Notes: a model not told the origin generated them from the letters alone. Counted from the first letter of the stretch, positions 1 through 64,000 are shown. The stretch is DNA of 64,000 nt from Chloroflexota bacterium (GCA_012719135.1 JAAYAW010000079.1:9723-73722); one strand, 5' to 3'. Translations and numbers: made by a program.

Positions 1-858
1 GCGGAACAGGTGGCGGAAGCGCCCCTGGCGCCGCAGCCAGTCGGCAACCGGCTTTTTGTCGCGCGGCTTGTAGTTCACCGTCGTCTTGCCGTTCTCGACC
101 TCGTAGAGAGGCCAGTAGCAGGTATCCACGGCCAACTCGGCTATGGACATGGTTTCGTCACCGCCGTGGCGCCAGCCACGGGGGCAGGGGACCATGATAT
201 TGAGCACGGCCGGCCCGTCGGCGGCAGCCGCCTTCTTGGCCTTACGCATCAGGTCGCGGTAGTTGTGCGGCGAGCACTGGGCGACATACGGGATGTCATG
301 CGCAGCCATAATGCGTGTAAAGGGCTTGCGCCACTGGGTCTTGCCGGGAAGCACTGCGCCCTCGGGGGAGGTTGTTGTGCTGGCCCCGCGGGGCGTGGCG
401 CTGGAGCGCTGAATACCGGTGTTCATGTACGCCTCGTTATTGAGGCAGACATAGATAAAGTTGTGGCCGCGCTCAAGCGCGCCCGAGATCCACTGAAGAC
501 CGATATCGTAGCTGGCGCCATCGCCGCCAAAGGCGATGAACTTTATGTTCTTGTCTTCCGGAATCTTGCCGTTGCGCTTGAGGGCTTTGTAGGCCGCCTC
601 TGCACCGCACACGGTCGTCGAGGAGTTCTCAAAGGCGCTGTGAATCCAGGGCACGTTCCACGAGGAGTAAGGGTATACCGTGCTGGATACCTCGAGGCAC
701 CCTGTGGAGACCGCGATCACCACGGGGTCGTCGATGGCATGCAGTATCTGGCGGACGGCGGTAGGCTCGGCACAGCCCGCACAGAGCCGGTGGCCTGCAG
801 CCAGCTTCTCGTCCGGGGTGATGATATCCCGCAGGTTTATGCGCACACGGTCAGTCAT
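1..858 (-). CDS. porB: Pyruvate:ferredoxin oxidoreductase beta subunit (TPP-binding), runs off the left edge
   Basis: Not in the ORF track. Manual minus-strand translation from the ATG at 858 (RBS GGAG) gives MTDRVRINLRDIITPDEKLAAGHRLCAGCAEP..., with the GGDG TPP motif and NNEAYMNTG; directly downstream of porA. Confidence 0.93.
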   Translation of the reverse strand, partial: MTDRVRINLRDIITPDEKLAAGHRLCAGCAEPTAVRQILHAIDDPVVIAVSTGCLEVSSTVYPYSSWNVPWIHSAFENSSTTVCGAEAAYKALKRNGKIPEDKNIKFIAFGGDGASYDIGLQWISGALERGHNFIYVCLNNEAYMNTGIQRSSATPRGASTTTSPEGAVLPGKTQWRKPFTRIMAAHDIPYVAQCSPHNYRDLMRKAKKAAAADGPAVLNIMVPCPRGWRHGGDETMSIAELAVDTCYWPLYEVENGKTTVNYKPRDKKPVADWLRRQGRFRHLFR

Positions 859-911
859 TATCGTTGCTCCTTGCTGCTGTATTCAGGCGATGCGCAGCGT
901 CGTCGTTGGCT

Positions 912-2108
912 CTAGGCGCGCAATCCGAGGTAGCGCACGAGATCTCCCCGATCGCCGCTATCGGCGATGACCCTGAGGTCAGCAAAGGCGGACTCTATCA
1001 TCGGGGGCGTGGTGTCGCGGCCGCCGAGACCATAGATGTAGTTCACGATGGGAAGGCCGCTGATTCCAGCTACAAAGAGCGCGGAGGTGACGTCGGTATA
1101 CAGCGGGCCCATGCCCTGCGGGGCGCCGAAGGAGATCGCGCGATCCAGCACGGCAACGGCCTTGCAGTTCTTGATGCAATCCACGATCTGCTGGGCCGGG
1201 AACGGGCGATAGAGTCTTGGTTTGAGGACGCCAACCTTGGCTCCCTGGGCGCGCAGCCTGCGCGCTACCGAGCGCGCTGTGCCGGCCGTGGACGAAAGCA
1301 CGATCACGGCGAGTTCCGCATCGTCCATGCCATAGCAATCCAGGATGGGCTGCGGCCGCTCTGAGAGCCGCTCGTACTCCTCGCAAACCTCGAGGATCAC
1401 GGGCATCGAGTTGTTGATCGCCTCGGACTGCTGCCGCTTGTGCTCAAAGTAGTAGTCCGTGAAATCCCAAGCCCCCATCGTCACGGGATGATCCGTGTCG
1501 AGCAGATAGTGCTCCGGATCGTAGCTGCCTACGAACTCGCGGACGGCCTCATCCGGCAGGATCCCCACGCGCTCCACACCGTGACCGGTGATGAATCCAT
1601 CCTGACAGCTCATGACCGGGAGCAGCAGATCCTTGTGCTCTGCGATCTTGAGCGACTTGATCGTGTTGTCATAGGCTTCCTGGCCGGACTCGGCGTAGAA
1701 TTGCAGCCAGCCCGAGTCGCGCGCGCCCATGCCATCTGAGTGATCGCAGTGGATGTTCAGCGGGCTGGAGAGAGCCCGGTTCACCACGGTGAGCACGATC
1801 GGAAGGCGCATGCCGGAAGCGATATAGAGCATCTCCCACATGAGGGCAAGGCCGTTTGCAGCCGTCGCCGTCATAACTCGGGCGCCGGCTGCCGAGGCGC
1901 CGATGCAGGCGCTCATCGCGGCGTGTTCGCTCTCTACGGGGATGAACTCTGTGTTGACGATGCCGTCGGCAACGTACTGCGAAAAGTTCTGAACCACGGC
2001 CGTCTGTGGCGTGATCGGGTAGGCCGCCACAACGTCAGGGTTGATCTGACGCATCGCCTGGGAGACGGCGTTCGCGCCGTCCAGAGGCATGTACTTGCTA
2101 GCAACCAT
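912..2108 (-). CDS. porA: Pyruvate:ferredoxin oxidoreductase alpha subunit
   Basis: YPITP, VESEHAA and RALSSPLNIHCDHSD motifs. Confidence 0.95.
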   Translation of the reverse strand: MVASKYMPLDGANAVSQAMRQINPDVVAAYPITPQTAVVQNFSQYVADGIVNTEFIPVESEHAAMSACIGASAAGARVMTATAANGLALMWEMLYIASGMRLPIVLTVVNRALSSPLNIHCDHSDGMGARDSGWLQFYAESGQEAYDNTIKSLKIAEHKDLLLPVMSCQDGFITGHGVERVGILPDEAVREFVGSYDPEHYLLDTDHPVTMGAWDFTDYYFEHKRQQSEAINNSMPVILEVCEEYERLSERPQPILDCYGMDDAELAVIVLSSTAGTARSVARRLRAQGAKVGVLKPRLYRPFPAQQIVDCIKNCKAVAVLDRAISFGAPQGMGPLYTDVTSALFVAGISGLPIVNYIYGLGGRDTTPPMIESAFADLRVIADSGDRGDLVRYLGLRA

Positions 2109-2141
2109 TCCACTCCTCCTTATTTCCAGGTCGCCAGGGAC

Positions 2142-2504
2142 CTACTCGTTCACGTTCTCGAAATCGGACTCGGGGACCATATGGATAACCTTGCCCATCT
2201 GACCCGTAAAGCTGTGTGGTTGGCGGATGTTCACAGGGCAGCGTTCGGCACAGACGCCACAGCCCTTGCAGTGGACATAATCATAGGGGCCTACTTTTCC
2301 GTCGACCACGGTGATGGCCGCATCCGGGCACATGATCCAGCAGGTCAGGCACTGGGTACACTGCACCTCGTCTCGCACCGGCCGCATGGTGCGCCAGGTG
2401 CCGGTCACATAGGTTTCTGAGTTGCCAACGGCAGTGACAACCCCCCCCGGGGCAACCTGATCCCAGGGCAGATCGAGCCGCGGGGCTTCATGCTTGGTCG
2501 TCAT
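2142..2504 (-). CDS. porD: Pyruvate:ferredoxin oxidoreductase delta subunit (2x[4Fe-4S])
   Basis: TGTWRTMRP, CTQCLTCWIMCP and CKGCGVCAERCP; start moved to MTTKH after the GGAGG RBS. Confidence 0.92.
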   Translation of the reverse strand: MTTKHEAPRLDLPWDQVAPGGVVTAVGNSETYVTGTWRTMRPVRDEVQCTQCLTCWIMCPDAAITVVDGKVGPYDYVHCKGCGVCAERCPVNIRQPHSFTGQMGKVIHMVPESDFENVNE

Positions 2505-2560
2505 GGAATAACCTCCAACTGGTGAGAATAGTCGAGCATCGTGCCGTGCTGCCCAGGGCG

Positions 2561-3136
2561 CTAGCCCTGCACGCACTCTGAATGAGCGCGCTGGAGAGCT
2601 CGGACGTTGGCTTCCACAACCTCGGGGCGCAGCTTGCCGCCTAGGCTTTCGCGTGTGGCCCCGACCACCGCCTCCAGATCGACCAAGCCCTCGGCCGCAC
2701 GAACGACGACGCCAAGCAGAAGGGTGCTTGGAATGTCGCGTTTGAGCTCTGCCATGGCGATTCCGGTGGCGTCCACAGTCCAGACCGTTCCGCCAGAGAA
2801 TCCGAGCCGCTGCCGGATTTCGGCGGGCGTCTGCTGCGTGTTGACGATGAGCGTTCCCTCTGGCTTGATCCCCTCGGTGAGATCGACAATGCCGATAAGG
2901 TTGGGGTTGACTACCACGACCAAGTCCGGCTCCAGGATCGGGGCATGGATCTCGATTGTGTCATCACTCAGCCGGGTGTACGCCTTGATCGGGGCGCCCA
3001 TGCGCTCTGCCCCGTATTCCGGGAACGCCTGAAAGTAAAGCCCCTTGTGCATGGCGGCCTCGCCCAGCGACTCGCCTGCCGTTACCACACCCTGGCCGGC
3101 ACGCCCATGCCAGCGGATCTCGAGCATCTGGCTCAT
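2561..3136 (-). CDS. porC: Pyruvate:ferredoxin oxidoreductase gamma subunit
   Basis: EIRWHGRAGQG and FPEYGAERMGAP motifs. Confidence 0.95.
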   Translation of the reverse strand: MSQMLEIRWHGRAGQGVVTAGESLGEAAMHKGLYFQAFPEYGAERMGAPIKAYTRLSDDTIEIHAPILEPDLVVVVNPNLIGIVDLTEGIKPEGTLIVNTQQTPAEIRQRLGFSGGTVWTVDATGIAMAELKRDIPSTLLLGVVVRAAEGLVDLEAVVGATRESLGGKLRPEVVEANVRALQRAHSECVQG

Positions 3137-3307
3137 GTTGACCTCCTAGCGACTTGAGATTCGGAGCAGACGCCCTGTTGACGCCTGGCCGGAAAACAGA
3201 AGACTGGAGCATCTATCTCGAGCGATGGACCGGGCGACGCAAGCAGGATGGGCTCGGGAGGACCATTGATGGAAAGCCGCTCGCTACGGATGCCCCAAAA
3301 CCGGTTC

Positions 3308-3337
3308 ATTCTAGGCCTCAGGGCGAGCCATTGTCAA
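3308..3337 (-). promoter_or_regulatory. Sigma70-type promoter for porCDAB
   Basis: Minus strand TTGACA-N18-TAGAAT, about 170 nt upstream of porC. Confidence 0.65.
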
Positions 3338-3566
3338 ACCCATGGTGGCCAAGAACTATGCGCAGGAAATCGTACGAGATGCTGGCTGTGGACGGCTCCC
3401 GCTGTCAGCTCCTCGCCGGACATAGCATGCCTCAGCGTTCAGGCTTAGCCGAGCGATACCGCTTCGATCCCGTTGGCGCAGCAGATGCCTCCAGTGACTT
3501 GCACGAGCGGCGATCCATACGATGCCTGATGAGCGTGCGCCATGGAGGAAAGTTCTCTTGCGATAA

Positions 3567-3594
3567 AGCGGAGGGCCCAGCCGGGCCCTCCGCT
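3567..3594 (-). terminator. Hairpin terminator downstream of apt-dksA
   Basis: Perfect 12-bp inverted repeat AGCGGAGGGCCC-N4-GGGCCCTCCGCT with a short T run on the minus strand. Confidence 0.7.
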
Positions 3595-3651
3595 CGCCAA
3601 GTATGTTGGTGTGTGACGGGAGAGGTACTCTACCAGTCACGCAGGTCGGCG

Positions 3652-4062
3652 TCAGTACTCATCATCCGCCACGTGGATTGGGCGCTCTCTACGCCGGGGT
3701 GTCATCCCGCGTGGGCCGGATTCCAGAAGGCTTGCGCAGCGCACGCACAGGCTGGTCTCGGGCATGATCTCCAGTCGCTCAGGCGCTATCTCGGAGCCGC
3801 AGTTCTTGCAGATACCATAGAGACCCTTCCGGACCCGCTCGATAGCCTCATCGAGCGCGCGAAGTCGATCCTCGCGGTTCTGGATCAAAGATATCACCTT
3901 ACCGCGCTCATAGATCGCGGCGGCAGCATCGGCCGAGTCCTCGTCTGTGGCAGAAGCAGGCTCGATCTCTTCCTGCAGCTGCTCGCGCAGGTGATCGATC
4001 TCCTCCAGGGTGCGCTCTCGCTCCGCCTCTAGCTCCCGAATCTTGTCATCGCGCATGCTCAT
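3652..4062 (-). CDS. DksA/TraR family C4 zinc-finger protein
   Basis: Coiled coil with DSADAA (DxxDxA) tip; YGICKNCG...ERL...LCVRCA zinc finger. Confidence 0.9.
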   Translation of the reverse strand: MSMRDDKIRELEAERERTLEEIDHLREQLQEEIEPASATDEDSADAAAAIYERGKVISLIQNREDRLRALDEAIERVRKGLYGICKNCGSEIAPERLEIMPETSLCVRCASLLESGPRGMTPRRRERPIHVADDEY

Positions 4063-4063
4063 G

Positions 4064-4588
4064 TCATGATCCCTTTTCGTACGTGATGAGCGAGCACACG
4101 TTGTACCCGTTCAGCCGGTCTCGCCCCCCGAGTTCGCCAAGCTCCACCAGGAAGGCCATGCCCGCTACGATGCCACCTAAGCGCTCAACCAGCTCCGCTG
4201 CCGCCAATGCGGATCCGCCAGTCGCCAACAGATCATCCACGATCAGTGTCCGTTGCCCAGCCGAGATGGCGTCTCGATGCATCTCCAGCCGGTTAACTCC
4301 GTACTCCAGTGTGTACTCTGCGCATACCGTCTCACCCGGCAGTTTGCCCGGTTTGCGGACGGGGACGAACCCTGCCCCGAGCAGATAAGCCAAGGGGGCG
4401 CCGAAGATAAAGCCGCGCGCCTCTATTCCCACCACGCACTCGATCCGCTCTTGTGAATAGGTGCGCGCCAGGAGATCGATCGCCTCGCGCAGCGCCTGCG
4501 GGTCACTCAGCAGGGGGGTGATGTCCCGGAACTGGATACCCTCGATGGGAAAGTCGGGGATGGTACGGATGCGATCTTGCAGGCTCAT
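4064..4588 (-). CDS. apt: Adenine phosphoribosyltransferase
   Basis: IPDFPIEGIQFRDITPLL, EARGFIFG, VRKPGKLP and IVDDLLATGGS PRPP motif. Confidence 0.96.
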   Translation of the reverse strand: MSLQDRIRTIPDFPIEGIQFRDITPLLSDPQALREAIDLLARTYSQERIECVVGIEARGFIFGAPLAYLLGAGFVPVRKPGKLPGETVCAEYTLEYGVNRLEMHRDAISAGQRTLIVDDLLATGGSALAAAELVERLGGIVAGMAFLVELGELGGRDRLNGYNVCSLITYEKGS

Positions 4589-4807
4589 CGATTCCTCATC
4601 TATCTGGAATACCACGTAAAACCCGATAGCCTGTCGGGCAGTATCCCCAACAGGCAATTGGCTGTATCTACGCGGATGTTACCACTCGCCGCGAGGCCTG
4701 TCAAAAGCATGTTGAGGCCTGTGGATCTCCATCTGGTGTGGCTTGCGCGATCCTTGGCTGGTCCAATCTGGACTTGGCCGGGGTTACCTCAGTCTCATCC
4801 TGTCCTG

Positions 4808-4816
4808 TGGTATAAT
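4808..4816 (+). promoter_or_regulatory. Extended -10 promoter element
   Basis: TGgTATAAT about 110 nt upstream of the glycosyltransferase-like gene. Confidence 0.55.
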
Positions 4817-4925
4817 CTACCACGCAAAGACGGGGGCACTTGAGCCCTCGGACGGAAGGATCCGAAGGGGTCGCGGTCACCGGCCAGGGCACGCGATCAC
4901 CGCTCACAGGACGAGGTCAGAGACG

Positions 4926-6221
4926 ATGTCGTTGCTCGACAACACCATCCTGCAGTATGAGACGACGCTGGCGCGCGACGCCCAGCGCAGAATTCGGCAG
5001 CTTGGCAGTGCCGATCTCCTGATCGGCATACCCAGCCATCGTAATGGGCGCACGATCGGTGAGGTCGTGGATGCGCTGGTGGCAGGGATCCGTTCTTACT
5101 ACCCGGATCAGCGTGTTGTGCTGATGAATGCAGATGGCGGGTCGTCCGATAGCACGGTACGCCACCTGCGCGATGCTGACGTACCGGACAACGTCAGCAA
5201 GCTCCTGACCACCTATGATGGCCCCACCGGCAAAGGTGCGGCTATCCGGTGCCTCTTTGAGGCAGGAGCCCGTTTGGGTGTGCGTGCGTGTGTTATCGTC
5301 GAGGCACGCGCGCTCGGAATCCAGCCGGAGTGGCTGCCGGCGCTGGTTTCCCCGGTGCTGCAGGGCGATGATCTGGTCATGGGCTGCTACCAGCGTGCGG
5401 CGATCGATGCGGCACTGACTGACAACCTGGCGTACCCCTTTCTTCACTCCTTTTGGGGATCGGACCTTCGCGAGCCATTGGCGGGCGAGTTCTGTGTCAG
5501 CGGTCCCACCGCCGCCCGCCTGGCGGCAGCGGATGTGTGGGAGACCAACGTGGCTCGATTCGGCGTCAACGCGTGGATCGCCTTATATGCAATCACCGAG
5601 CATCTGAGGCTGGCGCAGGTCGATCTCGGCTACCGGGGGCCGAGCGGGGGCGAGCCCGCCATGCCTGGCGATCTCCGCTTCATTCACACAGTCGGAACGC
5701 TCTTCCGCGCTCTGATGGTGAACCGGCGCTCCTGGATGCAAGGCATGGGCAGCGTCCCGGCCCCTTTCCGGGGATTGCGGGCCGTCGACCGCCGGATGGA
5801 GGGGGAGGAAGATATCGCTCCGCTGCTGGCGGCCTTCCGGGAAGGAGGGCGCGAGTTTGCCACGGACTGGCAAGGAATCCTGGCCGCGGAGACACTGAAG
5901 CGTGTTCTGGATCTCCAGAGCGCATCGGACGAGCTGCTGTCCTTTCCCATCGATCTATGGGTTCGCGTGATCTACGAGTTCGCGACGGTGTTCAACAAGG
6001 GCGAAGGCGATCCGGACAAGGTTGTCGAGGCGCTTCTCCCACTATACTACGGGCGGGCCGCCGTCTATGCGCGCGAAGTGTCGCAGATGAGCCTGTATGA
6101 GCGCGACCGCGCCGTTCAGGGGTTCTGCGCCGCCTTTGATGCGCAGCGCGAGTACTTTCGGCAGATGTGGGAAACCTACCAGGAGTGGGAGGATGATGTG
6201 ACCCACTACTGGACGAGCTAG
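4926..6221 (+). CDS. Glucosylglycerate/mannosylglycerate synthase-like GT-A protein, catalytic motifs degenerate
   Basis: ADLLIGIPS..N..TIGEVV, NADGGSSDST, GKGAA and the C-terminal LLPLYYGR region match the Ggs-like family as I recall it; the DxD position reads EAR. Confidence 0.7.
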   Translation: MSLLDNTILQYETTLARDAQRRIRQLGSADLLIGIPSHRNGRTIGEVVDALVAGIRSYYPDQRVVLMNADGGSSDSTVRHLRDADVPDNVSKLLTTYDGPTGKGAAIRCLFEAGARLGVRACVIVEARALGIQPEWLPALVSPVLQGDDLVMGCYQRAAIDAALTDNLAYPFLHSFWGSDLREPLAGEFCVSGPTAARLAAADVWETNVARFGVNAWIALYAITEHLRLAQVDLGYRGPSGGEPAMPGDLRFIHTVGTLFRALMVNRRSWMQGMGSVPAPFRGLRAVDRRMEGEEDIAPLLAAFREGGREFATDWQGILAAETLKRVLDLQSASDELLSFPIDLWVRVIYEFATVFNKGEGDPDKVVEALLPLYYGRAAVYAREVSQMSLYERDRAVQGFCAAFDAQREYFRQMWETYQEWEDDVTHYWTS

Positions 6222-6283
6222 TTGCCGGCCGCGGGGCCGGAGCCGCTAGCTCCGCCTTCGCAAGCGGCCAAAAGGAGAGGGAT

Positions 6284-9200
6284 GTGAGCGCCGTCCACCG
6301 GGGCAGGTATCGGATGCGGGTGGTCATTGCCGCGGTCCTCGCGATCGCCCTGTTGGTGGCGCCGACGTTTGCTTCATCCGATGCGCCTTGCGTTGCCGCG
6401 CAGGCTCCATCCGGTGTGCGATACATCATCTCGCTTGAGACCACTGGCCTCGAACTGGCATCTCAGGACGAGGCCGCTGCGGCCAGAGGGGGTCCCCCGC
6501 TCGCCTACGACGCGCTCGCGGCCGACGTGATGGAGCGCGTTGCACAGATCCCCGGTGCCTCGGTTGAAACAAGGCTGGGAGGTTTGTTTGAGGGCCTCGT
6601 CGTGCGCATCGGCGCAGGAGATGAACAGGCACTGGCCAGCCTGTCCTCTCTACCCGGGGTTCGAGCGGTCTATCCCGATGCCGAGTTCGGCCTTGCGATG
6701 GACCAAGCCCTTGAGGTGACAGGCGTGGACTTGGCGTGGGCCATGGTGGGAGGGAGCGCGAGCGCAGGCGCCGGCGTGCGCGTGGCACTCATCGACGGCG
6801 GCGTCGATCCGGCGCATCCGATGCTTTCGGCCCCAGACTGGGCGTTCCCCGCCGGCTATCCGCTCGGGTGGCCAGCGTACGCCTCTCCCAAGGTGATCGC
6901 CGCCAGGGCGTACTTTCGTGCCGGGGACCCTCCCGCGCAAGGCGAGGGTACCCCGAGCCCCGGATCACTCAGCTCGGGACACGGCACGCATATGGCTGCG
7001 GTCGTGGCGGGTATGCCCGTGACTGTCACGCTCGATGGCCAGGAGCGCTCGCTGGCCGGCGTGGCGCCTGGCGCCCGGTTGATGAACTATCGGGTGTTCT
7101 ATCCCTCCGCCTCCGATGGATACGAGCGCGCCTATGCCGCGGAGATCATCCAGGCCATCGCCGATGCGGTTCAGGATGGCGCGAACGTCCTCTGCCTGGG
7201 CTGGAGCGGCGGCGCGGAGGAGCTTCCATATGCTTCGCCGGTGGCTGATGCCCTGCGCGCCGCGATGGATCTGGGGGTCATCGTCGTCGCGCCTGCCGGC
7301 AACGACGGACCAGGCCACGGTTCCGCGAGCCGTCTGCCGGGTGGTATCGAGGAGGTTATCACCGTCGGCGCCCAGGGCGTTTCCTACGGGCGAGCGCAGT
7401 TCGGCGCTTCTCTTGTCCAGGACACCCCGCTTGTGTCTCTCCAGGCGATCGCAGACGTCGCAGCTGGCGGCGATCCCTACGGATGTGCCCCAGTGCCCGC
7501 CGGGAGCCTGAACGATGCGGCGGTGCTCATCCGCCGCGGCGCGTGCTCCTTTGCCGACAAGGCCTATCACGCCCAACAGGCCGGCGCTGCGATCTCGCTG
7601 ATCATCAACGACGAGGACACGGTCACGGAGATGGGCTGCTCCGGCGCCTATTGCGCCCCGGGCACGATTACCATCCCGGTAGCCATGTTGCCCAGCGCGG
7701 CGGGGGAGCAACTGCTCACCTGGGCTCAGACGTTCGGTGCGATGCCTACGGTAATGCTGGGGGTCTCCGGACGCCTGCTATCCGGCAGTCCTGAGTTGCT
7801 GCCGGGCTTTTCCGCGCGCGGGCCCGCATTTGGACTCTATCTCAAGCCAGACTTGGTCGCCCCTGGGGCCGCGATTCTCTCGGCTGCGCCGACGGGAGGA
7901 ACCGCAGGAGAGTATTCTGTGCTCAGCGGGACGAGCATCGCCGCGGCCCATGTTGCCGGAGCGGCCGCGGTGGTTCTCGGCACACATCCCGGGTGGCAGC
8001 AGCAGGAAGTAAAGGCCGCCCTGATGGGTACCGCCCGCAGGGGGGCAGCGGATGGCATCGACGAGCCGGCTGCGCGGCAGGGCGTGCTGGATTACGGCGC
8101 CGGTCTGCTGGATCTTCCTCGGGCACTCAGCCCGTCCCTCTTGATCGATCCCGCCAGCTTGTCGCTCGGGTCCCTCTCCGACTCAAACCCACGCGAGGTT
8201 CAGCTGCGGGTCCGCGATGTGCGTACGAGCGGCGAGACGCGTGAGTGGTCCATACAGACAGAGTTGACGGAGGGCCTGTCGTTGGTATCGCCGCAGTCGC
8301 TGAACACCCAGCCGGGTGAAGAGGCCCTCCTGGAACTGGCTTTCAGCATGGCGCCAGGGGCCGAGGCTAGCCTCAGTGCCGTGGTCACTCTGTCTGATGG
8401 GAGCGACTCCTATCGGCTGCCGGTGTGGGGCGCTGCGGAACCGCTTCCGGCTGGTGCCACGGTACTTCTGGTTGATAACGACCTGGAGTTTAGCGGGGGA
8501 AGCGTCGATACGCGACCGTCGATTGAGGCGGTTCTCACACAACTCGGCGTGAGCTTTGCCGTGTGGGATTCGGATGCCCTGGCAGGTGCGGCACAGACTT
8601 GGCCGGATGCCGAGACCCTGCAGGGGTACGAAGCGATCATCTGGACGCTGGGTGAGAAGCTGCATCCGGATGGGACCTTTGCCGTCTCCACGCCGCCCAC
8701 TTCCCGTGACGAGCAGGCGCTCATGAGCTACCTGGATTCCGGGGGGCGCCTGCTCGCCATGGGACAGAACGCCGCGGAGGCGCTGGACACGAACCCGGAT
8801 CCGGATCCCGTCTGGGGTCGCTCGACGCTGTTCCATGCCTATCTGGGCTCCCACTGGTTGCAGGGCAACGTTTTTGGCACGGCCTCGGCGCCGCCCGAGA
8901 CAGTCGCCGTCACCGGGCTGCCAGGCACATTCATGCAGGGGGTGCTGCTGGACCTCGGCGCACTGGGAAGCGGAGCAGGAAACCAGCACAGCATCGATGA
9001 ACTGGGGGCAGGCGGCGCCCCCTCAGCGGTAGATGACCGCGTGGTGCCTGTGGCGGCTGCTACGGGCTCGAAGACGCTCGGTGCGGGCTATGTGATGCTT
9101 GCCATATACAGCGATCCGACCCTGGAAGATCCAGACGTTGACATAACCTATCGTGCCGTGAACCAGTCCTTTGGTCTGGAGGGCATCAACGATCGCATCG

Positions 9201-9901
9201 AGGTCACACGCGCGCGGGATCTGCTTCGTCGGCAGCTGGATTGGCTCCTCGATGACCTGGACGTCACGGTGGCATCTGACTTGGTGGGCGGTCCCTACGC
9301 CGTTACCTGCCTGGTCGCTGAGGCCGCGTCTTCGGTCGGCGCTTCTATCGTTTCAGAGCGTTGGCGGGTGGGTGAGGGAGCCAGCGCCGAGATCGTCGCA
9401 GCCGTCGGCGGTAAGGCTTGCGTAACCTTTACCGATGTGGGTGAGTATCCTGTGACTGTTGAGGTGCGAGATGCGCTGGGACATACGGCCCTGGGCGAGG
9501 GCGTGGTCCGCATCGTACCTGGCGGGGCCTCCGACCTGCGAGCCAGCCGGTCCGAAGCGTTGGCGGGCGATGAGATAGTCTACACCATCCGGGCCATGAA
9601 CACCGGTCTGACCAGCATCGAGGGGCGCTTCTCCATGCCTCTTCCTGCCGGGGTAACGCACTTGAGCCACACCGGCGAGGGCGTGTCGTACATCGGCGGC
9701 GTGCTCGAGTGGCAAGGCGCGCTCGCCCCGGGCGCGACCCACACTGCGTCGCTGACCGTGCAGATCGGCGAGGGCCATGAGCCGGGCGCGCTTATCCAGG
9801 CGGCGGCCACGTTCACCATGGAAGGAACGGCCTTTGTCCGGCGTGTCGCCACGGAGATTGGGGGATACCCTCTCTTGTTCCTGCCGGTGTTGCGGCGCTG
9901 A
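6284..9901 (+). CDS. Secreted S8 subtilisin-like serine protease with propeptide, PA domain, PKD-like and DUF11-like domains, and a C-terminal FLPVLRR tail
   Basis: Signal peptide; triad IDGG, HGTHMA, GTSIAA; oxyanion AGNDG; PA motif LIRRGACSFADKA; C-terminus YPLLFLPVLRR. The true start may be the ATG at about 6314. Confidence 0.9.
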   Translation: MSAVHRGRYRMRVVIAAVLAIALLVAPTFASSDAPCVAAQAPSGVRYIISLETTGLELASQDEAAAARGGPPLAYDALAADVMERVAQIPGASVETRLGGLFEGLVVRIGAGDEQALASLSSLPGVRAVYPDAEFGLAMDQALEVTGVDLAWAMVGGSASAGAGVRVALIDGGVDPAHPMLSAPDWAFPAGYPLGWPAYASPKVIAARAYFRAGDPPAQGEGTPSPGSLSSGHGTHMAAVVAGMPVTVTLDGQERSLAGVAPGARLMNYRVFYPSASDGYERAYAAEIIQAIADAVQDGANVLCLGWSGGAEELPYASPVADALRAAMDLGVIVVAPAGNDGPGHGSASRLPGGIEEVITVGAQGVSYGRAQFGASLVQDTPLVSLQAIADVAAGGDPYGCAPVPAGSLNDAAVLIRRGACSFADKAYHAQQAGAAISLIINDEDTVTEMGCSGAYCAPGTITIPVAMLPSAAGEQLLTWAQTFGAMPTVMLGVSGRLLSGSPELLPGFSARGPAFGLYLKPDLVAPGAAILSAAPTGGTAGEYSVLSGTSIAAAHVAGAAAVVLGTHPGWQQQEVKAALMGTARRGAADGIDEPAARQGVLDYGAGLLDLPRALSPSLLIDPASLSLGSLSDSNPREVQLRVRDVRTSGETREWSIQTELTEGLSLVSPQSLNTQPGEEALLELAFSMAPGAEASLSAVVTLSDGSDSYRLPVWGAAEPLPAGATVLLVDNDLEFSGGSVDTRPSIEAVLTQLGVSFAVWDSDALAGAAQTWPDAETLQGYEAIIWTLGEKLHPDGTFAVSTPPTSRDEQALMSYLDSGGRLLAMGQNAAEALDTNPDPDPVWGRSTLFHAYLGSHWLQGNVFGTASAPPETVAVTGLPGTFMQGVLLDLGALGSGAGNQHSIDELGAGGAPSAVDDRVVPVAAATGSKTLGAGYVMLAIYSDPTLEDPDVDITYRAVNQSFGLEGINDRIEVTRARDLLRRQLDWLLDDLDVTVASDLVGGPYAVTCLVAEAASSVGASIVSERWRVGEGASAEIVAAVGGKACVTFTDVGEYPVTVEVRDALGHTALGEGVVRIVPGGASDLRASRSEALAGDEIVYTIRAMNTGLTSIEGRFSMPLPAGVTHLSHTGEGVSYIGGVLEWQGALAPGATHTASLTVQIGEGHEPGALIQAAATFTMEGTAFVRRVATEIGGYPLLFLPVLRR

Positions 9902-10179
9902 AGACTCTGGGGCGTGCCCAACCTGAGCCGCCTCTGCCCGGGGGTGCTACCGGCGGCTAGGCCCGATGGCCTTTCCACTGTGGACCGCGATCTCTTGGTT
10001 CCGAAGCGAAGGCGGTTGATGGCAGGCGTGCCGGAGTTCTCCAGTCTGGCCACTCGACCTCGCCGGCCACCTGGCTGCGCTGGATCACCGCCCCGTGTGC
10101 AGCGGCGCTACAGAGACGGGTGCGGGCTCGGCGTTCCGACGGGGCGTCAAAGCCATGGAGGAACTCCGTTTGGCCCGAA

Positions 10180-10216
10180 ACGGATCAGGCCACCCATTGA
10201 GGGTGGCCTGATCCGT
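10180..10216. terminator. Hairpin terminator between the convergent S8 protease and ssrA genes
   Basis: Perfect 16-bp inverted repeat ACGGATCAGGCCACCC-attga-GGGTGGCCTGATCCGT. Confidence 0.8.
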
Positions 10217-10238
10217 GCCTATGTGAAGCATCCGATAG

Positions 10239-10624
10239 TGGAGATGGCGGGAATCGAACCCGCGTCCAGAAAGTTCGCCCAGTAGCGTCTACAAGCATAG
10301 TCGCTTCAAGTATCTCGCGGCTCTGTCCTCAAGCGACGGACTTCAGAGGCCGCCAGCCGATTCATCTTTGGCCCGCATTATCGGCATCAGCCGGCCGCAT
10401 CCCGATTTAGTCGACGCCTGGCTCCTCCCTCTCGGGATAAGGAAAGGGACAGACGTGGCCGACTCTGTCGGCCAGTGGCATCACTCAGCCGTTGTTACGC
10501 GGCGAGAGCGAATGCCGGAGTTGTGCTTGTGTTGGCACTTGATTGTTTGCCCCTGATTAGCGAGGTTGAGGCACCTCGGCTTGCAGCTGCTGACCTGCCC
10601 TCCCTGTCGAGACCTTTCATCCCC
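10239..10624 (-). ncRNA. ssrA: tmRNA (SsrA), tag peptide (A)ANTSTTPAFALAA
   Basis: 5' GGGGATG pairs with 3' CATCTCC-A (G3:U70 alanine identity); T-loop GGTTCGATTCC; tag ORF 10536-10495 ends ALAA-TAA; smpB nearby; CCA not fully encoded. Confidence 0.96.
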
Positions 10625-10633
10625 GACACTCTC

Positions 10634-10642
10634 AGTATAGCA
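10634..10642 (-). promoter_or_regulatory. Extended -10 promoter of ssrA
   Basis: Minus strand TGcTATACT about 10 nt upstream of the mature tmRNA 5' end. Confidence 0.6.
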
Positions 10643-10775
10643 CGAGCAGACGGGGCTCGCAACCGGTGCGGACACGCGGGCCTCGTGGCGCCGCGTATCC
10701 CGCTGGCACAAAGGGCCGTTGCCCACCGCTCACCAGGAGGTTATAATCGCAGTATCTGCCTGAGGGAGGGTCAGC

Positions 10776-11660
10776 ATGGGCTCTGTGCGCGTGGGGATCA
10801 TCGGCGGGAGCGGTATGTATGCCATTGACGGGCTTTCAGAGATCGAGGCCTGTTGTCCGGACACGCCCTACGGGGCCCCGAGCGATGAGTTGATAACCGG
10901 CATGCTGCGGGGCGTACCCGTGGTCTTTCTGCCTCGTCACGGCCGCGGGCACGTTATCAGCCCCAGTGAGCTGCCATCACAGGCCAATATCTGGGCGCTC
11001 AAGATGCTGGGAGTGACGCACATCATCTCGATCAGCGCCGTCGGCAGCCTGCAGCCCGGCATCGCGCCTCGAGACATCGTGCTTCCCGATCAGCTTATCG
11101 ATCGCACCAAGGGCATGAGGCCTGCCTCGTTCTTTGGTGCTGGCCTGGTTGCCCACATCGCCTTTGCGGAGCCCTACTGCCGGGAACTACGGCGGGTTGT
11201 GTACGAGGTGACGCGCCAGGTCGTCGGCGATGGGGCCCACGATCGCGGCACCCTGGTGGTCATGGAGGGGCCTCAGTTCTCTACGAGGGCAGAGTCTCGC
11301 TTCTACCGGCAGATCGGAGGTGATCTGATCGGCATGACGGCGCTACCGGAGGCGAAACTGGCTCGTGAGGCTGGGATGTGCTACTGCACCCTGGCGATGG
11401 TCACGGATTATGACAGCTGGCATGAGAGCGAGGACGCGGTTACGGTGGATATGGTGGTGAGTAACCTGGCGGCGAATCTTGAACACGCTAGGGATATTGT
11501 GGCCACAGCCGTGCCTCGCATCGCCAGCGAACTCGCTTCGTGCTCCTGCCAGGATGCGCTGCGCAACGCGATCATAACCAATCCGGAGGCGATCACGGGA
11601 GAGTGCAGGGAGATGCTGTGGCCGTTGATCGGTCCCTATCTGACACAAGAGGGTCAGTAG
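10776..11660 (+). CDS. mtnP: S-methyl-5'-thioadenosine phosphorylase
   Basis: GIIGGSG, FLPRHGRGH, MEGPQFSTRAES, GMTALPEAKLAREA and VTDYD motifs; TATAAT at 10742. Confidence 0.93.
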   Translation: MGSVRVGIIGGSGMYAIDGLSEIEACCPDTPYGAPSDELITGMLRGVPVVFLPRHGRGHVISPSELPSQANIWALKMLGVTHIISISAVGSLQPGIAPRDIVLPDQLIDRTKGMRPASFFGAGLVAHIAFAEPYCRELRRVVYEVTRQVVGDGAHDRGTLVVMEGPQFSTRAESRFYRQIGGDLIGMTALPEAKLAREAGMCYCTLAMVTDYDSWHESEDAVTVDMVVSNLAANLEHARDIVATAVPRIASELASCSCQDALRNAIITNPEAITGECREMLWPLIGPYLTQEGQ

Positions 11661-11697
11661 GCTGTAGCTGCTCCGTTGCTCGAACCGCAACGCACGG

Positions 11698-12192
11698 CTA
11701 CTCGCGGATTCGTTCCTTGATCACGCGCTCCATCTCGCGTTCCGCGTCCCGGTCGCGCAGGCTTTCTCGCTTGTCGTAGCTTCGTTTGCCCTTGGCGAGG
11801 CCGATCTCGACCTTTGCACGGTTGTTCTTTAGATACAGCCGCGTGGGAACGACCGTGAAGCCTCTTTGCTCGACCTGAGCACGCATGCGCTGGATTTCCT
11901 TGCGGTGTAGCAGGAGCTTGCGATCGCGGAGGGGATCGTGATCCAGATAGCTGGCCTCGTCATATCCAGAGATGTGAGTGCCTACCAACCAAGCTTCACC
12001 ATCACGGAAGGCCACATAGCTATCACGCAGATTCACGCGGCCCGCCCGGATCGACTTTATCTCAGAGCCGTGCAGAGCCAGCCCGGCCTCCACGGTTTCA
12101 CTGATGGTGTAGTCGTGAAAGGCCTTGCGGTTCCGGCTGATGGTTCGATTGGGCCCTTGATCGGTGGCTTCTCTGTTCTTCTTGGCAGCCAT
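11698..12192 (-). CDS. smpB: SsrA-binding protein SmpB
   Basis: NRKAFHDY, EAGLALHGSEIKSIR, RKLLLHRKEI and GKRSYDKRE motifs. Confidence 0.97.
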   Translation of the reverse strand: MAAKKNREATDQGPNRTISRNRKAFHDYTISETVEAGLALHGSEIKSIRAGRVNLRDSYVAFRDGEAWLVGTHISGYDEASYLDHDPLRDRKLLLHRKEIQRMRAQVEQRGFTVVPTRLYLKNNRAKVEIGLAKGKRSYDKRESLRDRDAEREMERVIKERIRE

Positions 12193-12200
12193 GAGAACCT

Positions 12201-13466
12201 CTACCGCCCCTGTTCCTGCAGGTAATCGACGGCGCGATCGAGTTGCGGGTCGCGGCCAGCGGCCGCGTCCTCGGGTGTGATCTCTACGACGATGTCCGGC
12301 GTCAGCCCGTCCCCGTCGAGAATGCGACCTCCGGGCAACACCCACTTGGCGATGGTAACCCTCAAGCTGGATCCGTCGGTCAATGTATGTGTGGACTGCA
12401 CGGAGCCCTTGCCATAGGTGTTCGTTCCGACGAGCATACCGCGTCCGTGATACTGGATCGCTCCGGCGACGATCTCCGAAGCGCTGGCGCTTCCGCCGTT
12501 GACCAGGATCACCAGGGGGATCTCCGTAGCAAGGCCGTTGCGCACGACGTGATGGGACGCCTCCTCCTGGTCCCGCGGCCGCTCGGTGACGACAAGTGAA
12601 TTCCTGGGCAGGAACTCGCTGGTGATGTCGATGGCCATATGGAGGTACCCACCCGGGTTGTTGCGCAGGTCCAGGATCAGGCCCGTCGGGTCCTCTCGAA
12701 GGATCTCTCGCAGCGCCGCTCGAACTTGGTCGAGCGCTACGGCGTTGAACTCGGTCAGCGAGATATATCCGATGCCTCCATCCAGCATTCGGCTCTCAAC
12801 AATGGCGACCTCGATGCGTGCCCGGGTGACAGAGACGCTAAAGGGTTCCTCTAGGCTCTCTCGGCGGATCAGAAGCGTCACTTTTGTCCCTTCCGGGCCG
12901 CGAATGAGCGTTATGGCGTCCATGAGTTCCATACCCTCGATCGACTCCCCATCGACGGCGAGCACCTCATCGCCGGCCTGAATCCCAGCTCGTTCGGCGG
13001 GGCTGTTTGGCAGGGGCTGAACGATGGTCACCACGCCGTCGATGAGGTCAACTGTGGCGCCGATTCCCTCGAACGAGCCTTGCATGTCCTCTTCGATGAT
13101 CGCAGCCTGTACAGGCTCGACAAACATCGTGTGGGCATCTCCCACGGCGGCAACCATGCCTGCAGCGGCGCCATAGGACATCTCCCGCGGATCCAGCTGA
13201 TCGGGCTCGACGAACTCGTCGGCAAGGATCGTCCGAATCTCATCGAGGATAGAGAAAGGATCGGTGTCCTCAACGCCGTCGCCGCCGGTTTCAGCGGTCG
13301 CTGCGGAGACGGTCGGCGCCTCGTTGGCCGAAGCGCTCGTCAGCCACATGGTCGCCATGCCCGCTGCAAACCCTATCCCAACAAGCATCGCGATCACCGC
13401 CAGCGTTACCATGACCTGGGCGCATGACGTGCGGGGCGATGCGGAGCCGTTCTGCTCTGTGTTCAT
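12201..13466 (-). CDS. S41 C-terminal processing peptidase (CtpA-like) with N-terminal TM and PDZ domain
   Basis: FEGIGA PDZ, DLRNNPGG, SASASEIVAGA and YGKGSVQ motifs. Confidence 0.93.
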   Translation of the reverse strand: MNTEQNGSASPRTSCAQVMVTLAVIAMLVGIGFAAGMATMWLTSASANEAPTVSAATAETGGDGVEDTDPFSILDEIRTILADEFVEPDQLDPREMSYGAAAGMVAAVGDAHTMFVEPVQAAIIEEDMQGSFEGIGATVDLIDGVVTIVQPLPNSPAERAGIQAGDEVLAVDGESIEGMELMDAITLIRGPEGTKVTLLIRRESLEEPFSVSVTRARIEVAIVESRMLDGGIGYISLTEFNAVALDQVRAALREILREDPTGLILDLRNNPGGYLHMAIDITSEFLPRNSLVVTERPRDQEEASHHVVRNGLATEIPLVILVNGGSASASEIVAGAIQYHGRGMLVGTNTYGKGSVQSTHTLTDGSSLRVTIAKWVLPGGRILDGDGLTPDIVVEITPEDAAAGRDPQLDRAVDYLQEQGR

Positions 13467-13638
13467 TCGGCGTCCTCTTGGCTTGAGCTGCCTGGCCGAC
13501 CTCGACCAAACAGCCAGAGTATAGCACACAGCGATAGGGGCCCCAACGAACGACTGTGGCGCATGGGCGTCGTGTGAGGGAAACTCAAAGGAGGCGCGAA
13601 AACAGACGACTCACATCTGCGAGAGGGCGGTAGCGTCG

Positions 13639-14946
13639 CTAGCCGGCGGCGATCGATTCTCGCGCGCGCTTCTCCCGGCTGGGGCCAGCCGTCTCTGCGG
13701 CGAGCAGTCCAAACGATACGCCGGCAACCACAAAGAGCACGCCATTCAGCCACAGGGCAGAGCTGAAAGAGAAGCGGTCACTCACGGCGCCCAGCAGAAT
13801 CGGACCCATGACCATACCGAGATCGCTGATGGTACGGTACACGCCCATCGTCAGGCCCCGACCCCCTGGGAGATCGAGGTCGGCCAAATAGGCTGCCGGC
13901 GCGGGGCCGCCGATGCCCGTCCCAAGGCCGAGAAGCAGGCTGCTCGCCATGAAATGCGCATAGTTGTGCCCGAGCGCGTAGCTGATGACCGCCAAGCCGC
14001 AGACAATACAACTCGGCACAATGGCCATCTTGCGGCCGTAGCGGTCGCAGAGCACGCCGGCTACGCTGATCGTGAGAAAGTTGACCACCGCGATGGCCGT
14101 AAAGGCATAGCCCAGCTTTTCGGGGCCTATGCCGAGCTTGGACTCCCCCAGTAGGGGTAGAACGGTGCTCTGTGTTCCTGATCGCGTGAAGAACACGGCG
14201 ATCGATACCAGGCATACCAGAAGAAAGTTGCGGTCAGTGAGAAGTCCCAAGCCTTCGCGCCACCCTGCCGGTGACGTTGCCGCGACGCCCTTGCTGCGCG
14301 TGCCAGCAGAGGCGGCCAGGTCCTTGGTCTCAGGAACGGCAAAGAAAGCCCAGGCGGCGGAACACAAGGCCAGCGCACCGTACACAAAGAACGGGACCTG
14401 ATACCCGAACTGTTCACCCACCAGGCCTCCGATGATCGGGCCGACACTCACGCCCAGGAGCAGAGCACCCTGATAGGAGCTCATGGTGCGCCCTCTGTTG
14501 CTCGGCGTGCTGATGTCGGTGACAACGATCATTCCGGCGGTCATCTGAAGCGCCGATCCGAGCCCCTGTAGGAGACGAAAAGCCACCAGCTGTCCGAAAC
14601 TGGAGGCCAGACCACTGAGGATCGCCGATACCGAAATGAGCAGAGGGCCACCGACAAGCAGGGCTCGTCGTCCAGCCCGCTCGGCCATCGTTCCGGCTGG
14701 GACGTTGACTGGGATCCGAGCGATGCCAAAGCTCGAGACGAGCAGGCCCACCATCGCAGCGCTCACGCCAAAAGAGCTGGCATAGAGCGGCAGTATCGGG
14801 CCCACCAGGCCAACGCCCAGCATGTTGATAAAGGTCGATACGAGCACCGGCGCGAGATACCGCCTGACTCGCGTCCGGGAGTCTATCAGATCCACTCGTT
14901 CTCTGCCCGCTTCCTGGCTAGGGCGGGGGGAACGCGTCTGGTTCAT
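13639..14946 (-). CDS. MFS transporter (DHA1-like)
   Basis: About 12 hydrophobic segments; motif A variants GTMAERAGRR and GVLCDRYGRK; RLLQGLG. Confidence 0.9.
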   Translation of the reverse strand: MNQTRSPRPSQEAGRERVDLIDSRTRVRRYLAPVLVSTFINMLGVGLVGPILPLYASSFGVSAAMVGLLVSSFGIARIPVNVPAGTMAERAGRRALLVGGPLLISVSAILSGLASSFGQLVAFRLLQGLGSALQMTAGMIVVTDISTPSNRGRTMSSYQGALLLGVSVGPIIGGLVGEQFGYQVPFFVYGALALCSAAWAFFAVPETKDLAASAGTRSKGVAATSPAGWREGLGLLTDRNFLLVCLVSIAVFFTRSGTQSTVLPLLGESKLGIGPEKLGYAFTAIAVVNFLTISVAGVLCDRYGRKMAIVPSCIVCGLAVISYALGHNYAHFMASSLLLGLGTGIGGPAPAAYLADLDLPGGRGLTMGVYRTISDLGMVMGPILLGAVSDRFSFSSALWLNGVLFVVAGVSFGLLAAETAGPSREKRARESIAAG

Positions 14947-15008
14947 GCGTATTCCTTCCCTCGGCGTGCGCCCAGAGCGGGCGCACGCCGTCTCTCACCG
15001 GCCGGGCC

Positions 15009-16451
15009 CTAGGACTGCCGGGCCAGCTCTGTCTTGATGATCTCGGCAACTGCCTGTGCGTTTGCCTGCCCGCGAGTCTGCCGCATCACCTGACCTACGA
15101 GGAAACCGAGTACCTGCAGTTTGCCTTCGCGGTACTGCTGTGCGGGGCCAGGGTTCTGATCCAGCACCGATAGCACGATCTCGGTGAGCGTGTCTTCATC
15201 GCTGATCTGTGCGAGGCCCTTGTTCTTGACGATCTCCTCGGCGCTCCTGCCGCTAGCGAACATCTCATTCAGCACATCCTTGGCCGTCGTGCCGTTGATC
15301 TTGCCGCTCTCGACGAGCGCCAGCAGGCTCGCCAGACCCTCGGGGCGGACAGGACACGCCTGGATGTCGCTGCCGCTCGCCCCCAGCAAGCGGTACAGAT
15401 CGCCCAGCACCCAGTTCGCCACCGTCTGCGGGCTCGTCGGTCCCTCGCAGGCCGCGCAGGCTGCCTCAAAGTAGTTGGCCACCTGAAGATCCTGCGTGAG
15501 CAGCGCGGCGTCCGCCTCGCGGATTCCATAGCTCTGCGTAAAGCGCTCCTCTTTCTCATCGGGGAGCTCGGGCAATCGGCAGCGAATGCCGGCCCGCCAC
15601 TCCTCGTCGACTTCAATAGGGGGCAAGTCGGGCTCTGGGAAGTACCGGTAGTCCTCTGCTCCCTCCTTGGATCGCTGAAACAGCGTGCGATGGTTCGTCT
15701 CGTCCCAGCCCATCGTCACCTGCTGGACCCGTCCCCCTTGCTCCAGCACCGCGATCTGGCGCTCGATCTCGTATGCGATCGCCATACGCACGGATCGGAA
15801 GGAGTTGAGGTTCTTGACCTCGACCTTGGTGCCGAGCACTTCGGCGCCTTCAGGGCGAACCGAGATATTCGCCTCGCAACGCATCGCGCCGTCCTCCATG
15901 TTGCCGGTGCTCACGCCGAGGTATCGCAGTATCTGACGCAGCTTGGATAGATATGCATAGGCATCCTCTGCCGAGTGCAGATCGGCCTCGGTCACGATCT
16001 CCATGAGGGGGACGCCCGACCGGTTAAAGTCTACGAGGCTGACGCCACCCTGGTGCACCAACCTGGCCGTATCCTCCTCCAGGTGTACTCGTCGGATGCC
16101 GATGCGCCGTGCGTCTCCCTCCACCGTGACGTCCAGGTGTCCTGAGGTGCAGAGCGGCAGGTCATACTGAGAGATCTGATAGCCCTTTGGGAGATCAGGG
16201 TAGTGGTAGTTCTTGCGGTCGAACTTGCTAAAGGACGGGATCGTGCAGTTGAGGGCCATGCCGGTGAGCACCGTCGCCTCGACCGCCACGCGGTTGATGA
16301 CGGGCAGCACGCCGGGCATTCCCAGGCAAACCGGGCAGGTGTGTGTGTTCGGGGCGGCAGAGGTCAGCTCGTTTGGGCATCCGCAGAACATCTTGGTCTG
16401 CGTCAGGATTTGGGCATGGACCTCCATGCCGATGGTGGCAACGTATTCCAT
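15009..16451 (-). CDS. gatB: Asp/Glu-tRNA amidotransferase subunit B
   Basis: [35 protein letters not shown] and [12 protein letters not shown] motifs. Confidence 0.97.
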
Positions 16452-16558
16452 GGCTCTCCTCAAGGGCACGTTTGGCCGGGATTATAGCCCAGGCGGCTTG
16501 ATCGACGAAAGCGGGTGAATGCCGGGCGCGCGTTGGCCGGATACTGCCAGCGCAACGG

Positions 16559-18457
16559 CTAGATATCGAGGTTCTCGACCTCACGCGCGTGGGTCTGGAT
16601 GAACTTGCGTCGCGGGGGCACATCGTTACCCATCAACATGTCAAAGACGCGATCCGCTGAGGCGGCATCGTCGATTGTGACCTGCAGCAATTGCCGAGCG
16701 GTCGGGTTCATGGTGGTTTCCCAGAGCTGATCTGCATTCATCTCGCCCAGACCCTTGTACCGCTGAAGCTCGATGTGGCTGCCGTTCAGTTCCGCAACGC
16801 GTGCATCCTTTTCCTCTTCCGAGTAGACGTACTCGGTGGACTTGCCTGAGGTGATGCGATACAAGGGAGGCTGCGCCAGGAAGAGATGACCGCTGGTGAT
16901 GAGTTCATCGACGTAGCGGAAGAAGAAGGTCAGAAGGAGCGTGATGATGTGCGCCCCATCAACATCGGCGTCGGTCATGACGATGATCTTGCCGTACCGC
17001 AGGTTGCTGAGGTCGAACTGGCTGCCTATCCCGCATCCCATGGCCTGGATCAGTGCCTTTATCTCGTTGCTTTCCAGGGCATGATCCATCCGTTTCTTCT
17101 CGACATTCAAGATCTTGCCGCGCAGCGGTAAGATGGCCTGGAACCGGCGATCGCGGCCTTGTTTGGCCGAGCCACCGGCCGATTCGCCCTCGACGATAAA
17201 CAGCTCTGTGCGCTCAGGGCTCCGCTCCGAGCAATCAGCCAGTTTTCCCGGGAGGGTGCTGGTCTCCAGCGCGGTCTTGCGTAGCACGAGCTCGCGCGCC
17301 TGCCGCGCAGCGACTCGGGCGCGCCGGGCGGTGGAGGCCTTCTCCATGATGGTACGCGCGGCGGGATCCTTCTCCAGCCACTTGCCAAAGGCCTCACCAA
17401 AGAGACTCGCTACCTGGCCCTGGAGCTCTGCATTCCCCAGTTTTGCCTTTGTCTGGCTTTCGAACTGAGGATCGGCCAACTTGACGCTCACGATGGCCGT
17501 CAGGCCCTCGCGGACATCCTCACCGGAAAAGTTGCCCTCGTTCTCCTTGATGATTCCTGCGTTTCGCGCGTACTCGTTGAGCGATCGGGTGAGGGCACTG
17601 CGGAAACCCGTGAGATGGGTTCCACCGTCGACGGTGTTGATGTTGTTGGCGAAGGAAAACACGGACTCTGCGTATCCATCCGTGTACTGCAAGGCCACCT
17701 CAATGTGCGTGCCATCCACGTCGCCCTCAACGTAAAAGGCCTCATGCAGGCGCTTGCGGTTGCGGTTCAGGAGATGGAGGAAGGCCTTGAGGCCCCCCTC
17801 AAAGTGATAGGTCGCCTCCCGGCCGTCGCGCTCATCTCGACATTGGAGCGTGAGCCCGCGGGTGAGAAAAGCCATCTCTCGGAACCGCTGGGTCAGCGTG
17901 CGGAAGCGATAGTCCAGGCTATGCATGATCTCGGTATCCGGCAGAAAGCGCGTGCGCGTCCCCCGGCCTTCCGCCTTACCCAGATCCATGACCTCGGTTA
18001 CCGGACGCCCTCGCTCGTATCTTTGCGAGTAGCGGTGGCCCTCGTACTGGACCTCCACTTCAAGCCAGGCTGATAGCGCATTGACCGCGGACACTCCGAC
18101 CCCGTGAAGGCCGCTCGCCACTTTGTAGCCACCACCGCCGAACTTGCCGCCCGCATGGAGAACCGTATGGACCACCTCCAGCGTGTTCTTGCCTGTTGTG
18201 CGCTCGATGCCGACGGGAATGCCCCGCCCGTTGTCCTGGACCGATACGGAGCCATCCTCATGGATGGCGACCTCAATGCGGTCACAGTAGCCCGCCAGGG
18301 CTTCGTCGATCGAGTTGTCCACGACCTCAAACACGAGATGGTGCAGCCCACGTTGGTCGGTGCTGCCGATGTACATGCCCGGCCGGCGGCGCACGGCCTC
18401 CAGGCCTTCCAGGACCTGGATATCCTCGGCGGAGTAGTGGTTTGGTCGCTCGGTCAT
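16559..18457 (-). CDS. gyrB: Type IIA topoisomerase B subunit (DNA gyrase B, short form)
   Basis: [46 protein letters not shown] and QRYKGLGEM. No A subunit adjacent, so ParE cannot be fully excluded. Confidence 0.85.
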
Positions 18458-18495
18458 ATCAGATTCGCCCCCGGATTCCATGGCGTCGACAAAGC

Positions 18496-19413
18496 TCAGG
18501 TCTTGCCCTGCGCCATGATCAGGCTGCGGAGTGCAGCAGAACGGTCACGATAAAAGTAAAAGAGCGCCGCCGTGAGGCCCGTACCGACGAACGCGCTGGC
18601 CAAAATCGCTACGAAGGTGACAGCCGAACCCGAGCCGATCGCGCGATACCAGATCAACGACAGGCCGGTATCCAGCAGGTTTACCAGAACCAGCAGCCCC
18701 AAGGTCGGCCAGAGACTGCTGCGCACCACGAGCAGACTGCTGAGGACCGCATTCAGAGGCTTGTGCCCCGCCAGCGTGACGGCTTGCGGAAAGAAGGACG
18801 CATACAGGAGCGCCCACCCGAGTGCCAGGAGGGCAAAGACGGCGAATATGCCCACGAGTGAACTGGCCAACACGGCCGAGACAAAGGCGCACCCGATCAC
18901 GAGCGAAATCAGAGCCAGGCTGGCCCACGACCTGAACAGAACGCGTACAAACGGCGCCAGCGCGATGGGCTCGTCACGGATGCTCTGGGCGATCAGCAGG
19001 AGATAAGCGGTGCCGATCAAGATACCAAGAGCCACGAGTGCGAGCGAGGCAAACGCCATCTGCCAGAGCTGAGATAGCTCGATGATGCGATCGCCGACCT
19101 CGATCGGTAACGCTGCCGAGATAGCTGAGATGCCCAGCCGGCTGGAAGCGATCAGGCCGATCAGGTTCGTTCGAGCCGTCGTCTCCTCCAGCGTCTGTAC
19201 CAGCGCCGTCACCGCGTCCGGATCGGCGCCACCGGTGCTCGCCAGGGCACCAGCCATACCATTTAGCCAGCCGATGAGCTGGCTCACAATCGGCGAGATC
19301 GAGAGCTTGGGGGCGCGCCACACGCTGAGGTCAACCAGTACCGGGAGAAGAGCCAGCCAGGGCCGGCGAAAGACCAGGCGGAAGCCTTCACTCAGTGTGT
19401 CGATAACACCCAT
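18496..19413 (-). CDS. Hypothetical multi-pass membrane protein
   Basis: About 6 hydrophobic segments; GGAGG RBS and TGgTAGAAT upstream. Confidence 0.75.
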
Positions 19414-19525
19414 CCACCAACCTCCTCAGGGATTCTACCATATTCCCACACGTGCGTGAAACGCCACGGGCCACCGCGGGAAGAGAAGAGGGTTCTCGCT
19501 CAGGAGGCGGGTAGAGGGGGAACGC

Positions 19526-19566
19526 AAAAACCAGGGCGCCATTGGCTTGTGGTGCCGGCGCCCTGG
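19526..19566 (-). terminator. Intrinsic terminator after murA
   Basis: CCAGGGCGCC...GGCGCCCTGG stem followed by TTTTT on the minus strand. Confidence 0.7.
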
Positions 19567-19584
19567 CGTCGTGACTTGTCCGGA

Positions 19585-20922
19585 CTATCGGGCTCCAACC
19601 GCAAAAGGAACCATTCCCCACTCGATGGGATCGCGGCCGTCCTCGAAGGGGCAATCATGTCTGGCTTCTTCGTTCTGTTTGACTCGCGCACCCAGTGCGG
19701 CAAGCTTGGCGCAGATATCCTCATAGCCCCGGTCGATAAAGCCTACGTTGGAGATCGTCGTGTTCCCCTCGGCGGCAAGAGCCGCGAGGATCATCGCAGC
19801 GCCCGAGCGTATGTCGAGGGCGCAGACCTCGGCGCCTTGTAGGGCGGTTGGTCCGTGGACCATGGCGGTGCGGCCCGATCCCGAGACGTCTATGCGCGCA
19901 CCCATGCGCGCGAGTTCGCTCACATACTGCAGGCGGCCCTCGAACATGGTCTCATGGATCGAGCTGTTACCCTGCGCCTGAGTCATGACGGCCGTGAACG
20001 GCGCCTGGAGATCGGTCGGAAAGCCCGGGTAGGGGTAAGTCTGAATATCGGCGGGCATGAGCTTTTCAGGCCCTGTGATCTCATACACGTCGCCCTCGTT
20101 ACGTACCGTAGCTCCGGCATAGCGAAGCTTGTCTGTGAGAGCCCCCATCCAGCGCCCGACGCGGCCGTCCATCGCCACACGTCCACCCGTTATCGCCGCT
20201 GCGAGGGCAAAGGTGCCTGCTTCCATCCGGTCCGGCATGATACGATACACCGCGCCGTGGAGTCGCCCGGCGCCATCGACCCGGATGGTGTTTGTCCCGG
20301 CCCCATGGATACGCGCACCCATGGCGCAGAGAAAGCTCGCCAGATCCGTGATCTCTGGCTCGATCGACGCGTTTTCGATGAGCGTGGTGCCTTCGGCGAG
20401 ACAGGCCGCCATCAGGAGGTTCTCGGTACCTGTGTGGCTTGGGTAATCGAGATACAGCTTGTGCCCCTGAAGGCGCGGGCTTGAGATTATATAGTCCGAT
20501 TCATCGGTTTGGACGTCGGCGCCCATGGTCTCAAAGCCCTTGAGATCGACGCTGACGGGACGGCTGCCGATGGCGCAGCCTCCGGGGTGGGGTGCCCGAG
20601 CGTGGCCAAAGCGCGCGAGCAGGGGGCCGACGATCAGAAAGCTGGCCCTCATCTGTTGGGCGAGGTCACGAGGTAGCACTGAGCGGGAGATGCGCGTGGC
20701 CTTGATGCGGAGCACATTGGGACCTTCGAAGCGAGCGGCCACGCCCAGGCTGTGAAGGACCTTGACCAGCGTGCGGATATCTTCGATGTACGGAACGTTT
20801 TCCAGCAGGATCTCGTCTGCCGTCAAGAGGCTCGCCGCGATTATCGGGAGGGCCGCGTTCTTTGCTCCTCCGATCGTCACCTCTCCACGGAGCGGTCTCT
20901 GGCCTTCAATTAGTATGGGCAT
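19585..20922 (-). CDS. murA: UDP-N-acetylglucosamine 1-carboxyvinyltransferase
   Basis: GAKNAALP, MRASF, PGGCAIGSRP (active-site Cys) and YPGFPTDLQAP motifs. Confidence 0.96.
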   Translation of the reverse strand: MPILIEGQRPLRGEVTIGGAKNAALPIIAASLLTADEILLENVPYIEDIRTLVKVLHSLGVAARFEGPNVLRIKATRISRSVLPRDLAQQMRASFLIVGPLLARFGHARAPHPGGCAIGSRPVSVDLKGFETMGADVQTDESDYIISSPRLQGHKLYLDYPSHTGTENLLMAACLAEGTTLIENASIEPEITDLASFLCAMGARIHGAGTNTIRVDGAGRLHGAVYRIMPDRMEAGTFALAAAITGGRVAMDGRVGRWMGALTDKLRYAGATVRNEGDVYEITGPEKLMPADIQTYPYPGFPTDLQAPFTAVMTQAQGNSSIHETMFEGRLQYVSELARMGARIDVSGSGRTAMVHGPTALQGAEVCALDIRSGAAMILAALAAEGNTTISNVGFIDRGYEDICAKLAALGARVKQNEEARHDCPFEDGRDPIEWGMVPFAVGAR

Positions 20923-20968
20923 CGCATCATCCCCATCGATGCTGTGAGCTAACGCTATTATAGTGCAT

Positions 20969-21421
20969 TCAGGATCCTCTTTGTAGTGCCTTGCGTGCCA
21001 CGGCAATGCGCGCCCGGGAGCGCCGCAATGCCAGATCGTGCGCTGCCTGCAACTCTGCGCGGATCTCGTGTCGTTTTGCCAAAAGCCTTGCCCGTTCGAG
21101 GTCGTCTTCGGCGCGCCGCAGGTCGATTTCCTCTGCTCGTTCGGCCGTGTCTGCCAGGACGGTAACGGCGTCGTCCACGACCTCTACGAACCCTCCGCCC
21201 ACAGCCCAAGTATCCGTGCCCTGCTGATGCACAATATCGAGTTCGCCGGGCTGCAACAAAGCCAGTAACGGAGCATGGTGCGGGCGTATCGTGACCGTTC
21301 CCTGTACCGCAGGTGCCGTGAGCGCCACGGCAGGTCCATGATACAGCATCCTGTCTCCCGTGACCACTGTGACATCCAGGCGTGCCTCGGTGCCCGGTGC
21401 CGGCTTGGCTCCATCCGCCAT
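20969..21421 (-). CDS. atpC: F-type ATP synthase epsilon subunit (operon 1)
   Basis: IRPHHAPLLALL, VGGGFVEV and VLADTAERAEEID motifs. Confidence 0.92.
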   Translation of the reverse strand: MADGAKPAPGTEARLDVTVVTGDRMLYHGPAVALTAPAVQGTVTIRPHHAPLLALLQPGELDIVHQQGTDTWAVGGGFVEVVDDAVTVLADTAERAEEIDLRRAEDDLERARLLAKRHEIRAELQAAHDLALRRSRARIAVARKALQRGS

Positions 21422-21422
21422 A

Positions 21423-23689
<2,267 letters not shown>

Positions 23690-23692
23690 ACG

Positions 23693-25231
23693 CTAGCCTC
23701 GATTGGCCCAGACGGTGCGGAAGAACTCGCGCAGCGATAGATCCAGCACCTCTTGAACCCGATCCGTCATCCGGCGCTCAAAGGAGACAGCGTTTCTGAC
23801 GCTTTGGCGCTCGCGCCCCAGGTACTGGAGGAAGAGAGATTCGAACTCGGAGACCTCGTCGATGGCTATCTGATCCAGATAGCCGTGGGTGGCCGCATAG
23901 TAGAGCACCACCTGATCCTGAGGAGCGACATAGCTGTGCTGACTCTGCTTCAACATCTCTACAAGGCGAGCACCACGTCCCAGCGAGGCTTGCGTGGCGG
24001 CGTCGAGGTCAGTTCCGAACTGGGAGAAGGCTTGGAGCTCGCGGTACTGGGCCATGTCCAGCCGCATCTGTCCGGCAACCTGGCGCATCGAGGCGCTCTG
24101 AGCGGAGCCTCCTACACGCGATACCGATAGCCCGGCGTTGAGCGCAGGCCTGATACCGCTATGGAATAGCTCGGTCTCAAGATAGATCTGGCCGTCCGTA
24201 ATTGAGATGATGTTGGTAGGGATGTAGGCTGCAAGGTCACCCAGCTGCGTCTCCACGATGGGCAGAGCCGTCATGGAGCCCCCTCCGCGGCTCTCATCGA
24301 GGCGCCCCGCACGCTCAAGTAGACGGGCATGGAGGTAGAACACGTCGCCAGGGTAGGCCTCACGTCCGGGAGGGCGGCGGAGCAGCAGCGACAACTGCCG
24401 ATAGGCCCAGGCATGCTTGGTGAGATCGTCAAAGACGATCAGCGCATCCCGGCCGGCAAGCATAAACTCCTCGGCCATGGCGCAGCCGGCGTACGGGGCG
24501 AGATACTGAAGCGCAGCGGGCGCGCTGGCTTCCGCGGCCACCACGACAGTGTGCTCCAAGGCTCCTGCCCGATCCAGCGCCTGGACGACCTGGGCCACGT
24601 TCGAGAGCTTTTGTCCGATGGCCACGTACACACACAGTACGTCGTTTGGCTGCTGGTTAAGAATCGCGTCCACCGCCATGGTCGTCTTGCCAGTCTGGCG
24701 GTCACCGATGATCAGTTGCCGCTGCCCCCGTCCGATGGGCACCAGCGCGTCCACGGCCTTGATACCAGTGATGAGGGGGCTGTCGACGGGAGCGCGCTCG
24801 ATGATCCCCGGCGCCGGATGCTCAACCGGTCGCACCCTGGCGGTGCTGATCGGACCCTTTCCATCCACGGGGCGGCCGAGGGCGTCCACCACGCGGCCGA
24901 GCATCTGCTCTCCGACGGGGACGGAGGCCACGTATCCCAGCGCCTGGACGTTGCCCCCGCGCACGATCCCCTCGTTGGGGCCCATGATGATGGCACCGAC
25001 GGCGTCCGCCGTCAGGTTCAACGCCATGCCGAGGGTGCCGTTATCAAAGTGGAGCACCTCTCCGACCATCACCTGCCTCAGCCCCGATACATGCACGATG
25101 CTTTCGCCGACATCGACGACGGTGCCCATGGAGACGGGCTCCGGCGTGTAGCTAAAGCGCTCTATCTCTTCGCGCAGCCCGGATAGGGCCTGTCGCAAGT
25201 CTTCGCGGTTCATCTGTTGGGCGTCGCTCAT
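23693..25231 (-). CDS. atpA: F-type ATP synthase alpha subunit (operon 1)
   Basis: GDRQTGKT, RRPPGREAYPGDVFYLH and SVSRVGG; ATGA overlap with the atpH stop. Confidence 0.96.
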   Translation of the reverse strand: MSDAQQMNREDLRQALSGLREEIERFSYTPEPVSMGTVVDVGESIVHVSGLRQVMVGEVLHFDNGTLGMALNLTADAVGAIIMGPNEGIVRGGNVQALGYVASVPVGEQMLGRVVDALGRPVDGKGPISTARVRPVEHPAPGIIERAPVDSPLITGIKAVDALVPIGRGQRQLIIGDRQTGKTTMAVDAILNQQPNDVLCVYVAIGQKLSNVAQVVQALDRAGALEHTVVVAAEASAPAALQYLAPYAGCAMAEEFMLAGRDALIVFDDLTKHAWAYRQLSLLLRRPPGREAYPGDVFYLHARLLERAGRLDESRGGGSMTALPIVETQLGDLAAYIPTNIISITDGQIYLETELFHSGIRPALNAGLSVSRVGGSAQSASMRQVAGQMRLDMAQYRELQAFSQFGTDLDAATQASLGRGARLVEMLKQSQHSYVAPQDQVVLYYAATHGYLDQIAIDEVSEFESLFLQYLGRERQSVRNAVSFERRMTDRVQEVLDLSLREFFRTVWANRG

Positions 25232-25593
25232 GCTGGGTTCCTGTTCGTGGCAGGACCCGCACCTTCGGGGATTCTGCAATTGGCGCAGAGGCGTTCGTGT
25301 AGTGCATCCAGCCTGGCCCGGACGCTCCCATCGATTACGAGGTCATCCATACGGATCCATACACCGCCGAGGATCGTCGCATCCAGGTTCACGTCCAGAT
25401 CCACGGGGCGCCCGACGATCCGCTCCAGGTAGGTCTGCAGAGCGACGCGCTCCGCAGGAGATAGCGGTACAACGACGCGAACTTGAGCGCGCTGAAGTTC
25501 GGGGTCCTGGGGAGGTCCCTGTGGTTCAGCAGTGATCTCGTCCTGTGGCGTTCTGCGCAACGGGAAGCCTGGCTGTCGTTGCATCTCGGTCAT
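25228..25593 (-). CDS. atpH: F-type ATP synthase delta subunit, C-terminal domain only
   Basis: VVPLS...VNLDATILGGVWIRMDDLVIDGSVRARL delta C-terminal motif. Confidence 0.82.
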   Translation of the reverse strand: MTEMQRQPGFPLRRTPQDEITAEPQGPPQDPELQRAQVRVVVPLSPAERVALQTYLERIVGRPVDLDVNLDATILGGVWIRMDDLVIDGSVRARLDALHERLCANCRIPEGAGPATNRNPA

Positions 25594-26081
25594 GCCGTCT
25601 TGACCTGCTCCAGGAAGTCCTGAATGAGTCGATGGTGTTTGCTCTCATCGAGCTCTTGCCCGATCACACGGGAGGCTGCGGCTATGGAGAGATCCACGAT
25701 CTCCTGTCTCAACGCCACCTCTCCGAGCTCAAGCTCGCGCTGCGCCTGAGCCTGGGCGCGCGCGATGATCTGCTGGGCCTCATCTCGTGCGGCGGCGAGT
25801 ATCTCCTGCCTCTGTTGCTCTGCAGAACGGGAGCCCTGCTCAACGATCTCGTGTGCTTCCTGGTGGGCGCGCTCGATCTCGCTGGCGTAGCGCTCCTGCA
25901 TCTGTTGCAGCAGCAGATCAGCCTCCTTGGCCTTGGCCATGCTTTCCTGTACGCGCTTCGCTCTCGCATCCAGAGCCGCGAGCAATGGCTTGTGAAGCAG
26001 CCGGTACAGGATGAAGGCCATCAACGCAAAGTTGATCGCCTGAGATAGCAGCAGACGGGGATCGATTCCTAGTTGTCCCAC
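25590..26081 (-). CDS. atpF: F-type ATP synthase b subunit (operon 1)
   Basis: LGID..LLLSQAINF TM followed by a long charged helix. Confidence 0.92.
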   Translation of the reverse strand: MGQLGIDPRLLLSQAINFALMAFILYRLLHKPLLAALDARAKRVQESMAKAKEADLLLQQMQERYASEIERAHQEAHEIVEQGSRSAEQQRQEILAAARDEAQQIIARAQAQAQRELELGEVALRQEIVDLSIAAASRVIGQELDESKHHRLIQDFLEQVKTA

Positions 26082-26110
26082 ACCGAGTTCCTTTCGGAGA
26101 TGCTGCTCAC

Positions 26111-26335
26111 CTAGGACACGAACTTGACGGCGAGCGCAACCACCAGGGCATAGATGGCAATCGCCTCGGTAAAGGCCAAGGAGATGATCAAGTTGGTGCT
26201 CACGGCGCGCTCCGCTTCCGGATTGCGGCCCAGGGCCTCCATGGCTGCCGAGGCCAGCTTTCCGATGGCCATGGCAGGGCCCAGGCTACCGAGGGCGATC
26301 GTGAGTCCAGCGACCAGATCGGGGGTGATTTCCAT
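26111..26335 (-). CDS. atpE: F-type ATP synthase c subunit, H+-type
   Basis: RNPEA loop; FTEAIAIY with carboxylate E57 followed by Ala; no Na+ ligands. Confidence 0.95.
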   Translation of the reverse strand: MEITPDLVAGLTIALGSLGPAMAIGKLASAAMEALGRNPEAERAVSTNLIISLAFTEAIAIYALVVALAVKFVS

Positions 26336-26380
26336 AGAGGTCTCCTTGCTGTGGTGTCTTCGGTCGAGAGCCGGGTCGCG

Positions 26381-27262
26381 TCAGCCGTGCGCAGCAGCGG
26401 CGCGTACCGCGAATGCCGTGCTCAGAATGGTGAAAATGAACGCCTGGACGAATCCTGACATGATCTCCAGTCCGATAAAGGGGAGCGAGATCAGGTAGGG
26501 TAGGATAAAGGCCATTACGAGGAGCAAGACCTCCCCACCGAACATATTGCCGAACAGGCGGAACGAGAACGATATCACCTTGGTGAGCTCTTCAAACACT
26601 TCCAGGATGCCCACAAAGAACTCGAGTACGCCATTCAGCAGCAAACTGGGCTGCACCTTGCCCTTTACCAGACGCTTGAAGAACTCGATGAATGATCCCA
26701 GACGGACGAAACGCCCGAGGTAGGGAACGAGACCTTGTTTGGATATGCCAAAGCCCTGGGCCGAGAGCACCGAGAGCAACGCCAACGCCACGGTCGTATT
26801 CAGATCAGCATTGGCGCCCCGGAACAGGGGGACAAAAACGCGCGACGTCTCCTCTCCGCGCCAGAGGCCGATGCTGCCAAAACCGGGGAAAAGAGAGAAC
26901 CAGTTTGTCGTGAGGATGACGATAAAGAACGAGGCGGCGATGGGATAGTAGCGGCGCGCCTCGGGACCCGCGAAGCGAACCATATAGTCCAGAAGACCTT
27001 CGTAGATCGTCTGTACGATGTTCTGCGTCGACCGTGGGGAGGGGCACTCCACCAGGCGCCGGGAAACTCGCCATGAGAGTAGCGTGAGCCCCAGCATCAC
27101 AACCCACGTCGTCAAGATCGAGTTCGTGATGACGAGGGGGCCGACGCGGAACAACTCTTCGGCGCCGATCTCGATGGTCAGCTCGCTAAGCCGCAGGGGG
27201 GCGTAAAGGTTGGCCCCGATCACGGCAACGACAAACAGGCCGATGATGACCTTCTTAATCAA
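26381..27262 (-). CDS. atpB: F-type ATP synthase a subunit (operon 1)
   Basis: NADLNTT, SFSFRLFGNMFGGE (essential Arg) and VQAFIFTIL; extra N-terminal hydrophobic segment. Confidence 0.94.
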   Translation of the reverse strand: MIKKVIIGLFVVAVIGANLYAPLRLSELTIEIGAEELFRVGPLVITNSILTTWVVMLGLTLLSWRVSRRLVECPSPRSTQNIVQTIYEGLLDYMVRFAGPEARRYYPIAASFFIVILTTNWFSLFPGFGSIGLWRGEETSRVFVPLFRGANADLNTTVALALLSVLSAQGFGISKQGLVPYLGRFVRLGSFIEFFKRLVKGKVQPSLLLNGVLEFFVGILEVFEELTKVISFSFRLFGNMFGGEVLLLVMAFILPYLISLPFIGLEIMSGFVQAFIFTILSTAFAVRAAAAHG

Positions 27263-27729
27263 GACGCTTGCTCCTCATCGCTCCTTGAGCGGAGGGATTC
27301 CACACTCTCCAGTATCCCGACCACGGCAATGACCAGTCCGACGATGACCAGCACGAGAGACAACACGATGCCGGTTTTCAGGATGCGATCAAGCCACAGG
27401 CCGATCAGGCGCATCACTACAGGCAAGGCTAGGAGGGCCAGCGCCTTTGCCGCCGTCTTCCAGCCGCCTCCGAGATCGCTAAAGGCGTACGCTGGATCCT
27501 CGTGGTCATTAAGGTAGTTTCGGGACCGGATGGCCAGCCGGATGATAGCGATCTGCCCGATCACAATCCCGGCAGCGAGCAGCATCAGGGTGGCATAGGG
27601 AGTCGTGCCCAGGAGGTTATCGACCTGTCTGCCCACCCACAAACCGAGGAAGATCAGCCCGGCCGCCGTGAGCCCCATCGTCATGCCCAGTTCGGTGGCG
27701 AGGCCCGTAATCTGTCCTTTGTTCTTCAT
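27259..27729 (-). CDS. AtpZ/AtpQ (ATPase gene 1)-like membrane protein with two tandem domains
   Basis: Two G-x-W/V-x-D motifs (GLWVGRQVDNLLGTTP and IGLWLDRILKTG), each between TM helices; first gene of the atp operon. Confidence 0.75.
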   Translation of the reverse strand: MKNKGQITGLATELGMTMGLTAAGLIFLGLWVGRQVDNLLGTTPYATLMLLAAGIVIGQIAIIRLAIRSRNYLNDHEDPAYAFSDLGGGWKTAAKALALLALPVVMRLIGLWLDRILKTGIVLSLVLVIVGLVIAVVGILESVESLRSRSDEEQAS

Positions 27730-27794
27730 CTGAGCTCCGCGCTGTTGGCCACAGGTACAGGCCCTTGCGCCGCACTGCGCATCCCAAACATCGA

Positions 27795-27823
27795 ATGATA
27801 CACCCCTGACAGGGGGCCGTCAA
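27795..27823 (-). promoter_or_regulatory. Promoter of F-type operon 1 with a palindrome in the spacer
   Basis: Minus strand TTGACG-N17-TATCAT; the spacer contains CCCCTG-A-CAGGGG (27803-27815). Confidence 0.6.
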
Positions 27824-27881
27824 ACCTCCAGCGGAGGATGCATCAGGCTGGGAGCCTGCGTTTTGCTGCGCAACCGTTGGC

Positions 27882-29354
27882 TCAGTCGTCCTCTTCGTCC
27901 GTTCCAGGCGCAGAGCTTGGCTCGATGGGGACCCATCTGTGGCCATGGCGCGCCAGCAGCGCATCGGCGCACGCAGGCCCGGGGCTCCCCGCTGGGTAGG
28001 TCTGTGGAACCGAGCCGCTCGTGAGCGGGTCAGTGAGTTGCCAGGCCAACTCGATCTCGTCGCTGCGCGTGAACAGCGATGCATCCCCCTGGAGAGCGTC
28101 CAGCAGCAGTCGTTCGTAGGCATCCGGTAGAGCGTACTCACCAAAGTGACTATCGTACCTGAACACCATGTTGACCGTCTCGGCCTGCATGCCCGAGCCT
28201 GGCCGCTTGGCGTCAAAGCGCAGATGCACGCTCTCGTTGGGCTGAATGATCAACGACAGCCGGTTGGGAGGGAGCGGGCCCGATTCGGAGAATAGGCGAT
28301 GCGGTACCGACTTGAACTGCAGCGCTATCTCCGTCGTCTTGGCGTTCAGCCGCTTGCCCGATCGCACATAGAACGGCACGTCGCGCCAGCGCCAGTTATC
28401 TACGTGCAGACGCAGCGCCGCGTAGGTGGGCGTGTTGGAGCCCGGATTCACATGGGGCTCGGTTTGGTAGCCTTCATATTGCCCGTACACGCAGTCCTCG
28501 GCAGCGACCGGGCGGATGGCCTGGAGGACCTGCACCTTTTGGTCACGAAGCGTCTTGGCGTTCAGCACCGACGGAGGCTCCAGGGCCGTGAGAGCTAGAA
28601 GCTGCAGCAGATGGTTTTGGAACATGTCGCGGAGCACGCCGGCTCGATCGTAGTATCCCCCTCTATGGCCTACCCCGACCGTCTCAGCCATCGTGATCTG
28701 AACGTGATCGACATAGTTGCGATTCCAGAGCGGCTCAAAGATGGCGTTCCCAAAGCGGAGGAACAGGATGTTCTGCACCGTCTCTTTGCCGAGGTAGTGG
28801 TCGATACGGTAGATCTGCGACTCGTCGAACACCGCGTGCAGTTGCTCATTGAGCCGATGGGCGCTGGCCAGGTCGGACCCGAAGGGTTTCTCGATGATGA
28901 TGCGCGACCAGCCTCCGGGAGTCTGGTTCATTCCAGAACGCCCGATCTGTTCAATTACGGCAGGGTAAAGCGACGGCGGAATCGCAAGGTAAAAGAGCCG
29001 GTTGGGAGCCGGCGGCTGGTCCGCATCGAGCCGCGCCTGCAGCGCTTCCAGCGCGGCATAGGTCGACGGGCTATCGTACTCGCCCGGCTGATAGTGTATC
29101 CGCTCGCTAAAGATGTCCCAGCGCTCGCACATCCCGGGCTTGAGCCGGGCGTAATCCGCTACGCCTTCTAGCAAAGACGCCGAGTAAGCGGCATGATCCA
29201 GCTCGCTGCGAGCCGTGCCGATGATGCGAGTGTTTGGGTGGAGGACTCCCTCGCAGTTGAGGCTATGGATGGCCGGGATGAGCTTCCTCCGCGTGAGGTC
29301 CCCCGATGCGCCAAAGATAAAGATAGTAGCTGGCTCATGCATCGCGTTCGCCAT
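27882..29354 (-). CDS. zwf: Glucose-6-phosphate 1-dehydrogenase
   Basis: [25 protein letters not shown] and DMFQNHLLQ motifs. Confidence 0.97.
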
Positions 29355-30330
29355 GTATACCTCCGAGGCCTATCTCGTTACTGCCTGCCTTCTCTGCCGC
29401 CAGGGCAGCCTCTCCCGTGGCGCTGTGGCAATGGCCGGAGGAAGCCCAGTGGGCTTGCAGGTCGCGAATCAGGGCATCGATGACGGGACTCTGTGCACAA
29501 GGGCCATGAGATGAAGCCTCCGGTGGAGGCGAGGCTCCTGCGGAGAGGGCAATGATCTCCGTGGCGATTCGTTCACCGTCCACGGCGCCGAGCGGTACGT
29601 TCCCATGCACTGCGATCGAAATGCCGCGCTCCCGCAGGGGCACGCTCTCGATCTGCCTTGAGAGGGCCACTGACTGCTCCGGCGCCAGATCGACCGGCAG
29701 AACCAGCACATCACGGACGCCCGCGCGAGCCAAAGCCACGAGTTGTGCCAGCAGAGAAGGGTTTGCGAGGGGATGCGCGATGGCTATGCCGGTAAGCGGG
29801 TCTAGGCAGTCCCGCAGGCGTTGCACCAGTTGCGAGAGGAAGACGGCGGATTGGGGCGCAGTCCCTGCGCGGCCGTAGGCCTTGCGGATTCGCGCCAGCA
29901 CAAGCGGGCGCGTGAACCAGCCGCTATCGCGCTCGATTGCCCCCCCACTCGCACGCAGGCGTGGAGCCCAAGCGTCCGGCCCCGTGTACGTGTCCGGCAG
30001 GGCCTCCGACACGACGATGGTGACTCTGGCATCCTGGGAGACCTGATCGGCGTAAGCATCGGCAAGTATCGCAACCGGAGTCAGGGTGGAGATCTGCCGG
30101 GCCCGGGCAGCGTACGAAACCAGCGCACAGAGCGCCACCAGGAGCAGGGCCACGACGCCGCTGGCCGGATTCGGCCACCCGAGCCACACCGAGAAGGCCA
30201 GAGCCCCGATCAGTCCCAGAGACAGGCGATAGCGGTGTTTGGGAAGATCGTGGGCAGCGCAGGACCAGTAGTTGGCCAGGCTCCAACCGATGACCATACC
30301 GCACGTCAGCAGCACGACACGATTCCACAC
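29335..30330 (-). CDS. Membrane-anchored hypothetical protein with a degenerate chelatase (ferrochelatase)-like domain
   Basis: Three N-terminal TMs, then RKAYGRAG...NPSLLAQL..L...[10 protein letters not shown], resembling the HemH N-domain PS-I...GV..IVVLPL segment. The ORF itself is well supported; the family call is weak. Confidence 0.5.
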
Positions 30331-30386
30331 GGTGATCCGTTCCCTTCGTCAGGTTTCGAGCGAAGCAACCGCGCGAGACCAGGGGC

Positions 30387-31292
30387 TCAGTCCTCTACCT
30401 CTTCCTGCGTCGGGCGGCTGCCTTCAACTCCTGATGCGAGATCCAGCATCTCCATGGTGATGGCATGCTGCCTCGCGGAGTGATATTGCAGCGTGAGTTC
30501 CTCTGTCATGCGTTTGAGGTTCCCGCTGGCCGTCTCCATGGCGCGATATCTGGCCGCCTGTTCGCTCGCGGCAGCCTCCATCACCATGCGGTACAGACGA
30601 CCGATTGCCCATCCATCGATAGCACGCTGAAGCAGTATCTCTGGATCGCCTTCGTAAAAGACTTGAGACGGTTCCGATGGAGGCCGTGGCAGCATGGAGA
30701 GATCGACGGGAAGCCAGCGTTCAGCGACTGGAGGGGACACCGAGTCGGCTCGATATGGCGAGTAGACCACATAGATTGCGTCGCACCGCCCATCATCCAG
30801 TTCGTCGCGTAGGTCGGCCGACATGCTCGCTACCAGCGGCATGTCGGCGACACGGGAGGTCGGGAGCGGCCATTCGTGTGCGATCTCTCGGCCGAGGCGC
30901 CGAAGGTGGGCGCCAGCGCGAGCACCGAGGACGCCAATGTGGACCACGTCGCTCTGAAGTGATTGCGCCGTGATCAATCGCTCCGCTCCTTGCGCGACCG
31001 TCTCGTTATAGGCCCCGCACAGTCCGCGTTGCGAACTGATCACCAGCATCAGTGGCGCCCGCGCGGGGATAACTGCCGACGCGATCCCGAGCGTGCCGAG
31101 CACACGCGCCGGTACACGCGGGACTGAGAGAGCCAAGGCCCTTTCCAGGTAGCTGCAATAGCGGCGGCTCGCCTCCATGCGCGCCAATGCCTGACGCCAG
31201 CCTCCGGCGGAGATCGTGCGCATCGAGTTGACAACCGGTTCGATTGCCTCGACGTTATCGCGCCTTTCGCGGATGCGCTCGATGTCATCCAT
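30387..31292 (-). CDS. atpG: N-type ATPase gamma subunit (operon 2)
   Basis: SSQRGLCGAYN, SEQAARYRAMETASGN and RQHAITMEMLDL motifs. Confidence 0.9.
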   Translation of the reverse strand: MDDIERIRERRDNVEAIEPVVNSMRTISAGGWRQALARMEASRRYCSYLERALALSVPRVPARVLGTLGIASAVIPARAPLMLVISSQRGLCGAYNETVAQGAERLITAQSLQSDVVHIGVLGARAGAHLRRLGREIAHEWPLPTSRVADMPLVASMSADLRDELDDGRCDAIYVVYSPYRADSVSPPVAERWLPVDLSMLPRPPSEPSQVFYEGDPEILLQRAIDGWAIGRLYRMVMEAAASEQAARYRAMETASGNLKRMTEELTLQYHSARQHAITMEMLDLASGVEGSRPTQEEVED

Positions 31293-33093
31293 CGCTGCTG
31301 AACGACTCTGTAAAGGCTTGGATGGCTTCGCGGAGTTCGTCCTCGATGGCGTCGCTCAAGCGGCTTTCCTCATGAATAGAGCGCAAGGCGCGAGGCACGT
31401 TTCGCTCCGCATAGGCCCAGAGTTCGGCGTCGTATCTCTCAACATCGCCGATGGCGATTTCGTCCACGTAACCCAGATCAACGGCGAGCAGCGTGAGCAC
31501 CTGCCGTGCAAGAGGCAGTGGCGCATAGGGCTTTTGGCGCAGTATCTGGCGCAGCCGCTCTCCACGGACCAGTTGCTGCCGGGTGGCACGGTCGATCTCT
31601 GTGCCAAATCGGCTAAAGTGCGCCACCTCCTCGTACTGAGAGAGCGTGAGGCGCAACTGTCCGCTCACCCTGCGCATCGCCTGAGTCTGGGCCGCGCCTC
31701 CCACCCGAGACACGGACTGCCCAATGTCGACGGCTGGCTTGAGATCCTGATTGAATAGCTCGGGATCGAGATAGATCTGCCCATCAGTGATCGAGATGAG
31801 GTTCGTGGGAATGTACGCAGAGATGTTGCCTCGACGCGTCTCGACGATCGGCAGGGCCGTGATGCTGCCGCCTCCCGCATCGCCGTGTCTCCGGCAGGCG
31901 CGCTCCAGCAGGCGGGAGTGCAGGTAAAAGACGTCGCCCGGATAAGCCTCTCTGCCAGGCGGGCGGCGCAGGAGGAGGGAGATCTCTCGGTATGCGTCAG
32001 CGTGCTTTGTCAGATCGTCATAGACGATGAGCACGTCGCGTCCCTCATCCATGAAGGCCTCGGCGATGGCGACACCGGCGTAGGGGGCCAGATAGAGCAG
32101 GGCGGGGGGATCATCCGGGGCCGCCACAAGCACGATCGTGTGGGCGATGGCGTTACCTTCCTCGAGAATCCGCACGGCCTGAAGGATCGAGCTTGCCCGC
32201 TGACCGATGCACACGTAGATGCAGATGACGTCACTATCGCGCTGGCTGAGAATGGCGTCGAGCGCGATGGCCGTCTTGCCGGTCTGTCGGTCGCCGATGA
32301 TGAGTTCGCGCTGCCCACGCCCGATCGGAATCATGGCATCGATGGCCTTGACGCCCGTGTGCAGGGGGACCGACACCGGCTCCCGTTGCACCACGCCCAC
32401 GGCCTCGCCTTCGATCAGGCGTCTGTCGTCGATATAGAGGGGTCCTCGCCCATCGATCGCCACGCCAAGCGGGCTGATGATTCGGCCGAGCAGGCGCTCA
32501 CCTACAGGTATCGTGGCGCGCTGACCTGTCGCCCAAACGATGTCGCCGCCCTGAATGCCTTCCGCCGGGCCCAGTAGAATACAGTCGGCCTGGTTTGCGT
32601 CCAGGTTCATCACCAGCCCCAGAACCGAGTTGGGGAACAACAGCAGTTCGTCCGTTGAGGCTTGCGGTAGACCCCATACAGAGGCGACGCCCTCGCCTAC
32701 CTGTTTGACTGTGCCTACAGCCTGTGTCCGTAGGCCGGCCCGGCTGCTGGTACTGCTTGTGGCGATGTGTCCTAGGAGGTCACGAAGCGAGTCCGATGAG
32801 TGCCTTCGCAGGTACTCGGACATGCCGGCGCTCAGGTCCAGCGAGGAGCCAGAGATCGTGCCCCACAGCGGCACGGAACTGGTGGTGGTGCGTGGAATGA
32901 GATCCATGTCACCGACCTGGATCGGATGCTCGGTACCGCAGACCTTGAGGAATGACTCGCTCAGCTGCTCCATCGGTGACTTGGCTGAATGCTCGACACC
33001 TGGATCATTCGCTGGATGCAGCGGGGTATTCCCGGGCTCGTCTGTCGGGTGATCCGGGCTCTTGTGTTCGGGCGTGAGTTCGTTCACACTCAT
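31285..33093 (-). CDS. atpA: N-type ATPase alpha subunit with an N-terminal extension of about 100 aa
   Basis: GDRQTGKT, RRPPGREAYPGDVFYLHSRLLER and SVSRVGG; ATGA overlap with the atpF stop. Confidence 0.95.
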   Translation of the reverse strand: MSVNELTPEHKSPDHPTDEPGNTPLHPANDPGVEHSAKSPMEQLSESFLKVCGTEHPIQVGDMDLIPRTTTSSVPLWGTISGSSLDLSAGMSEYLRRHSSDSLRDLLGHIATSSTSSRAGLRTQAVGTVKQVGEGVASVWGLPQASTDELLLFPNSVLGLVMNLDANQADCILLGPAEGIQGGDIVWATGQRATIPVGERLLGRIISPLGVAIDGRGPLYIDDRRLIEGEAVGVVQREPVSVPLHTGVKAIDAMIPIGRGQRELIIGDRQTGKTAIALDAILSQRDSDVICIYVCIGQRASSILQAVRILEEGNAIAHTIVLVAAPDDPPALLYLAPYAGVAIAEAFMDEGRDVLIVYDDLTKHADAYREISLLLRRPPGREAYPGDVFYLHSRLLERACRRHGDAGGGSITALPIVETRRGNISAYIPTNLISITDGQIYLDPELFNQDLKPAVDIGQSVSRVGGAAQTQAMRRVSGQLRLTLSQYEEVAHFSRFGTEIDRATRQQLVRGERLRQILRQKPYAPLPLARQVLTLLAVDLGYVDEIAIGDVERYDAELWAYAERNVPRALRSIHEESRLSDAIEDELREAIQAFTESFSSDG

Positions 33094-33869
33094 GATTCGG
33101 GTACACCCTGTCCGCTCAGATACTCGGTACGCACGCTATCACGGATCCGTACCAGTTGCTGCCGGATACTGTTCTCCAACAAGTGATCGGCAATGCGCAC
33201 CTGAATGCCGGCGATCAGGGCCTTGTCGACTGTGTCTCTGATCTCCACGCGTCGGTCCAGCAAAGATGAGAGCGAATCGCCCACGGTGCGTATCTGCTCC
33301 GGCGTAAGCGGCACTGGCGTTGCGATAAAAGCGGCCGGCACTCGCCCCGTCATGGCCGCGCGGTATTCGTTGACCTCCTCTGGCGGCGTGCGCAGTACGC
33401 TGGCGACAAAGTTCGCAACCATGTCGTCGTGCGTCTTGCGCGTCGTCACGGACCGGACAACGTTTCCGGACAGTGTGACCACGGCCTCCAGGATGTCTTC
33501 GTAGTGTTGCCGCACGATCTCATCGCGTTCGTGAGCGAGATCGATTCGCATGTCCTCGGTGACACGATCGAGTTGCCGGCGCGCTTCGCTGAGGATTTGC
33601 GCTGAGCGCTCCTCGGCTCTCTTCTCTGCTGCGCGGATGATCTCCTCACCATTTGCTTCTGCCTGAGCGCGGCGTTGTTCCCAGTGCGCCCGCAGACGCG
33701 CGGCCTCTGCCTCCTGATCTTGGGCTGCCTGCAAGGCGTCGCTGATTGTCCGGCCACGCTCAGCCAGCTTACGCCGAAGAGGGCGGAACACCAGCACAGA
33801 TAGGATCCCGACCAGTGCCGCAAAGTTGAGAATCTGAAGGATCAGCACCCGCCAATCAAGATCAAGCAT
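33090..33869 (-). CDS. atpF: N-type ATPase b subunit fused to a delta-like domain
   Basis: LDW..LILQILNF TM, coiled coil, and C-terminal VDKALIAGIQVRIADHLLENS. Confidence 0.9.
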   Translation of the reverse strand: MLDLDWRVLILQILNFAALVGILSVLVFRPLRRKLAERGRTISDALQAAQDQEAEAARLRAHWEQRRAQAEANGEEIIRAAEKRAEERSAQILSEARRQLDRVTEDMRIDLAHERDEIVRQHYEDILEAVVTLSGNVVRSVTTRKTHDDMVANFVASVLRTPPEEVNEYRAAMTGRVPAAFIATPVPLTPEQIRTVGDSLSSLLDRRVEIRDTVDKALIAGIQVRIADHLLENSIRQQLVRIRDSVRTEYLSGQGVPES

Positions 33870-33881
33870 CCACTCTCCTCC

Positions 33882-34154
33882 CTATAGCCCAAACAGCTGT
33901 GCGAACGGGTTGGCAAAGAGAAGGATAAGGCAGACAAGCAGCACGTAGATGGCGGTGGACTCGAGCAGAGCCAGAGTCACAAAGAGCAGCCCGCGGATTC
34001 GATCCGCAACGCTGGGCTGGCGGGCCATGTTGTCAAAGGCCCGGTTAACGGCACGGCCTTCCACGATGGCTGCCGTGATCGTGCCCAGCACGATGGCGGC
34101 GCCGACAACGATGGTCGTCACATTCGCGAACTGAAGGATCTGCTCGGGTTGCAT
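33882..34154 (-). CDS. atpE: N-type ATPase c subunit, Na+-binding signature
   Basis: E32 in helix 1, RQP loop, E65-S66-T67-x-x-Y70 and a C-terminal LLFANPF. Confidence 0.95.
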   Translation of the reverse strand: MQPEQILQFANVTTIVVGAAIVLGTITAAIVEGRAVNRAFDNMARQPSVADRIRGLLFVTLALLESTAIYVLLVCLILLFANPFAQLFGL

Positions 34155-34192
34155 ATACTGGTTCCTCTCTTGTTCAAGATGGAGATCGCCGG

Positions 34193-34861
34193 TCAGTCAT
34201 CAAGCCTCATGGCGTCGGCCACAAATACGATAGTGAGCACCGTGAAAACCAGGGCCTGGAGCAGCCCGGTGATCATGGAGAGCAGGTTCATCGGCAGAGG
34301 CACGAGTAGCGGCACCAGCGAGAACATCGTCAAGCCAACGATCTCACCGGCGATCACGTTTCCAAAGAGACGCAAGGCCATGGAGAGGGTACGGCTCAAC
34401 AGACTGATGAGATTCAGCGGCGCCATCAGGGCGACCGGTTCAAAGATGCTCAGGGCCTGTCCTTTGATACCCCGCTTCGTTGCGCCAAAGTACTGCGTCG
34501 AAATGAGCGAGATGATCGACAGGGCCGCCGTCGTGTTGATATCTCTGGTGGGAGATCTCAGCGCCGGGATCAGACCCATGACGTTGCAGAGCGCGATATA
34601 GACGATCATCGTCGTCAGATACGGAACCGTTGAGGGCAGCGTCCGGCCGATCGTGTCATGGATCAAGCCTTCGACATACTCGACGACGTATTCTATGGCG
34701 AGTTGCCATGTCCCGGGATTTGCCGCCCGGTAGCGCCGGTAGGCGATGATGCTGGCGAGCGTCACAACGACCAGGATGACCCAGGTGTAGAACACAGAGT
34801 CTCTGATCGGCAGGTCGCCGATCGTGAGAACCACCTGCGGAAACGCGGCTTCAATGCCCAC
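34193..34861 (-). CDS. atpB: N-type ATPase a subunit
   Basis: SPTRDINTTAAL, SRTLSMALRLFGN and LQALVFTVL motifs. Confidence 0.93.
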   Translation of the reverse strand: MGIEAAFPQVVLTIGDLPIRDSVFYTWVILVVVTLASIIAYRRYRAANPGTWQLAIEYVVEYVEGLIHDTIGRTLPSTVPYLTTMIVYIALCNVMGLIPALRSPTRDINTTAALSIISLISTQYFGATKRGIKGQALSIFEPVALMAPLNLISLLSRTLSMALRLFGNVIAGEIVGLTMFSLVPLLVPLPMNLLSMITGLLQALVFTVLTIVFVADAMRLDD

Positions 34862-34878
34862 TTGCGTATCCTATCCAC

Positions 34879-35157
34879 CTAACGAACATCAGGTCGAGCC
34901 CGACTGATGATGAGAGCGCGACCGATCAGGAGGCTGCTGAGAGCCCCCACACACGCAGCCAGGCCCATCTGGGCCACGGCATAGAGAACCGGGGTCCAAA
35001 GGATTATGCGTAGCGGAGCCGACCCGGCGAGCCTGATCGTCCTATGTTCCGGCCCACCACACGCCCTGCGTATGGCCTGGTGCAAGAGAAACATGTGCAG
35101 GGCAATGGCGGCACCCCCCAGGGCCAATCCTTGGATCAGCTGCGCCAGAGGCGTCAC
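34879..35157 (-). CDS. Small membrane protein, probable N-ATPase AtpR
   Basis: 92 aa with 3 hydrophobic segments, in the atpR position of the atpDCQRBEFAG order. Confidence 0.65.
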   Translation of the reverse strand: MTPLAQLIQGLALGGAAIALHMFLLHQAIRRACGGPEHRTIRLAGSAPLRIILWTPVLYAVAQMGLAACVGALSSLLIGRALIISRARPDVR

Positions 35158-35521
35158 TCTCCGGTCTCCTGGATACTCTCCAGCACGCTATCGCCGATCA
35201 CCTCCCGGAGAGCAGCCTCCATCTCGTCTACCAGTTGTTCACGATCCTCTGCCGCGCGCTCGCCGGGCTCGGCGAGAAGGAGGACGCAATGTGTCTCATC
35301 GATCACAAGCACACCTGGGCCCGGGGACAGAGCCTCCTCTCCGCTCTCGGTGAGGTAACGAAGCGTGCCACCGCCTACTGACGCGATGAGTGGTGCGTGT
35401 TCCGGGTAGACTCCGAGGAAACCATCCTCAAGCGGAATCTGGGCCCATCGTACGCTTCCATCAAACAGGACTTGCTCCGGTGTCAGGACCAGGAGCCACA
35501 CTCTGTCTCCCGAGCCAGTCA

Positions 35522-35522
<1 letters not shown>
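35154..35522 (-). CDS. atpC: N-type ATPase epsilon subunit
   Basis: VLTPEQVLFDG and GFLGVYPEHAPLI motifs. Confidence 0.88.
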
Positions 35523-36998
<1,476 letters not shown>

Positions 36999-37013
36999 AC
37001 CCCAGAGCCGCAG

Positions 37014-38522
37014 TCAGTCCGCGATCAGTTCCTCCAAGAGGGGGCGTCCGCGAGCTTCCGAGCCTTCGCCTGCCAGGTCCAGATGGAGACTGGTTGCTCC
37101 CAGGCCTATCACAAGCCACAGGAGGGATGAGGCATGCGGGAACACCAGGTTGAAGAGGTAGTGATCCAACATGCCTCCGGCCATCGCCCCTATGACGGCG
37201 AGGTAGAGGCCCAGCGTGGTGGCAGAGATTCGCTCTCTCGTGCGCTCAGAGAAGAGCGCACGGATGCCTGCCAACAGATGCGTGCCCACGGTAGCCAGAA
37301 AAGCCGTCAGCCCCACCAGGCCCATGTTCTCGGCAATGAGAAGATACACGTTGGATACGCCCAGATAGGTATCCACATCCGGGGTTCCCGAGAAACCGAC
37401 CCCGAACCAGGGGTAGCGGGAGATTAGGATCAGGGCATCCTTGTACTCGCCAAAGCGCATCTGCGTGGCGAGGTCTTCGCCCCGCAGCCCGCTCAGATAG
37501 TGGTCGACATAACCTTGCGTGAACGGCAGAAAGTAGATAGTCACCAACACAACAAGCGCGATCAACAGAAGGCGGCGGTAACGGAGCAGGGCCAGGCAAA
37601 AGATCGCCGCGGCAAGACCAAAGAACGAGCCTCTGGAGAAGGTGAGAATCATGCAGACCCCCATCAGGCCTACGGCCACGTAGAGCCAGGGCTTGGGGAG
37701 CACGGGGCGTGGAGAAAAGAGCTGCGCCGTGGCGATGGTGGTCACAAAGATCAGGGCGCCTCCCAGCACGTTGGGATCGATCGAGGTCGATATGGCCCGT
37801 AATGTGCCAGTGGGGTCATCCTCGATATACCGCAGGGCCTCTGCGCCGCTCGGATAGCGTAGACGGCTGAGCATCGAGAGGATGCGGATCGACCAGGCCT
37901 CCGGTAGAAAGTACAGAACGATGCCGATCGTCGCAGAGGCGGCCCCGGCTATCACCAGAGCTGTGACGACGAGCCTGAGCTGGCCGGGCGTTCTCACGGT
38001 GTTGATCGTGAGCAGAAACAGCAAGATGCTCAGCAATATCTCCACCAGGTGGCGCAGGATGTTGGCTGTGAGATCGCCGTGGCTCAGCCCGGCGATGAAG
38101 GAAAAGACAGCCAGCATGGCAAAGGCGAGCATCCCCAGCGTTGGCGAGAGAGTCACAAACTCCCTGTCTTTGTGGGCGACCACGCGGGAGATCCATACGA
38201 AGAACACTGCGCCCTGGGCGAGATCGAGGAGAGTTGGCTCAAAGCCCACATCCACGGGAAGCGCCGCGAAGGGGAGCAGCAGGATGACGCCCACAAGCAC
38301 TATCAGGCCAATCATGAGGCTGCGCAGCATCGCGTAGGCGACGACGAGCACCATGACGGCGGCGATTCCCACGGGCGCACCCAGTAGACCGACGAGAGCT
38401 CCCACTGGGAGCGCAACAGCCAGGCACATGGCGATGATCGCCGCGGCGCGCGCCCTGGCATCCGAACCGGTGAGGGCGGCCACTAGCCGTGGCGGCAGGG
38501 GCAGTATCTGGGCTATAGTCAC
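37014..38522 (-). CDS. O-antigen ligase-like (Wzy_C) membrane protein
   Basis: Polytopic protein with RA.STS.DPNVLG, LTFSRGS, R...Y, PWFGVGF and SNVYL..AENMGLVG; GTG start after the GAGGA RBS. Confidence 0.85.
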   Translation of the reverse strand: MTIAQILPLPPRLVAALTGSDARARAAAIIAMCLAVALPVGALVGLLGAPVGIAAVMVLVVAYAMLRSLMIGLIVLVGVILLLPFAALPVDVGFEPTLLDLAQGAVFFVWISRVVAHKDREFVTLSPTLGMLAFAMLAVFSFIAGLSHGDLTANILRHLVEILLSILLFLLTINTVRTPGQLRLVVTALVIAGAASATIGIVLYFLPEAWSIRILSMLSRLRYPSGAEALRYIEDDPTGTLRAISTSIDPNVLGGALIFVTTIATAQLFSPRPVLPKPWLYVAVGLMGVCMILTFSRGSFFGLAAAIFCLALLRYRRLLLIALVVLVTIYFLPFTQGYVDHYLSGLRGEDLATQMRFGEYKDALILISRYPWFGVGFSGTPDVDTYLGVSNVYLLIAENMGLVGLTAFLATVGTHLLAGIRALFSERTRERISATTLGLYLAVIGAMAGGMLDHYLFNLVFPHASSLLWLVIGLGATSLHLDLAGEGSEARGRPLLEELIAD

Positions 38523-38619
38523 TGATCTTTCCTCAAGAGTCCAGCCGCAACGTCGCTCAATGGCCCGGCGCAAGCGAGCGGACGCAGATGGAGTCTCGCT
38601 GCGCCGGCGCTACCGTCCG

Positions 38620-39711
38620 CTAGCGACGGCGGAAGACGTACTTTTGCAGCGCAACCAGAACAGCGATCATTACGACCAGCGTGATGGCCTGTTGAGAAGG
38701 CTGCCCGAACGCAACCCAGGCCAGAAAGAGCAGTACACACAGGGCGACGAGCGCTGCCCTGGCCACCCGGTTCAGCCACAAGAGATGCCACAGGGCCAGT
38801 ATGCGCATGGGCCAGGTGAGCCCTCGTGAGAGGGCTTCACGGTAGTGCGTTGTGGCCTCGCCAATCCTTCCGATGTGGGCCAGAGCGGCAGCATAGGCAT
38901 AGTGGGATTCACCCGATTCGCCTTCCGGATGCTGCAGCACCTGGGCGAGCACCTCGGCGGCTTTCTCGTAGTTCCCTCGGATGATCAACACGCGGCCGAG
39001 CGCTCCAGCCGCTCTGTGCAAGTGCGGATTTGTGGCATGGGCGCGCTCGAGGTAGTCGATGGCCTGATCGTAGTGGCGCTGGCGGGTCTCCAGGATGCCG
39101 AGGTTGGAGTAGGCCAGAGCGGCAGCATAGGGGCTCGCCTCCTCCAGTTCGATCACCTGTTGCGCGGCCTGCCTAGCCTGTTCCAGATCGTCAGCCAGCA
39201 GGTGCCGGTAGGTTTCGACGTGCCAGGCCATGGCCGAGGACTCATCCCTTTCGGGGCCGGGCGGCAGCGCCTCGATGCGCAGGCGGGCCTCTCGAATGTG
39301 TTGGTCGGCGAGGGGAAACGCCCTGCGATCGCACGCGATCTGTGCGAGCGTGAGCCACGGCTCAGGCTCGCCGTCGGCTCGCTCCAGCGCGGAACGCGAG
39401 CACGTCTCGGCGTCATCCAGTTCATCCGCGAGAAAGTGCAACATGGCCCGGGTGGCGTAGGCCTCGTACCGCGTGGGATCGATCTCCACACAATGATCGC
39501 ACGCCTCCAGCGCCTGCCCACGCTGGCGCATGCGGCTGAGCGTTCGGGCCAGACCCAACTGAGCCTCATAGGACTGCGGATATGCGTCCGCAGCCTGCCG
39601 GTAGGCAGCCAGCGCCGCGTCCAGTTGGAGCGCACGGTACGCGCTATCGGCCTCGGCCAAAAGCTGCGCTGGCGCAAGTTCGAGGGGGATATCCATGTGA
39701 GCCTCCTCCAA
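38620..39711 (-). CDS. Tetratricopeptide repeat protein with C-terminal TM helices
   Basis: Multiple TPR units (e.g. AYSNLGILE...YDQAIDYLERA) and a hydrophobic C-terminus. Confidence 0.85.
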   Translation of the reverse strand: MEEAHMDIPLELAPAQLLAEADSAYRALQLDAALAAYRQAADAYPQSYEAQLGLARTLSRMRQRGQALEACDHCVEIDPTRYEAYATRAMLHFLADELDDAETCSRSALERADGEPEPWLTLAQIACDRRAFPLADQHIREARLRIEALPPGPERDESSAMAWHVETYRHLLADDLEQARQAAQQVIELEEASPYAAALAYSNLGILETRQRHYDQAIDYLERAHATNPHLHRAAGALGRVLIIRGNYEKAAEVLAQVLQHPEGESGESHYAYAAALAHIGRIGEATTHYREALSRGLTWPMRILALWHLLWLNRVARAALVALCVLLFLAWVAFGQPSQQAITLVVMIAVLVALQKYVFRRR

Positions 39712-39968
39712 TGAGGTGGAGTATAGGCGCGAAGGGGGACGGGGACAAGGGGGCTGGAGAGTGGTCTGTGGCTACCGGAGGGCTGTGATGGCGCGAAAGC
39801 GTCAGGCGCTCGGCAGAACGCGCCGTCGATTTCCGCTGGTGTGTCCCGTACGCTATACTCGACGGGTGAAGGAGTTCAACCACGGACCTTACCCTTGTGT
39901 AGGCTCCCGTGACACGTGCTCTCTGCAGCGTCCGGTCAGCGCATCCACTGAATATTCTGGAGGCAGGC

Positions 39969-41237
39969 ATGCATGTCTGCATGATCACGTCGTCATATCC
40001 GCGAAACGCCTCGGATGGGGCCGGGATGTACGTCGGGTCTCTTGCTCGGGGGCTCGCCGCGCGGGGTCACACGGTGGAAGTGATCGCGCCATACGACCCG
40101 CTCGTGGAGCCCTCCGATTCAGGAGGCGTCCTCGTTCACCGTTTCCGATACGTGGTGGGAGACCGGCTATCGATTCTGGGACATGGACGCTCGCTTGAGG
40201 CGGATGTCAGACTGAAGGGTGCTGCGCCTTTCCTTATGCCCGCCTATATGCTTGCGGCTGGATCTTTGGCCATGCGCCTGCATCGTCGTAGTCGATTCGA
40301 TATCATTCATGGGCATTGGGCCGTCCCCGGCGGCGTGATCGCCGGCCTGGTGTCCAAGGCTACCCGCAGACCGCTGGTGATCACTCTACACGGGTCTGAC
40401 GTCTATCTGACGACGAAGAGTGGGTTCGTTGCTCGTGCTGCTCGAGTGGGGTACAACCAAGCCAGCTGCGTTACGGCAGTCAGCGCGGATCTGGCGCAAC
40501 GAGCCATCTCGGCAGGTCTGAACGAAGGCCGGTCATGTGTCGTGCCCTCAGGCGTTGCGAGTAGACGGTTCGCATCCGGTGATGGGCGGCGCATGAGAGC
40601 CGTGTTGGGGATCGATGCGAATCGTCCGGTCATCGGTGCTCTTGGCCGTCTTGTGCACAAGAAGGGGTTCTGCGACCTCGTAGACGCCATCAAGCTCGTG
40701 CGTCTGTCGCATCCAGACATCCTGTGCGTCATCGGAGGACAAGGCGACCTGGCGGAGACTCTCAGAGCGCAGGCGAGGGCCCTGGGGTTGGAGGACAGAG
40801 TTCTGCTTCCCGGCGCCATACCCTGGGAACAGGCACCGGACTTTTACGCCATGTGTGATGCCGTGGCTGTGCCGTCGGTCGTGGATCGCTGGGGAAACGT
40901 GGATGGCCTGCCGCTGGTCCTGCTCGAAGCGATGTCCAGCGGGAGGCCAGTCATCGCGACGGCGGTTGCGGGAAACACCGACGCGGTTGTAGACGGCGTG
41001 AACGGGCTACTCATTCCGCCGGCTGCGCCTGAAAGCCTTGCTGACGCACTCAACCGTGTTCTTGATGACACAGAATTGGCTTGCGAGCTGGGAGAAAACG
41101 CTCGCAGGGCAGCCGGGCTGCGCTACGATTGGGATGTTATCGTGGGAGAGTTCGAGGCCATATACAGCGACGCGCTGTCGACCTCTTCTCACGAGCGTTC
41201 CGGCGTATCCGGGGAAGCGCGCCCGACTGGTTCATAG
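39969..41237 (+). CDS. GT4 family glycosyltransferase
   Basis: HGHWAVP, VITLHGSDV, GRLVHKKG and DGLPLVLLEAMSSG motifs. Confidence 0.92.
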   Translation: MHVCMITSSYPRNASDGAGMYVGSLARGLAARGHTVEVIAPYDPLVEPSDSGGVLVHRFRYVVGDRLSILGHGRSLEADVRLKGAAPFLMPAYMLAAGSLAMRLHRRSRFDIIHGHWAVPGGVIAGLVSKATRRPLVITLHGSDVYLTTKSGFVARAARVGYNQASCVTAVSADLAQRAISAGLNEGRSCVVPSGVASRRFASGDGRRMRAVLGIDANRPVIGALGRLVHKKGFCDLVDAIKLVRLSHPDILCVIGGQGDLAETLRAQARALGLEDRVLLPGAIPWEQAPDFYAMCDAVAVPSVVDRWGNVDGLPLVLLEAMSSGRPVIATAVAGNTDAVVDGVNGLLIPPAAPESLADALNRVLDDTELACELGENARRAAGLRYDWDVIVGEFEAIYSDALSTSSHERSGVSGEARPTGS

Positions 41238-41299
41238 AGCCTTCCTCGGCGTGGGCAGCGCGCAGGATCTCACTCGACAGCACCAAATGGAGGGCGGAC

Positions 41300-42025
41300 G
41301 TGCCAAGCGCAGCAGAGCGCTATGTCCAGCGGAACCGGAGGCAGTTCAACAGCGAGCTTGCGGGCACGCGTTCCTGGCACCTCCTGTCTGCCGCATCATG
41401 GGCGCAGTACAAGGCGGTGGACGCGCGGATTCGAGCACACGCGCGAGGCGCACTCCTGGATGTCGGCTGCGGGACAAAGCCTCATGAGAGACTGCTGTTG
41501 ACGCTGGTGCAGCGGTATGACACGCTTGACGTCACAGAAGCACACGGGAGCCTTACCTACGTGGCTGACGTTCAGGACATGCCCATGGTACCCGCAGCGC
41601 ACTACGACTCTGTGTTGTGTCTTGAGGTCTTGGAGCACGTGCCTAACCCGGAGCGCGCACTGCACGAGATCGCACGCGTGCTGCGTCCGGGCGGGGTGCT
41701 TATCATGTCGGTACCTCATCTCAGCCGGCTGCATGACGAGCCCCACGATTACTATCGCTACACGCGTTACGGAATCATTGCTTTGTTGCGGAGCGCCGGC
41801 CTGGCAGTCCACTCTCTCGATGCACGCGGGGGTCTCTTTGCGTTTCTTGGACATCAGGCCTCAACAGCGCTGATTTCGCTGACGTGGGGGGTGCCAGTGA
41901 TCAAGAGATTGGCCTGGTATCTCAACATCTTGGCGCTGGTCTACCCGTGTCTCTTGCTGGATCGTCTCTTTCACACGACTCGCTACTTTCCGCTCGGCTA
42001 CGTCGTGGTCGCGACCAAGCCATGA
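41300..42025 (+). CDS. Class I SAM-dependent methyltransferase (glycan-modifying type)
   Basis: LLDVGCG, CLEVLEHVP, RVLRPGG and HDEPHDYYRYT; the start is uncertain (GTG at 41300 chosen). Confidence 0.85.
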   Translation: MPSAAERYVQRNRRQFNSELAGTRSWHLLSAASWAQYKAVDARIRAHARGALLDVGCGTKPHERLLLTLVQRYDTLDVTEAHGSLTYVADVQDMPMVPAAHYDSVLCLEVLEHVPNPERALHEIARVLRPGGVLIMSVPHLSRLHDEPHDYYRYTRYGIIALLRSAGLAVHSLDARGGLFAFLGHQASTALISLTWGVPVIKRLAWYLNILALVYPCLLLDRLFHTTRYFPLGYVVVATKP

Positions 42026-42298
42026 TCGGAGGGGAGCGACTGTGCAGGGCGCTTCCGGCGCTGTGTCGACATCGCCACGCCTTGGGTTACTGCCTCCGGC
42101 CAGTTCAGTCGGACGACCCCTACCAACCTGACGTGTAAGGCTTTTGTGCGGAGATGGCGGAGCCCAGCTGATGAATCACCCATATGGGCGATAGCTTGGC
42201 GCGTCGTTCTGCTCTACACTCAAAACAGACAGCACTGAGCGCGGGGTTCTTGCCCGCGGCGGTAATGGCGTTCGCGACCTTGGAAAGTGGAGGCGGAT

Positions 42299-43789
42299 AT
42301 GCACAAGATGCGGATACTGATCACGGTGGTCATGGCAGCACTGCTCGTTCTCTCGAGCGCGATGTCTGCCTCGGCCGGGTCCACGGCGCTGGATCTGACT
42401 ACCAACTTTACCATTGTGAATCTCGACGACACGGTGGATGGCTCCGGTGATCCGGTGCCCAACGCCGGCGAAGTCACTTTCTGGACAGAGAGCTCGCCAG
42501 GAATCTTTGAAGAGAACACCGCGTCCTTCCAGCTGGTTGGCGTGGGGGATCAGATGCAGTTCCGGCAGTACTGGTCCACGGCGCCAAACCCGGACCTGCC
42601 CGAGGGCCCTGGGTCTGCGGTTGTCGCTTCGAGCGGCAGGCTGGCGGCCATCGCTCAGATCTTTGCTAACGATCAGAATCCTACCCAGAGAGGGGCGTAC
42701 ACGGCATTCTCTGCGGGCGCTTCGCAGTTCTTCGTTCCCAACGTACAGCGGATGAACCCGACTCGCTCTGGCACCGGTAACAGCCAGATCGTCGTGCAGA
42801 ACAGCGGGTCCGGCGACGTTACTGGGGTGACGATTGACTTGGTCGCAGGAGACGGATCGCTGGTCTACACAAAGAACATCGACTCAATTGGTGCTGGCCA
42901 GTCGTTCTACTATGATCTCGCCGATGAAGACGAAGGTAATGTGCCTTCGCCATGGGTTGGATCCGCGGTCGTCCGTGCTGGGGATGGTCAGGTCGTTGTT
43001 GTGTCAAACCTGTTCACTGGGCTGACTCTCAACACCTTCAACGCCTTTGCCGACGCCGCGGCAGACACAACCGTATTCGTACCGTACTTTGCCTCCCGTC
43101 TGTCCACGATGGACGGGCCGTCCAGCACCTCTGTGAGCATCCAGAACGTCAGTGATACCGAGATACCTGCGGGCGGTCTTGTGGTCAAGTTCTATCCGAA
43201 CCCCCAGTCGCCATCGGGCAGCTATCAGGAATTCACGAACGCGGATGCCGTAGGGCCGAGCGCATCCTTCTACGTGAATCCCGTTACGGACATGACAATC
43301 CCGGCAAACATGTACGGCTCTTGTGTGATCGAGTCCACCCAGAACGTGGTGGCGATCGTTCAAGTGCGTGCAACAAGCACCGCCATGGCTGGGGCTTATG
43401 AGGCGCTCGGAGTAGCCAGCGCGTCAGAGAACGTCGTGGTCCCGCTTATCGCCAAGAGACTGGGGAATGGCCTTTCCACCAGCGTCACAGTTCAGAACGT
43501 CAGCTCGGAGGATGCTCAAGTCCTGTTGACGTATACGCCGTCAAGTGAGTATGCAGGCAGCCAGGATCCGATAGAGTTGGGCCCCTACACGATCGCCGCA
43601 GGAGCAAACCTCAACCACAATCACCGCACTCCAGGCGGCGTACCTGAGATCCCTGCCGGGTTTGTGGGATCGCTGACGATCAGCTCGGACCAGCCAGTGG
43701 TGTCGTACGTTCTGATGTCCTTTGTGAAAGACATCAACCCCAGTCTCGGGGGCGACACATACATGGCGCATGATGCGATTCCGTTCTAG
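42299..43789 (+). CDS. Secreted beta-rich protein with four repeats of about 115-120 aa (candidate S-layer or surface protein)
   Basis: Signal peptide ending ASA; repeats marked by SxxxxQN, GSxxx and GAYxA motifs; followed by a very strong hairpin. Confidence 0.75.
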   Translation: MHKMRILITVVMAALLVLSSAMSASAGSTALDLTTNFTIVNLDDTVDGSGDPVPNAGEVTFWTESSPGIFEENTASFQLVGVGDQMQFRQYWSTAPNPDLPEGPGSAVVASSGRLAAIAQIFANDQNPTQRGAYTAFSAGASQFFVPNVQRMNPTRSGTGNSQIVVQNSGSGDVTGVTIDLVAGDGSLVYTKNIDSIGAGQSFYYDLADEDEGNVPSPWVGSAVVRAGDGQVVVVSNLFTGLTLNTFNAFADAAADTTVFVPYFASRLSTMDGPSSTSVSIQNVSDTEIPAGGLVVKFYPNPQSPSGSYQEFTNADAVGPSASFYVNPVTDMTIPANMYGSCVIESTQNVVAIVQVRATSTAMAGAYEALGVASASENVVVPLIAKRLGNGLSTSVTVQNVSSEDAQVLLTYTPSSEYAGSQDPIELGPYTIAAGANLNHNHRTPGGVPEIPAGFVGSLTISSDQPVVSYVLMSFVKDINPSLGGDTYMAHDAIPF

Positions 43790-43826
43790 CTCGGCGGTTT
43801 TTCGCATGCGTTTGGGCAGATTCGTG

Positions 43827-43859
43827 ACGGGAGGAGGGGCTCTGAGCCCCTCCTCCCGT
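43827..43859 (+). terminator. Strong hairpin terminator or stabiliser after the surface-protein gene
   Basis: ACGGGAGGAGGGGCTC-t-GAGCCCCTCCTCCCGT perfect palindrome. Confidence 0.8.
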
Positions 43860-43886
43860 TCGATTTGGGCTTGTGCATCGACAGTG

Positions 43887-44438
43887 ATGCGCCGTCTCGT
43901 CATCGTGTGCTTTGTGATCTCCATCAGCGCGGTGAGTCTGTCCTGCCAGTCCCAGAGTGGTGAGCCTCCTGGGGATTCCAAGTCTACAACGCTCTCGCAG
44001 CCCTCGCCTTCGGCGGTGGCAGATAGCGAACCACGCCAGCCTGGGCCAATAGAGTGCCCTTGCCCGCTGACGGCTGACCAAGACGCGGGAGTGCCTGCGG
44101 CCGCATCTGTGGTGTACGGGTCGCTGTACTCGTTGACCACTGCTTCGCCGGTGCCTGGTACAATCGTGTTTCTGGACCGTGTCGATGAGGAGTCCCGGTC
44201 TCCTCTGCTGGCGATTGCGGGCGCTGACAGAGAGCAGGGTGATATCGTGGGGGTGACCGATGAGGCTGGCCAGCTGGGCTTTTGTGCTGTGCCGGTGGGG
44301 CAGTACTATCTCGTGGTGTGGACGGTCTATGGTTGGCTCGTGGCGCCGGACCGGGCTATCCCGGGCGAGGATCTGCTGGTTTCTGTCGGCGAACAGGCGT
44401 GTATCGATGTGGGCCGGATCGAGCTGCACTGGCCCTGA
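43887..44438 (+). CDS. Putative lipoprotein with a carboxypeptidase-regulatory-like beta domain
   Basis: Signal ending LSC; TDEAGQLGF..VPVGQYYLV. Confidence 0.65.
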   Translation: MRRLVIVCFVISISAVSLSCQSQSGEPPGDSKSTTLSQPSPSAVADSEPRQPGPIECPCPLTADQDAGVPAAASVVYGSLYSLTTASPVPGTIVFLDRVDEESRSPLLAIAGADREQGDIVGVTDEAGQLGFCAVPVGQYYLVVWTVYGWLVAPDRAIPGEDLLVSVGEQACIDVGRIELHWP

Positions 44439-44442
44439 AGCA

Positions 44443-47307
44443 TCACCGGGTCTGCGTCCCTTCGCCCTCTCTCTCGCGCTTTACCACCAGTATCGTGAAA
44501 TCGTCTGACTGGGCATTCGCCCCCGCAAAGGCCTTCACCGCACCATGAATCTCGGCGATCACATCTGCCGCGTGCCCGGCGGCACTTGCGCGCGCGGCCA
44601 GGCACAGCCTCTTCATCCCGAACTCCTCGCCAGAGCCGTCCCACGCCTCCGTAACGCCGTCGGTGTACAGCACCAGGGAGTCTCCTGGTTCCAGGATCAG
44701 AGCACCCTCGCTCAAGAACAGCTCTGGAAGGATACCGAGCGCCATGCCGGCCGGCTCCAACCAGGCATCCGTACCATCGGAACGAACGTGTAGCAGAGGG
44801 TTGTGCCCTGCGCGGGCGAAGCGCACGATGCCGGTCGTGGGCTCGATGATGGCGTAGATCAACGTGATGAACATCCCGCTGCGGGATTCCTGCAAGAGCA
44901 CGTCGTTGGCACGTTGTAGTGTCTCCGCAGGGCCCAGCCCGTCGTGCGCTGCGGCGCGGAGCACGGTGCGCGAGAGGGCCATGTAAAGCGCGGCAGCCAC
45001 GCCTTTGTCAGATACGTCGGCGATGCTGACTCCGAGTCTTCCATCGGGGAACTCGATCAGGTCGTAGTAATCACCGCTCACGCCCCGGGCAGCAAGCCAC
45101 TCGACAGCGATGTCCCAGCCAGGTATCTGCGGGCAACGTTCGGGGAGGAAGGACGCCTGGATCTCGCCCGCGAGGCGCATCTCGTGCTCCATACGCTCCT
45201 GGCTGATCGATCGCTCGTACAGCCGCATGCCCGATATCGCCAAGGCCGTCTGTCCAGCGATCCCCGTCAGTATCGCCATCCGTCTGGTAGTCGGCCCTTC
45301 TTCCGAACTGGGGAAGCTGACAAAGAGAATCCCCAGATCGTGCTTGTGCGCCCGGAGGGGGAGAGCGAGCATCGTCATCTCATACTCCGGCGCCGGCTCT
45401 CCCAGCAGTTCAGCGACCCGTTCGGCTCTTACGCTAACCCTCTCCGGCTGTTGGGCCAGGTCGCGCAGCCACGCCGTAGGCTCGATAGCGGTCAGGATGG
45501 GCTCACTCGTGCCCTGGCCTTCCGCCTGAGGACCCGGACTGGTGATGGCCTGGTAGCGCTCGAGATCGGGATCACGTACCAAGATCGCACACCACGGCAC
45601 ACCGACGAGCATGGGCACGAGGCGCACGATCATCTGAAGGGTCTCAGCCAGGCTGTAGCTGGTGGTAGAGATGACATTGGCGACCTGGAGCAGCGCCGCC
45701 GAGACCCAGGCTTCCTCGCGTTGGGAGACCAGCAAGAGCGCGTTATCGAGCCCCAAAGCGGCCTCGCGGGCAATACCTTCCAGCACCGTGCGCTGGACCG
45801 CCGGGAGAGCAGATGTGGGCGACAGCGCTGCTACCAGAACACCATGGACCTGGCCCTTGGTGATCAGTGGGAAGGCTTGCACGGGCGATTTGGGGGGCAG
45901 CGTGGCTTCCCACAGATCGCCTACCTCCTGTGCCAGCCCCTCAGCAGCCGACGCCGAGAGCCGAACCCGTTCCACAAGGGGTACCTGCCGGGGAAGGAAC
46001 GCTCGTCCTTCCGATCCGGCGGAGGAGGGACGCGTAGGCGGCCGTGGGAGCAGATAGCTGCCCTCCTCGGGCCTCCAGACGAGCACCGCACACTGCCGTG
46101 CACCGACCAGCATCCTCGCCAGCCGATCCACCGTCTCGGTGATGTCAGCCAACGCGCTCTGGCTGGCCACGGCCTCAGCAACCTGCAAGAGCGCTGTCGC
46201 CACCCAGGCCTGTTCCTGTTGAGCTCGATAGAGGTGGCTGTCCTCGATCGCTACCGCGATCTGGTCAGCAAGGATGCGCAACGTGGCCAAATCGGCCGGG
46301 CCAAAAACGTCGGCCCTGTCGCTCTGAAGATCGAGCACGCCCAGGACACGATCCTCGACCATGACGGGCAGAGACAACTCCGCCACGGTTGCGTCGAGAG
46401 CGGCATCGCTCAGGAAACGAGGGTCCTGGCGCACATCGTTGACAAGCACCGTCTCGCCCCGTGCCGCGTGGCCGATGAGGCCGTGTCCCCAGGGCACGAT
46501 CAAGCCTCGCTGGCGGACCCTTTGGCTGGAGCTGGCCTCAAGTACGATCTCGCGTTGCTCTCGATCTACCGAGAATAGACTCACGTGATAGTAGCCGAAA
46601 GTATCCCGTATCAGTTGTACCGTGTCCGTGAAAAGAACGTCTAGATCCAGGATGGCAGCGATGCGCCTGCTGACCTGGGCGATCATCAGAAGGCGAACCC
46701 CGGTTGATTCCTCGCGCCTGTGTTGGCGGGCCGTGTGGATGCCAAGGGCGACCTGGTCGGAGAGGCGGTGGATCATGACGCGAATTCGACGGGGAAAGGC
46801 GCGTCGTCTGGGGCTCAGGACTGTCAGTGTGCCATAGTCGAGTCCTTCGACGATCAGCCTGGTCTGGACGGCGCTTCCTTCTGCCGGCAGGCCGCCGCGT
46901 GCCAGTCCCCCGGATACAGCGAGATCCGGCAGGTAAACTTGCACGGAACCGCTATCGATCGGGATGTCCGAATCCTGCAGAACGGCCTCGGCACCGGCTG
47001 TCAGCGTGGAGCCGGAATCGGCGACGCGCATCTGGGGGGTAGCTGTAGCGCTATCCGCAGCCAACTCCAGGATGACACGGCTGGGCCTGATGAAGCTCGC
47101 GACCTGCGCAGCGATCTCCCGGTGCATTGCGAGAGGATCAGCATCATCGGAGTATATCCGCTGAGACAGGCTGGCGATGGCGATCAGGGCATGCGAGCGC
47201 CGGTGGGAGACGAGCCAGCACAGACCGAACGCAAGGGCAATGCTGGCGAGGAACAATAGCGGGCCCCAGCCTGCCGAAGTCGGTGTAGCGAGCAGACACG
47301 AATTCAT
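44443..47307 (-). CDS. RsbU-like PP2C (SpoIIE) phosphatase with an N-terminal TM and about 4 GAF domains
   Basis: VSGDYYD, ADVSDKG, AGHNP, YTDGVTE and SDDFT; GAF motif ELSLPVMVEDRVLGVLDLQS. Confidence 0.92.
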   Translation of the reverse strand: MNSCLLATPTSAGWGPLLFLASIALAFGLCWLVSHRRSHALIAIASLSQRIYSDDADPLAMHREIAAQVASFIRPSRVILELAADSATATPQMRVADSGSTLTAGAEAVLQDSDIPIDSGSVQVYLPDLAVSGGLARGGLPAEGSAVQTRLIVEGLDYGTLTVLSPRRRAFPRRIRVMIHRLSDQVALGIHTARQHRREESTGVRLLMIAQVSRRIAAILDLDVLFTDTVQLIRDTFGYYHVSLFSVDREQREIVLEASSSQRVRQRGLIVPWGHGLIGHAARGETVLVNDVRQDPRFLSDAALDATVAELSLPVMVEDRVLGVLDLQSDRADVFGPADLATLRILADQIAVAIEDSHLYRAQQEQAWVATALLQVAEAVASQSALADITETVDRLARMLVGARQCAVLVWRPEEGSYLLPRPPTRPSSAGSEGRAFLPRQVPLVERVRLSASAAEGLAQEVGDLWEATLPPKSPVQAFPLITKGQVHGVLVAALSPTSALPAVQRTVLEGIAREAALGLDNALLLVSQREEAWVSAALLQVANVISTTSYSLAETLQMIVRLVPMLVGVPWCAILVRDPDLERYQAITSPGPQAEGQGTSEPILTAIEPTAWLRDLAQQPERVSVRAERVAELLGEPAPEYEMTMLALPLRAHKHDLGILFVSFPSSEEGPTTRRMAILTGIAGQTALAISGMRLYERSISQERMEHEMRLAGEIQASFLPERCPQIPGWDIAVEWLAARGVSGDYYDLIEFPDGRLGVSIADVSDKGVAAALYMALSRTVLRAAAHDGLGPAETLQRANDVLLQESRSGMFITLIYAIIEPTTGIVRFARAGHNPLLHVRSDGTDAWLEPAGMALGILPELFLSEGALILEPGDSLVLYTDGVTEAWDGSGEEFGMKRLCLAARASAAGHAADVIAEIHGAVKAFAGANAQSDDFTILVVKREREGEGTQTR

Positions 47308-47445
47308 GGCATCAAGCGAACGTGCTGTGCAGCGTTTGGTAACCGCAGCAGCGAACAGGCACCGGGCGGCGAGAGCGCACCCGGACTGTGCCCACGGTCT
47401 TAGGGGGCTGGTAGCCGCGAATAGGCGCGTTCACGTGGCCATGCC

Positions 47446-47868
47446 TCAGAACTCGGCATGACGCCGTTTCCGCAGGGTCACCTGGTTCCCCTGAATCGGG
47501 TCCGACGCAAAGTCCACCTGATCGACGAGTTCGCGCATAAAGAACAGCCCCAGACCTCCGATGTTGCGCTCCGTCAGAGGGGCCTTTGTGTCCGGGATGG
47601 GGACGCTATCTGGATCGAAGGGCCGGCCGAAATCGGTGATCCGCACGACGTACTCGTTTCCCTCTGCCCAACAACAGATGCGAACCTCTCCCTCCTGCCC
47701 GCCGTAGGCATGCTCGATGGAGTTGGTGCAGGCCTCGTCTGCGGCCATCTGAACCGCAAATACCTCTTCTTCCGAGAGGCCAGCCTGCCGGGCACCATCG
47801 GCGACGAACTCTGCGATCGCCGCAAGATGGCTGAGACTGCTTTCCACACACAGCTCATAAGGTCGCAT
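47446..47868 (-). CDS. RsbW-like anti-sigma factor / Ser kinase (HATPase_c_2)
   Basis: EACTNSIEHAY, ITDFGRPFDP and GGLGLFFM motifs. Confidence 0.92.
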   Translation of the reverse strand: MRPYELCVESSLSHLAAIAEFVADGARQAGLSEEEVFAVQMAADEACTNSIEHAYGGQEGEVRICCWAEGNEYVVRITDFGRPFDPDSVPIPDTKAPLTERNIGGLGLFFMRELVDQVDFASDPIQGNQVTLRKRRHAEF

Positions 47869-47890
47869 CGGCGTCTATGCCTCGAAAGGG

Positions 47891-48226
47891 CTAATAGCTG
47901 CCCACAGCGGTGGTCTTGTCCGGAAAGGTCTCGATAAGCGGAAGGATGCCCACGAGGTCGAGCACCTGCGCGATTCGGTCGGGAACGGCAGCAAGGCGGA
48001 CGTCGCCCCGGCCTCGAGCCCGGCATTCCTTGTACGCCATGATCAACACACGTATAGCGGCACTGCCAAAGAACTCGACACTCTCCATGTCGAGCACGAT
48101 CTGGTAGACGCCTTCGTCCATTGAATCCCGGAGTACCTTCTCGAGATCGGGGGCGGTGTTACTGTCGAACCGGCCCTCCAGAGCTACCAGGTCGCATCGT
48201 TTGAGGTGAGTCGTCTCGATCTTCAT
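47891..48226 (-). CDS. RsbV-like STAS anti-anti-sigma factor
   Basis: GRFDSNTAPDLE and VLDMESVEFFGSAAIRVL, with the phospho-acceptor Ser retained. Confidence 0.9.
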   Translation of the reverse strand: MKIETTHLKRCDLVALEGRFDSNTAPDLEKVLRDSMDEGVYQIVLDMESVEFFGSAAIRVLIMAYKECRARGRGDVRLAAVPDRIAQVLDLVGILPLIETFPDKTTAVGSY

Positions 48227-48342
48227 CCAAGCCTCCTAACGGGGTGCGGCCTCAATGTATACAACGTATAGTGCGATTATACACCAGCGCGAGCGCCGCA
48301 CCAACGCACAGATCCGCCAGGGCGCTGACTGCTGGGTGGAGC

Positions 48343-50340
48343 CTAGGCCTTTTCCATGGCCAATCGCGGTCTACCAATCGCCTCGGCAGTCAGGCTGGAG
48401 GAGACAAGCACCTCTCCGCGGTAGCCATGCCCGACCGGAGCGCTCTGTTCGGTCTCGGAGACCGTCACTGTGGGAGTGACTGATCCGGCGGAATGTGCAT
48501 TCGCGATGGCTTCCTCTTCGACGCGCGCGCGGGCGTAGGCTCGCGCGTCCTCGAGCGTTGGCCAGGCCGTGACGCCGCTCGCCGAACGAACCAGGAATCC
48601 ACGGTCCCCTGCATCCGGGACGATCTCCGCCCTGGATCGGGCCACGACACTGCCGACGATGGCTCCGATGGCGTTGGCAACCGGCCCAAGCTCGGGCAGC
48701 TCGAGCTCAGCAGCCAGTATGGATGAGGCTCGCGGAAAGTACGCCCGTGCCGGGGCACCAAGCCCGATGACTGAGGTTGCCAGCTGGGGCACAAAGCGCA
48801 GCCTGCTCGGTCTTATGGGGTTGATCAGCCGCTCCAGTACGGCGGATGACAAGGCGGTGGAGCGCCTGTCCCCATTGCTGTCGTCATCCCACGCTTTGCG
48901 CGCTATCTCCTGAGCCAGACGAACGGAGGTGGCCTCAAGCACGCGCAGCGCCAGATCCCCGGGGGTTGTGCCCAACTCCCGTGCTCGGATGCCGAACCCG
49001 AGCAGAGCGGGCTCAACGGGCCACTCGCGATGGAGTTCGGCGACATGAGCCGCGTCAGTCGGGGTCAGCGACGAACGGACCAGTATGCCCTGGCGTTCCA
49101 GTGTATCCAGCATCGGGCGGTGTAGAGCAGGGTAGCGGAGCAGTTCATCTGCCTTACGGCGAGATACGGGGCCGGCTTGGAGACGCTGGAGCAGCCTGGC
49201 TACGGCGTCCGGCAGTGGGAGGTCATCGTGTGGGCGCCCGATGATGAGGAACTCGACATCCTTAGCTCCCGAGTCGGCGCGGGCCAGGGCGCGCGACAAC
49301 TCCCCCTCGACTCCTGGGTATTGCTCGGCGAGCGCGCACAGCGGAAGCACGCGCCGGGGGCCTATGCGAAGGCTGCCATCGGCTTCCAGATCGATCAGGC
49401 TGTCACCGCCCAAACCCACCGTGTGGATGTCGATCGCCTCCACCATGGTATGCCACGGTCCCACGTAGGTTCCCTGCCGGCTGAGTCTGGGTTGGCCGTT
49501 CTGGATGAAAGCGATGTCGGTGGTGGTACCACCCATATCTGCGATGACTCCGTTGGTCGTGCGTGCCAGATGACGTGCGCCGACCACGCTCGCGGCAGGC
49601 CCCGAGAGCACGGTCTCGATTGGTCTGTCCCGCGCCACGCTGCTCAGCATGAGCGAACCATCGCCTTTGACGATCATGAGTGGCGCGGCGATACCCCGAC
49701 CCGACAGCGCCAGCTCCACGGCGCCGATGAGATCCCCAATCAACGGAATGAGGCGGGCGTTCAGGGCAGCGGTCATAGCGCGGCGAATCGCGTCGAGCTC
49801 TTGAGTGAGTTCATGGCCTGTCGTAGCTGGCACTCCGGTCATATCGTGGACCAGAGCTCTCACGATCTCTTCGTGGTCCGGATTTCGGGTGCCGAAATAG
49901 CCGGAAACCGCAAAGGCTCGTACGCTCGGCGCATACCGGCGAATTGCCGAGCGTGCCGACTCGAGATCTAGCGGATCCTGTTCTTGGCCATCGATATCGT
50001 GTCCTCCACGGATCATGGCGCACGCGTCCGTGCCCAGATCGAGGGCCAACTGTTCGCTGGCACGGGCCACACCGCCATACCCCAGCAACAACAGGCATAC
50101 GGGCGCTCCCTGTCCTTCGACGAGCGCGTTGGTCGCCAAAGTGGTGGAAAGGGAGACGAGTTGTACCGTGGAAGGATCTCCGGACAGCACGCCGGATAAG
50201 GCGCGGTCGATGCCGAGGAACAGGTTGTGCCGAGTAGTCAGGGCCTTGGAATGCGCAACGACCGCTTGCGTCTCGAGGTCCACCAGCACAGCATCTGTGT
50301 AGGTCCCACCTGTGTCGATCCCGATGCCAAAACGAGGCAA
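48343..50340 (-). CDS. Hydantoinase/oxoprolinase family protein (stand-alone A-type)
   Basis: GIDTGGTYTDA, STTLATNALVEG, ETVLSGPAAS, DMGGTTTD and GLGGDS motifs. Confidence 0.9.
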   Translation of the reverse strand: MPRFGIGIDTGGTYTDAVLVDLETQAVVAHSKALTTRHNLFLGIDRALSGVLSGDPSTVQLVSLSTTLATNALVEGQGAPVCLLLLGYGGVARASEQLALDLGTDACAMIRGGHDIDGQEQDPLDLESARSAIRRYAPSVRAFAVSGYFGTRNPDHEEIVRALVHDMTGVPATTGHELTQELDAIRRAMTAALNARLIPLIGDLIGAVELALSGRGIAAPLMIVKGDGSLMLSSVARDRPIETVLSGPAASVVGARHLARTTNGVIADMGGTTTDIAFIQNGQPRLSRQGTYVGPWHTMVEAIDIHTVGLGGDSLIDLEADGSLRIGPRRVLPLCALAEQYPGVEGELSRALARADSGAKDVEFLIIGRPHDDLPLPDAVARLLQRLQAGPVSRRKADELLRYPALHRPMLDTLERQGILVRSSLTPTDAAHVAELHREWPVEPALLGFGIRARELGTTPGDLALRVLEATSVRLAQEIARKAWDDDSNGDRRSTALSSAVLERLINPIRPSRLRFVPQLATSVIGLGAPARAYFPRASSILAAELELPELGPVANAIGAIVGSVVARSRAEIVPDAGDRGFLVRSASGVTAWPTLEDARAYARARVEEEAIANAHSAGSVTPTVTVSETEQSAPVGHGYRGEVLVSSSLTAEAIGRPRLAMEKA

Positions 50341-50371
50341 TCTCTTCCACCTCTCGGGTACTGAGCTTCAG

Positions 50372-51322
50372 TCACTCGATCAATCCGACATGCTTGAGGA
50401 ACGTTTCGGCGATCCGCGCATAGCTCTGGTCGCCAGAGACGGCCTGGCGTTCCAGGCGAGCCAACGTGTCATAGTCCAGTGAGGCAGTTAGCCTGCCGAT
50501 GATATGTTCGAGCTCCGGATACTGGTTGATGGTGCTGACGTGGACCGTCGGCGCTAGAGCCGCCGCTGAGAAGAACGCCCGATCATCGCGAAGCAGCACC
50601 AGGGGCGTGTCATGGAGGGCCAGATCCTTAGCAGCTCCGATGGTGCCGTCGCATTGGCCCTCCACGACTGCCTGCACCGTCTCGCTTGCTTCCATCTCCT
50701 GAATGTTCCCGGCCGAGATCCGGAAGCCGTATACTCGCTGCAGGCCGGCGACGCCTCGCAGGTCCGAGACGCTCCCCGTGGGTGCACAGAGCACCCAGCC
50801 AGGATCGACCCTAGATATGTGCTGGGCCAGATCGGAGATCGTGGCCAGATTGGCCTCCGCCGCTCGATCTGAACGGACGAGGATCGATTGTCTCGTCGAC
50901 CAGGGGAGGGGAGTCAGCCAGATGACTCCATGCCGATAGTCCTCAGACTTGACGCTGCGGTAGAGCGAGGTCTCGTTGGCGATGGGCTGATCGTGGCCCA
51001 GGTACGTGAACCAGACGTTGCCAGTGTCCTGCCAGGCGATCTGAACGCTTCCGGCCGTGAGCGCCTGCCGTACATGCCAGTCGCTCTGCAGGTTTACGCG
51101 CTCGATCACCGGGTACCCGCGATCTCGAAGCAGGCCCGCAGTGAGTGCCGCGAGCAATTGCTGCTCGGGATCGGGGTGGGCCGCGATGATCACCGGCACG
51201 CTTTGCGTGGAGACGCTCACACGGCAGCCCGCGAGCCCTAGCATCTGCGCCAGAATCAGCGCCGCGCAGACAAGGCGTAAGCGATGCCTGGCCAAACCTG
51301 TGCTAGAGAGTCGATTTGACAT
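50372..51322 (-). CDS. Osmoprotectant (glycine betaine/choline) ABC substrate-binding lipoprotein, OpuAC/OsmF-like
   Basis: LAGC lipobox; EQQLLA, TISDLA, GLQRVYGF and LVLLRDDRAFF segments. Confidence 0.78.
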   Translation of the reverse strand: MSNRLSSTGLARHRLRLVCAALILAQMLGLAGCRVSVSTQSVPVIIAAHPDPEQQLLAALTAGLLRDRGYPVIERVNLQSDWHVRQALTAGSVQIAWQDTGNVWFTYLGHDQPIANETSLYRSVKSEDYRHGVIWLTPLPWSTRQSILVRSDRAAEANLATISDLAQHISRVDPGWVLCAPTGSVSDLRGVAGLQRVYGFRISAGNIQEMEASETVQAVVEGQCDGTIGAAKDLALHDTPLVLLRDDRAFFSAAALAPTVHVSTINQYPELEHIIGRLTASLDYDTLARLERQAVSGDQSYARIAETFLKHVGLIE

Positions 51323-51962
51323 AATGCCCTCCGTCCAGGGAGCGCTCGATCTGTATCTGGCCACTGGTCATGTTGCTGAGCAAGATACCAACGGCCTGCA
51401 GCTCACTTGGCGGGATCAGGAGCGAAAGAGAGACCGACTCGCCGAATATCTCGTCATCCAGCACGACACCCTGCTTGGGGAGCGCATACTTGAGGGTGCC
51501 ATACAGGCCATAATCCACCGTGATGGAGGCTCGATGATGGAATACCATCTCAGCTAGGGGGAGCCCCTTAAGGGCCGCACGCACGCAATCGCTGTAGGCA
51601 CGAACCAGGCCGCCGGTGCCCAGCTTGGTTCCACCAAAGTAGCGAGTGCCGATTGCGACGGCCTGCAGTAGCCCGTGTCCCTCCAGGACCGCGAGCATGG
51701 GGCGCCCGGCTGTTCCTCCGGGCTCGCCGTCGTCGGAAGATCCAATCACGGCCGATGGCCCGCCCGATATGACAAACGCCCAGGCGTTGTGGTTTGCGTC
51801 CGGATACCGTTGCCGAACCTGCGCGACCGCGTTGTGGGCCGCTTCTATCGTCGGCGCAGGGCACACGGTTCCGATAAAGACCGAGTTCCTGACGCTGATC
51901 TCTGCACTGGCCTCATCGTCGGGGATCAGATAGCGGTGTGGGTAGGGAGTCTCCTGAGTCAC
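51303..51962 (-). CDS. YigZ/IMPACT family protein
   Basis: DANHNAWAF, SSDDGEPGGTAGRP and RYFGGTKLGTGGLVRAY motifs. Confidence 0.95.
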   Translation of the reverse strand: MTQETPYPHRYLIPDDEASAEISVRNSVFIGTVCPAPTIEAAHNAVAQVRQRYPDANHNAWAFVISGGPSAVIGSSDDGEPGGTAGRPMLAVLEGHGLLQAVAIGTRYFGGTKLGTGGLVRAYSDCVRAALKGLPLAEMVFHHRASITVDYGLYGTLKYALPKQGVVLDDEIFGESVSLSLLIPPSELQAVGILLSNMTSGQIQIERSLDGGHYVKSTL

Positions 51963-52888
51963 GGCGACGAAGCCTCGCGCTGGTTCGGCTCGGGCAGAGG
52001 CGGCTGAGCAGGAGGCGCCCTCCGGATCTTGCGCGCAAACAGCAGGTACCCTGTATGTCCGACCATGACGTCCTCAGGCCGCACCCGCCCCGGCACGGGC
52101 TTGTAGTGACGCTGCAGGATCTCCAGCACGTCTATGTCAACAAAGGCCATGCCCTCCAGGGCCTCGAGCACGGCGATGATCTGGTTGACAGTCGGCACCA
52201 GTAATCCCAGGTGGCCGCTATCCGCAAGGGCCTGGCTCGCCGACTCCAGGTAGTCCTCGGGATTGCGCACGTCCAGGAACAGGGCATCCACCTCATGATG
52301 CAGGAACCCCTCCGAGATATCACGCTCGACGAAGGTTACTGTCTCGCCCATTCCGACGCGTTCGATGTTCTGTGCAGCCAGGACGAGCATGTCTGTACGT
52401 CGGTCATACGAGTATACTCGCCCACCGGGACGCACGGCGTTGGCAAAGGCCATGGTCATGGCGCCGCTTCCCGTCCCGGCCTCTATCACCTCTCTACCGG
52501 GGCGCAGATCAAGCCTCAGCAGTATCTCTCCGAGCTCTTTGGGGTAGATGACCTGCGAGGCCCGCCTGAGGCCCATGAGCTCATCATGTATGGAAGGCCT
52601 CATGACATAAAAGAGCTCGCCGGTATGGGAGCGGACAGGCGAGCCGTAGGGGATGCCGATGACGTCCGAGTGTTCGATGAGTCCTTTGTGGGTGTGCAGG
52701 CGCTCACCATCGTGGATGGTGACGAGCATCTGTTTCCCTCTCGGTGAGAGGAGCAACACCCTCTCGCCGTCCTGAACCAAGCGCACTGGACGCACCTCCG
52801 CATGCAGGACCTCTTTGGCCTCGGTTTCGCTCTGAGGATTATAGGGTTGCGCCGCGCCCGTCGCAAACCTGGGTTCACCAGAGCGCAC
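51959..52888 (-). CDS. trmI: tRNA (adenine58-N1)-methyltransferase
   Basis: QVIYPK, EAGTGSGAMT, LFLD, RVRP and GHTGYL. The true start is probably about 80 nt downstream of the ORF start. Confidence 0.9.
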   Translation of the reverse strand: MRSGEPRFATGAAQPYNPQSETEAKEVLHAEVRPVRLVQDGERVLLLSPRGKQMLVTIHDGERLHTHKGLIEHSDVIGIPYGSPVRSHTGELFYVMRPSIHDELMGLRRASQVIYPKELGEILLRLDLRPGREVIEAGTGSGAMTMAFANAVRPGGRVYSYDRRTDMLVLAAQNIERVGMGETVTFVERDISEGFLHHEVDALFLDVRNPEDYLESASQALADSGHLGLLVPTVNQIIAVLEALEGMAFVDIDVLEILQRHYKPVPGRVRPEDVMVGHTGYLLFARKIRRAPPAQPPLPEPNQREASSP

Positions 52889-52958
52889 ACGGCCGCAAGG
52901 CTATTGAGGAGAGGAGGTCGCCGCGCTGGTCGTTCTGAGCGAGATGAGGCCGATGGGG

Positions 52959-53873
52959 CTAGAACGCGCTGATCATGCGCAGCGCACGAGGCACAATCTC
53001 GATCTCGATCTCGTGGGCATGGTCCGCGAGAATCTCGCCATCGACATGGACGTACAGAGGTTCGTCGGAAACGAGGGTCGCGGTCCTGGCCTGCAGCGTG
53101 GAGACGGCACGGTGGCTGAGGTGAGTCCCCTGAAGGAACCGCGGCACGAGCGCTAGCATCTCGAGCCTGGTGACCTGGCGCGCGATCACCAGATCCAAAA
53201 GCCCGTCATCGTAGCGGGCATCGGGCGCCAAGTGAAAGGCGCCGCCTTCGCGCGGACCGTTACACGCGACGAACATGAGAGGCCGCAACTCCTCCACGCA
53301 CCCATCGATGGTGGTGCGAACGGCCGGAGATGTCATCGTCACGAAGATGGTTTTGAGCACCGCCGGCAGGTACATCGCCATGCCCCGGACACGTGTCATC
53401 TTGCGGGTCTCAAGGACGACCAGGGCATCAAAGCCAACGCCGACGGCATTGTCAAAGTACCGCTCGACTTTGCCATCCAGCCGAACGATTCCGAGGTCAA
53501 TGTCCTGTGTCTTGCCTGCGGCGATGGCTTGGCAAGCGATCTCGAGGTTGGTAGCCGTGCCGTTCATCACGGCGAAATCGTTGCCGGATCCGGCTGGAAT
53601 GCAGGCCAGCGTTCCCATTGGGTTCCGGTTGGCCACGGACATCATGCCATTCACAACTTCGTGCGTGGTACCGTCGCCGCCCACCGCCACGATCGTTTCG
53701 TACCCATCCAGGACAGCCGCTTTCGCCAGTGCTATCGCGTGCCCGGTGTACTCGGTCTGTACCAGGTCGTGTGCGACACCGAGCCTGGACAGAGTGCGCT
53801 CAATATCGGGGCGCACCGAGGCACCGTGGCCTTTGCCCGCATTCGGGTTCAGGATGATCTTTGTTCCAGGCAT
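52959..53873 (-). CDS. Diacylglycerol/lipid kinase family protein (YegS/DagK-like)
   Basis: NPNAGKG, GGDGTTHEVVNG, PAGSGNDFA and HVDGE motifs. Confidence 0.93.
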   Translation of the reverse strand: MPGTKIILNPNAGKGHGASVRPDIERTLSRLGVAHDLVQTEYTGHAIALAKAAVLDGYETIVAVGGDGTTHEVVNGMMSVANRNPMGTLACIPAGSGNDFAVMNGTATNLEIACQAIAAGKTQDIDLGIVRLDGKVERYFDNAVGVGFDALVVLETRKMTRVRGMAMYLPAVLKTIFVTMTSPAVRTTIDGCVEELRPLMFVACNGPREGGAFHLAPDARYDDGLLDLVIARQVTRLEMLALVPRFLQGTHLSHRAVSTLQARTATLVSDEPLYVHVDGEILADHAHEIEIEIVPRALRMISAF

Positions 53874-54012
53874 GCACCACTCCCGCCGAGACTGCTGGGG
53901 AGCAGTTTACTCTGGTTATGGAGCCCCGCCAAAATGCTTGTGGAGCGTGGAGGTCGGGCCGTGCGGGTTATGCTCGGGAAGATCGGCTGAGGAATGGAAA
54001 GGCGAGAGTGAG

Positions 54013-54693
54013 CTAACCCAGGCGCCGGATTACGCCGATCACCTTTCCCTGGATGTCCAGGTTTGCTGGATGAACGTAGATGGGATCCATCAGGGGGTTT
54101 GCCGGCTGCAAGCGTACCGAGGTGCGCCCGGGCTCCCAATAGAAGCGCTTGAGTGTGGTGGCTTTTTCATCCTTGATCCACGCGGCGATCATGTCTCCGT
54201 TTTCGGCCGTCTGCTGGTGCCGCATCAGGACCACATCGCCGTCGTTGATCAGCGCGTCGATCATCGAATCGCCTCGCACCTGTAATGCGTACACATCCCG
54301 TGGGCTTCCGATCATCTCACGCGCGACACGAATGGACTCGGCATCGGCCAGCATGGCGTTGGATTCCGGGACAGGCAGGGGGATGCCGGCCGCAATCGCG
54401 CCGAGTAGAGGAATTGAGACGAACTCGGCGAGTTCTCCTTCGCCATCAGCCGGCGACTCGTGATCGTCCAGGCCATCCACCAGCCGCAGGCCGCGGGAGA
54501 TGTCGCGATCGCGCACGAGATAGCCCTTGTTCTGGAGAACGTTGAGGTTGTAGCTCACGACAGAGGTGGACGTGATGCCCACCAGCTCACCGATCTCACG
54601 GATGGTGGGGGGGTAGCCGTACTCTTCCGAATACTCGCGAATGACCTCCAACACCCTGAGCTGTCGCTTGGACAGGCCGGTCTGAGCCAGCAT
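54013..54693 (-). CDS. lexA: SOS repressor LexA
   Basis: GYPPTIREIG HTH, IAAG autocleavage site, GDSMI (Ser) and TLKRF (Lys). Confidence 0.97.
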   Translation of the reverse strand: MLAQTGLSKRQLRVLEVIREYSEEYGYPPTIREIGELVGITSTSVVSYNLNVLQNKGYLVRDRDISRGLRLVDGLDDHESPADGEGELAEFVSIPLLGAIAAGIPLPVPESNAMLADAESIRVAREMIGSPRDVYALQVRGDSMIDALINDGDVVLMRHQQTAENGDMIAAWIKDEKATTLKRFYWEPGRTSVRLQPANPLMDPIYVHPANLDIQGKVIGVIRRLG

Positions 54694-54724
54694 GGAATGC
54701 TCCTTTACCTAGTGACCTGTTTGC

Positions 54725-54754
54725 ATTATACACGGAACAAATGTTCTATGTCAA
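54725..54754 (-). promoter_or_regulatory. lexA promoter with an SOS box in the spacer
   Basis: Minus strand consensus TTGACA-N18-TATAAT enclosing GAAC-ATTT-GTTC (54735-54746). Confidence 0.88.
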
Positions 54755-54884
54755 GCTGACCCTGGGCAGTGTCCTGGTCCTATACTTGACTACTTCACTT
54801 GACTTTATCGCGACTCTGTCGTACCCTGTACGCAGTTCTAGAAATGAACCGCTGGCCCGCAGGCTGGGCCAGAAGGAGGATACA

Positions 54885-55091
54885 ATGGCTACGACCGTGC
54901 TGCATGCGCAGAACATCTCCTGCCCGCATTGCGCCATGACGATCAAGCGCGAGCTGGGACCTATCGAGGGGATCCTCTCCGTGAGCGTCGATGTACCGAC
55001 CCAGGCCGTCTCTCTGGAGTACACCGGTGCGGACGCGCTTGAGAGAGCCAAGGCGACGCTTGATGATCTGGGATATCCTGTGCGCGACTAA
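54885..55091 (+). CDS. CopZ-like heavy-metal-associated domain protein
   Basis: 68 aa with ISCPHC and C-terminal DLGY; AGGAGG RBS. Confidence 0.9.
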   Translation: MATTVLHAQNISCPHCAMTIKRELGPIEGILSVSVDVPTQAVSLEYTGADALERAKATLDDLGYPVRD

Positions 55092-55188
55092 CGAGCGCCG
55101 CGCCCGGGCAGCGGTTGGCCCTCGCCACGTGTCCGTGTACAATCGCCGAGTTCCTGCGGGGAGCCAACGGCACACATATGGAGGTTGC

Positions 55189-56004
55189 ATGCTTCGACGA
55201 GACCTGCGGGTTCTTGGGGCCATCGCATTGATCTGCCTGGCGCTGACGGCCTGCTCTTTGGCTGCAGATGAAGGCACCCTCACCGTTCCTACTACACCCA
55301 GGTCCACTGGTCAATCGGATCAGGGGAGCTCGGAGCCCGGCTCTGTCGCGCGCGAGATTGCAGCCACCGCGACCCTTTCAGAGGATCGGGCCACCGAGCC
55401 TGCCCTGCCGCCGGCAGACACGGAGGATGCCGTGGCACCTGAGCCGCCAACGACTGCCCCCGCAACGACGGCGGCGCCCGATGATGCTGAGATGAACGAG
55501 GCCTCTGGCGAGACCTCTGAAGGCACCGCGACGCCGACTCCTTGGACTCCAGAGCCTGAGGAGATGCCTACGGTTCAACGGGTTGAGGCAGGCACCTCCG
55601 CGCCGGATTTTACGCTATCCGACCTCAACGGGGCGCTCCAGTCGCTTTCGAACTATCGCGGCAAAGCAGTCATGCTGAACTTTTGGGCCAGCTGGTGCGG
55701 GCACTGCCGATCTGAGATCCCGGCTCTGAGTGCGGTCTACAGTGAGATGCGCGATGCCGGCTTTGAGATCGTGGCTGTGAGTATCGGCGAGCAGCCCGCC
55801 GAGCTGTCTGCCTTTGTTCAGGAGCAGGGCATGCAGTTCGCAGTTCTGGCGGATACGCAGGGCGTGACGGTGCCGCTGTACCAGCTCAGTAGCGTGCCGA
55901 CCTCCTTCTTTCTGGATAGAGAGGGTGTGGTCAGCCAGGTGTATGGCGGGGCGATCACCGCAGACGTGCTGCGCGAGGTCGTCTCCGCGCTGCTCGATGA
56001 GTAG
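55189..56004 (+). CDS. TlpA/ResA-like thiol-disulfide oxidoreductase lipoprotein
   Basis: LTAC lipobox, long P/T/A/E linker, APDFTL, NFWASWCGHC and cis-Pro VPTSFFLDREG. Confidence 0.9.
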   Translation: MLRRDLRVLGAIALICLALTACSLAADEGTLTVPTTPRSTGQSDQGSSEPGSVAREIAATATLSEDRATEPALPPADTEDAVAPEPPTTAPATTAAPDDAEMNEASGETSEGTATPTPWTPEPEEMPTVQRVEAGTSAPDFTLSDLNGALQSLSNYRGKAVMLNFWASWCGHCRSEIPALSAVYSEMRDAGFEIVAVSIGEQPAELSAFVQEQGMQFAVLADTQGVTVPLYQLSSVPTSFFLDREGVVSQVYGGAITADVLREVVSALLDE

Positions 56005-56014
56005 GTCAACGCCA

Positions 56015-56665
56015 ATGGGGCCGGGTGATTCCGGGCTCCCAAGTCGCGAGGAGGCCATCGGGCGATCTGCCGGACGAATCGTAGGGTGGGTTGGCCACCA
56101 CTGGTTGCTTCTGGTGAACGTGGCGATGCTGCTGTACCTGGCACTCCCGGTAGTGGCTCCCGTGCTCGCGAGTGGTGGCCACGATGGCTGGGCCCGTGCG
56201 GTACACCTCGTCTTTGCTCCCTTTTGCCATCAGCTCCCGGAACGGTCGATCTTTGTCTTTGGGCCGCAAGCCACATACACACGCGCGGAGCTCGTGGCTG
56301 CGGTGGGGGAGGTGATACCGCTACGTTATACAGGCGGCCCCGCTACAGGGTACAAGATCGCCGTGTGCCAGCGGTGTTTGGCAATATACGCCGGCTGGTT
56401 CGTCCTGGGAGTGGTGTACTCGCAGGTAAGGCGTTCGCTCAAGCCACTTCCCATCCGGTGGTTCCTCGGCCTTCTCGTCCCGATTGCCGTTGATGGGGTG
56501 GGGCAACTGGTCGGCCTCTGGCACAGTAGCTTGCCATCCCGGGTGGCTACGGGACTGCTGTTTGCGCTGGCCATTGTCTGGCTCACGTACCCGCACCTTG
56601 AGGCCGGAATGGCGGACATGCGTGCCGACGCGGCACGCGCCCAGCGATCGGCACCCCATCGCTAA
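56015..56665 (+). CDS. DUF2085-like membrane protein
   Basis: CHQLPERS, VCQRCLAIY, PIAVDG and RVATGLL motifs. Confidence 0.85.
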   Translation: MGPGDSGLPSREEAIGRSAGRIVGWVGHHWLLLVNVAMLLYLALPVVAPVLASGGHDGWARAVHLVFAPFCHQLPERSIFVFGPQATYTRAELVAAVGEVIPLRYTGGPATGYKIAVCQRCLAIYAGWFVLGVVYSQVRRSLKPLPIRWFLGLLVPIAVDGVGQLVGLWHSSLPSRVATGLLFALAIVWLTYPHLEAGMADMRADAARAQRSAPHR

Positions 56666-57023
56666 CGGCGCGCACCCTCTTCCAGGGGAGCCGACGGCGC
56701 ACAACGAGTGTGCGAACCCACTGTGACGATCGCGCCCGCGCGGCTGCCGGATGGCTGTTTGGGTTATCAGACCCTGTGGGTGGCGAGGTCCTCCCCAGGC
56801 ATGCAGGATCGGCGCTCACGTCGTTACCACACGGTCCACGTACGTTGCGCCCAGAGGACGCATGCTGGTGGGCGTATCTCGTGCGTATAGGCAGCCAGAT
56901 AGGGCTTCGCTTACAGGCTAGAGGCGGAGCAGGACACTTCGGGGCGGATGGCCGGACGCGAGCGCGAGCGCGGGCGCTATCTCCCCCGGGGAGCGCACTA
57001 CCCCGCAGCCGCCGAGGTGACTG

Positions 57024-58124
57024 CTAATGCCGGCGATCCAGTATCTGAATGGTGGCGCCCTGTCCGAGGATGTTGATCGGGTAGTGGCGGCCGAGGCGCA
57101 ACCTGGGGCATTGGTCGATTGCGTCGCGCAGCGTGCCGATCTCACTTGTGAGCAACACGGCCTTTCCACCCGGCTTCAGGACACGCTCCAGTTCGCCGGC
57201 GAGCGCCAGATAGAGGGCCGGGAGCTCCCGCGGTGTCCCCAACTGTCGCCCAAAGGGCAGGTTAGACGCTACGCGATCCACGGTCCCGTCTGCAAGGGGC
57301 AGCCGTCGCGCGTCCCAGAGCATCAGCTCACGTGGCCGGTGCCTCGGGCCGACGTTCTCCACCGCCGCAGCGATCGCGGCACCATCGATGTCGCCTCCGA
57401 TCAACAGCCCGTGGCGGCAGGCCAACCCTCGCTCGATTAGGATCGTGCCTGTGCCACACATCGGGTCCAGGAAGACATCGCTGTTGCCCGGCTGTGTCAA
57501 CTGCACAAGAGCCGCAGCCACCGACGGCCGCAGGCTGGCGGGTAGGTGCACCTTCTGATACGAGCGGTGCCGCATCGATTCGTCGGATAGTCGCAGGCCC
57601 ACCACCAGCTCGCGACCCAGCAGATTCGCCCAGATCTCGACTTGTTCTCCCGAAGGAACGCTCTTCCACTGCTGGCGCGAGCGGCCGCGGACGGCTTTGC
57701 TGACCACGTCGACGAGATCGGCACGCCGGTAGGGTTGTCCGCTGCCTGCCACGCGTGCAATGGTGCGAAACGTGAGTGGCCCGTCCGGACGGATGGCTCG
57801 CACGCTTCGAAGTACGTTCAGCCCATGGTTCAGGGCGAGCGCCCTGGGCAACCGCTCTCGCAGGACCGCGAGCCCTTCCCACCCCCAGGGAATATCTGGC
57901 ACGCGCGCCAGCAACACGAACACATCTTCCGCCAAGCGCAGATCCATCAGCCGACGGGCATCCTCCGTGGTAGAGAACACCACCATGCCGTTCCGGTCCG
58001 GAACGGTCTTGAAGCCTTCGAGGACGAACACACCCAGCAGAGTCGCAAGCTCGTCGCGAGCGACGCCCTCGATACCTGGGATCGTATGGATATAGTACAG
58101 AGTCGGTCGGCGTTCCGAGGGCAC
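57024..58124 (-). CDS. THUMP-domain RNA methyltransferase (UPF0020; Trm14/TrmN-like)
   Basis: ASLRPSVAAAL, LDPMCGTGTILIE and SNLPFG; GTG start after GGAGG. Confidence 0.88.
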   Translation of the reverse strand: MPSERRPTLYYIHTIPGIEGVARDELATLLGVFVLEGFKTVPDRNGMVVFSTTEDARRLMDLRLAEDVFVLLARVPDIPWGWEGLAVLRERLPRALALNHGLNVLRSVRAIRPDGPLTFRTIARVAGSGQPYRRADLVDVVSKAVRGRSRQQWKSVPSGEQVEIWANLLGRELVVGLRLSDESMRHRSYQKVHLPASLRPSVAAALVQLTQPGNSDVFLDPMCGTGTILIERGLACRHGLLIGGDIDGAAIAAAVENVGPRHRPRELMLWDARRLPLADGTVDRVASNLPFGRQLGTPRELPALYLALAGELERVLKPGGKAVLLTSEIGTLRDAIDQCPRLRLGRHYPINILGQGATIQILDRRH

Positions 58125-58298
58125 CAGCGTCGTCCTCCAACTAGAGCATATCCCTGATTGTACCTGACGGTGCACCCAGAGGCAATTGGACTGCGTTCTG
58201 CGCATCAGATTGGCCAGGCGAGGCGCGTTTGCCGCCCCGAGGAGCGTGCATATAATGGTTATGTTATTGACCAGCCATCCCTACATCGCGGAGGATCG

Positions 58299-58856
58299 AT
58301 GATCAGTGTTACGCAGTTGCGCAAGGGGGTAACCTTTACCAGAGACGGCAGCATCTACCGGGTGCTCGAGTACGACCACTACAAGCCCGGCAGGGGCGGT
58401 GCGATCATCCGTACCAAGCTGCGCAACCTCAGGACCGGCGCGACCACGAACGTCAACTTTAACTCGGGCGATCGTGTGGATGACGTCCGCTTGGACCATC
58501 ATACCGTCCAGTATCTCTATGCTGACGACAGCTTTTACTACTTTATGGATACCGAGACGTACGAGCAGACGGCACTCCCCAGAGCCACGCTCGAGGATGT
58601 CATCCTGTATCTCAAGGAAGGGATGTCGATCGACATCGAGTCCTATGAGGGCGAGCCGCTGGACATCGAGATTCCGATCACCGTCGAGCTGGAAGTGACC
58701 GATGCCCCGATCGGATACGCCGGTGATACGGCCACCGGCGCCAACAAAGAGGTGACGCTCGAGACTGGGCTCAAGCTCAATGTGCCGCTCTTTGTACAGA
58801 GCGGAGATATCATCCGGATCGACACGCGGACGGGGGAGTATCTCACGCGCGTGTAG
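58299..58856 (+). CDS. efp: Translation elongation factor P
   Basis: HYKPGRGGA loop, QYLY, FMDTETYEQ, GDTATG and IDTRTGEY motifs. Confidence 0.97.
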   Translation: MISVTQLRKGVTFTRDGSIYRVLEYDHYKPGRGGAIIRTKLRNLRTGATTNVNFNSGDRVDDVRLDHHTVQYLYADDSFYYFMDTETYEQTALPRATLEDVILYLKEGMSIDIESYEGEPLDIEIPITVELEVTDAPIGYAGDTATGANKEVTLETGLKLNVPLFVQSGDIIRIDTRTGEYLTRV

Positions 58857-58973
58857 CGCGGCAGACTCATCTCGTGGTTGTGAGAAACAGCGGCCTGTGT
58901 TACCATCGCTTTGTCGGCTGGCCTACAAAGCGAGGCTGGTTTGCACAGGCCGCTGGTGCGTGAAGGGGGGAGC

Positions 58974-59540
58974 ATGGCGAATAGCAGAACTGCCGCAGTT
59001 TTTACGGTGATACTCATCCTGCTGGGTCTGATACTGCCGTCGGCAGCCTCTGCAGCCCCGGCCCGCGCGGCCGAATGGACCTATGTGACCGGCGCCCGGC
59101 TAGGCCTCCGGATGCACAGTGAACCGAGCCTGCAAGCTGACAGCACGCTCGTCCTCTACGACGGTGAGGACGTACGTGTGGAAGGCGAGGTCACCTGGTC
59201 CGAAGGGCTCTGGTGGCGTGAGGTGCGGGTAGAGCGCCGCACTGGAGAGTACCGCGGCTGGGTCGCGGCGGCGTACCTGGCAAACCATGAGGATGCGGAG
59301 CCGGAGGATGACCAAGAGCCGGGCTCCTTCTACGCGGTTGTACCGGCAGCAGGTCTGCGACTTCGTGCGGCGCCCGGGCTCGGGTCGGCTGTGCTCCATA
59401 TCGTGCCCAGGGGAGCGCGCTTGCAGGCGGCCGAAGAGGCAACTCGCTCTGCAGATGGGCTGGTCTGGCGTGCGATCTCTCTGGGAGAGACCGTCGTCTG
59501 GGCCGCCGATGCGCATCTGGTGATCGACGCCGCTGAGTGA
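58974..59540 (+). CDS. Secreted protein with two bacterial SH3 domains
   Basis: Signal peptide; LRMHSEPSL...GWVAAAYL and GLRLRAAPGL...WAADAHL. Confidence 0.8.
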   Translation: MANSRTAAVFTVILILLGLILPSAASAAPARAAEWTYVTGARLGLRMHSEPSLQADSTLVLYDGEDVRVEGEVTWSEGLWWREVRVERRTGEYRGWVAAAYLANHEDAEPEDDQEPGSFYAVVPAAGLRLRAAPGLGSAVLHIVPRGARLQAAEEATRSADGLVWRAISLGETVVWAADAHLVIDAAE

Positions 59541-59672
59541 GAGATAGTGTAGCTCGATGCGGGCCGCAGCCTCCGGGTTGCGGCCCTTGTTGTTGGCACG
59601 GGCGTATGTGAGAGGCGCCTTGGTGCGTTACCCCAGCGCGCGTATAATCCCTCGTTGTAGAGTGAGCGATGC

Positions 59673-60008
59673 ATGGCCGAAGATCGTGGACGCTCAAGTC
59701 GCATGGGGATACACGGCATGGATAACCAGTTACAGGGGCTGCGGCGGTGGGCCGGCCGACGAGCGATGCCCCGGCTGTACACAGAGCTGGCCCTCCATCT
59801 GGCCGGCGAGGGATACGAGTTGGAGCTGGAGGGCGAGGTTCTCTCGATATTTGGGCTGCGCAGGCCCAAGGGACCACTCGGACGCCTGCGCAGAGCCAGA
59901 CGAGAGTGTCTACTGCGTCTGGTCAGGCAGGATGATGGCGTCTCGATCCCCGAAGATGCGGCTGATCCCTCGTTCGTCGCCGAGCTTTTAGAGCGGCTGC
60001 GCGTTTGA
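59673..60008 (+). CDS. Small hypothetical protein
   Basis: TATAAT at about 59644; protein-like composition from MDNQL (59718); co-directional with the kinase gene. Confidence 0.55.
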   Translation: MAEDRGRSSRMGIHGMDNQLQGLRRWAGRRAMPRLYTELALHLAGEGYELELEGEVLSIFGLRRPKGPLGRLRRARRECLLRLVRQDDGVSIPEDAADPSFVAELLERLRV

Positions 60009-60066
60009 TCGCGGGTGAGCGCTGTTATCTGATTGGTTCTGCCTCAGATCTCGGGAAGAGAAGGAC

Positions 60067-62022
60067 ATGGCAACGACACTTTCCACTGGATCGCCTCAGC
60101 TGGATGACCTCATCGAGGAGCTGCAGCCGCAGGACAACGTCGTGTTCTTCACCGAGGACCGCGACGACTATGTCCCCTTTGTCAGGACGCTGGCCCGGCA
60201 TGTGGCCGAGATCCGTAGACGACTCGTCTATGTGCGTGGGGATGGATCGCTGGATGATATCGTTGCGCGGCATCCGTCGCCGGTCACTCTGGACGTCCAC
60301 GCCACGGCCTGGGAGGGGCTGCTCGAGAGCATAGAGGCGATCGGTGGCGACGCCTACTATGTGTTCGAGTCACTCTCAGTCCTCGAGGCTCTCGCTGGCG
60401 ATGAGGCGCATCTTCGCGATCTCTTTCTCACACTCTGCCCGAGGCTCTTCCAGCTTCGCTCCGTGGCCTACTGGGACCTGGCCCAGCACCGGTTCGCGGC
60501 CAGCACGGTTGCGGCCATCCGCGATTGCACTCAGGTCTTTATCCGGGTGGAGCGAAACCAAGGCAATGGGTGGGTGGTTACTCCTCTGAAGGTCTGGGGA
60601 CGCTACTCCGATGCGATGTTCAAGCCGCACTGGGCGCAGCTCTCCTCCGAGGGCCTGCTCGTCTCGCCTTTGAGCGCTGACGCGGACCGGGACGGCTCCT
60701 ATGTGGCGGCCCTGGCTGACAAGAACCGCGAGCTGGCGGAGGTTCGCGACATACTAAGTCGACGTAACGACGAACTGAGCCAGCGCAACGCCCAGCTCGC
60801 CGCGCTCAATGCGCGAGTGGCTGAGCAGAGTCATCTCTATGAGTCGCTCTCCGGTAACCTCGAGCACCTCACCTCGCTTCTCCGTGCAGGATGGGAGATC
60901 GGTGGGACCCTGGTGCGCGAGCAGGTCTACCAGGCCGTGCTGCTCGCCTGTACGCGTCTCTTTCCGGGCTGTGGCGCGAGAGTATACCTCCCACTGACGG
61001 AGGGAGGGCCGGTCGACCTCTACAGCTCAGATCCGGCAGGCACCATCGCCCAGATCGCGACAACGGATGTGGTCACCAAAGGACGCTCTCTCGTACTGGA
61101 TTCCGAGGCGAGCGTATCGGCCCGGCTACTGCTGCCTGACAGCGGAGCCGGGGGCAGCGTAGCGCTCGCCCCTCTGATCGTCCGCGGGCGCAGGATCGGC
61201 ACGATCGAGGTCTATGCCGACGACGAGAGACTGGATGATCATGAGCGCCGCCTGTTGTTGACCTATCTCGCGTCCGAGGCCAGCATCGCTCTCGATAACG
61301 CCGATCTGTATCAAGAGACCGATCTTCAGCGTGAGCAACTGCGCACCTTTGTCACGGATGTAATCCGTAACGACGAGAGGGAGAGCCGGCAACTGGCGCT
61401 GGATTTGCACGACGGGCTGGTGCAGATGATCGTAGGATCCTACCAACACCTCCAGGCTGCCCAGGCTTGGAGAGGCCGCGATGCGCATGTGGAGGAGGCG
61501 GAACTCGTCAAGGGCGTTCAGATCCTGCGAGATGCGATTGTCGAGGCGCGCCGGCTGATTGCGCAGTTGCGGCCCGCCGGTTTGGATGACTTTGGACTGG
61601 AGCAGGCGTTAAGAGTCTATCTTGGGGAGGCGCGCAACCTGTCAGCCTGGGAGGTCAACCTCACAGTGCATGGGGCGCTCGAGGGGCTGTCGCCCGAGGT
61701 CGAGGCCTCTCTGTTCCGCATCGTGCAGGAGGCGACACATAACGCACTGCGTTATGCACAGGCCGAGCGTCTGGATGTGAGCCTCGAGGCGCGGGAGCAG
61801 GAGTTGGTCCTCTCCATTGTGGACTCCGGCCGTGGTTTTGAACCAGGAACGGTGCGTTCCCAGCCAGAGAAGGGGTTGCACGTCGGTCTGGTGGGCATTC
61901 GAGAACGCGCGCGCATGCTCGGAGGCAGTTGTGAGATCACCAGCTCGCCAGGCGCCGGTACACGCCTGGTGGTTCGGATACCGTGGACCATCAACTCCAT
62001 GTCGGGAGAGGAGCAGGCATGA
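60067..62022 (+). CDS. Soluble HisKA_3 histidine kinase with an N-terminal Walker-less RecA/KaiC-like domain, coiled coil and GAF domain
   Basis: LALDLHDGLVQ H-box, RIVQEATHNALRYA N-box, DSGRGF and GLVGIRERA; N-terminus STGSPQLDDL...DNVVF. Confidence 0.9.
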   Translation: MATTLSTGSPQLDDLIEELQPQDNVVFFTEDRDDYVPFVRTLARHVAEIRRRLVYVRGDGSLDDIVARHPSPVTLDVHATAWEGLLESIEAIGGDAYYVFESLSVLEALAGDEAHLRDLFLTLCPRLFQLRSVAYWDLAQHRFAASTVAAIRDCTQVFIRVERNQGNGWVVTPLKVWGRYSDAMFKPHWAQLSSEGLLVSPLSADADRDGSYVAALADKNRELAEVRDILSRRNDELSQRNAQLAALNARVAEQSHLYESLSGNLEHLTSLLRAGWEIGGTLVREQVYQAVLLACTRLFPGCGARVYLPLTEGGPVDLYSSDPAGTIAQIATTDVVTKGRSLVLDSEASVSARLLLPDSGAGGSVALAPLIVRGRRIGTIEVYADDERLDDHERRLLLTYLASEASIALDNADLYQETDLQREQLRTFVTDVIRNDERESRQLALDLHDGLVQMIVGSYQHLQAAQAWRGRDAHVEEAELVKGVQILRDAIVEARRLIAQLRPAGLDDFGLEQALRVYLGEARNLSAWEVNLTVHGALEGLSPEVEASLFRIVQEATHNALRYAQAERLDVSLEAREQELVLSIVDSGRGFEPGTVRSQPEKGLHVGLVGIRERARMLGGSCEITSSPGAGTRLVVRIPWTINSMSGEEQA

Positions 62023-62669
62023 TTCGGATCATGCTCGTCGATGACCAGGCAATCGTCCGGGAGGGGCTCAGTTCCATGCTGGGCGTGGAGGACGACATCA
62101 GCATCGCCGGGCAAGCGGGGAGCGGCAAGGAAGCCCTGCGCCTGCTGCCCATGATAGAGCCCGATATCGTCCTGATGGACGTCCGCATGCCCGACATGGA
62201 CGGCCTGGCGACGCTGGAGAATCTCAAGGCCCTCTATCCGGCCCTCAGTGTGATCATGGTGACTCTCTACGATGATCCGGACTATTTGTATCGTGCGGTG
62301 TCGGCCGGCGCGGCCGGCTACATACTCAAGGATGCGAGCCGGGCGGAGTTGGTGAGCGCGGTTCGCACCGTGGCTGCCGGCGGAGCGATCATCTCCCCGG
62401 GTATGTTGCGCGATCTTCTAGAGCGCATTTCCACGATGATGGAGGCTTCCTCGAGCCGGCCTTGCTCCTCCGATCTTGGGCTGACGCCGCGGGAGATCGA
62501 GGTGCTTGGCCTGTTGGCGGAAGGGCTCACGAATCAGGAAATCGCAGAGAGGCTTGTCGTCAGCCCCACTACGGTCAAGACACACGTTCAAAACATTCTT
62601 CAGAAGATGGGCGTCTCAGATCGCACACAGGCGGCGGTCTACGCCGTACGATGCGGCCTCATCAACTAG
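62019..62669 (+). CDS. NarL/LuxR family response regulator
   Basis: VDDQAIVREG, LMDVRMP, GYILKD and LTPREIEVL...TVKTHV; ATGA overlap with the kinase. Confidence 0.95.
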   Translation: MIRIMLVDDQAIVREGLSSMLGVEDDISIAGQAGSGKEALRLLPMIEPDIVLMDVRMPDMDGLATLENLKALYPALSVIMVTLYDDPDYLYRAVSAGAAGYILKDASRAELVSAVRTVAAGGAIISPGMLRDLLERISTMMEASSSRPCSSDLGLTPREIEVLGLLAEGLTNQEIAERLVVSPTTVKTHVQNILQKMGVSDRTQAAVYAVRCGLIN

Positions 62670-62693
62670 AGCCGCCGTCCTTCTCCCCGCAGA

Positions 62694-62711
62694 ATCCTCC
62701 ATCCGGAGGAT
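62694..62711. promoter_or_regulatory. Inverted repeat, candidate NarL-type regulator site (or weak terminator)
   Basis: ATCCTCC-N4-GGAGGAT upstream of a TGgTACCAT extended -10 at about 62765-62773. Confidence 0.4.
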
Positions 62712-62944
62712 GCTCCGCCGGGCCGAATGATCTGCCCGGCGGATAGAATCTCCCAGAGCCAGCTGGTACCATCACGATGATGTCCGGTGTTGCACCGGCG
62801 CATGTGCGGTCTGCCCAGGCCGGCATGTGCAACAGTGCTGTTGACTACCCCCCACGGCCGAGGGTTCGCCACCGATGGCACAACCTGTCGGTCGCCGTTA
62901 TCCCGTCCCGCCTGATACCAAGTTGGCTCACGAGAGGAGACCCC

Positions 62945-64000
62945 ATGTCCAACCTGCAGCGCCCCAACGCGAATGACGCCTCACAGACGACCAATCGCTC
63001 TCGAGATGTGGTTCCTTGCTCGGGCATCTGTTCGCGCTGCGTGGACGGGTGCACCGGCAACTGCGAGATCTTCAAGTCCACCTTTCGCGGTAGAGAAGTG
63101 CTCTATCCCGGTCCGTTTGGCACCGTAACGGCCGGTGGAGACAAGGACTATCCGGTGGACTTTTCGCACTTTAACATCATGGGCTACGCGTTGGGCGCCG
63201 ACGGACTGCCCGAAGGCGTGCAGGGTGGGCCGGATAACACGCTGTTCACAATGGTCAACACGGAGACGGTGATCGGCAATAAGCATACGGAACGCTTGCG
63301 CATGCCGATCATCAGCGGCGCTCTTGGTTCGACAGAGATCGCACGCGCCAACTGGGAGCATTTCGCCGCCGGTGCGGCCATCTCGGGGGTAGTGCTGACC
63401 TGTGGGGAGAACGTTGCGGGCATCGATCCGGGTCTCAAGCTCGATGCCAGCGGCAAGATCGTCGATTCGCCCGAGCTGAGAAGAAGGGTGGAAACTTATA
63501 GACGCTGGTATGATGGATATGGTGATATCCACATCCAGATGAACGTGGAGGATACCGCTTTTGGCGTGGCCGAGTATGCTATCGGCCAGTTGGGCGTCGA
63601 GACCATCGAGCTCAAGTGGGGTCAGGGCGCCAAGTGCATCGGTGGTGAGATCAAGGTTAACGACCTCGATCGGGCGCTGGAACTGCAGCGCCGAGGGTAC
63701 CTCGTCACTCCCGATCCCTCCAACGAGGCTGTTCAGAAGGCCTACCAGGACGGTGCGCTGAAGCAGTTCGAGCGGCACTCGCGTCTGGGCTTTGTCGATC
63801 GGGAGGGCTTTGCCCGCCAGGTCGAGTACCTTCGCAGCCTGGGAGCCAAGCGCGTGACGCTCAAGACGGGCGCCTATCCCATGCGCGAACTCGCCATGGC
63901 TCTCCGCTGGTCCTCGGATATGGGCGTGGACCTGCTCACGATCGATGGCGCACCAGGTGGGACCGGAATGAGCCCCTGGAGGATGATGGTGGAGTGGGGG
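62945..64000 (+). CDS. FMN-binding glutamate synthase family protein (stand-alone, Cys-rich N-terminus), runs off the right edge
   Basis: Not in the ORF track. Manual translation after the GAGGAG RBS gives MSNLQRPNAN...CSGICSRCVDGCTGNCE...GALGSTEIAR...IELKWGQGAK...LKTGAY...DGAPGGTGMSP. Confidence 0.88.
   Translation, partial: MSNLQRPNANDASQTTNRSRDVVPCSGICSRCVDGCTGNCEIFKSTFRGREVLYPGPFGTVTAGGDKDYPVDFSHFNIMGYALGADGLPEGVQGGPDNTLFTMVNTETVIGNKHTERLRMPIISGALGSTEIARANWEHFAAGAAISGVVLTCGENVAGIDPGLKLDASGKIVDSPELRRRVETYRRWYDGYGDIHIQMNVEDTAFGVAEYAIGQLGVETIELKWGQGAKCIGGEIKVNDLDRALELQRRGYLVTPDPSNEAVQKAYQDGALKQFERHSRLGFVDREGFARQVEYLRSLGAKRVTLKTGAYPMRELAMALRWSSDMGVDLLTIDGAPGGTGMSPWRMMVEWG

Follow-up and report, generated by a model that had tools for sequence, protein, structure and literature searches.

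A 64,000-nucleotide stretch of a Chloroflexota genome (hereafter the window) carries, near its 3′ end, a sensor histidine kinase whose N-terminal domain matches no named family, followed by a response regulator and a glutamate synthase-like (glt-like) gene. Does this domain make the kinase a sensor of nitrogen or glutamate status, as a preliminary description of the same DNA had proposed?

Organization of the locus

The open reading frames are those given in that description: a kinase, a NarL-type regulator, and then an FMN glutamate synthase-family gene. Annotation of the locus yielded the following features.

59561–59586, + strand: terminator-like hairpin behind the upstream SH3-domain gene (11-pair stem with 9 GC pairs, then a T-rich tail)
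59718–60008, + strand: conserved small gene of 96 aa, no known family, directly 5′ of the kinase gene (tblastn conservation)
60067–62022, + strand: sensor histidine kinase, 651 aa, cytoplasmic (ORF, domain and motif analysis)
60067–60666, + strand: N-domain, kinase aa 1–200, RecA/KaiC fold without Walker A, unnamed family (profile searches, model, structure comparison)
60703–60906, + strand: putative coiled-coil linker, kinase aa 213–280 (weak matches to coiled-coil families only; charged, heptad-like sequence)
60919–61296, + strand: GAF domain, kinase aa 285–410 (PF01590, E 1.3e-7; PF13185, E 7.1e-7)
61387–61584, + strand: HisKA_3 dimerisation/phosphoacceptor domain, kinase aa 441–506, His448 (E 2.3e-7; LHDG at 447–450)
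61702–61986, + strand: HATPase_c catalytic domain, kinase aa 546–640 (E 1.4e-14; N box 558–564, G boxes 586–591 and 607–615)
62019–62669, + strand: NarL-family response regulator, REC and GerE (PF00072, E 3.3e-28; PF00196, E 1.7e-22; D8, D9 and D54)
62694–62711, no strand: palindrome ATCCTCC-ATCC-GGAGGAT, candidate operator of the regulator (conservation upstream of the glt-like gene)
62715–62742, no strand: GC-rich perfect 9-bp inverted repeat, CCGCCGGGC N10 GCCCGGCGG (sequence inspection)
62945–64000, + strand: glt-like gene, PF01645 (Glu_synthase), Cys-rich N terminus; the window ends inside it (profile match; 531 aa in full on the contig)

The pair has the hallmarks of the NarL class of two-component systems, i.e. 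a HisKA_3/HATPase_c kinase with a conserved His, and a regulator with a REC acidic pocket and a GerE helix-turn-helix. No NCBIfam equivalog reached its cut-off for either protein (best MctS, 124 against 700 bits, and MadR, 174.9 against 300). As previously noted, the kinase has no transmembrane segment (highest 19-residue Kyte-Doolittle mean, 1.46) and is translationally coupled to the regulator, whose ATG overlaps the kinase TGA by 4 bp (GCATGATTC). The coiled coil and the GAF domain between the N-domain and the HisKA_3 core had gone unmentioned, as had the 96-aa gene, the palindrome and the HTH-cupin architecture described below. The hairpin at 59561–59586 is likely, on weak evidence, the upstream limit of the transcription unit; the scan found two terminator-like sites, against 1.2 expected by chance.

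The glt-like protein scores 51 bits against PF01645 (gathering threshold 20.4), aligning to profile positions 186–309 of 369 only, and PF01645 is present in 100% of the members of its Atlas clusters. NCBIfam offers no model for it, and by sequence it has no relative of solved structure. A strong Fer4-GltB, distinct from this protein, and a GltD are encoded elsewhere in the genome; neither PII nor Amt was found in the 99%-complete assembly, nor was a convincing glutamate dehydrogenase (GDH). The gene encodes an uncharacterised FMN glutamate-synthase-family protein and is likely the target of the regulator.

The N-domain and its family

All the motifs listed in the preliminary description are present in kinase aa 1–200: STGSPQLDDL (aa 6–15), DNVVF (23–27), YYVFESLSVL (97–106), FLTLCPRLFQLRSVAYW (120–136), TQVFIRV (155–161) and PLKVWGRYSDAMFKPH (173–188). 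The claimed RecA/KaiC likeness extends to the whole domain. The predicted model (pLDDT 91.6, pTM 0.90) matches KaiC in Foldseek (7s65_B, E 1.2e-12, TMq 0.78) and, as assessed by VIA-align, PH0284 (2dr3; Z 19.4, rmsd 2.8, 190/200 residues aligned) and KaiC C1 (5yz8; Z 19.0). Together with Sso2452 (2w0m), these KaiC and KaiC-like ATPases (PF06745) share the fold over all 200 aa (Z 18.9–19.4), as well as an N-terminal "TG-P-LD" motif and a Walker-B-like strand. Unlike them, the N-domain has no Walker A and is found singly, joined to outputs, rather than as a stand-alone or duplicated ATPase.

The absence of Walker A, also claimed previously, was borne out, since GxxxxGK[ST] is missing from aa 1–220. 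A profile-to-PDB alignment places the P-loop of PH0284, GGPGTGKT, opposite TEDRDDYV in the window, a position at which neither Gly nor Lys is conserved. The Glu pair of PH0284 (ALEE) falls opposite non-acidic or unconserved positions, R57-G58-D59-G60 in the window, in an alignment that is itself weak (E 0.042). One could argue that the domain binds nucleotide without a P-loop and that the system reports energy charge or ATP/ADP, not nitrogen; the fold itself, the retained Walker-B-like hhhhD/E (YYVFE) and two basic residues, K175 and R179, kept in 90% or more of 38 sequences, are in keeping with this. However, 38/38 aligned members have lost both the glycine-rich loop and its lysine, and the gene neighbourhoods described below point specifically to nitrogen assimilation and not to energy metabolism, which makes nucleotide sensing improbable.

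Profile searches agree with the previous statement that the domain is unnamed. The window N-domain has no match in Pfam (E ≤ 10) or NCBIfam, and no model is significant in any of 38 family members searched at E ≤ 1. PF06745 does not match the window N-domain at E ≤ 10, and hits one of the 38 members at E 0.011, below gathering. Sub-threshold matches among the 38 include PAXNEB (5/38) and DUF7090 (2/38; best E 0.0092). DUF835 and DUF7090 were rejected because gathering was not reached: DUF835 gave no match at E ≤ 1 in the 38 members, and in the DUF835/DUF7090 test the member P0087, with 19.9 bits, stayed below the cut-off of 27. Structural matches include Elp456 (4a8j_D; Z 19.2) and chain 9fnn_E of the E. 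coli Bcs cellulose-secretion complex (Z 16.0), which we take to be BcsE. Like the N-domain, Elp4/5/6 (PAXNEB, PF05625), the BcsE N-domain, DUF835 (PF05763) and DUF7090 (PF23365) have a RecA/KaiC fold and no canonical P-loop; the biology of Elp4/5/6, BcsE and DUF835 is unrelated (tRNA modification, cellulose secretion and archaeal response regulators).

The preliminary description had singled out MEDS (PF14417) as a characterised family to which the domain might belong. No match reached the MEDS gathering threshold of 29.8 bits (3/38 members, best E 0.029), and comparison with 14 MEDS domains by hhalign gave a probability of 5.2% over 30 columns. The MEDS model does not match the window's genome; in the same phylum MEDS is common (60/201 genomes). 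As in MEDS, a KaiC-superfamily domain without ATPase function provides the input to histidine kinases and to signalling proteins of other kinds, but the conserved motifs of MEDS are different (H2, Y7, R103, W110, E125, Y143 and H160, in those 14 domains). The paper describing MEDS reportedly predicts, by its title, sensing of hydrocarbon derivatives and not nitrogen status. Passages of Galperin et al. 2018 (PMC5847659) class MEDS as "iKaiC", an inactivated KaiC-like ATPase domain, and list DUF835 likewise. The N-domain has a KaiC-like fold, has lost the ATPase motifs and is fused to signal-transduction domains, as expected of iKaiC, a class that is a description and not a sequence family. That class is said to have been defined in Makarova et al. 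2017. By its predicted model and its sequence, the N-domain is an inactivated KaiC-like domain of an unnamed family.

This family comprises 1162, 657 and 189 representative clusters at E ≤ 1e-3, 1e-10 and 1e-30, respectively, the first being a count of clusters at 50% identity, and its loci occur in many phyla, archaea included. Seven proteins of 862–897 aa are headed by the N-domain and have PF01326 (PPDK_N) as their only Pfam domain; the window N-domain is 30–37% identical to theirs over 92–94% of its 200 aa (E 2.4e-10 to 2.7e-20). The genes of these proteins lie beside GDH, and the link to PF01326 proteins drawn in the preliminary description holds. Other outputs include kinases (GAF-HisKA_3, PAS/GAF HisKA and hybrid kinases), PAS-GGDEF-EAL, GAF-GGDEF, GAF-ANTAR, PilJ-HAMP-6xGAF-HD, PAS-DUF835 and HTH_3-Cupin_2. 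The last of these, the HTH-cupin regulators, combines the N-domain with an XRE HTH and a cupin and is a third main architecture besides the PPDK_N and kinase types. The domain is N-terminal in all examined proteins but one (P0066), which resembles two fused genes. Clades of the family tree track architecture and the kinase label requires at least eight changes, in line with a mobile domain wired to different outputs (PPDK_N, kinases, HTH-cupin, GGDEF, ANTAR and HD).

Gene neighbourhoods of the N-domain

The domain was also expected to stay beside glutamate enzymes, and it does so in three architectures. A nitrogen gene is present in 57 of 77 PPDK_N-type loci, and within two genes on either side in 51 of 77. 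In these and the following counts, the nitrogen families were named after their frequency had been seen, and independence is overstated because many loci are related (at least L024 and L135 are identical in sequence). GDH is found in 32 of the 77, NrpR in 18 and the window's glt-like gene in 16; the remaining 20 lack every nitrogen gene that was labelled. In 22 cases GDH is the adjacent gene, in 19 of them on the same strand. The nitrogen-gene fraction drops from 35% at the flanking genes (±1) to 5% at six or more genes away. Among kinase-type loci with enough flank, 17/18 have the glt-like gene, no more than three genes away in the window, in 5/6 genome loci and in 11/11 metagenome loci. GDH, too, occurs in the kinase-type loci L023, L024, L124, L126, L127 and L135; in the genome locus L021, a CTP synthase gene lies where the glt-like gene would be. 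HTH-cupin genes have the glt-like gene within three genes in 17/26 loci (adjacent in 10/26), and no core nitrogen gene within that distance in 7/26. Compared over its full length, the glt-like protein of the window shares 52–68% identity with those encoded next to PPDK_N-type genes of other phyla. N-domain genes also frequently neighbour NrpR genes and GAF-kinase/sigma-54 activator pairs. Multihaem cytochrome genes, not glutamate genes, lie near the sole ANTAR-type gene seen.

Inherited synteny or chance, with a kinase responding to some unrelated signal, is a highly improbable source of this pattern. The whole region is indeed syntenic within the window's own family, unrelated genes (EF-P, methyltransferase and GH5-like) included, but the association recurs in three architectures and across many phyla, archaea among them, with the genes variously ordered and oriented, and it shows the distance gradient given above.

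Which part of the kinase would then sense? Among the small molecules bound by GAF domains is 2-oxoglutarate, in NifA. A GAF or PAS domain comes next after the N-domain in most signalling architectures, and the GAF domain, found in many other family members too, could be the ligand sensor of the kinase. The N-domain would in that case be a scaffold, serving as an oligomerisation platform or as a docking site for a partner such as GDH, the glt-like enzyme or the product of the 96-aa gene, akin to KaiC-type hubs; PMC5847659 cites proposals that KaiC-family proteins are signalling hubs in archaea. In keeping with such a role, the 96-aa gene keeps strictly to the kinase type: tblastn finds it 5′ of the kinase in ∼30 kinase-type loci (27–60% identity, start Met shared). 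Its product, which matches no Pfam or NCBIfam family, gives a predicted model with a pLDDT of 84.5. Yet the same gene is absent from HTH-cupin loci and was not found by tblastn in PPDK_N-type loci. Moreover, PPDK_N and HTH-cupin proteins have no GAF/PAS domain by Pfam and nevertheless keep the same neighbourhoods; the common factor is therefore the N-domain. We consider a GAF sensor with the N-domain as a scaffold unlikely.

The palindrome and a proposed control of the glt-like gene

The palindrome ATCCTCC-N4-GGAGGAT is found, with at most one mismatch, 186–252 bp 5′ of the glt-like ATG in 15/18 loci, among which the half-sites are invariant and the spacer varies; L019 and L121 have the variant ATCCCCC...GGAGGAT, and L021 has no palindrome. 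In the window it starts 24 nt past the regulator stop codon, ∼250 bp from the glt-like ATG. The exact palindrome is a single copy in the 2.64-Mb genome, where one mismatch allows three sites, against 0–1 in five shuffles; 1.18 Mb of PPDK_N-type loci contain no site. An extended −10-like TGTGCTATAGT starts ∼21 nt 3′ of the palindrome in five loci, and the scan did not find the window's own promoter for the glt-like gene. Conservation and position, inside the interval 62670–62945 that the preliminary description had named for regulator binding, make the palindrome a candidate operator of the regulator.

The palindrome might instead be an RNA hairpin (a terminator, an attenuator or a ribosome-related element) in transcripts that read through from the regulator, given its closeness to the regulator stop codon, the 7-bp stem it could form, the CCUCC/GGAGG within it that resembles an SD/anti-SD pair, and the second GC-rich hairpin that follows, the sequence of which is not conserved in relatives. 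We find this quite improbable. Variation lies in the loop, the stem being invariant and not covarying, the variant in L019 and L121 would break one pair, no T-tract follows, and an Rfam search found nothing. Furthermore, in loci that have GDH on the opposite strand, inserted behind the regulator, the palindrome stays with the divergent GDH/glt-like region, not behind the regulator.

Our preferred reading, which we hold to be probable without being secure, is that a three-gene module (the 96-aa protein, the kinase and the NarL-type regulator) controls the adjacent glt-like gene by nitrogen/glutamate status. In such a scheme, the N-domain, alone or with GAF, would sense some metabolite from the 2-oxoglutarate/glutamate/glutamine node, and the coiled coil would relay this state to the HisKA_3 core. 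Once phosphorylated, the regulator would bind as a dimer to ATCCTCC-N4-GGAGGAT, 5′ of the glt-like gene, and, in some relatives in which this region is shared with a divergent GDH gene, the site may serve that gene also. The functional part of this scheme, down to the ligand and the sign of regulation, is what we infer from gene neighbourhood.

NrpR, a frequent neighbour of the N-domain, senses 2-oxoglutarate. The transmitter and regulator domains, the heptamer inverted-repeat type of site and the overlapping genes are reminiscent of NarX/NarL, but the window kinase is cytoplasmic and its input different. GDH and nitrogen-assimilation genes are regulated by NtrB/NtrC with PII, by NrpR and by Geobacter GnfL/GnfM (PMC2995071). 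Compared with NtrB/NtrC and GnfL/GnfM, the window system has a different sensor domain, a NarL-type rather than a sigma-54 output, and no PII in the genome. The system may, as the preliminary description supposed, be independent of NtrBC; the searches that touch on this point are those for PII and Amt, neither of which was found.

More tentatively, the N-domain may be the receptor of an undescribed, PII-free nitrogen-status system, reading a metabolite of that same node and plugged into varied outputs. If so, it would have been recruited during evolution by kinases, one-component repressors/activators, second-messenger enzymes and antiterminators, its commonest form being an ATP-grasp (PPDK_N) enzyme acting on or with GDH and the glt-like enzyme. 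Nitrogen control would then have a further, new branch in the Dehalococcoidia, in syntrophs and sulfate reducers, and in Planctomycetota, Omnitrophota and Methanosarcinales.

The kinase locus and the fold of its N-terminal domain

Four plus-strand genes lie between a terminator-like hairpin and the end of the window, as follows.

Features of the locus (coordinates, strand, feature)
59561-59586, +, terminator-like hairpin, the upstream bound of the four-gene stretch
59718-60008, +, small ORF of 96 aa, directly upstream of the kinase
60067-62022, +, histidine kinase of 651 aa
62019-62669, +, NarL-type response regulator
62694-62711, palindrome, candidate operator, the only exact copy in the genome
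62945 to beyond the window end (64000), +, Glu_synthase (PF01645) gene, 531 aa on the full contig (glt-like gene)

The regulator and the glt-like gene are separated by 275 bp. The preliminary description, which had proposed a translationally coupled pair with a kinase lacking transmembrane segments, is borne out. The regulator ATG overlaps the kinase TGA, the strongest hydrophobic segment of the kinase (1.46) is below membrane-spanning strength, and the quoted kinase motifs were all found in place. Missing from that description were a coiled coil (residues 213-280) and a GAF domain (285-410), which in the Pfam analysis precede HisKA_3 (441-506) and HATPase_c (546-640), with no match in residues 1-200. 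The catalytic His and the N and G boxes of the kinase are intact, as are the receiver aspartates of the regulator. A sigma-70 consensus scan of 59400-63000 found no promoter-like site, and Rfam gave no match in 59400-63100 at E ≤ 1. Just past the window's end, on the opposite strand (5336-9824 of locus L004), are a GH5-like gene and a 1017-aa gene, which share a homologous C-terminal part of ∼350 aa; this pair is syntenic across the window's genus and in loci L023 and L024.

Residues 1-200 of the kinase (N-domain) have no match in Pfam at E ≤ 10 when searched alone, and all NCBIfam matches of the kinase are C-terminal to them. An AlphaFold model of the N-domain, built from a 9-sequence alignment (pLDDT 91.6, pTM 0.90), displays a RecA/KaiC fold over its full length. 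Foldseek matched it to KaiC (E 1.2e-12, TM 0.78), and VIA-align gave Z scores of 19.4 for PH0284, 19.2 for Elp456, 19.0 for KaiC C1, and 18.9 for Sso2452. A 38-member profile aligned to PH0284 (E 0.042) and KaiC (E 0.046), weakly but consistently with the fold match. In this weak alignment, the PH0284 P-loop GGPGTGKT is opposite TEDRDDYV in the N-domain, and the KaiC Walker-B strand is opposite YYVFESLSVL. Residues 1-220 contain no GxxxxGK[ST], in agreement with the RecA/KaiC-like start without Walker A noticed earlier. The N-domain is therefore a KaiC-type fold in which the nucleotide loop has been lost, and we regard this fold and family assignment as nearly certain. The sole PDB sequence matches, repeats of a "surface anchored protein" (overall E 1.8e-4; best stretch 0.39), were set aside as chance matches, since the fold comparison points elsewhere and does so much more strongly.

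Inactivated KaiC-type input domains are already a known kind. In Galperin et al. (2018; PMC5847659), domains of this sort are termed iKaiC, a class that includes MEDS and DUF835 and for which Makarova et al. (2017) is cited. When the 38 N-domain members were scanned at E ≤ 1, five matched PAXNEB (best 0.011), three MEDS (0.029), two DUF7090 (0.0092), and one KaiC (0.011), none of them significantly. Membership of MEDS, which would have spoken against the original proposal, was not seen, as profile-profile comparison with 14 genuine MEDS domains gave a probability of 5.2% over 30 columns. MEDS is common in the window's phylum (60/201 genomes, a tally taking in three genomes flagged unpublished, G173, G038, and G145, on which no other result here draws), and its model has no match in the window's genome. 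In the ESM Atlas, the nearest clusters are unnamed, followed by archaeal KaiC/"RAD55"/DUF7504/DUF7090 clusters. Judged by sequence comparison, the N-domain belongs to none of the named iKaiC families. The open-access literature searched contained no description of the N-domain family, its nitrogen link, or its PPDK_N and HTH-cupin fusions.

Architectures and distribution of the N-domain family

A word-indexed search with residues 1-200 identified 34 proteins, i.e. 27 kinases of 612-691 aa (including that of the window) and seven others. These seven, 862-897 aa in size, have PF01326 (PPDK_N) as their sole Pfam domain and represent the long form, which on the strength of PF01326 we take to be the "PEP/pyruvate-binding domain proteins" to which the preliminary description had linked the N-domain; one source among the matches of this search names it "pyruvate, water dikinase." Profile searching of 1.84 billion representatives gave 1162, 657, and 189 clusters at E ≤ 1e-3, 1e-10, and 1e-30, respectively. 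Among the best 150, 65 display a PPDK_N-type body, 6 a kinase core, and 79 neither; the last, mostly shorter than 300 aa, are presumably genes cut at contig ends. Pfam analysis of 22 of the best 150 revealed kinases (PAS-GAF-HisKA, and GAF-PAS hybrid kinases with receiver domains), non-kinase proteins (PAS-GGDEF-EAL, GAF-GGDEF, GAF-ANTAR, PAS-DUF835, and 3xGAF), PilJ-HAMP-6xGAF-HD, PilJ-HAMP-PAS, and one SLH-domain protein. A further form of ∼435 aa, a one-component regulator abundant in a second phylum, consists of the N-domain followed by an XRE-type HTH (HTH_3) and Cupin_2 (HTH-cupin form). The suggestion that the domain is mobile and wired to varied outputs is upheld by these many architectures and by at least eight changes of the kinase label on a maximum-likelihood tree of 149 N-domains. 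In this tree, for which PPDK_N rows were limited to 45 and fragments and exact duplicates were left out, grouping follows architecture.

Clades of the N-domain tree (clade, support, rows)
GAF-HisKA_3 kinases, 97, 53 rows, window included
HTH-cupin, 100, 26 rows
PPDK_N, 100, 54 rows
Mixed signalling, 90
PAS, 84

Seven cluster representatives in the long-form clade (P0040, P0043, P0049, P0056, P0074, P0120, and P0094, the last with an SLH domain) are 270-460 aa long and share no homology with the PPDK_N body; they could represent an additional architecture or genes that have been cut. Another representative, P0066 (1484 aa), has an N-domain at 633-819 between two PPDK_N-type bodies and probably results from reading two neighboring long-form genes as a single one.

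The window's 2.64-Mb genome has a single N-domain. Among 401 sampled genomes each, it was found in 3 in the window's phylum and 10 in its class, and of the 15 further genomes in the window's family, 7 have the kinase form. Species-representative genomes, scanned for the pattern of the PPDK_N-type alignment, contain at least 585 encoding stretches. Record titles of the best 80, which were analyzed, include Dehalococcoidia, Syntrophales and other Desulfobacterota, Omnitrophota, Planctomycetota, Verrucomicrobiota, Acidobacteriota, Margulisiibacteriota, Armatimonadota, and a Blautia, together with Methanosarcinaceae, Methanoperedens, and Methanococcoides. In the phylum of Desulfoferrobacter suflitae, 107/301 sampled genomes have matches, with frames of 813-1194 aa in 46 places and ∼70 shorter ones, mostly of 430-480 aa.

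Genes next to the three main forms

The N-domain gene was callable in 77 of the 80 long-form loci, in which all 791 ORFs were clustered without prior labels and the commonest clusters were named by Pfam.

Neighbors of the long form (loci out of 77)
Glutamate dehydrogenase (GDH), 32
Generic histidine-kinase cluster, 20
NrpR, 18
Glt-like family of the window, 16 (11 directly downstream)
Fer4-GltB, 11
GltD-like, 10
HisF, 9
Glutamine synthetase, 8
Amt, 7
CarA, 6; CarB, 5
Class-I GATase, 5

At least one nitrogen gene is present in 57/77 loci, a core one in 54/77, and one no more than two genes away in 51/77, counts that include related, non-independent genomes and rest on labels assigned after the frequent clusters were seen. 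Distance serves as an internal control. The label falls on 134/685 neighbor genes, and the labeled fraction is 35, 29, 18, 12, and 15% at offsets 1 to 5 and 5% at 6 or more. GDH is the immediate neighbor in 22 cases and shares the strand of the N-domain gene in 19 of these.

For the kinase form, the order small ORF-kinase-regulator-glt-like recurs within the window's family (L016, L017, and L019). An opposite-strand GDH gene is inserted ahead of the glt-like gene in L023 and L024, CTP synthase takes the place of the glt-like gene in L021, and L018 is cut; L020, from another family, reads AlaDH-GatB-GDH-glt-like-N-domain-GAF. The glt-like gene is no more than three genes away in all 11 metagenome kinase loci callable beyond the regulator (L105, L107, L110, L114, L116, L119, L121, L124, L126, L130, and L135; eleven others end too early). 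Some kinase-form loci duplicate one another, L024 and L135 being identical sequences from two sources. In the 26 HTH-cupin loci, six picked first and the next 20 by E-value, the glt-like gene is no more than three genes away in 17 and directly adjacent, often divergently, in 10; 19 have a core nitrogen gene within that distance of three genes. These loci (L186-L211, reached from genome G775) often have nearby a GAF-kinase/sigma-54 activator pair resembling Geobacter GnfL/GnfM. As had been proposed, the N-domain stays beside glutamate enzymes in all three architectures.

NrpR-family regulators are known from methanogens. Here, they (PF01995 plus HTH) are found beside the long-form gene in many bacteria, often with HisF/HisH and GDH (L005 6723-9796, L006 12421-15488, and 18/77 loci of L025-L104), including Dehalococcoidia, Syntrophales, Omnitrophota, Margulisiibacteriota, and Saganbacteria.

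The glt-like gene, its candidate operator, and the proposed working of the system

The glt-like protein shares 77-88% identity within the family (window 62945-64000; L004 3668-5263) and 52-68%, over its full length, with those encoded next to long-form genes in other phyla. It matches PF01645 only at positions 186-309, has a Cys-rich N terminus (C-x3-C-x2-C-x3-C-x3-C), and has neither an NCBIfam model nor, by sequence, a solved relative; its Atlas clusters bear the automatic name FMN-binding glutamate synthase family protein. Because a canonical Fer4-GltB is encoded elsewhere in the genome, it is likely to be a distinct enzyme.

In the 320 bp upstream of glt-like start codons, the commonest shared words form the palindrome ATCCTCC-N4-GGAGGAT, the most strongly conserved stretch between the genes. 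Allowing up to one mismatch, 15/18 loci have it, each a single time, 186-252 bp upstream of the ATG. These are all the loci ordered kinase-regulator-(GDH)-glt-like, and it is absent from L020, L124, and L126, which are ordered GDH-glt-like-kinase and have N-domains of a different clade. The half-sites are invariant, and the spacer is ATCC, GTTC, ATTC, ATTT, ATAT, AAAT, or GAAT. At one mismatch, there are 3 sites in the genome versus 0-1 in five shuffles. No copy was found in 1.18 Mb of long-form loci or upstream of the kinase operon. An extended -10-like sequence, TGTGCTATAGT, begins ∼21 nt past the palindrome in five loci, which would center the palindrome near -42 and give a leader of ∼190 nt; the window itself has no clear -10.

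Immediately after the palindrome is a GC-rich inverted repeat (62715-62742) of perfectly matched 9-bp arms around a 10-nt loop; its sequence is not conserved in relatives, and it has no T-tract. The leader has no conserved global structure (Alifold energy -1.8, per-sequence z +0.4 to -1.7). A small hairpin is found at ∼62825-62880 in the window and at -111 to -144 from the ATG in L019, L114, L116, L119, and L130, with an apparent compensatory change (GGCCAC-N7-GTGGCC versus GACCAC-N7-GTGGTC; GCAAC-AGTGCT-GTTG in the window's clade). It is followed by a C-rich block and has no Rfam match. An antitermination element in the leader is conceivable because ANTAR-type proteins occur in the N-domain family and beside glt-like genes (L191).

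The 96-aa gene, which belongs to no known family, is directly 5' of the kinase in ∼30 kinase-type loci and was found at no long-form locus; its product probably serves the system as a third component. Its predicted fold is alpha-alpha-beta4-alpha (pLDDT 84.5), with no Foldseek match at E ≤ 0.001; its best structural matches, the KA1 domain of Chk1 (Z 5.9) and the AMPK alpha C-terminal domain (Z 5.4), were too weak to name it. Prediction of a complex with the N-domain scored 0.28, against a mark of 0.32, which speaks neither for nor against an interaction.

What the three main architectures share is the N-domain, and what their neighborhoods share is the glutamate node. The most economical reading of this is that the N-domain reports something about the glutamate node to whichever output is fused to it. 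In the window, the signal would pass via the coiled coil and GAF domain to the HisKA_3 core and on to the regulator, which would in turn control the glt-like gene through the palindrome. Control of the glt-like gene by this system is likely; for the chain as a whole, from glutamate node to glt-like gene, we lean towards this account.

The 99%-complete draft assembly encodes the glt-like protein, a strong Fer4-GltB, a third weak PF01645 gene, GltD, two glutamine synthetases, and CarAB. GlnA, CarB, CarA, and Fer4-GltB are clustered on contig C55 (42-55 kb). PII (PF00543) and Amt (PF00909) were not found in this draft, in which absence is not proof, nor was NrpR, by tblastn only; for GDH there is only a 30.7-bit partial ELFV_dehydrog match, which is not convincing. 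The stretch's DNA occurs in bioreactor metagenome runs. At least half its words are in eight runs besides the possible source, all dated 2016, which may be one campaign.

Accounts of nitrogen sensing in bacteria and archaea rest mostly on PII, NtrBC, GlnR/TnrA, and NrpR. The present analysis ties a large unnamed family to GDH, NrpR, glutamine synthetase, ammonium transporters, and an uncharacterized glutamate-synthase-like enzyme. The system offers experimental handles, namely a soluble 200-aa domain for ligands and an 18-bp candidate operator for footprinting, and related forms have cultured carriers (Desulfoferrobacter suflitae and Methanococcoides sp.). Because neither PII nor Amt was seen in its assembly, the window's organism may rely on this module. 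The nitrogen link of the N-domain spans many anaerobic phyla as well as methanogen relatives. The analysis also draws attention to two proteins of anaerobic nitrogen metabolism that have gone unstudied, the glt-like enzyme and the PPDK_N fusion.
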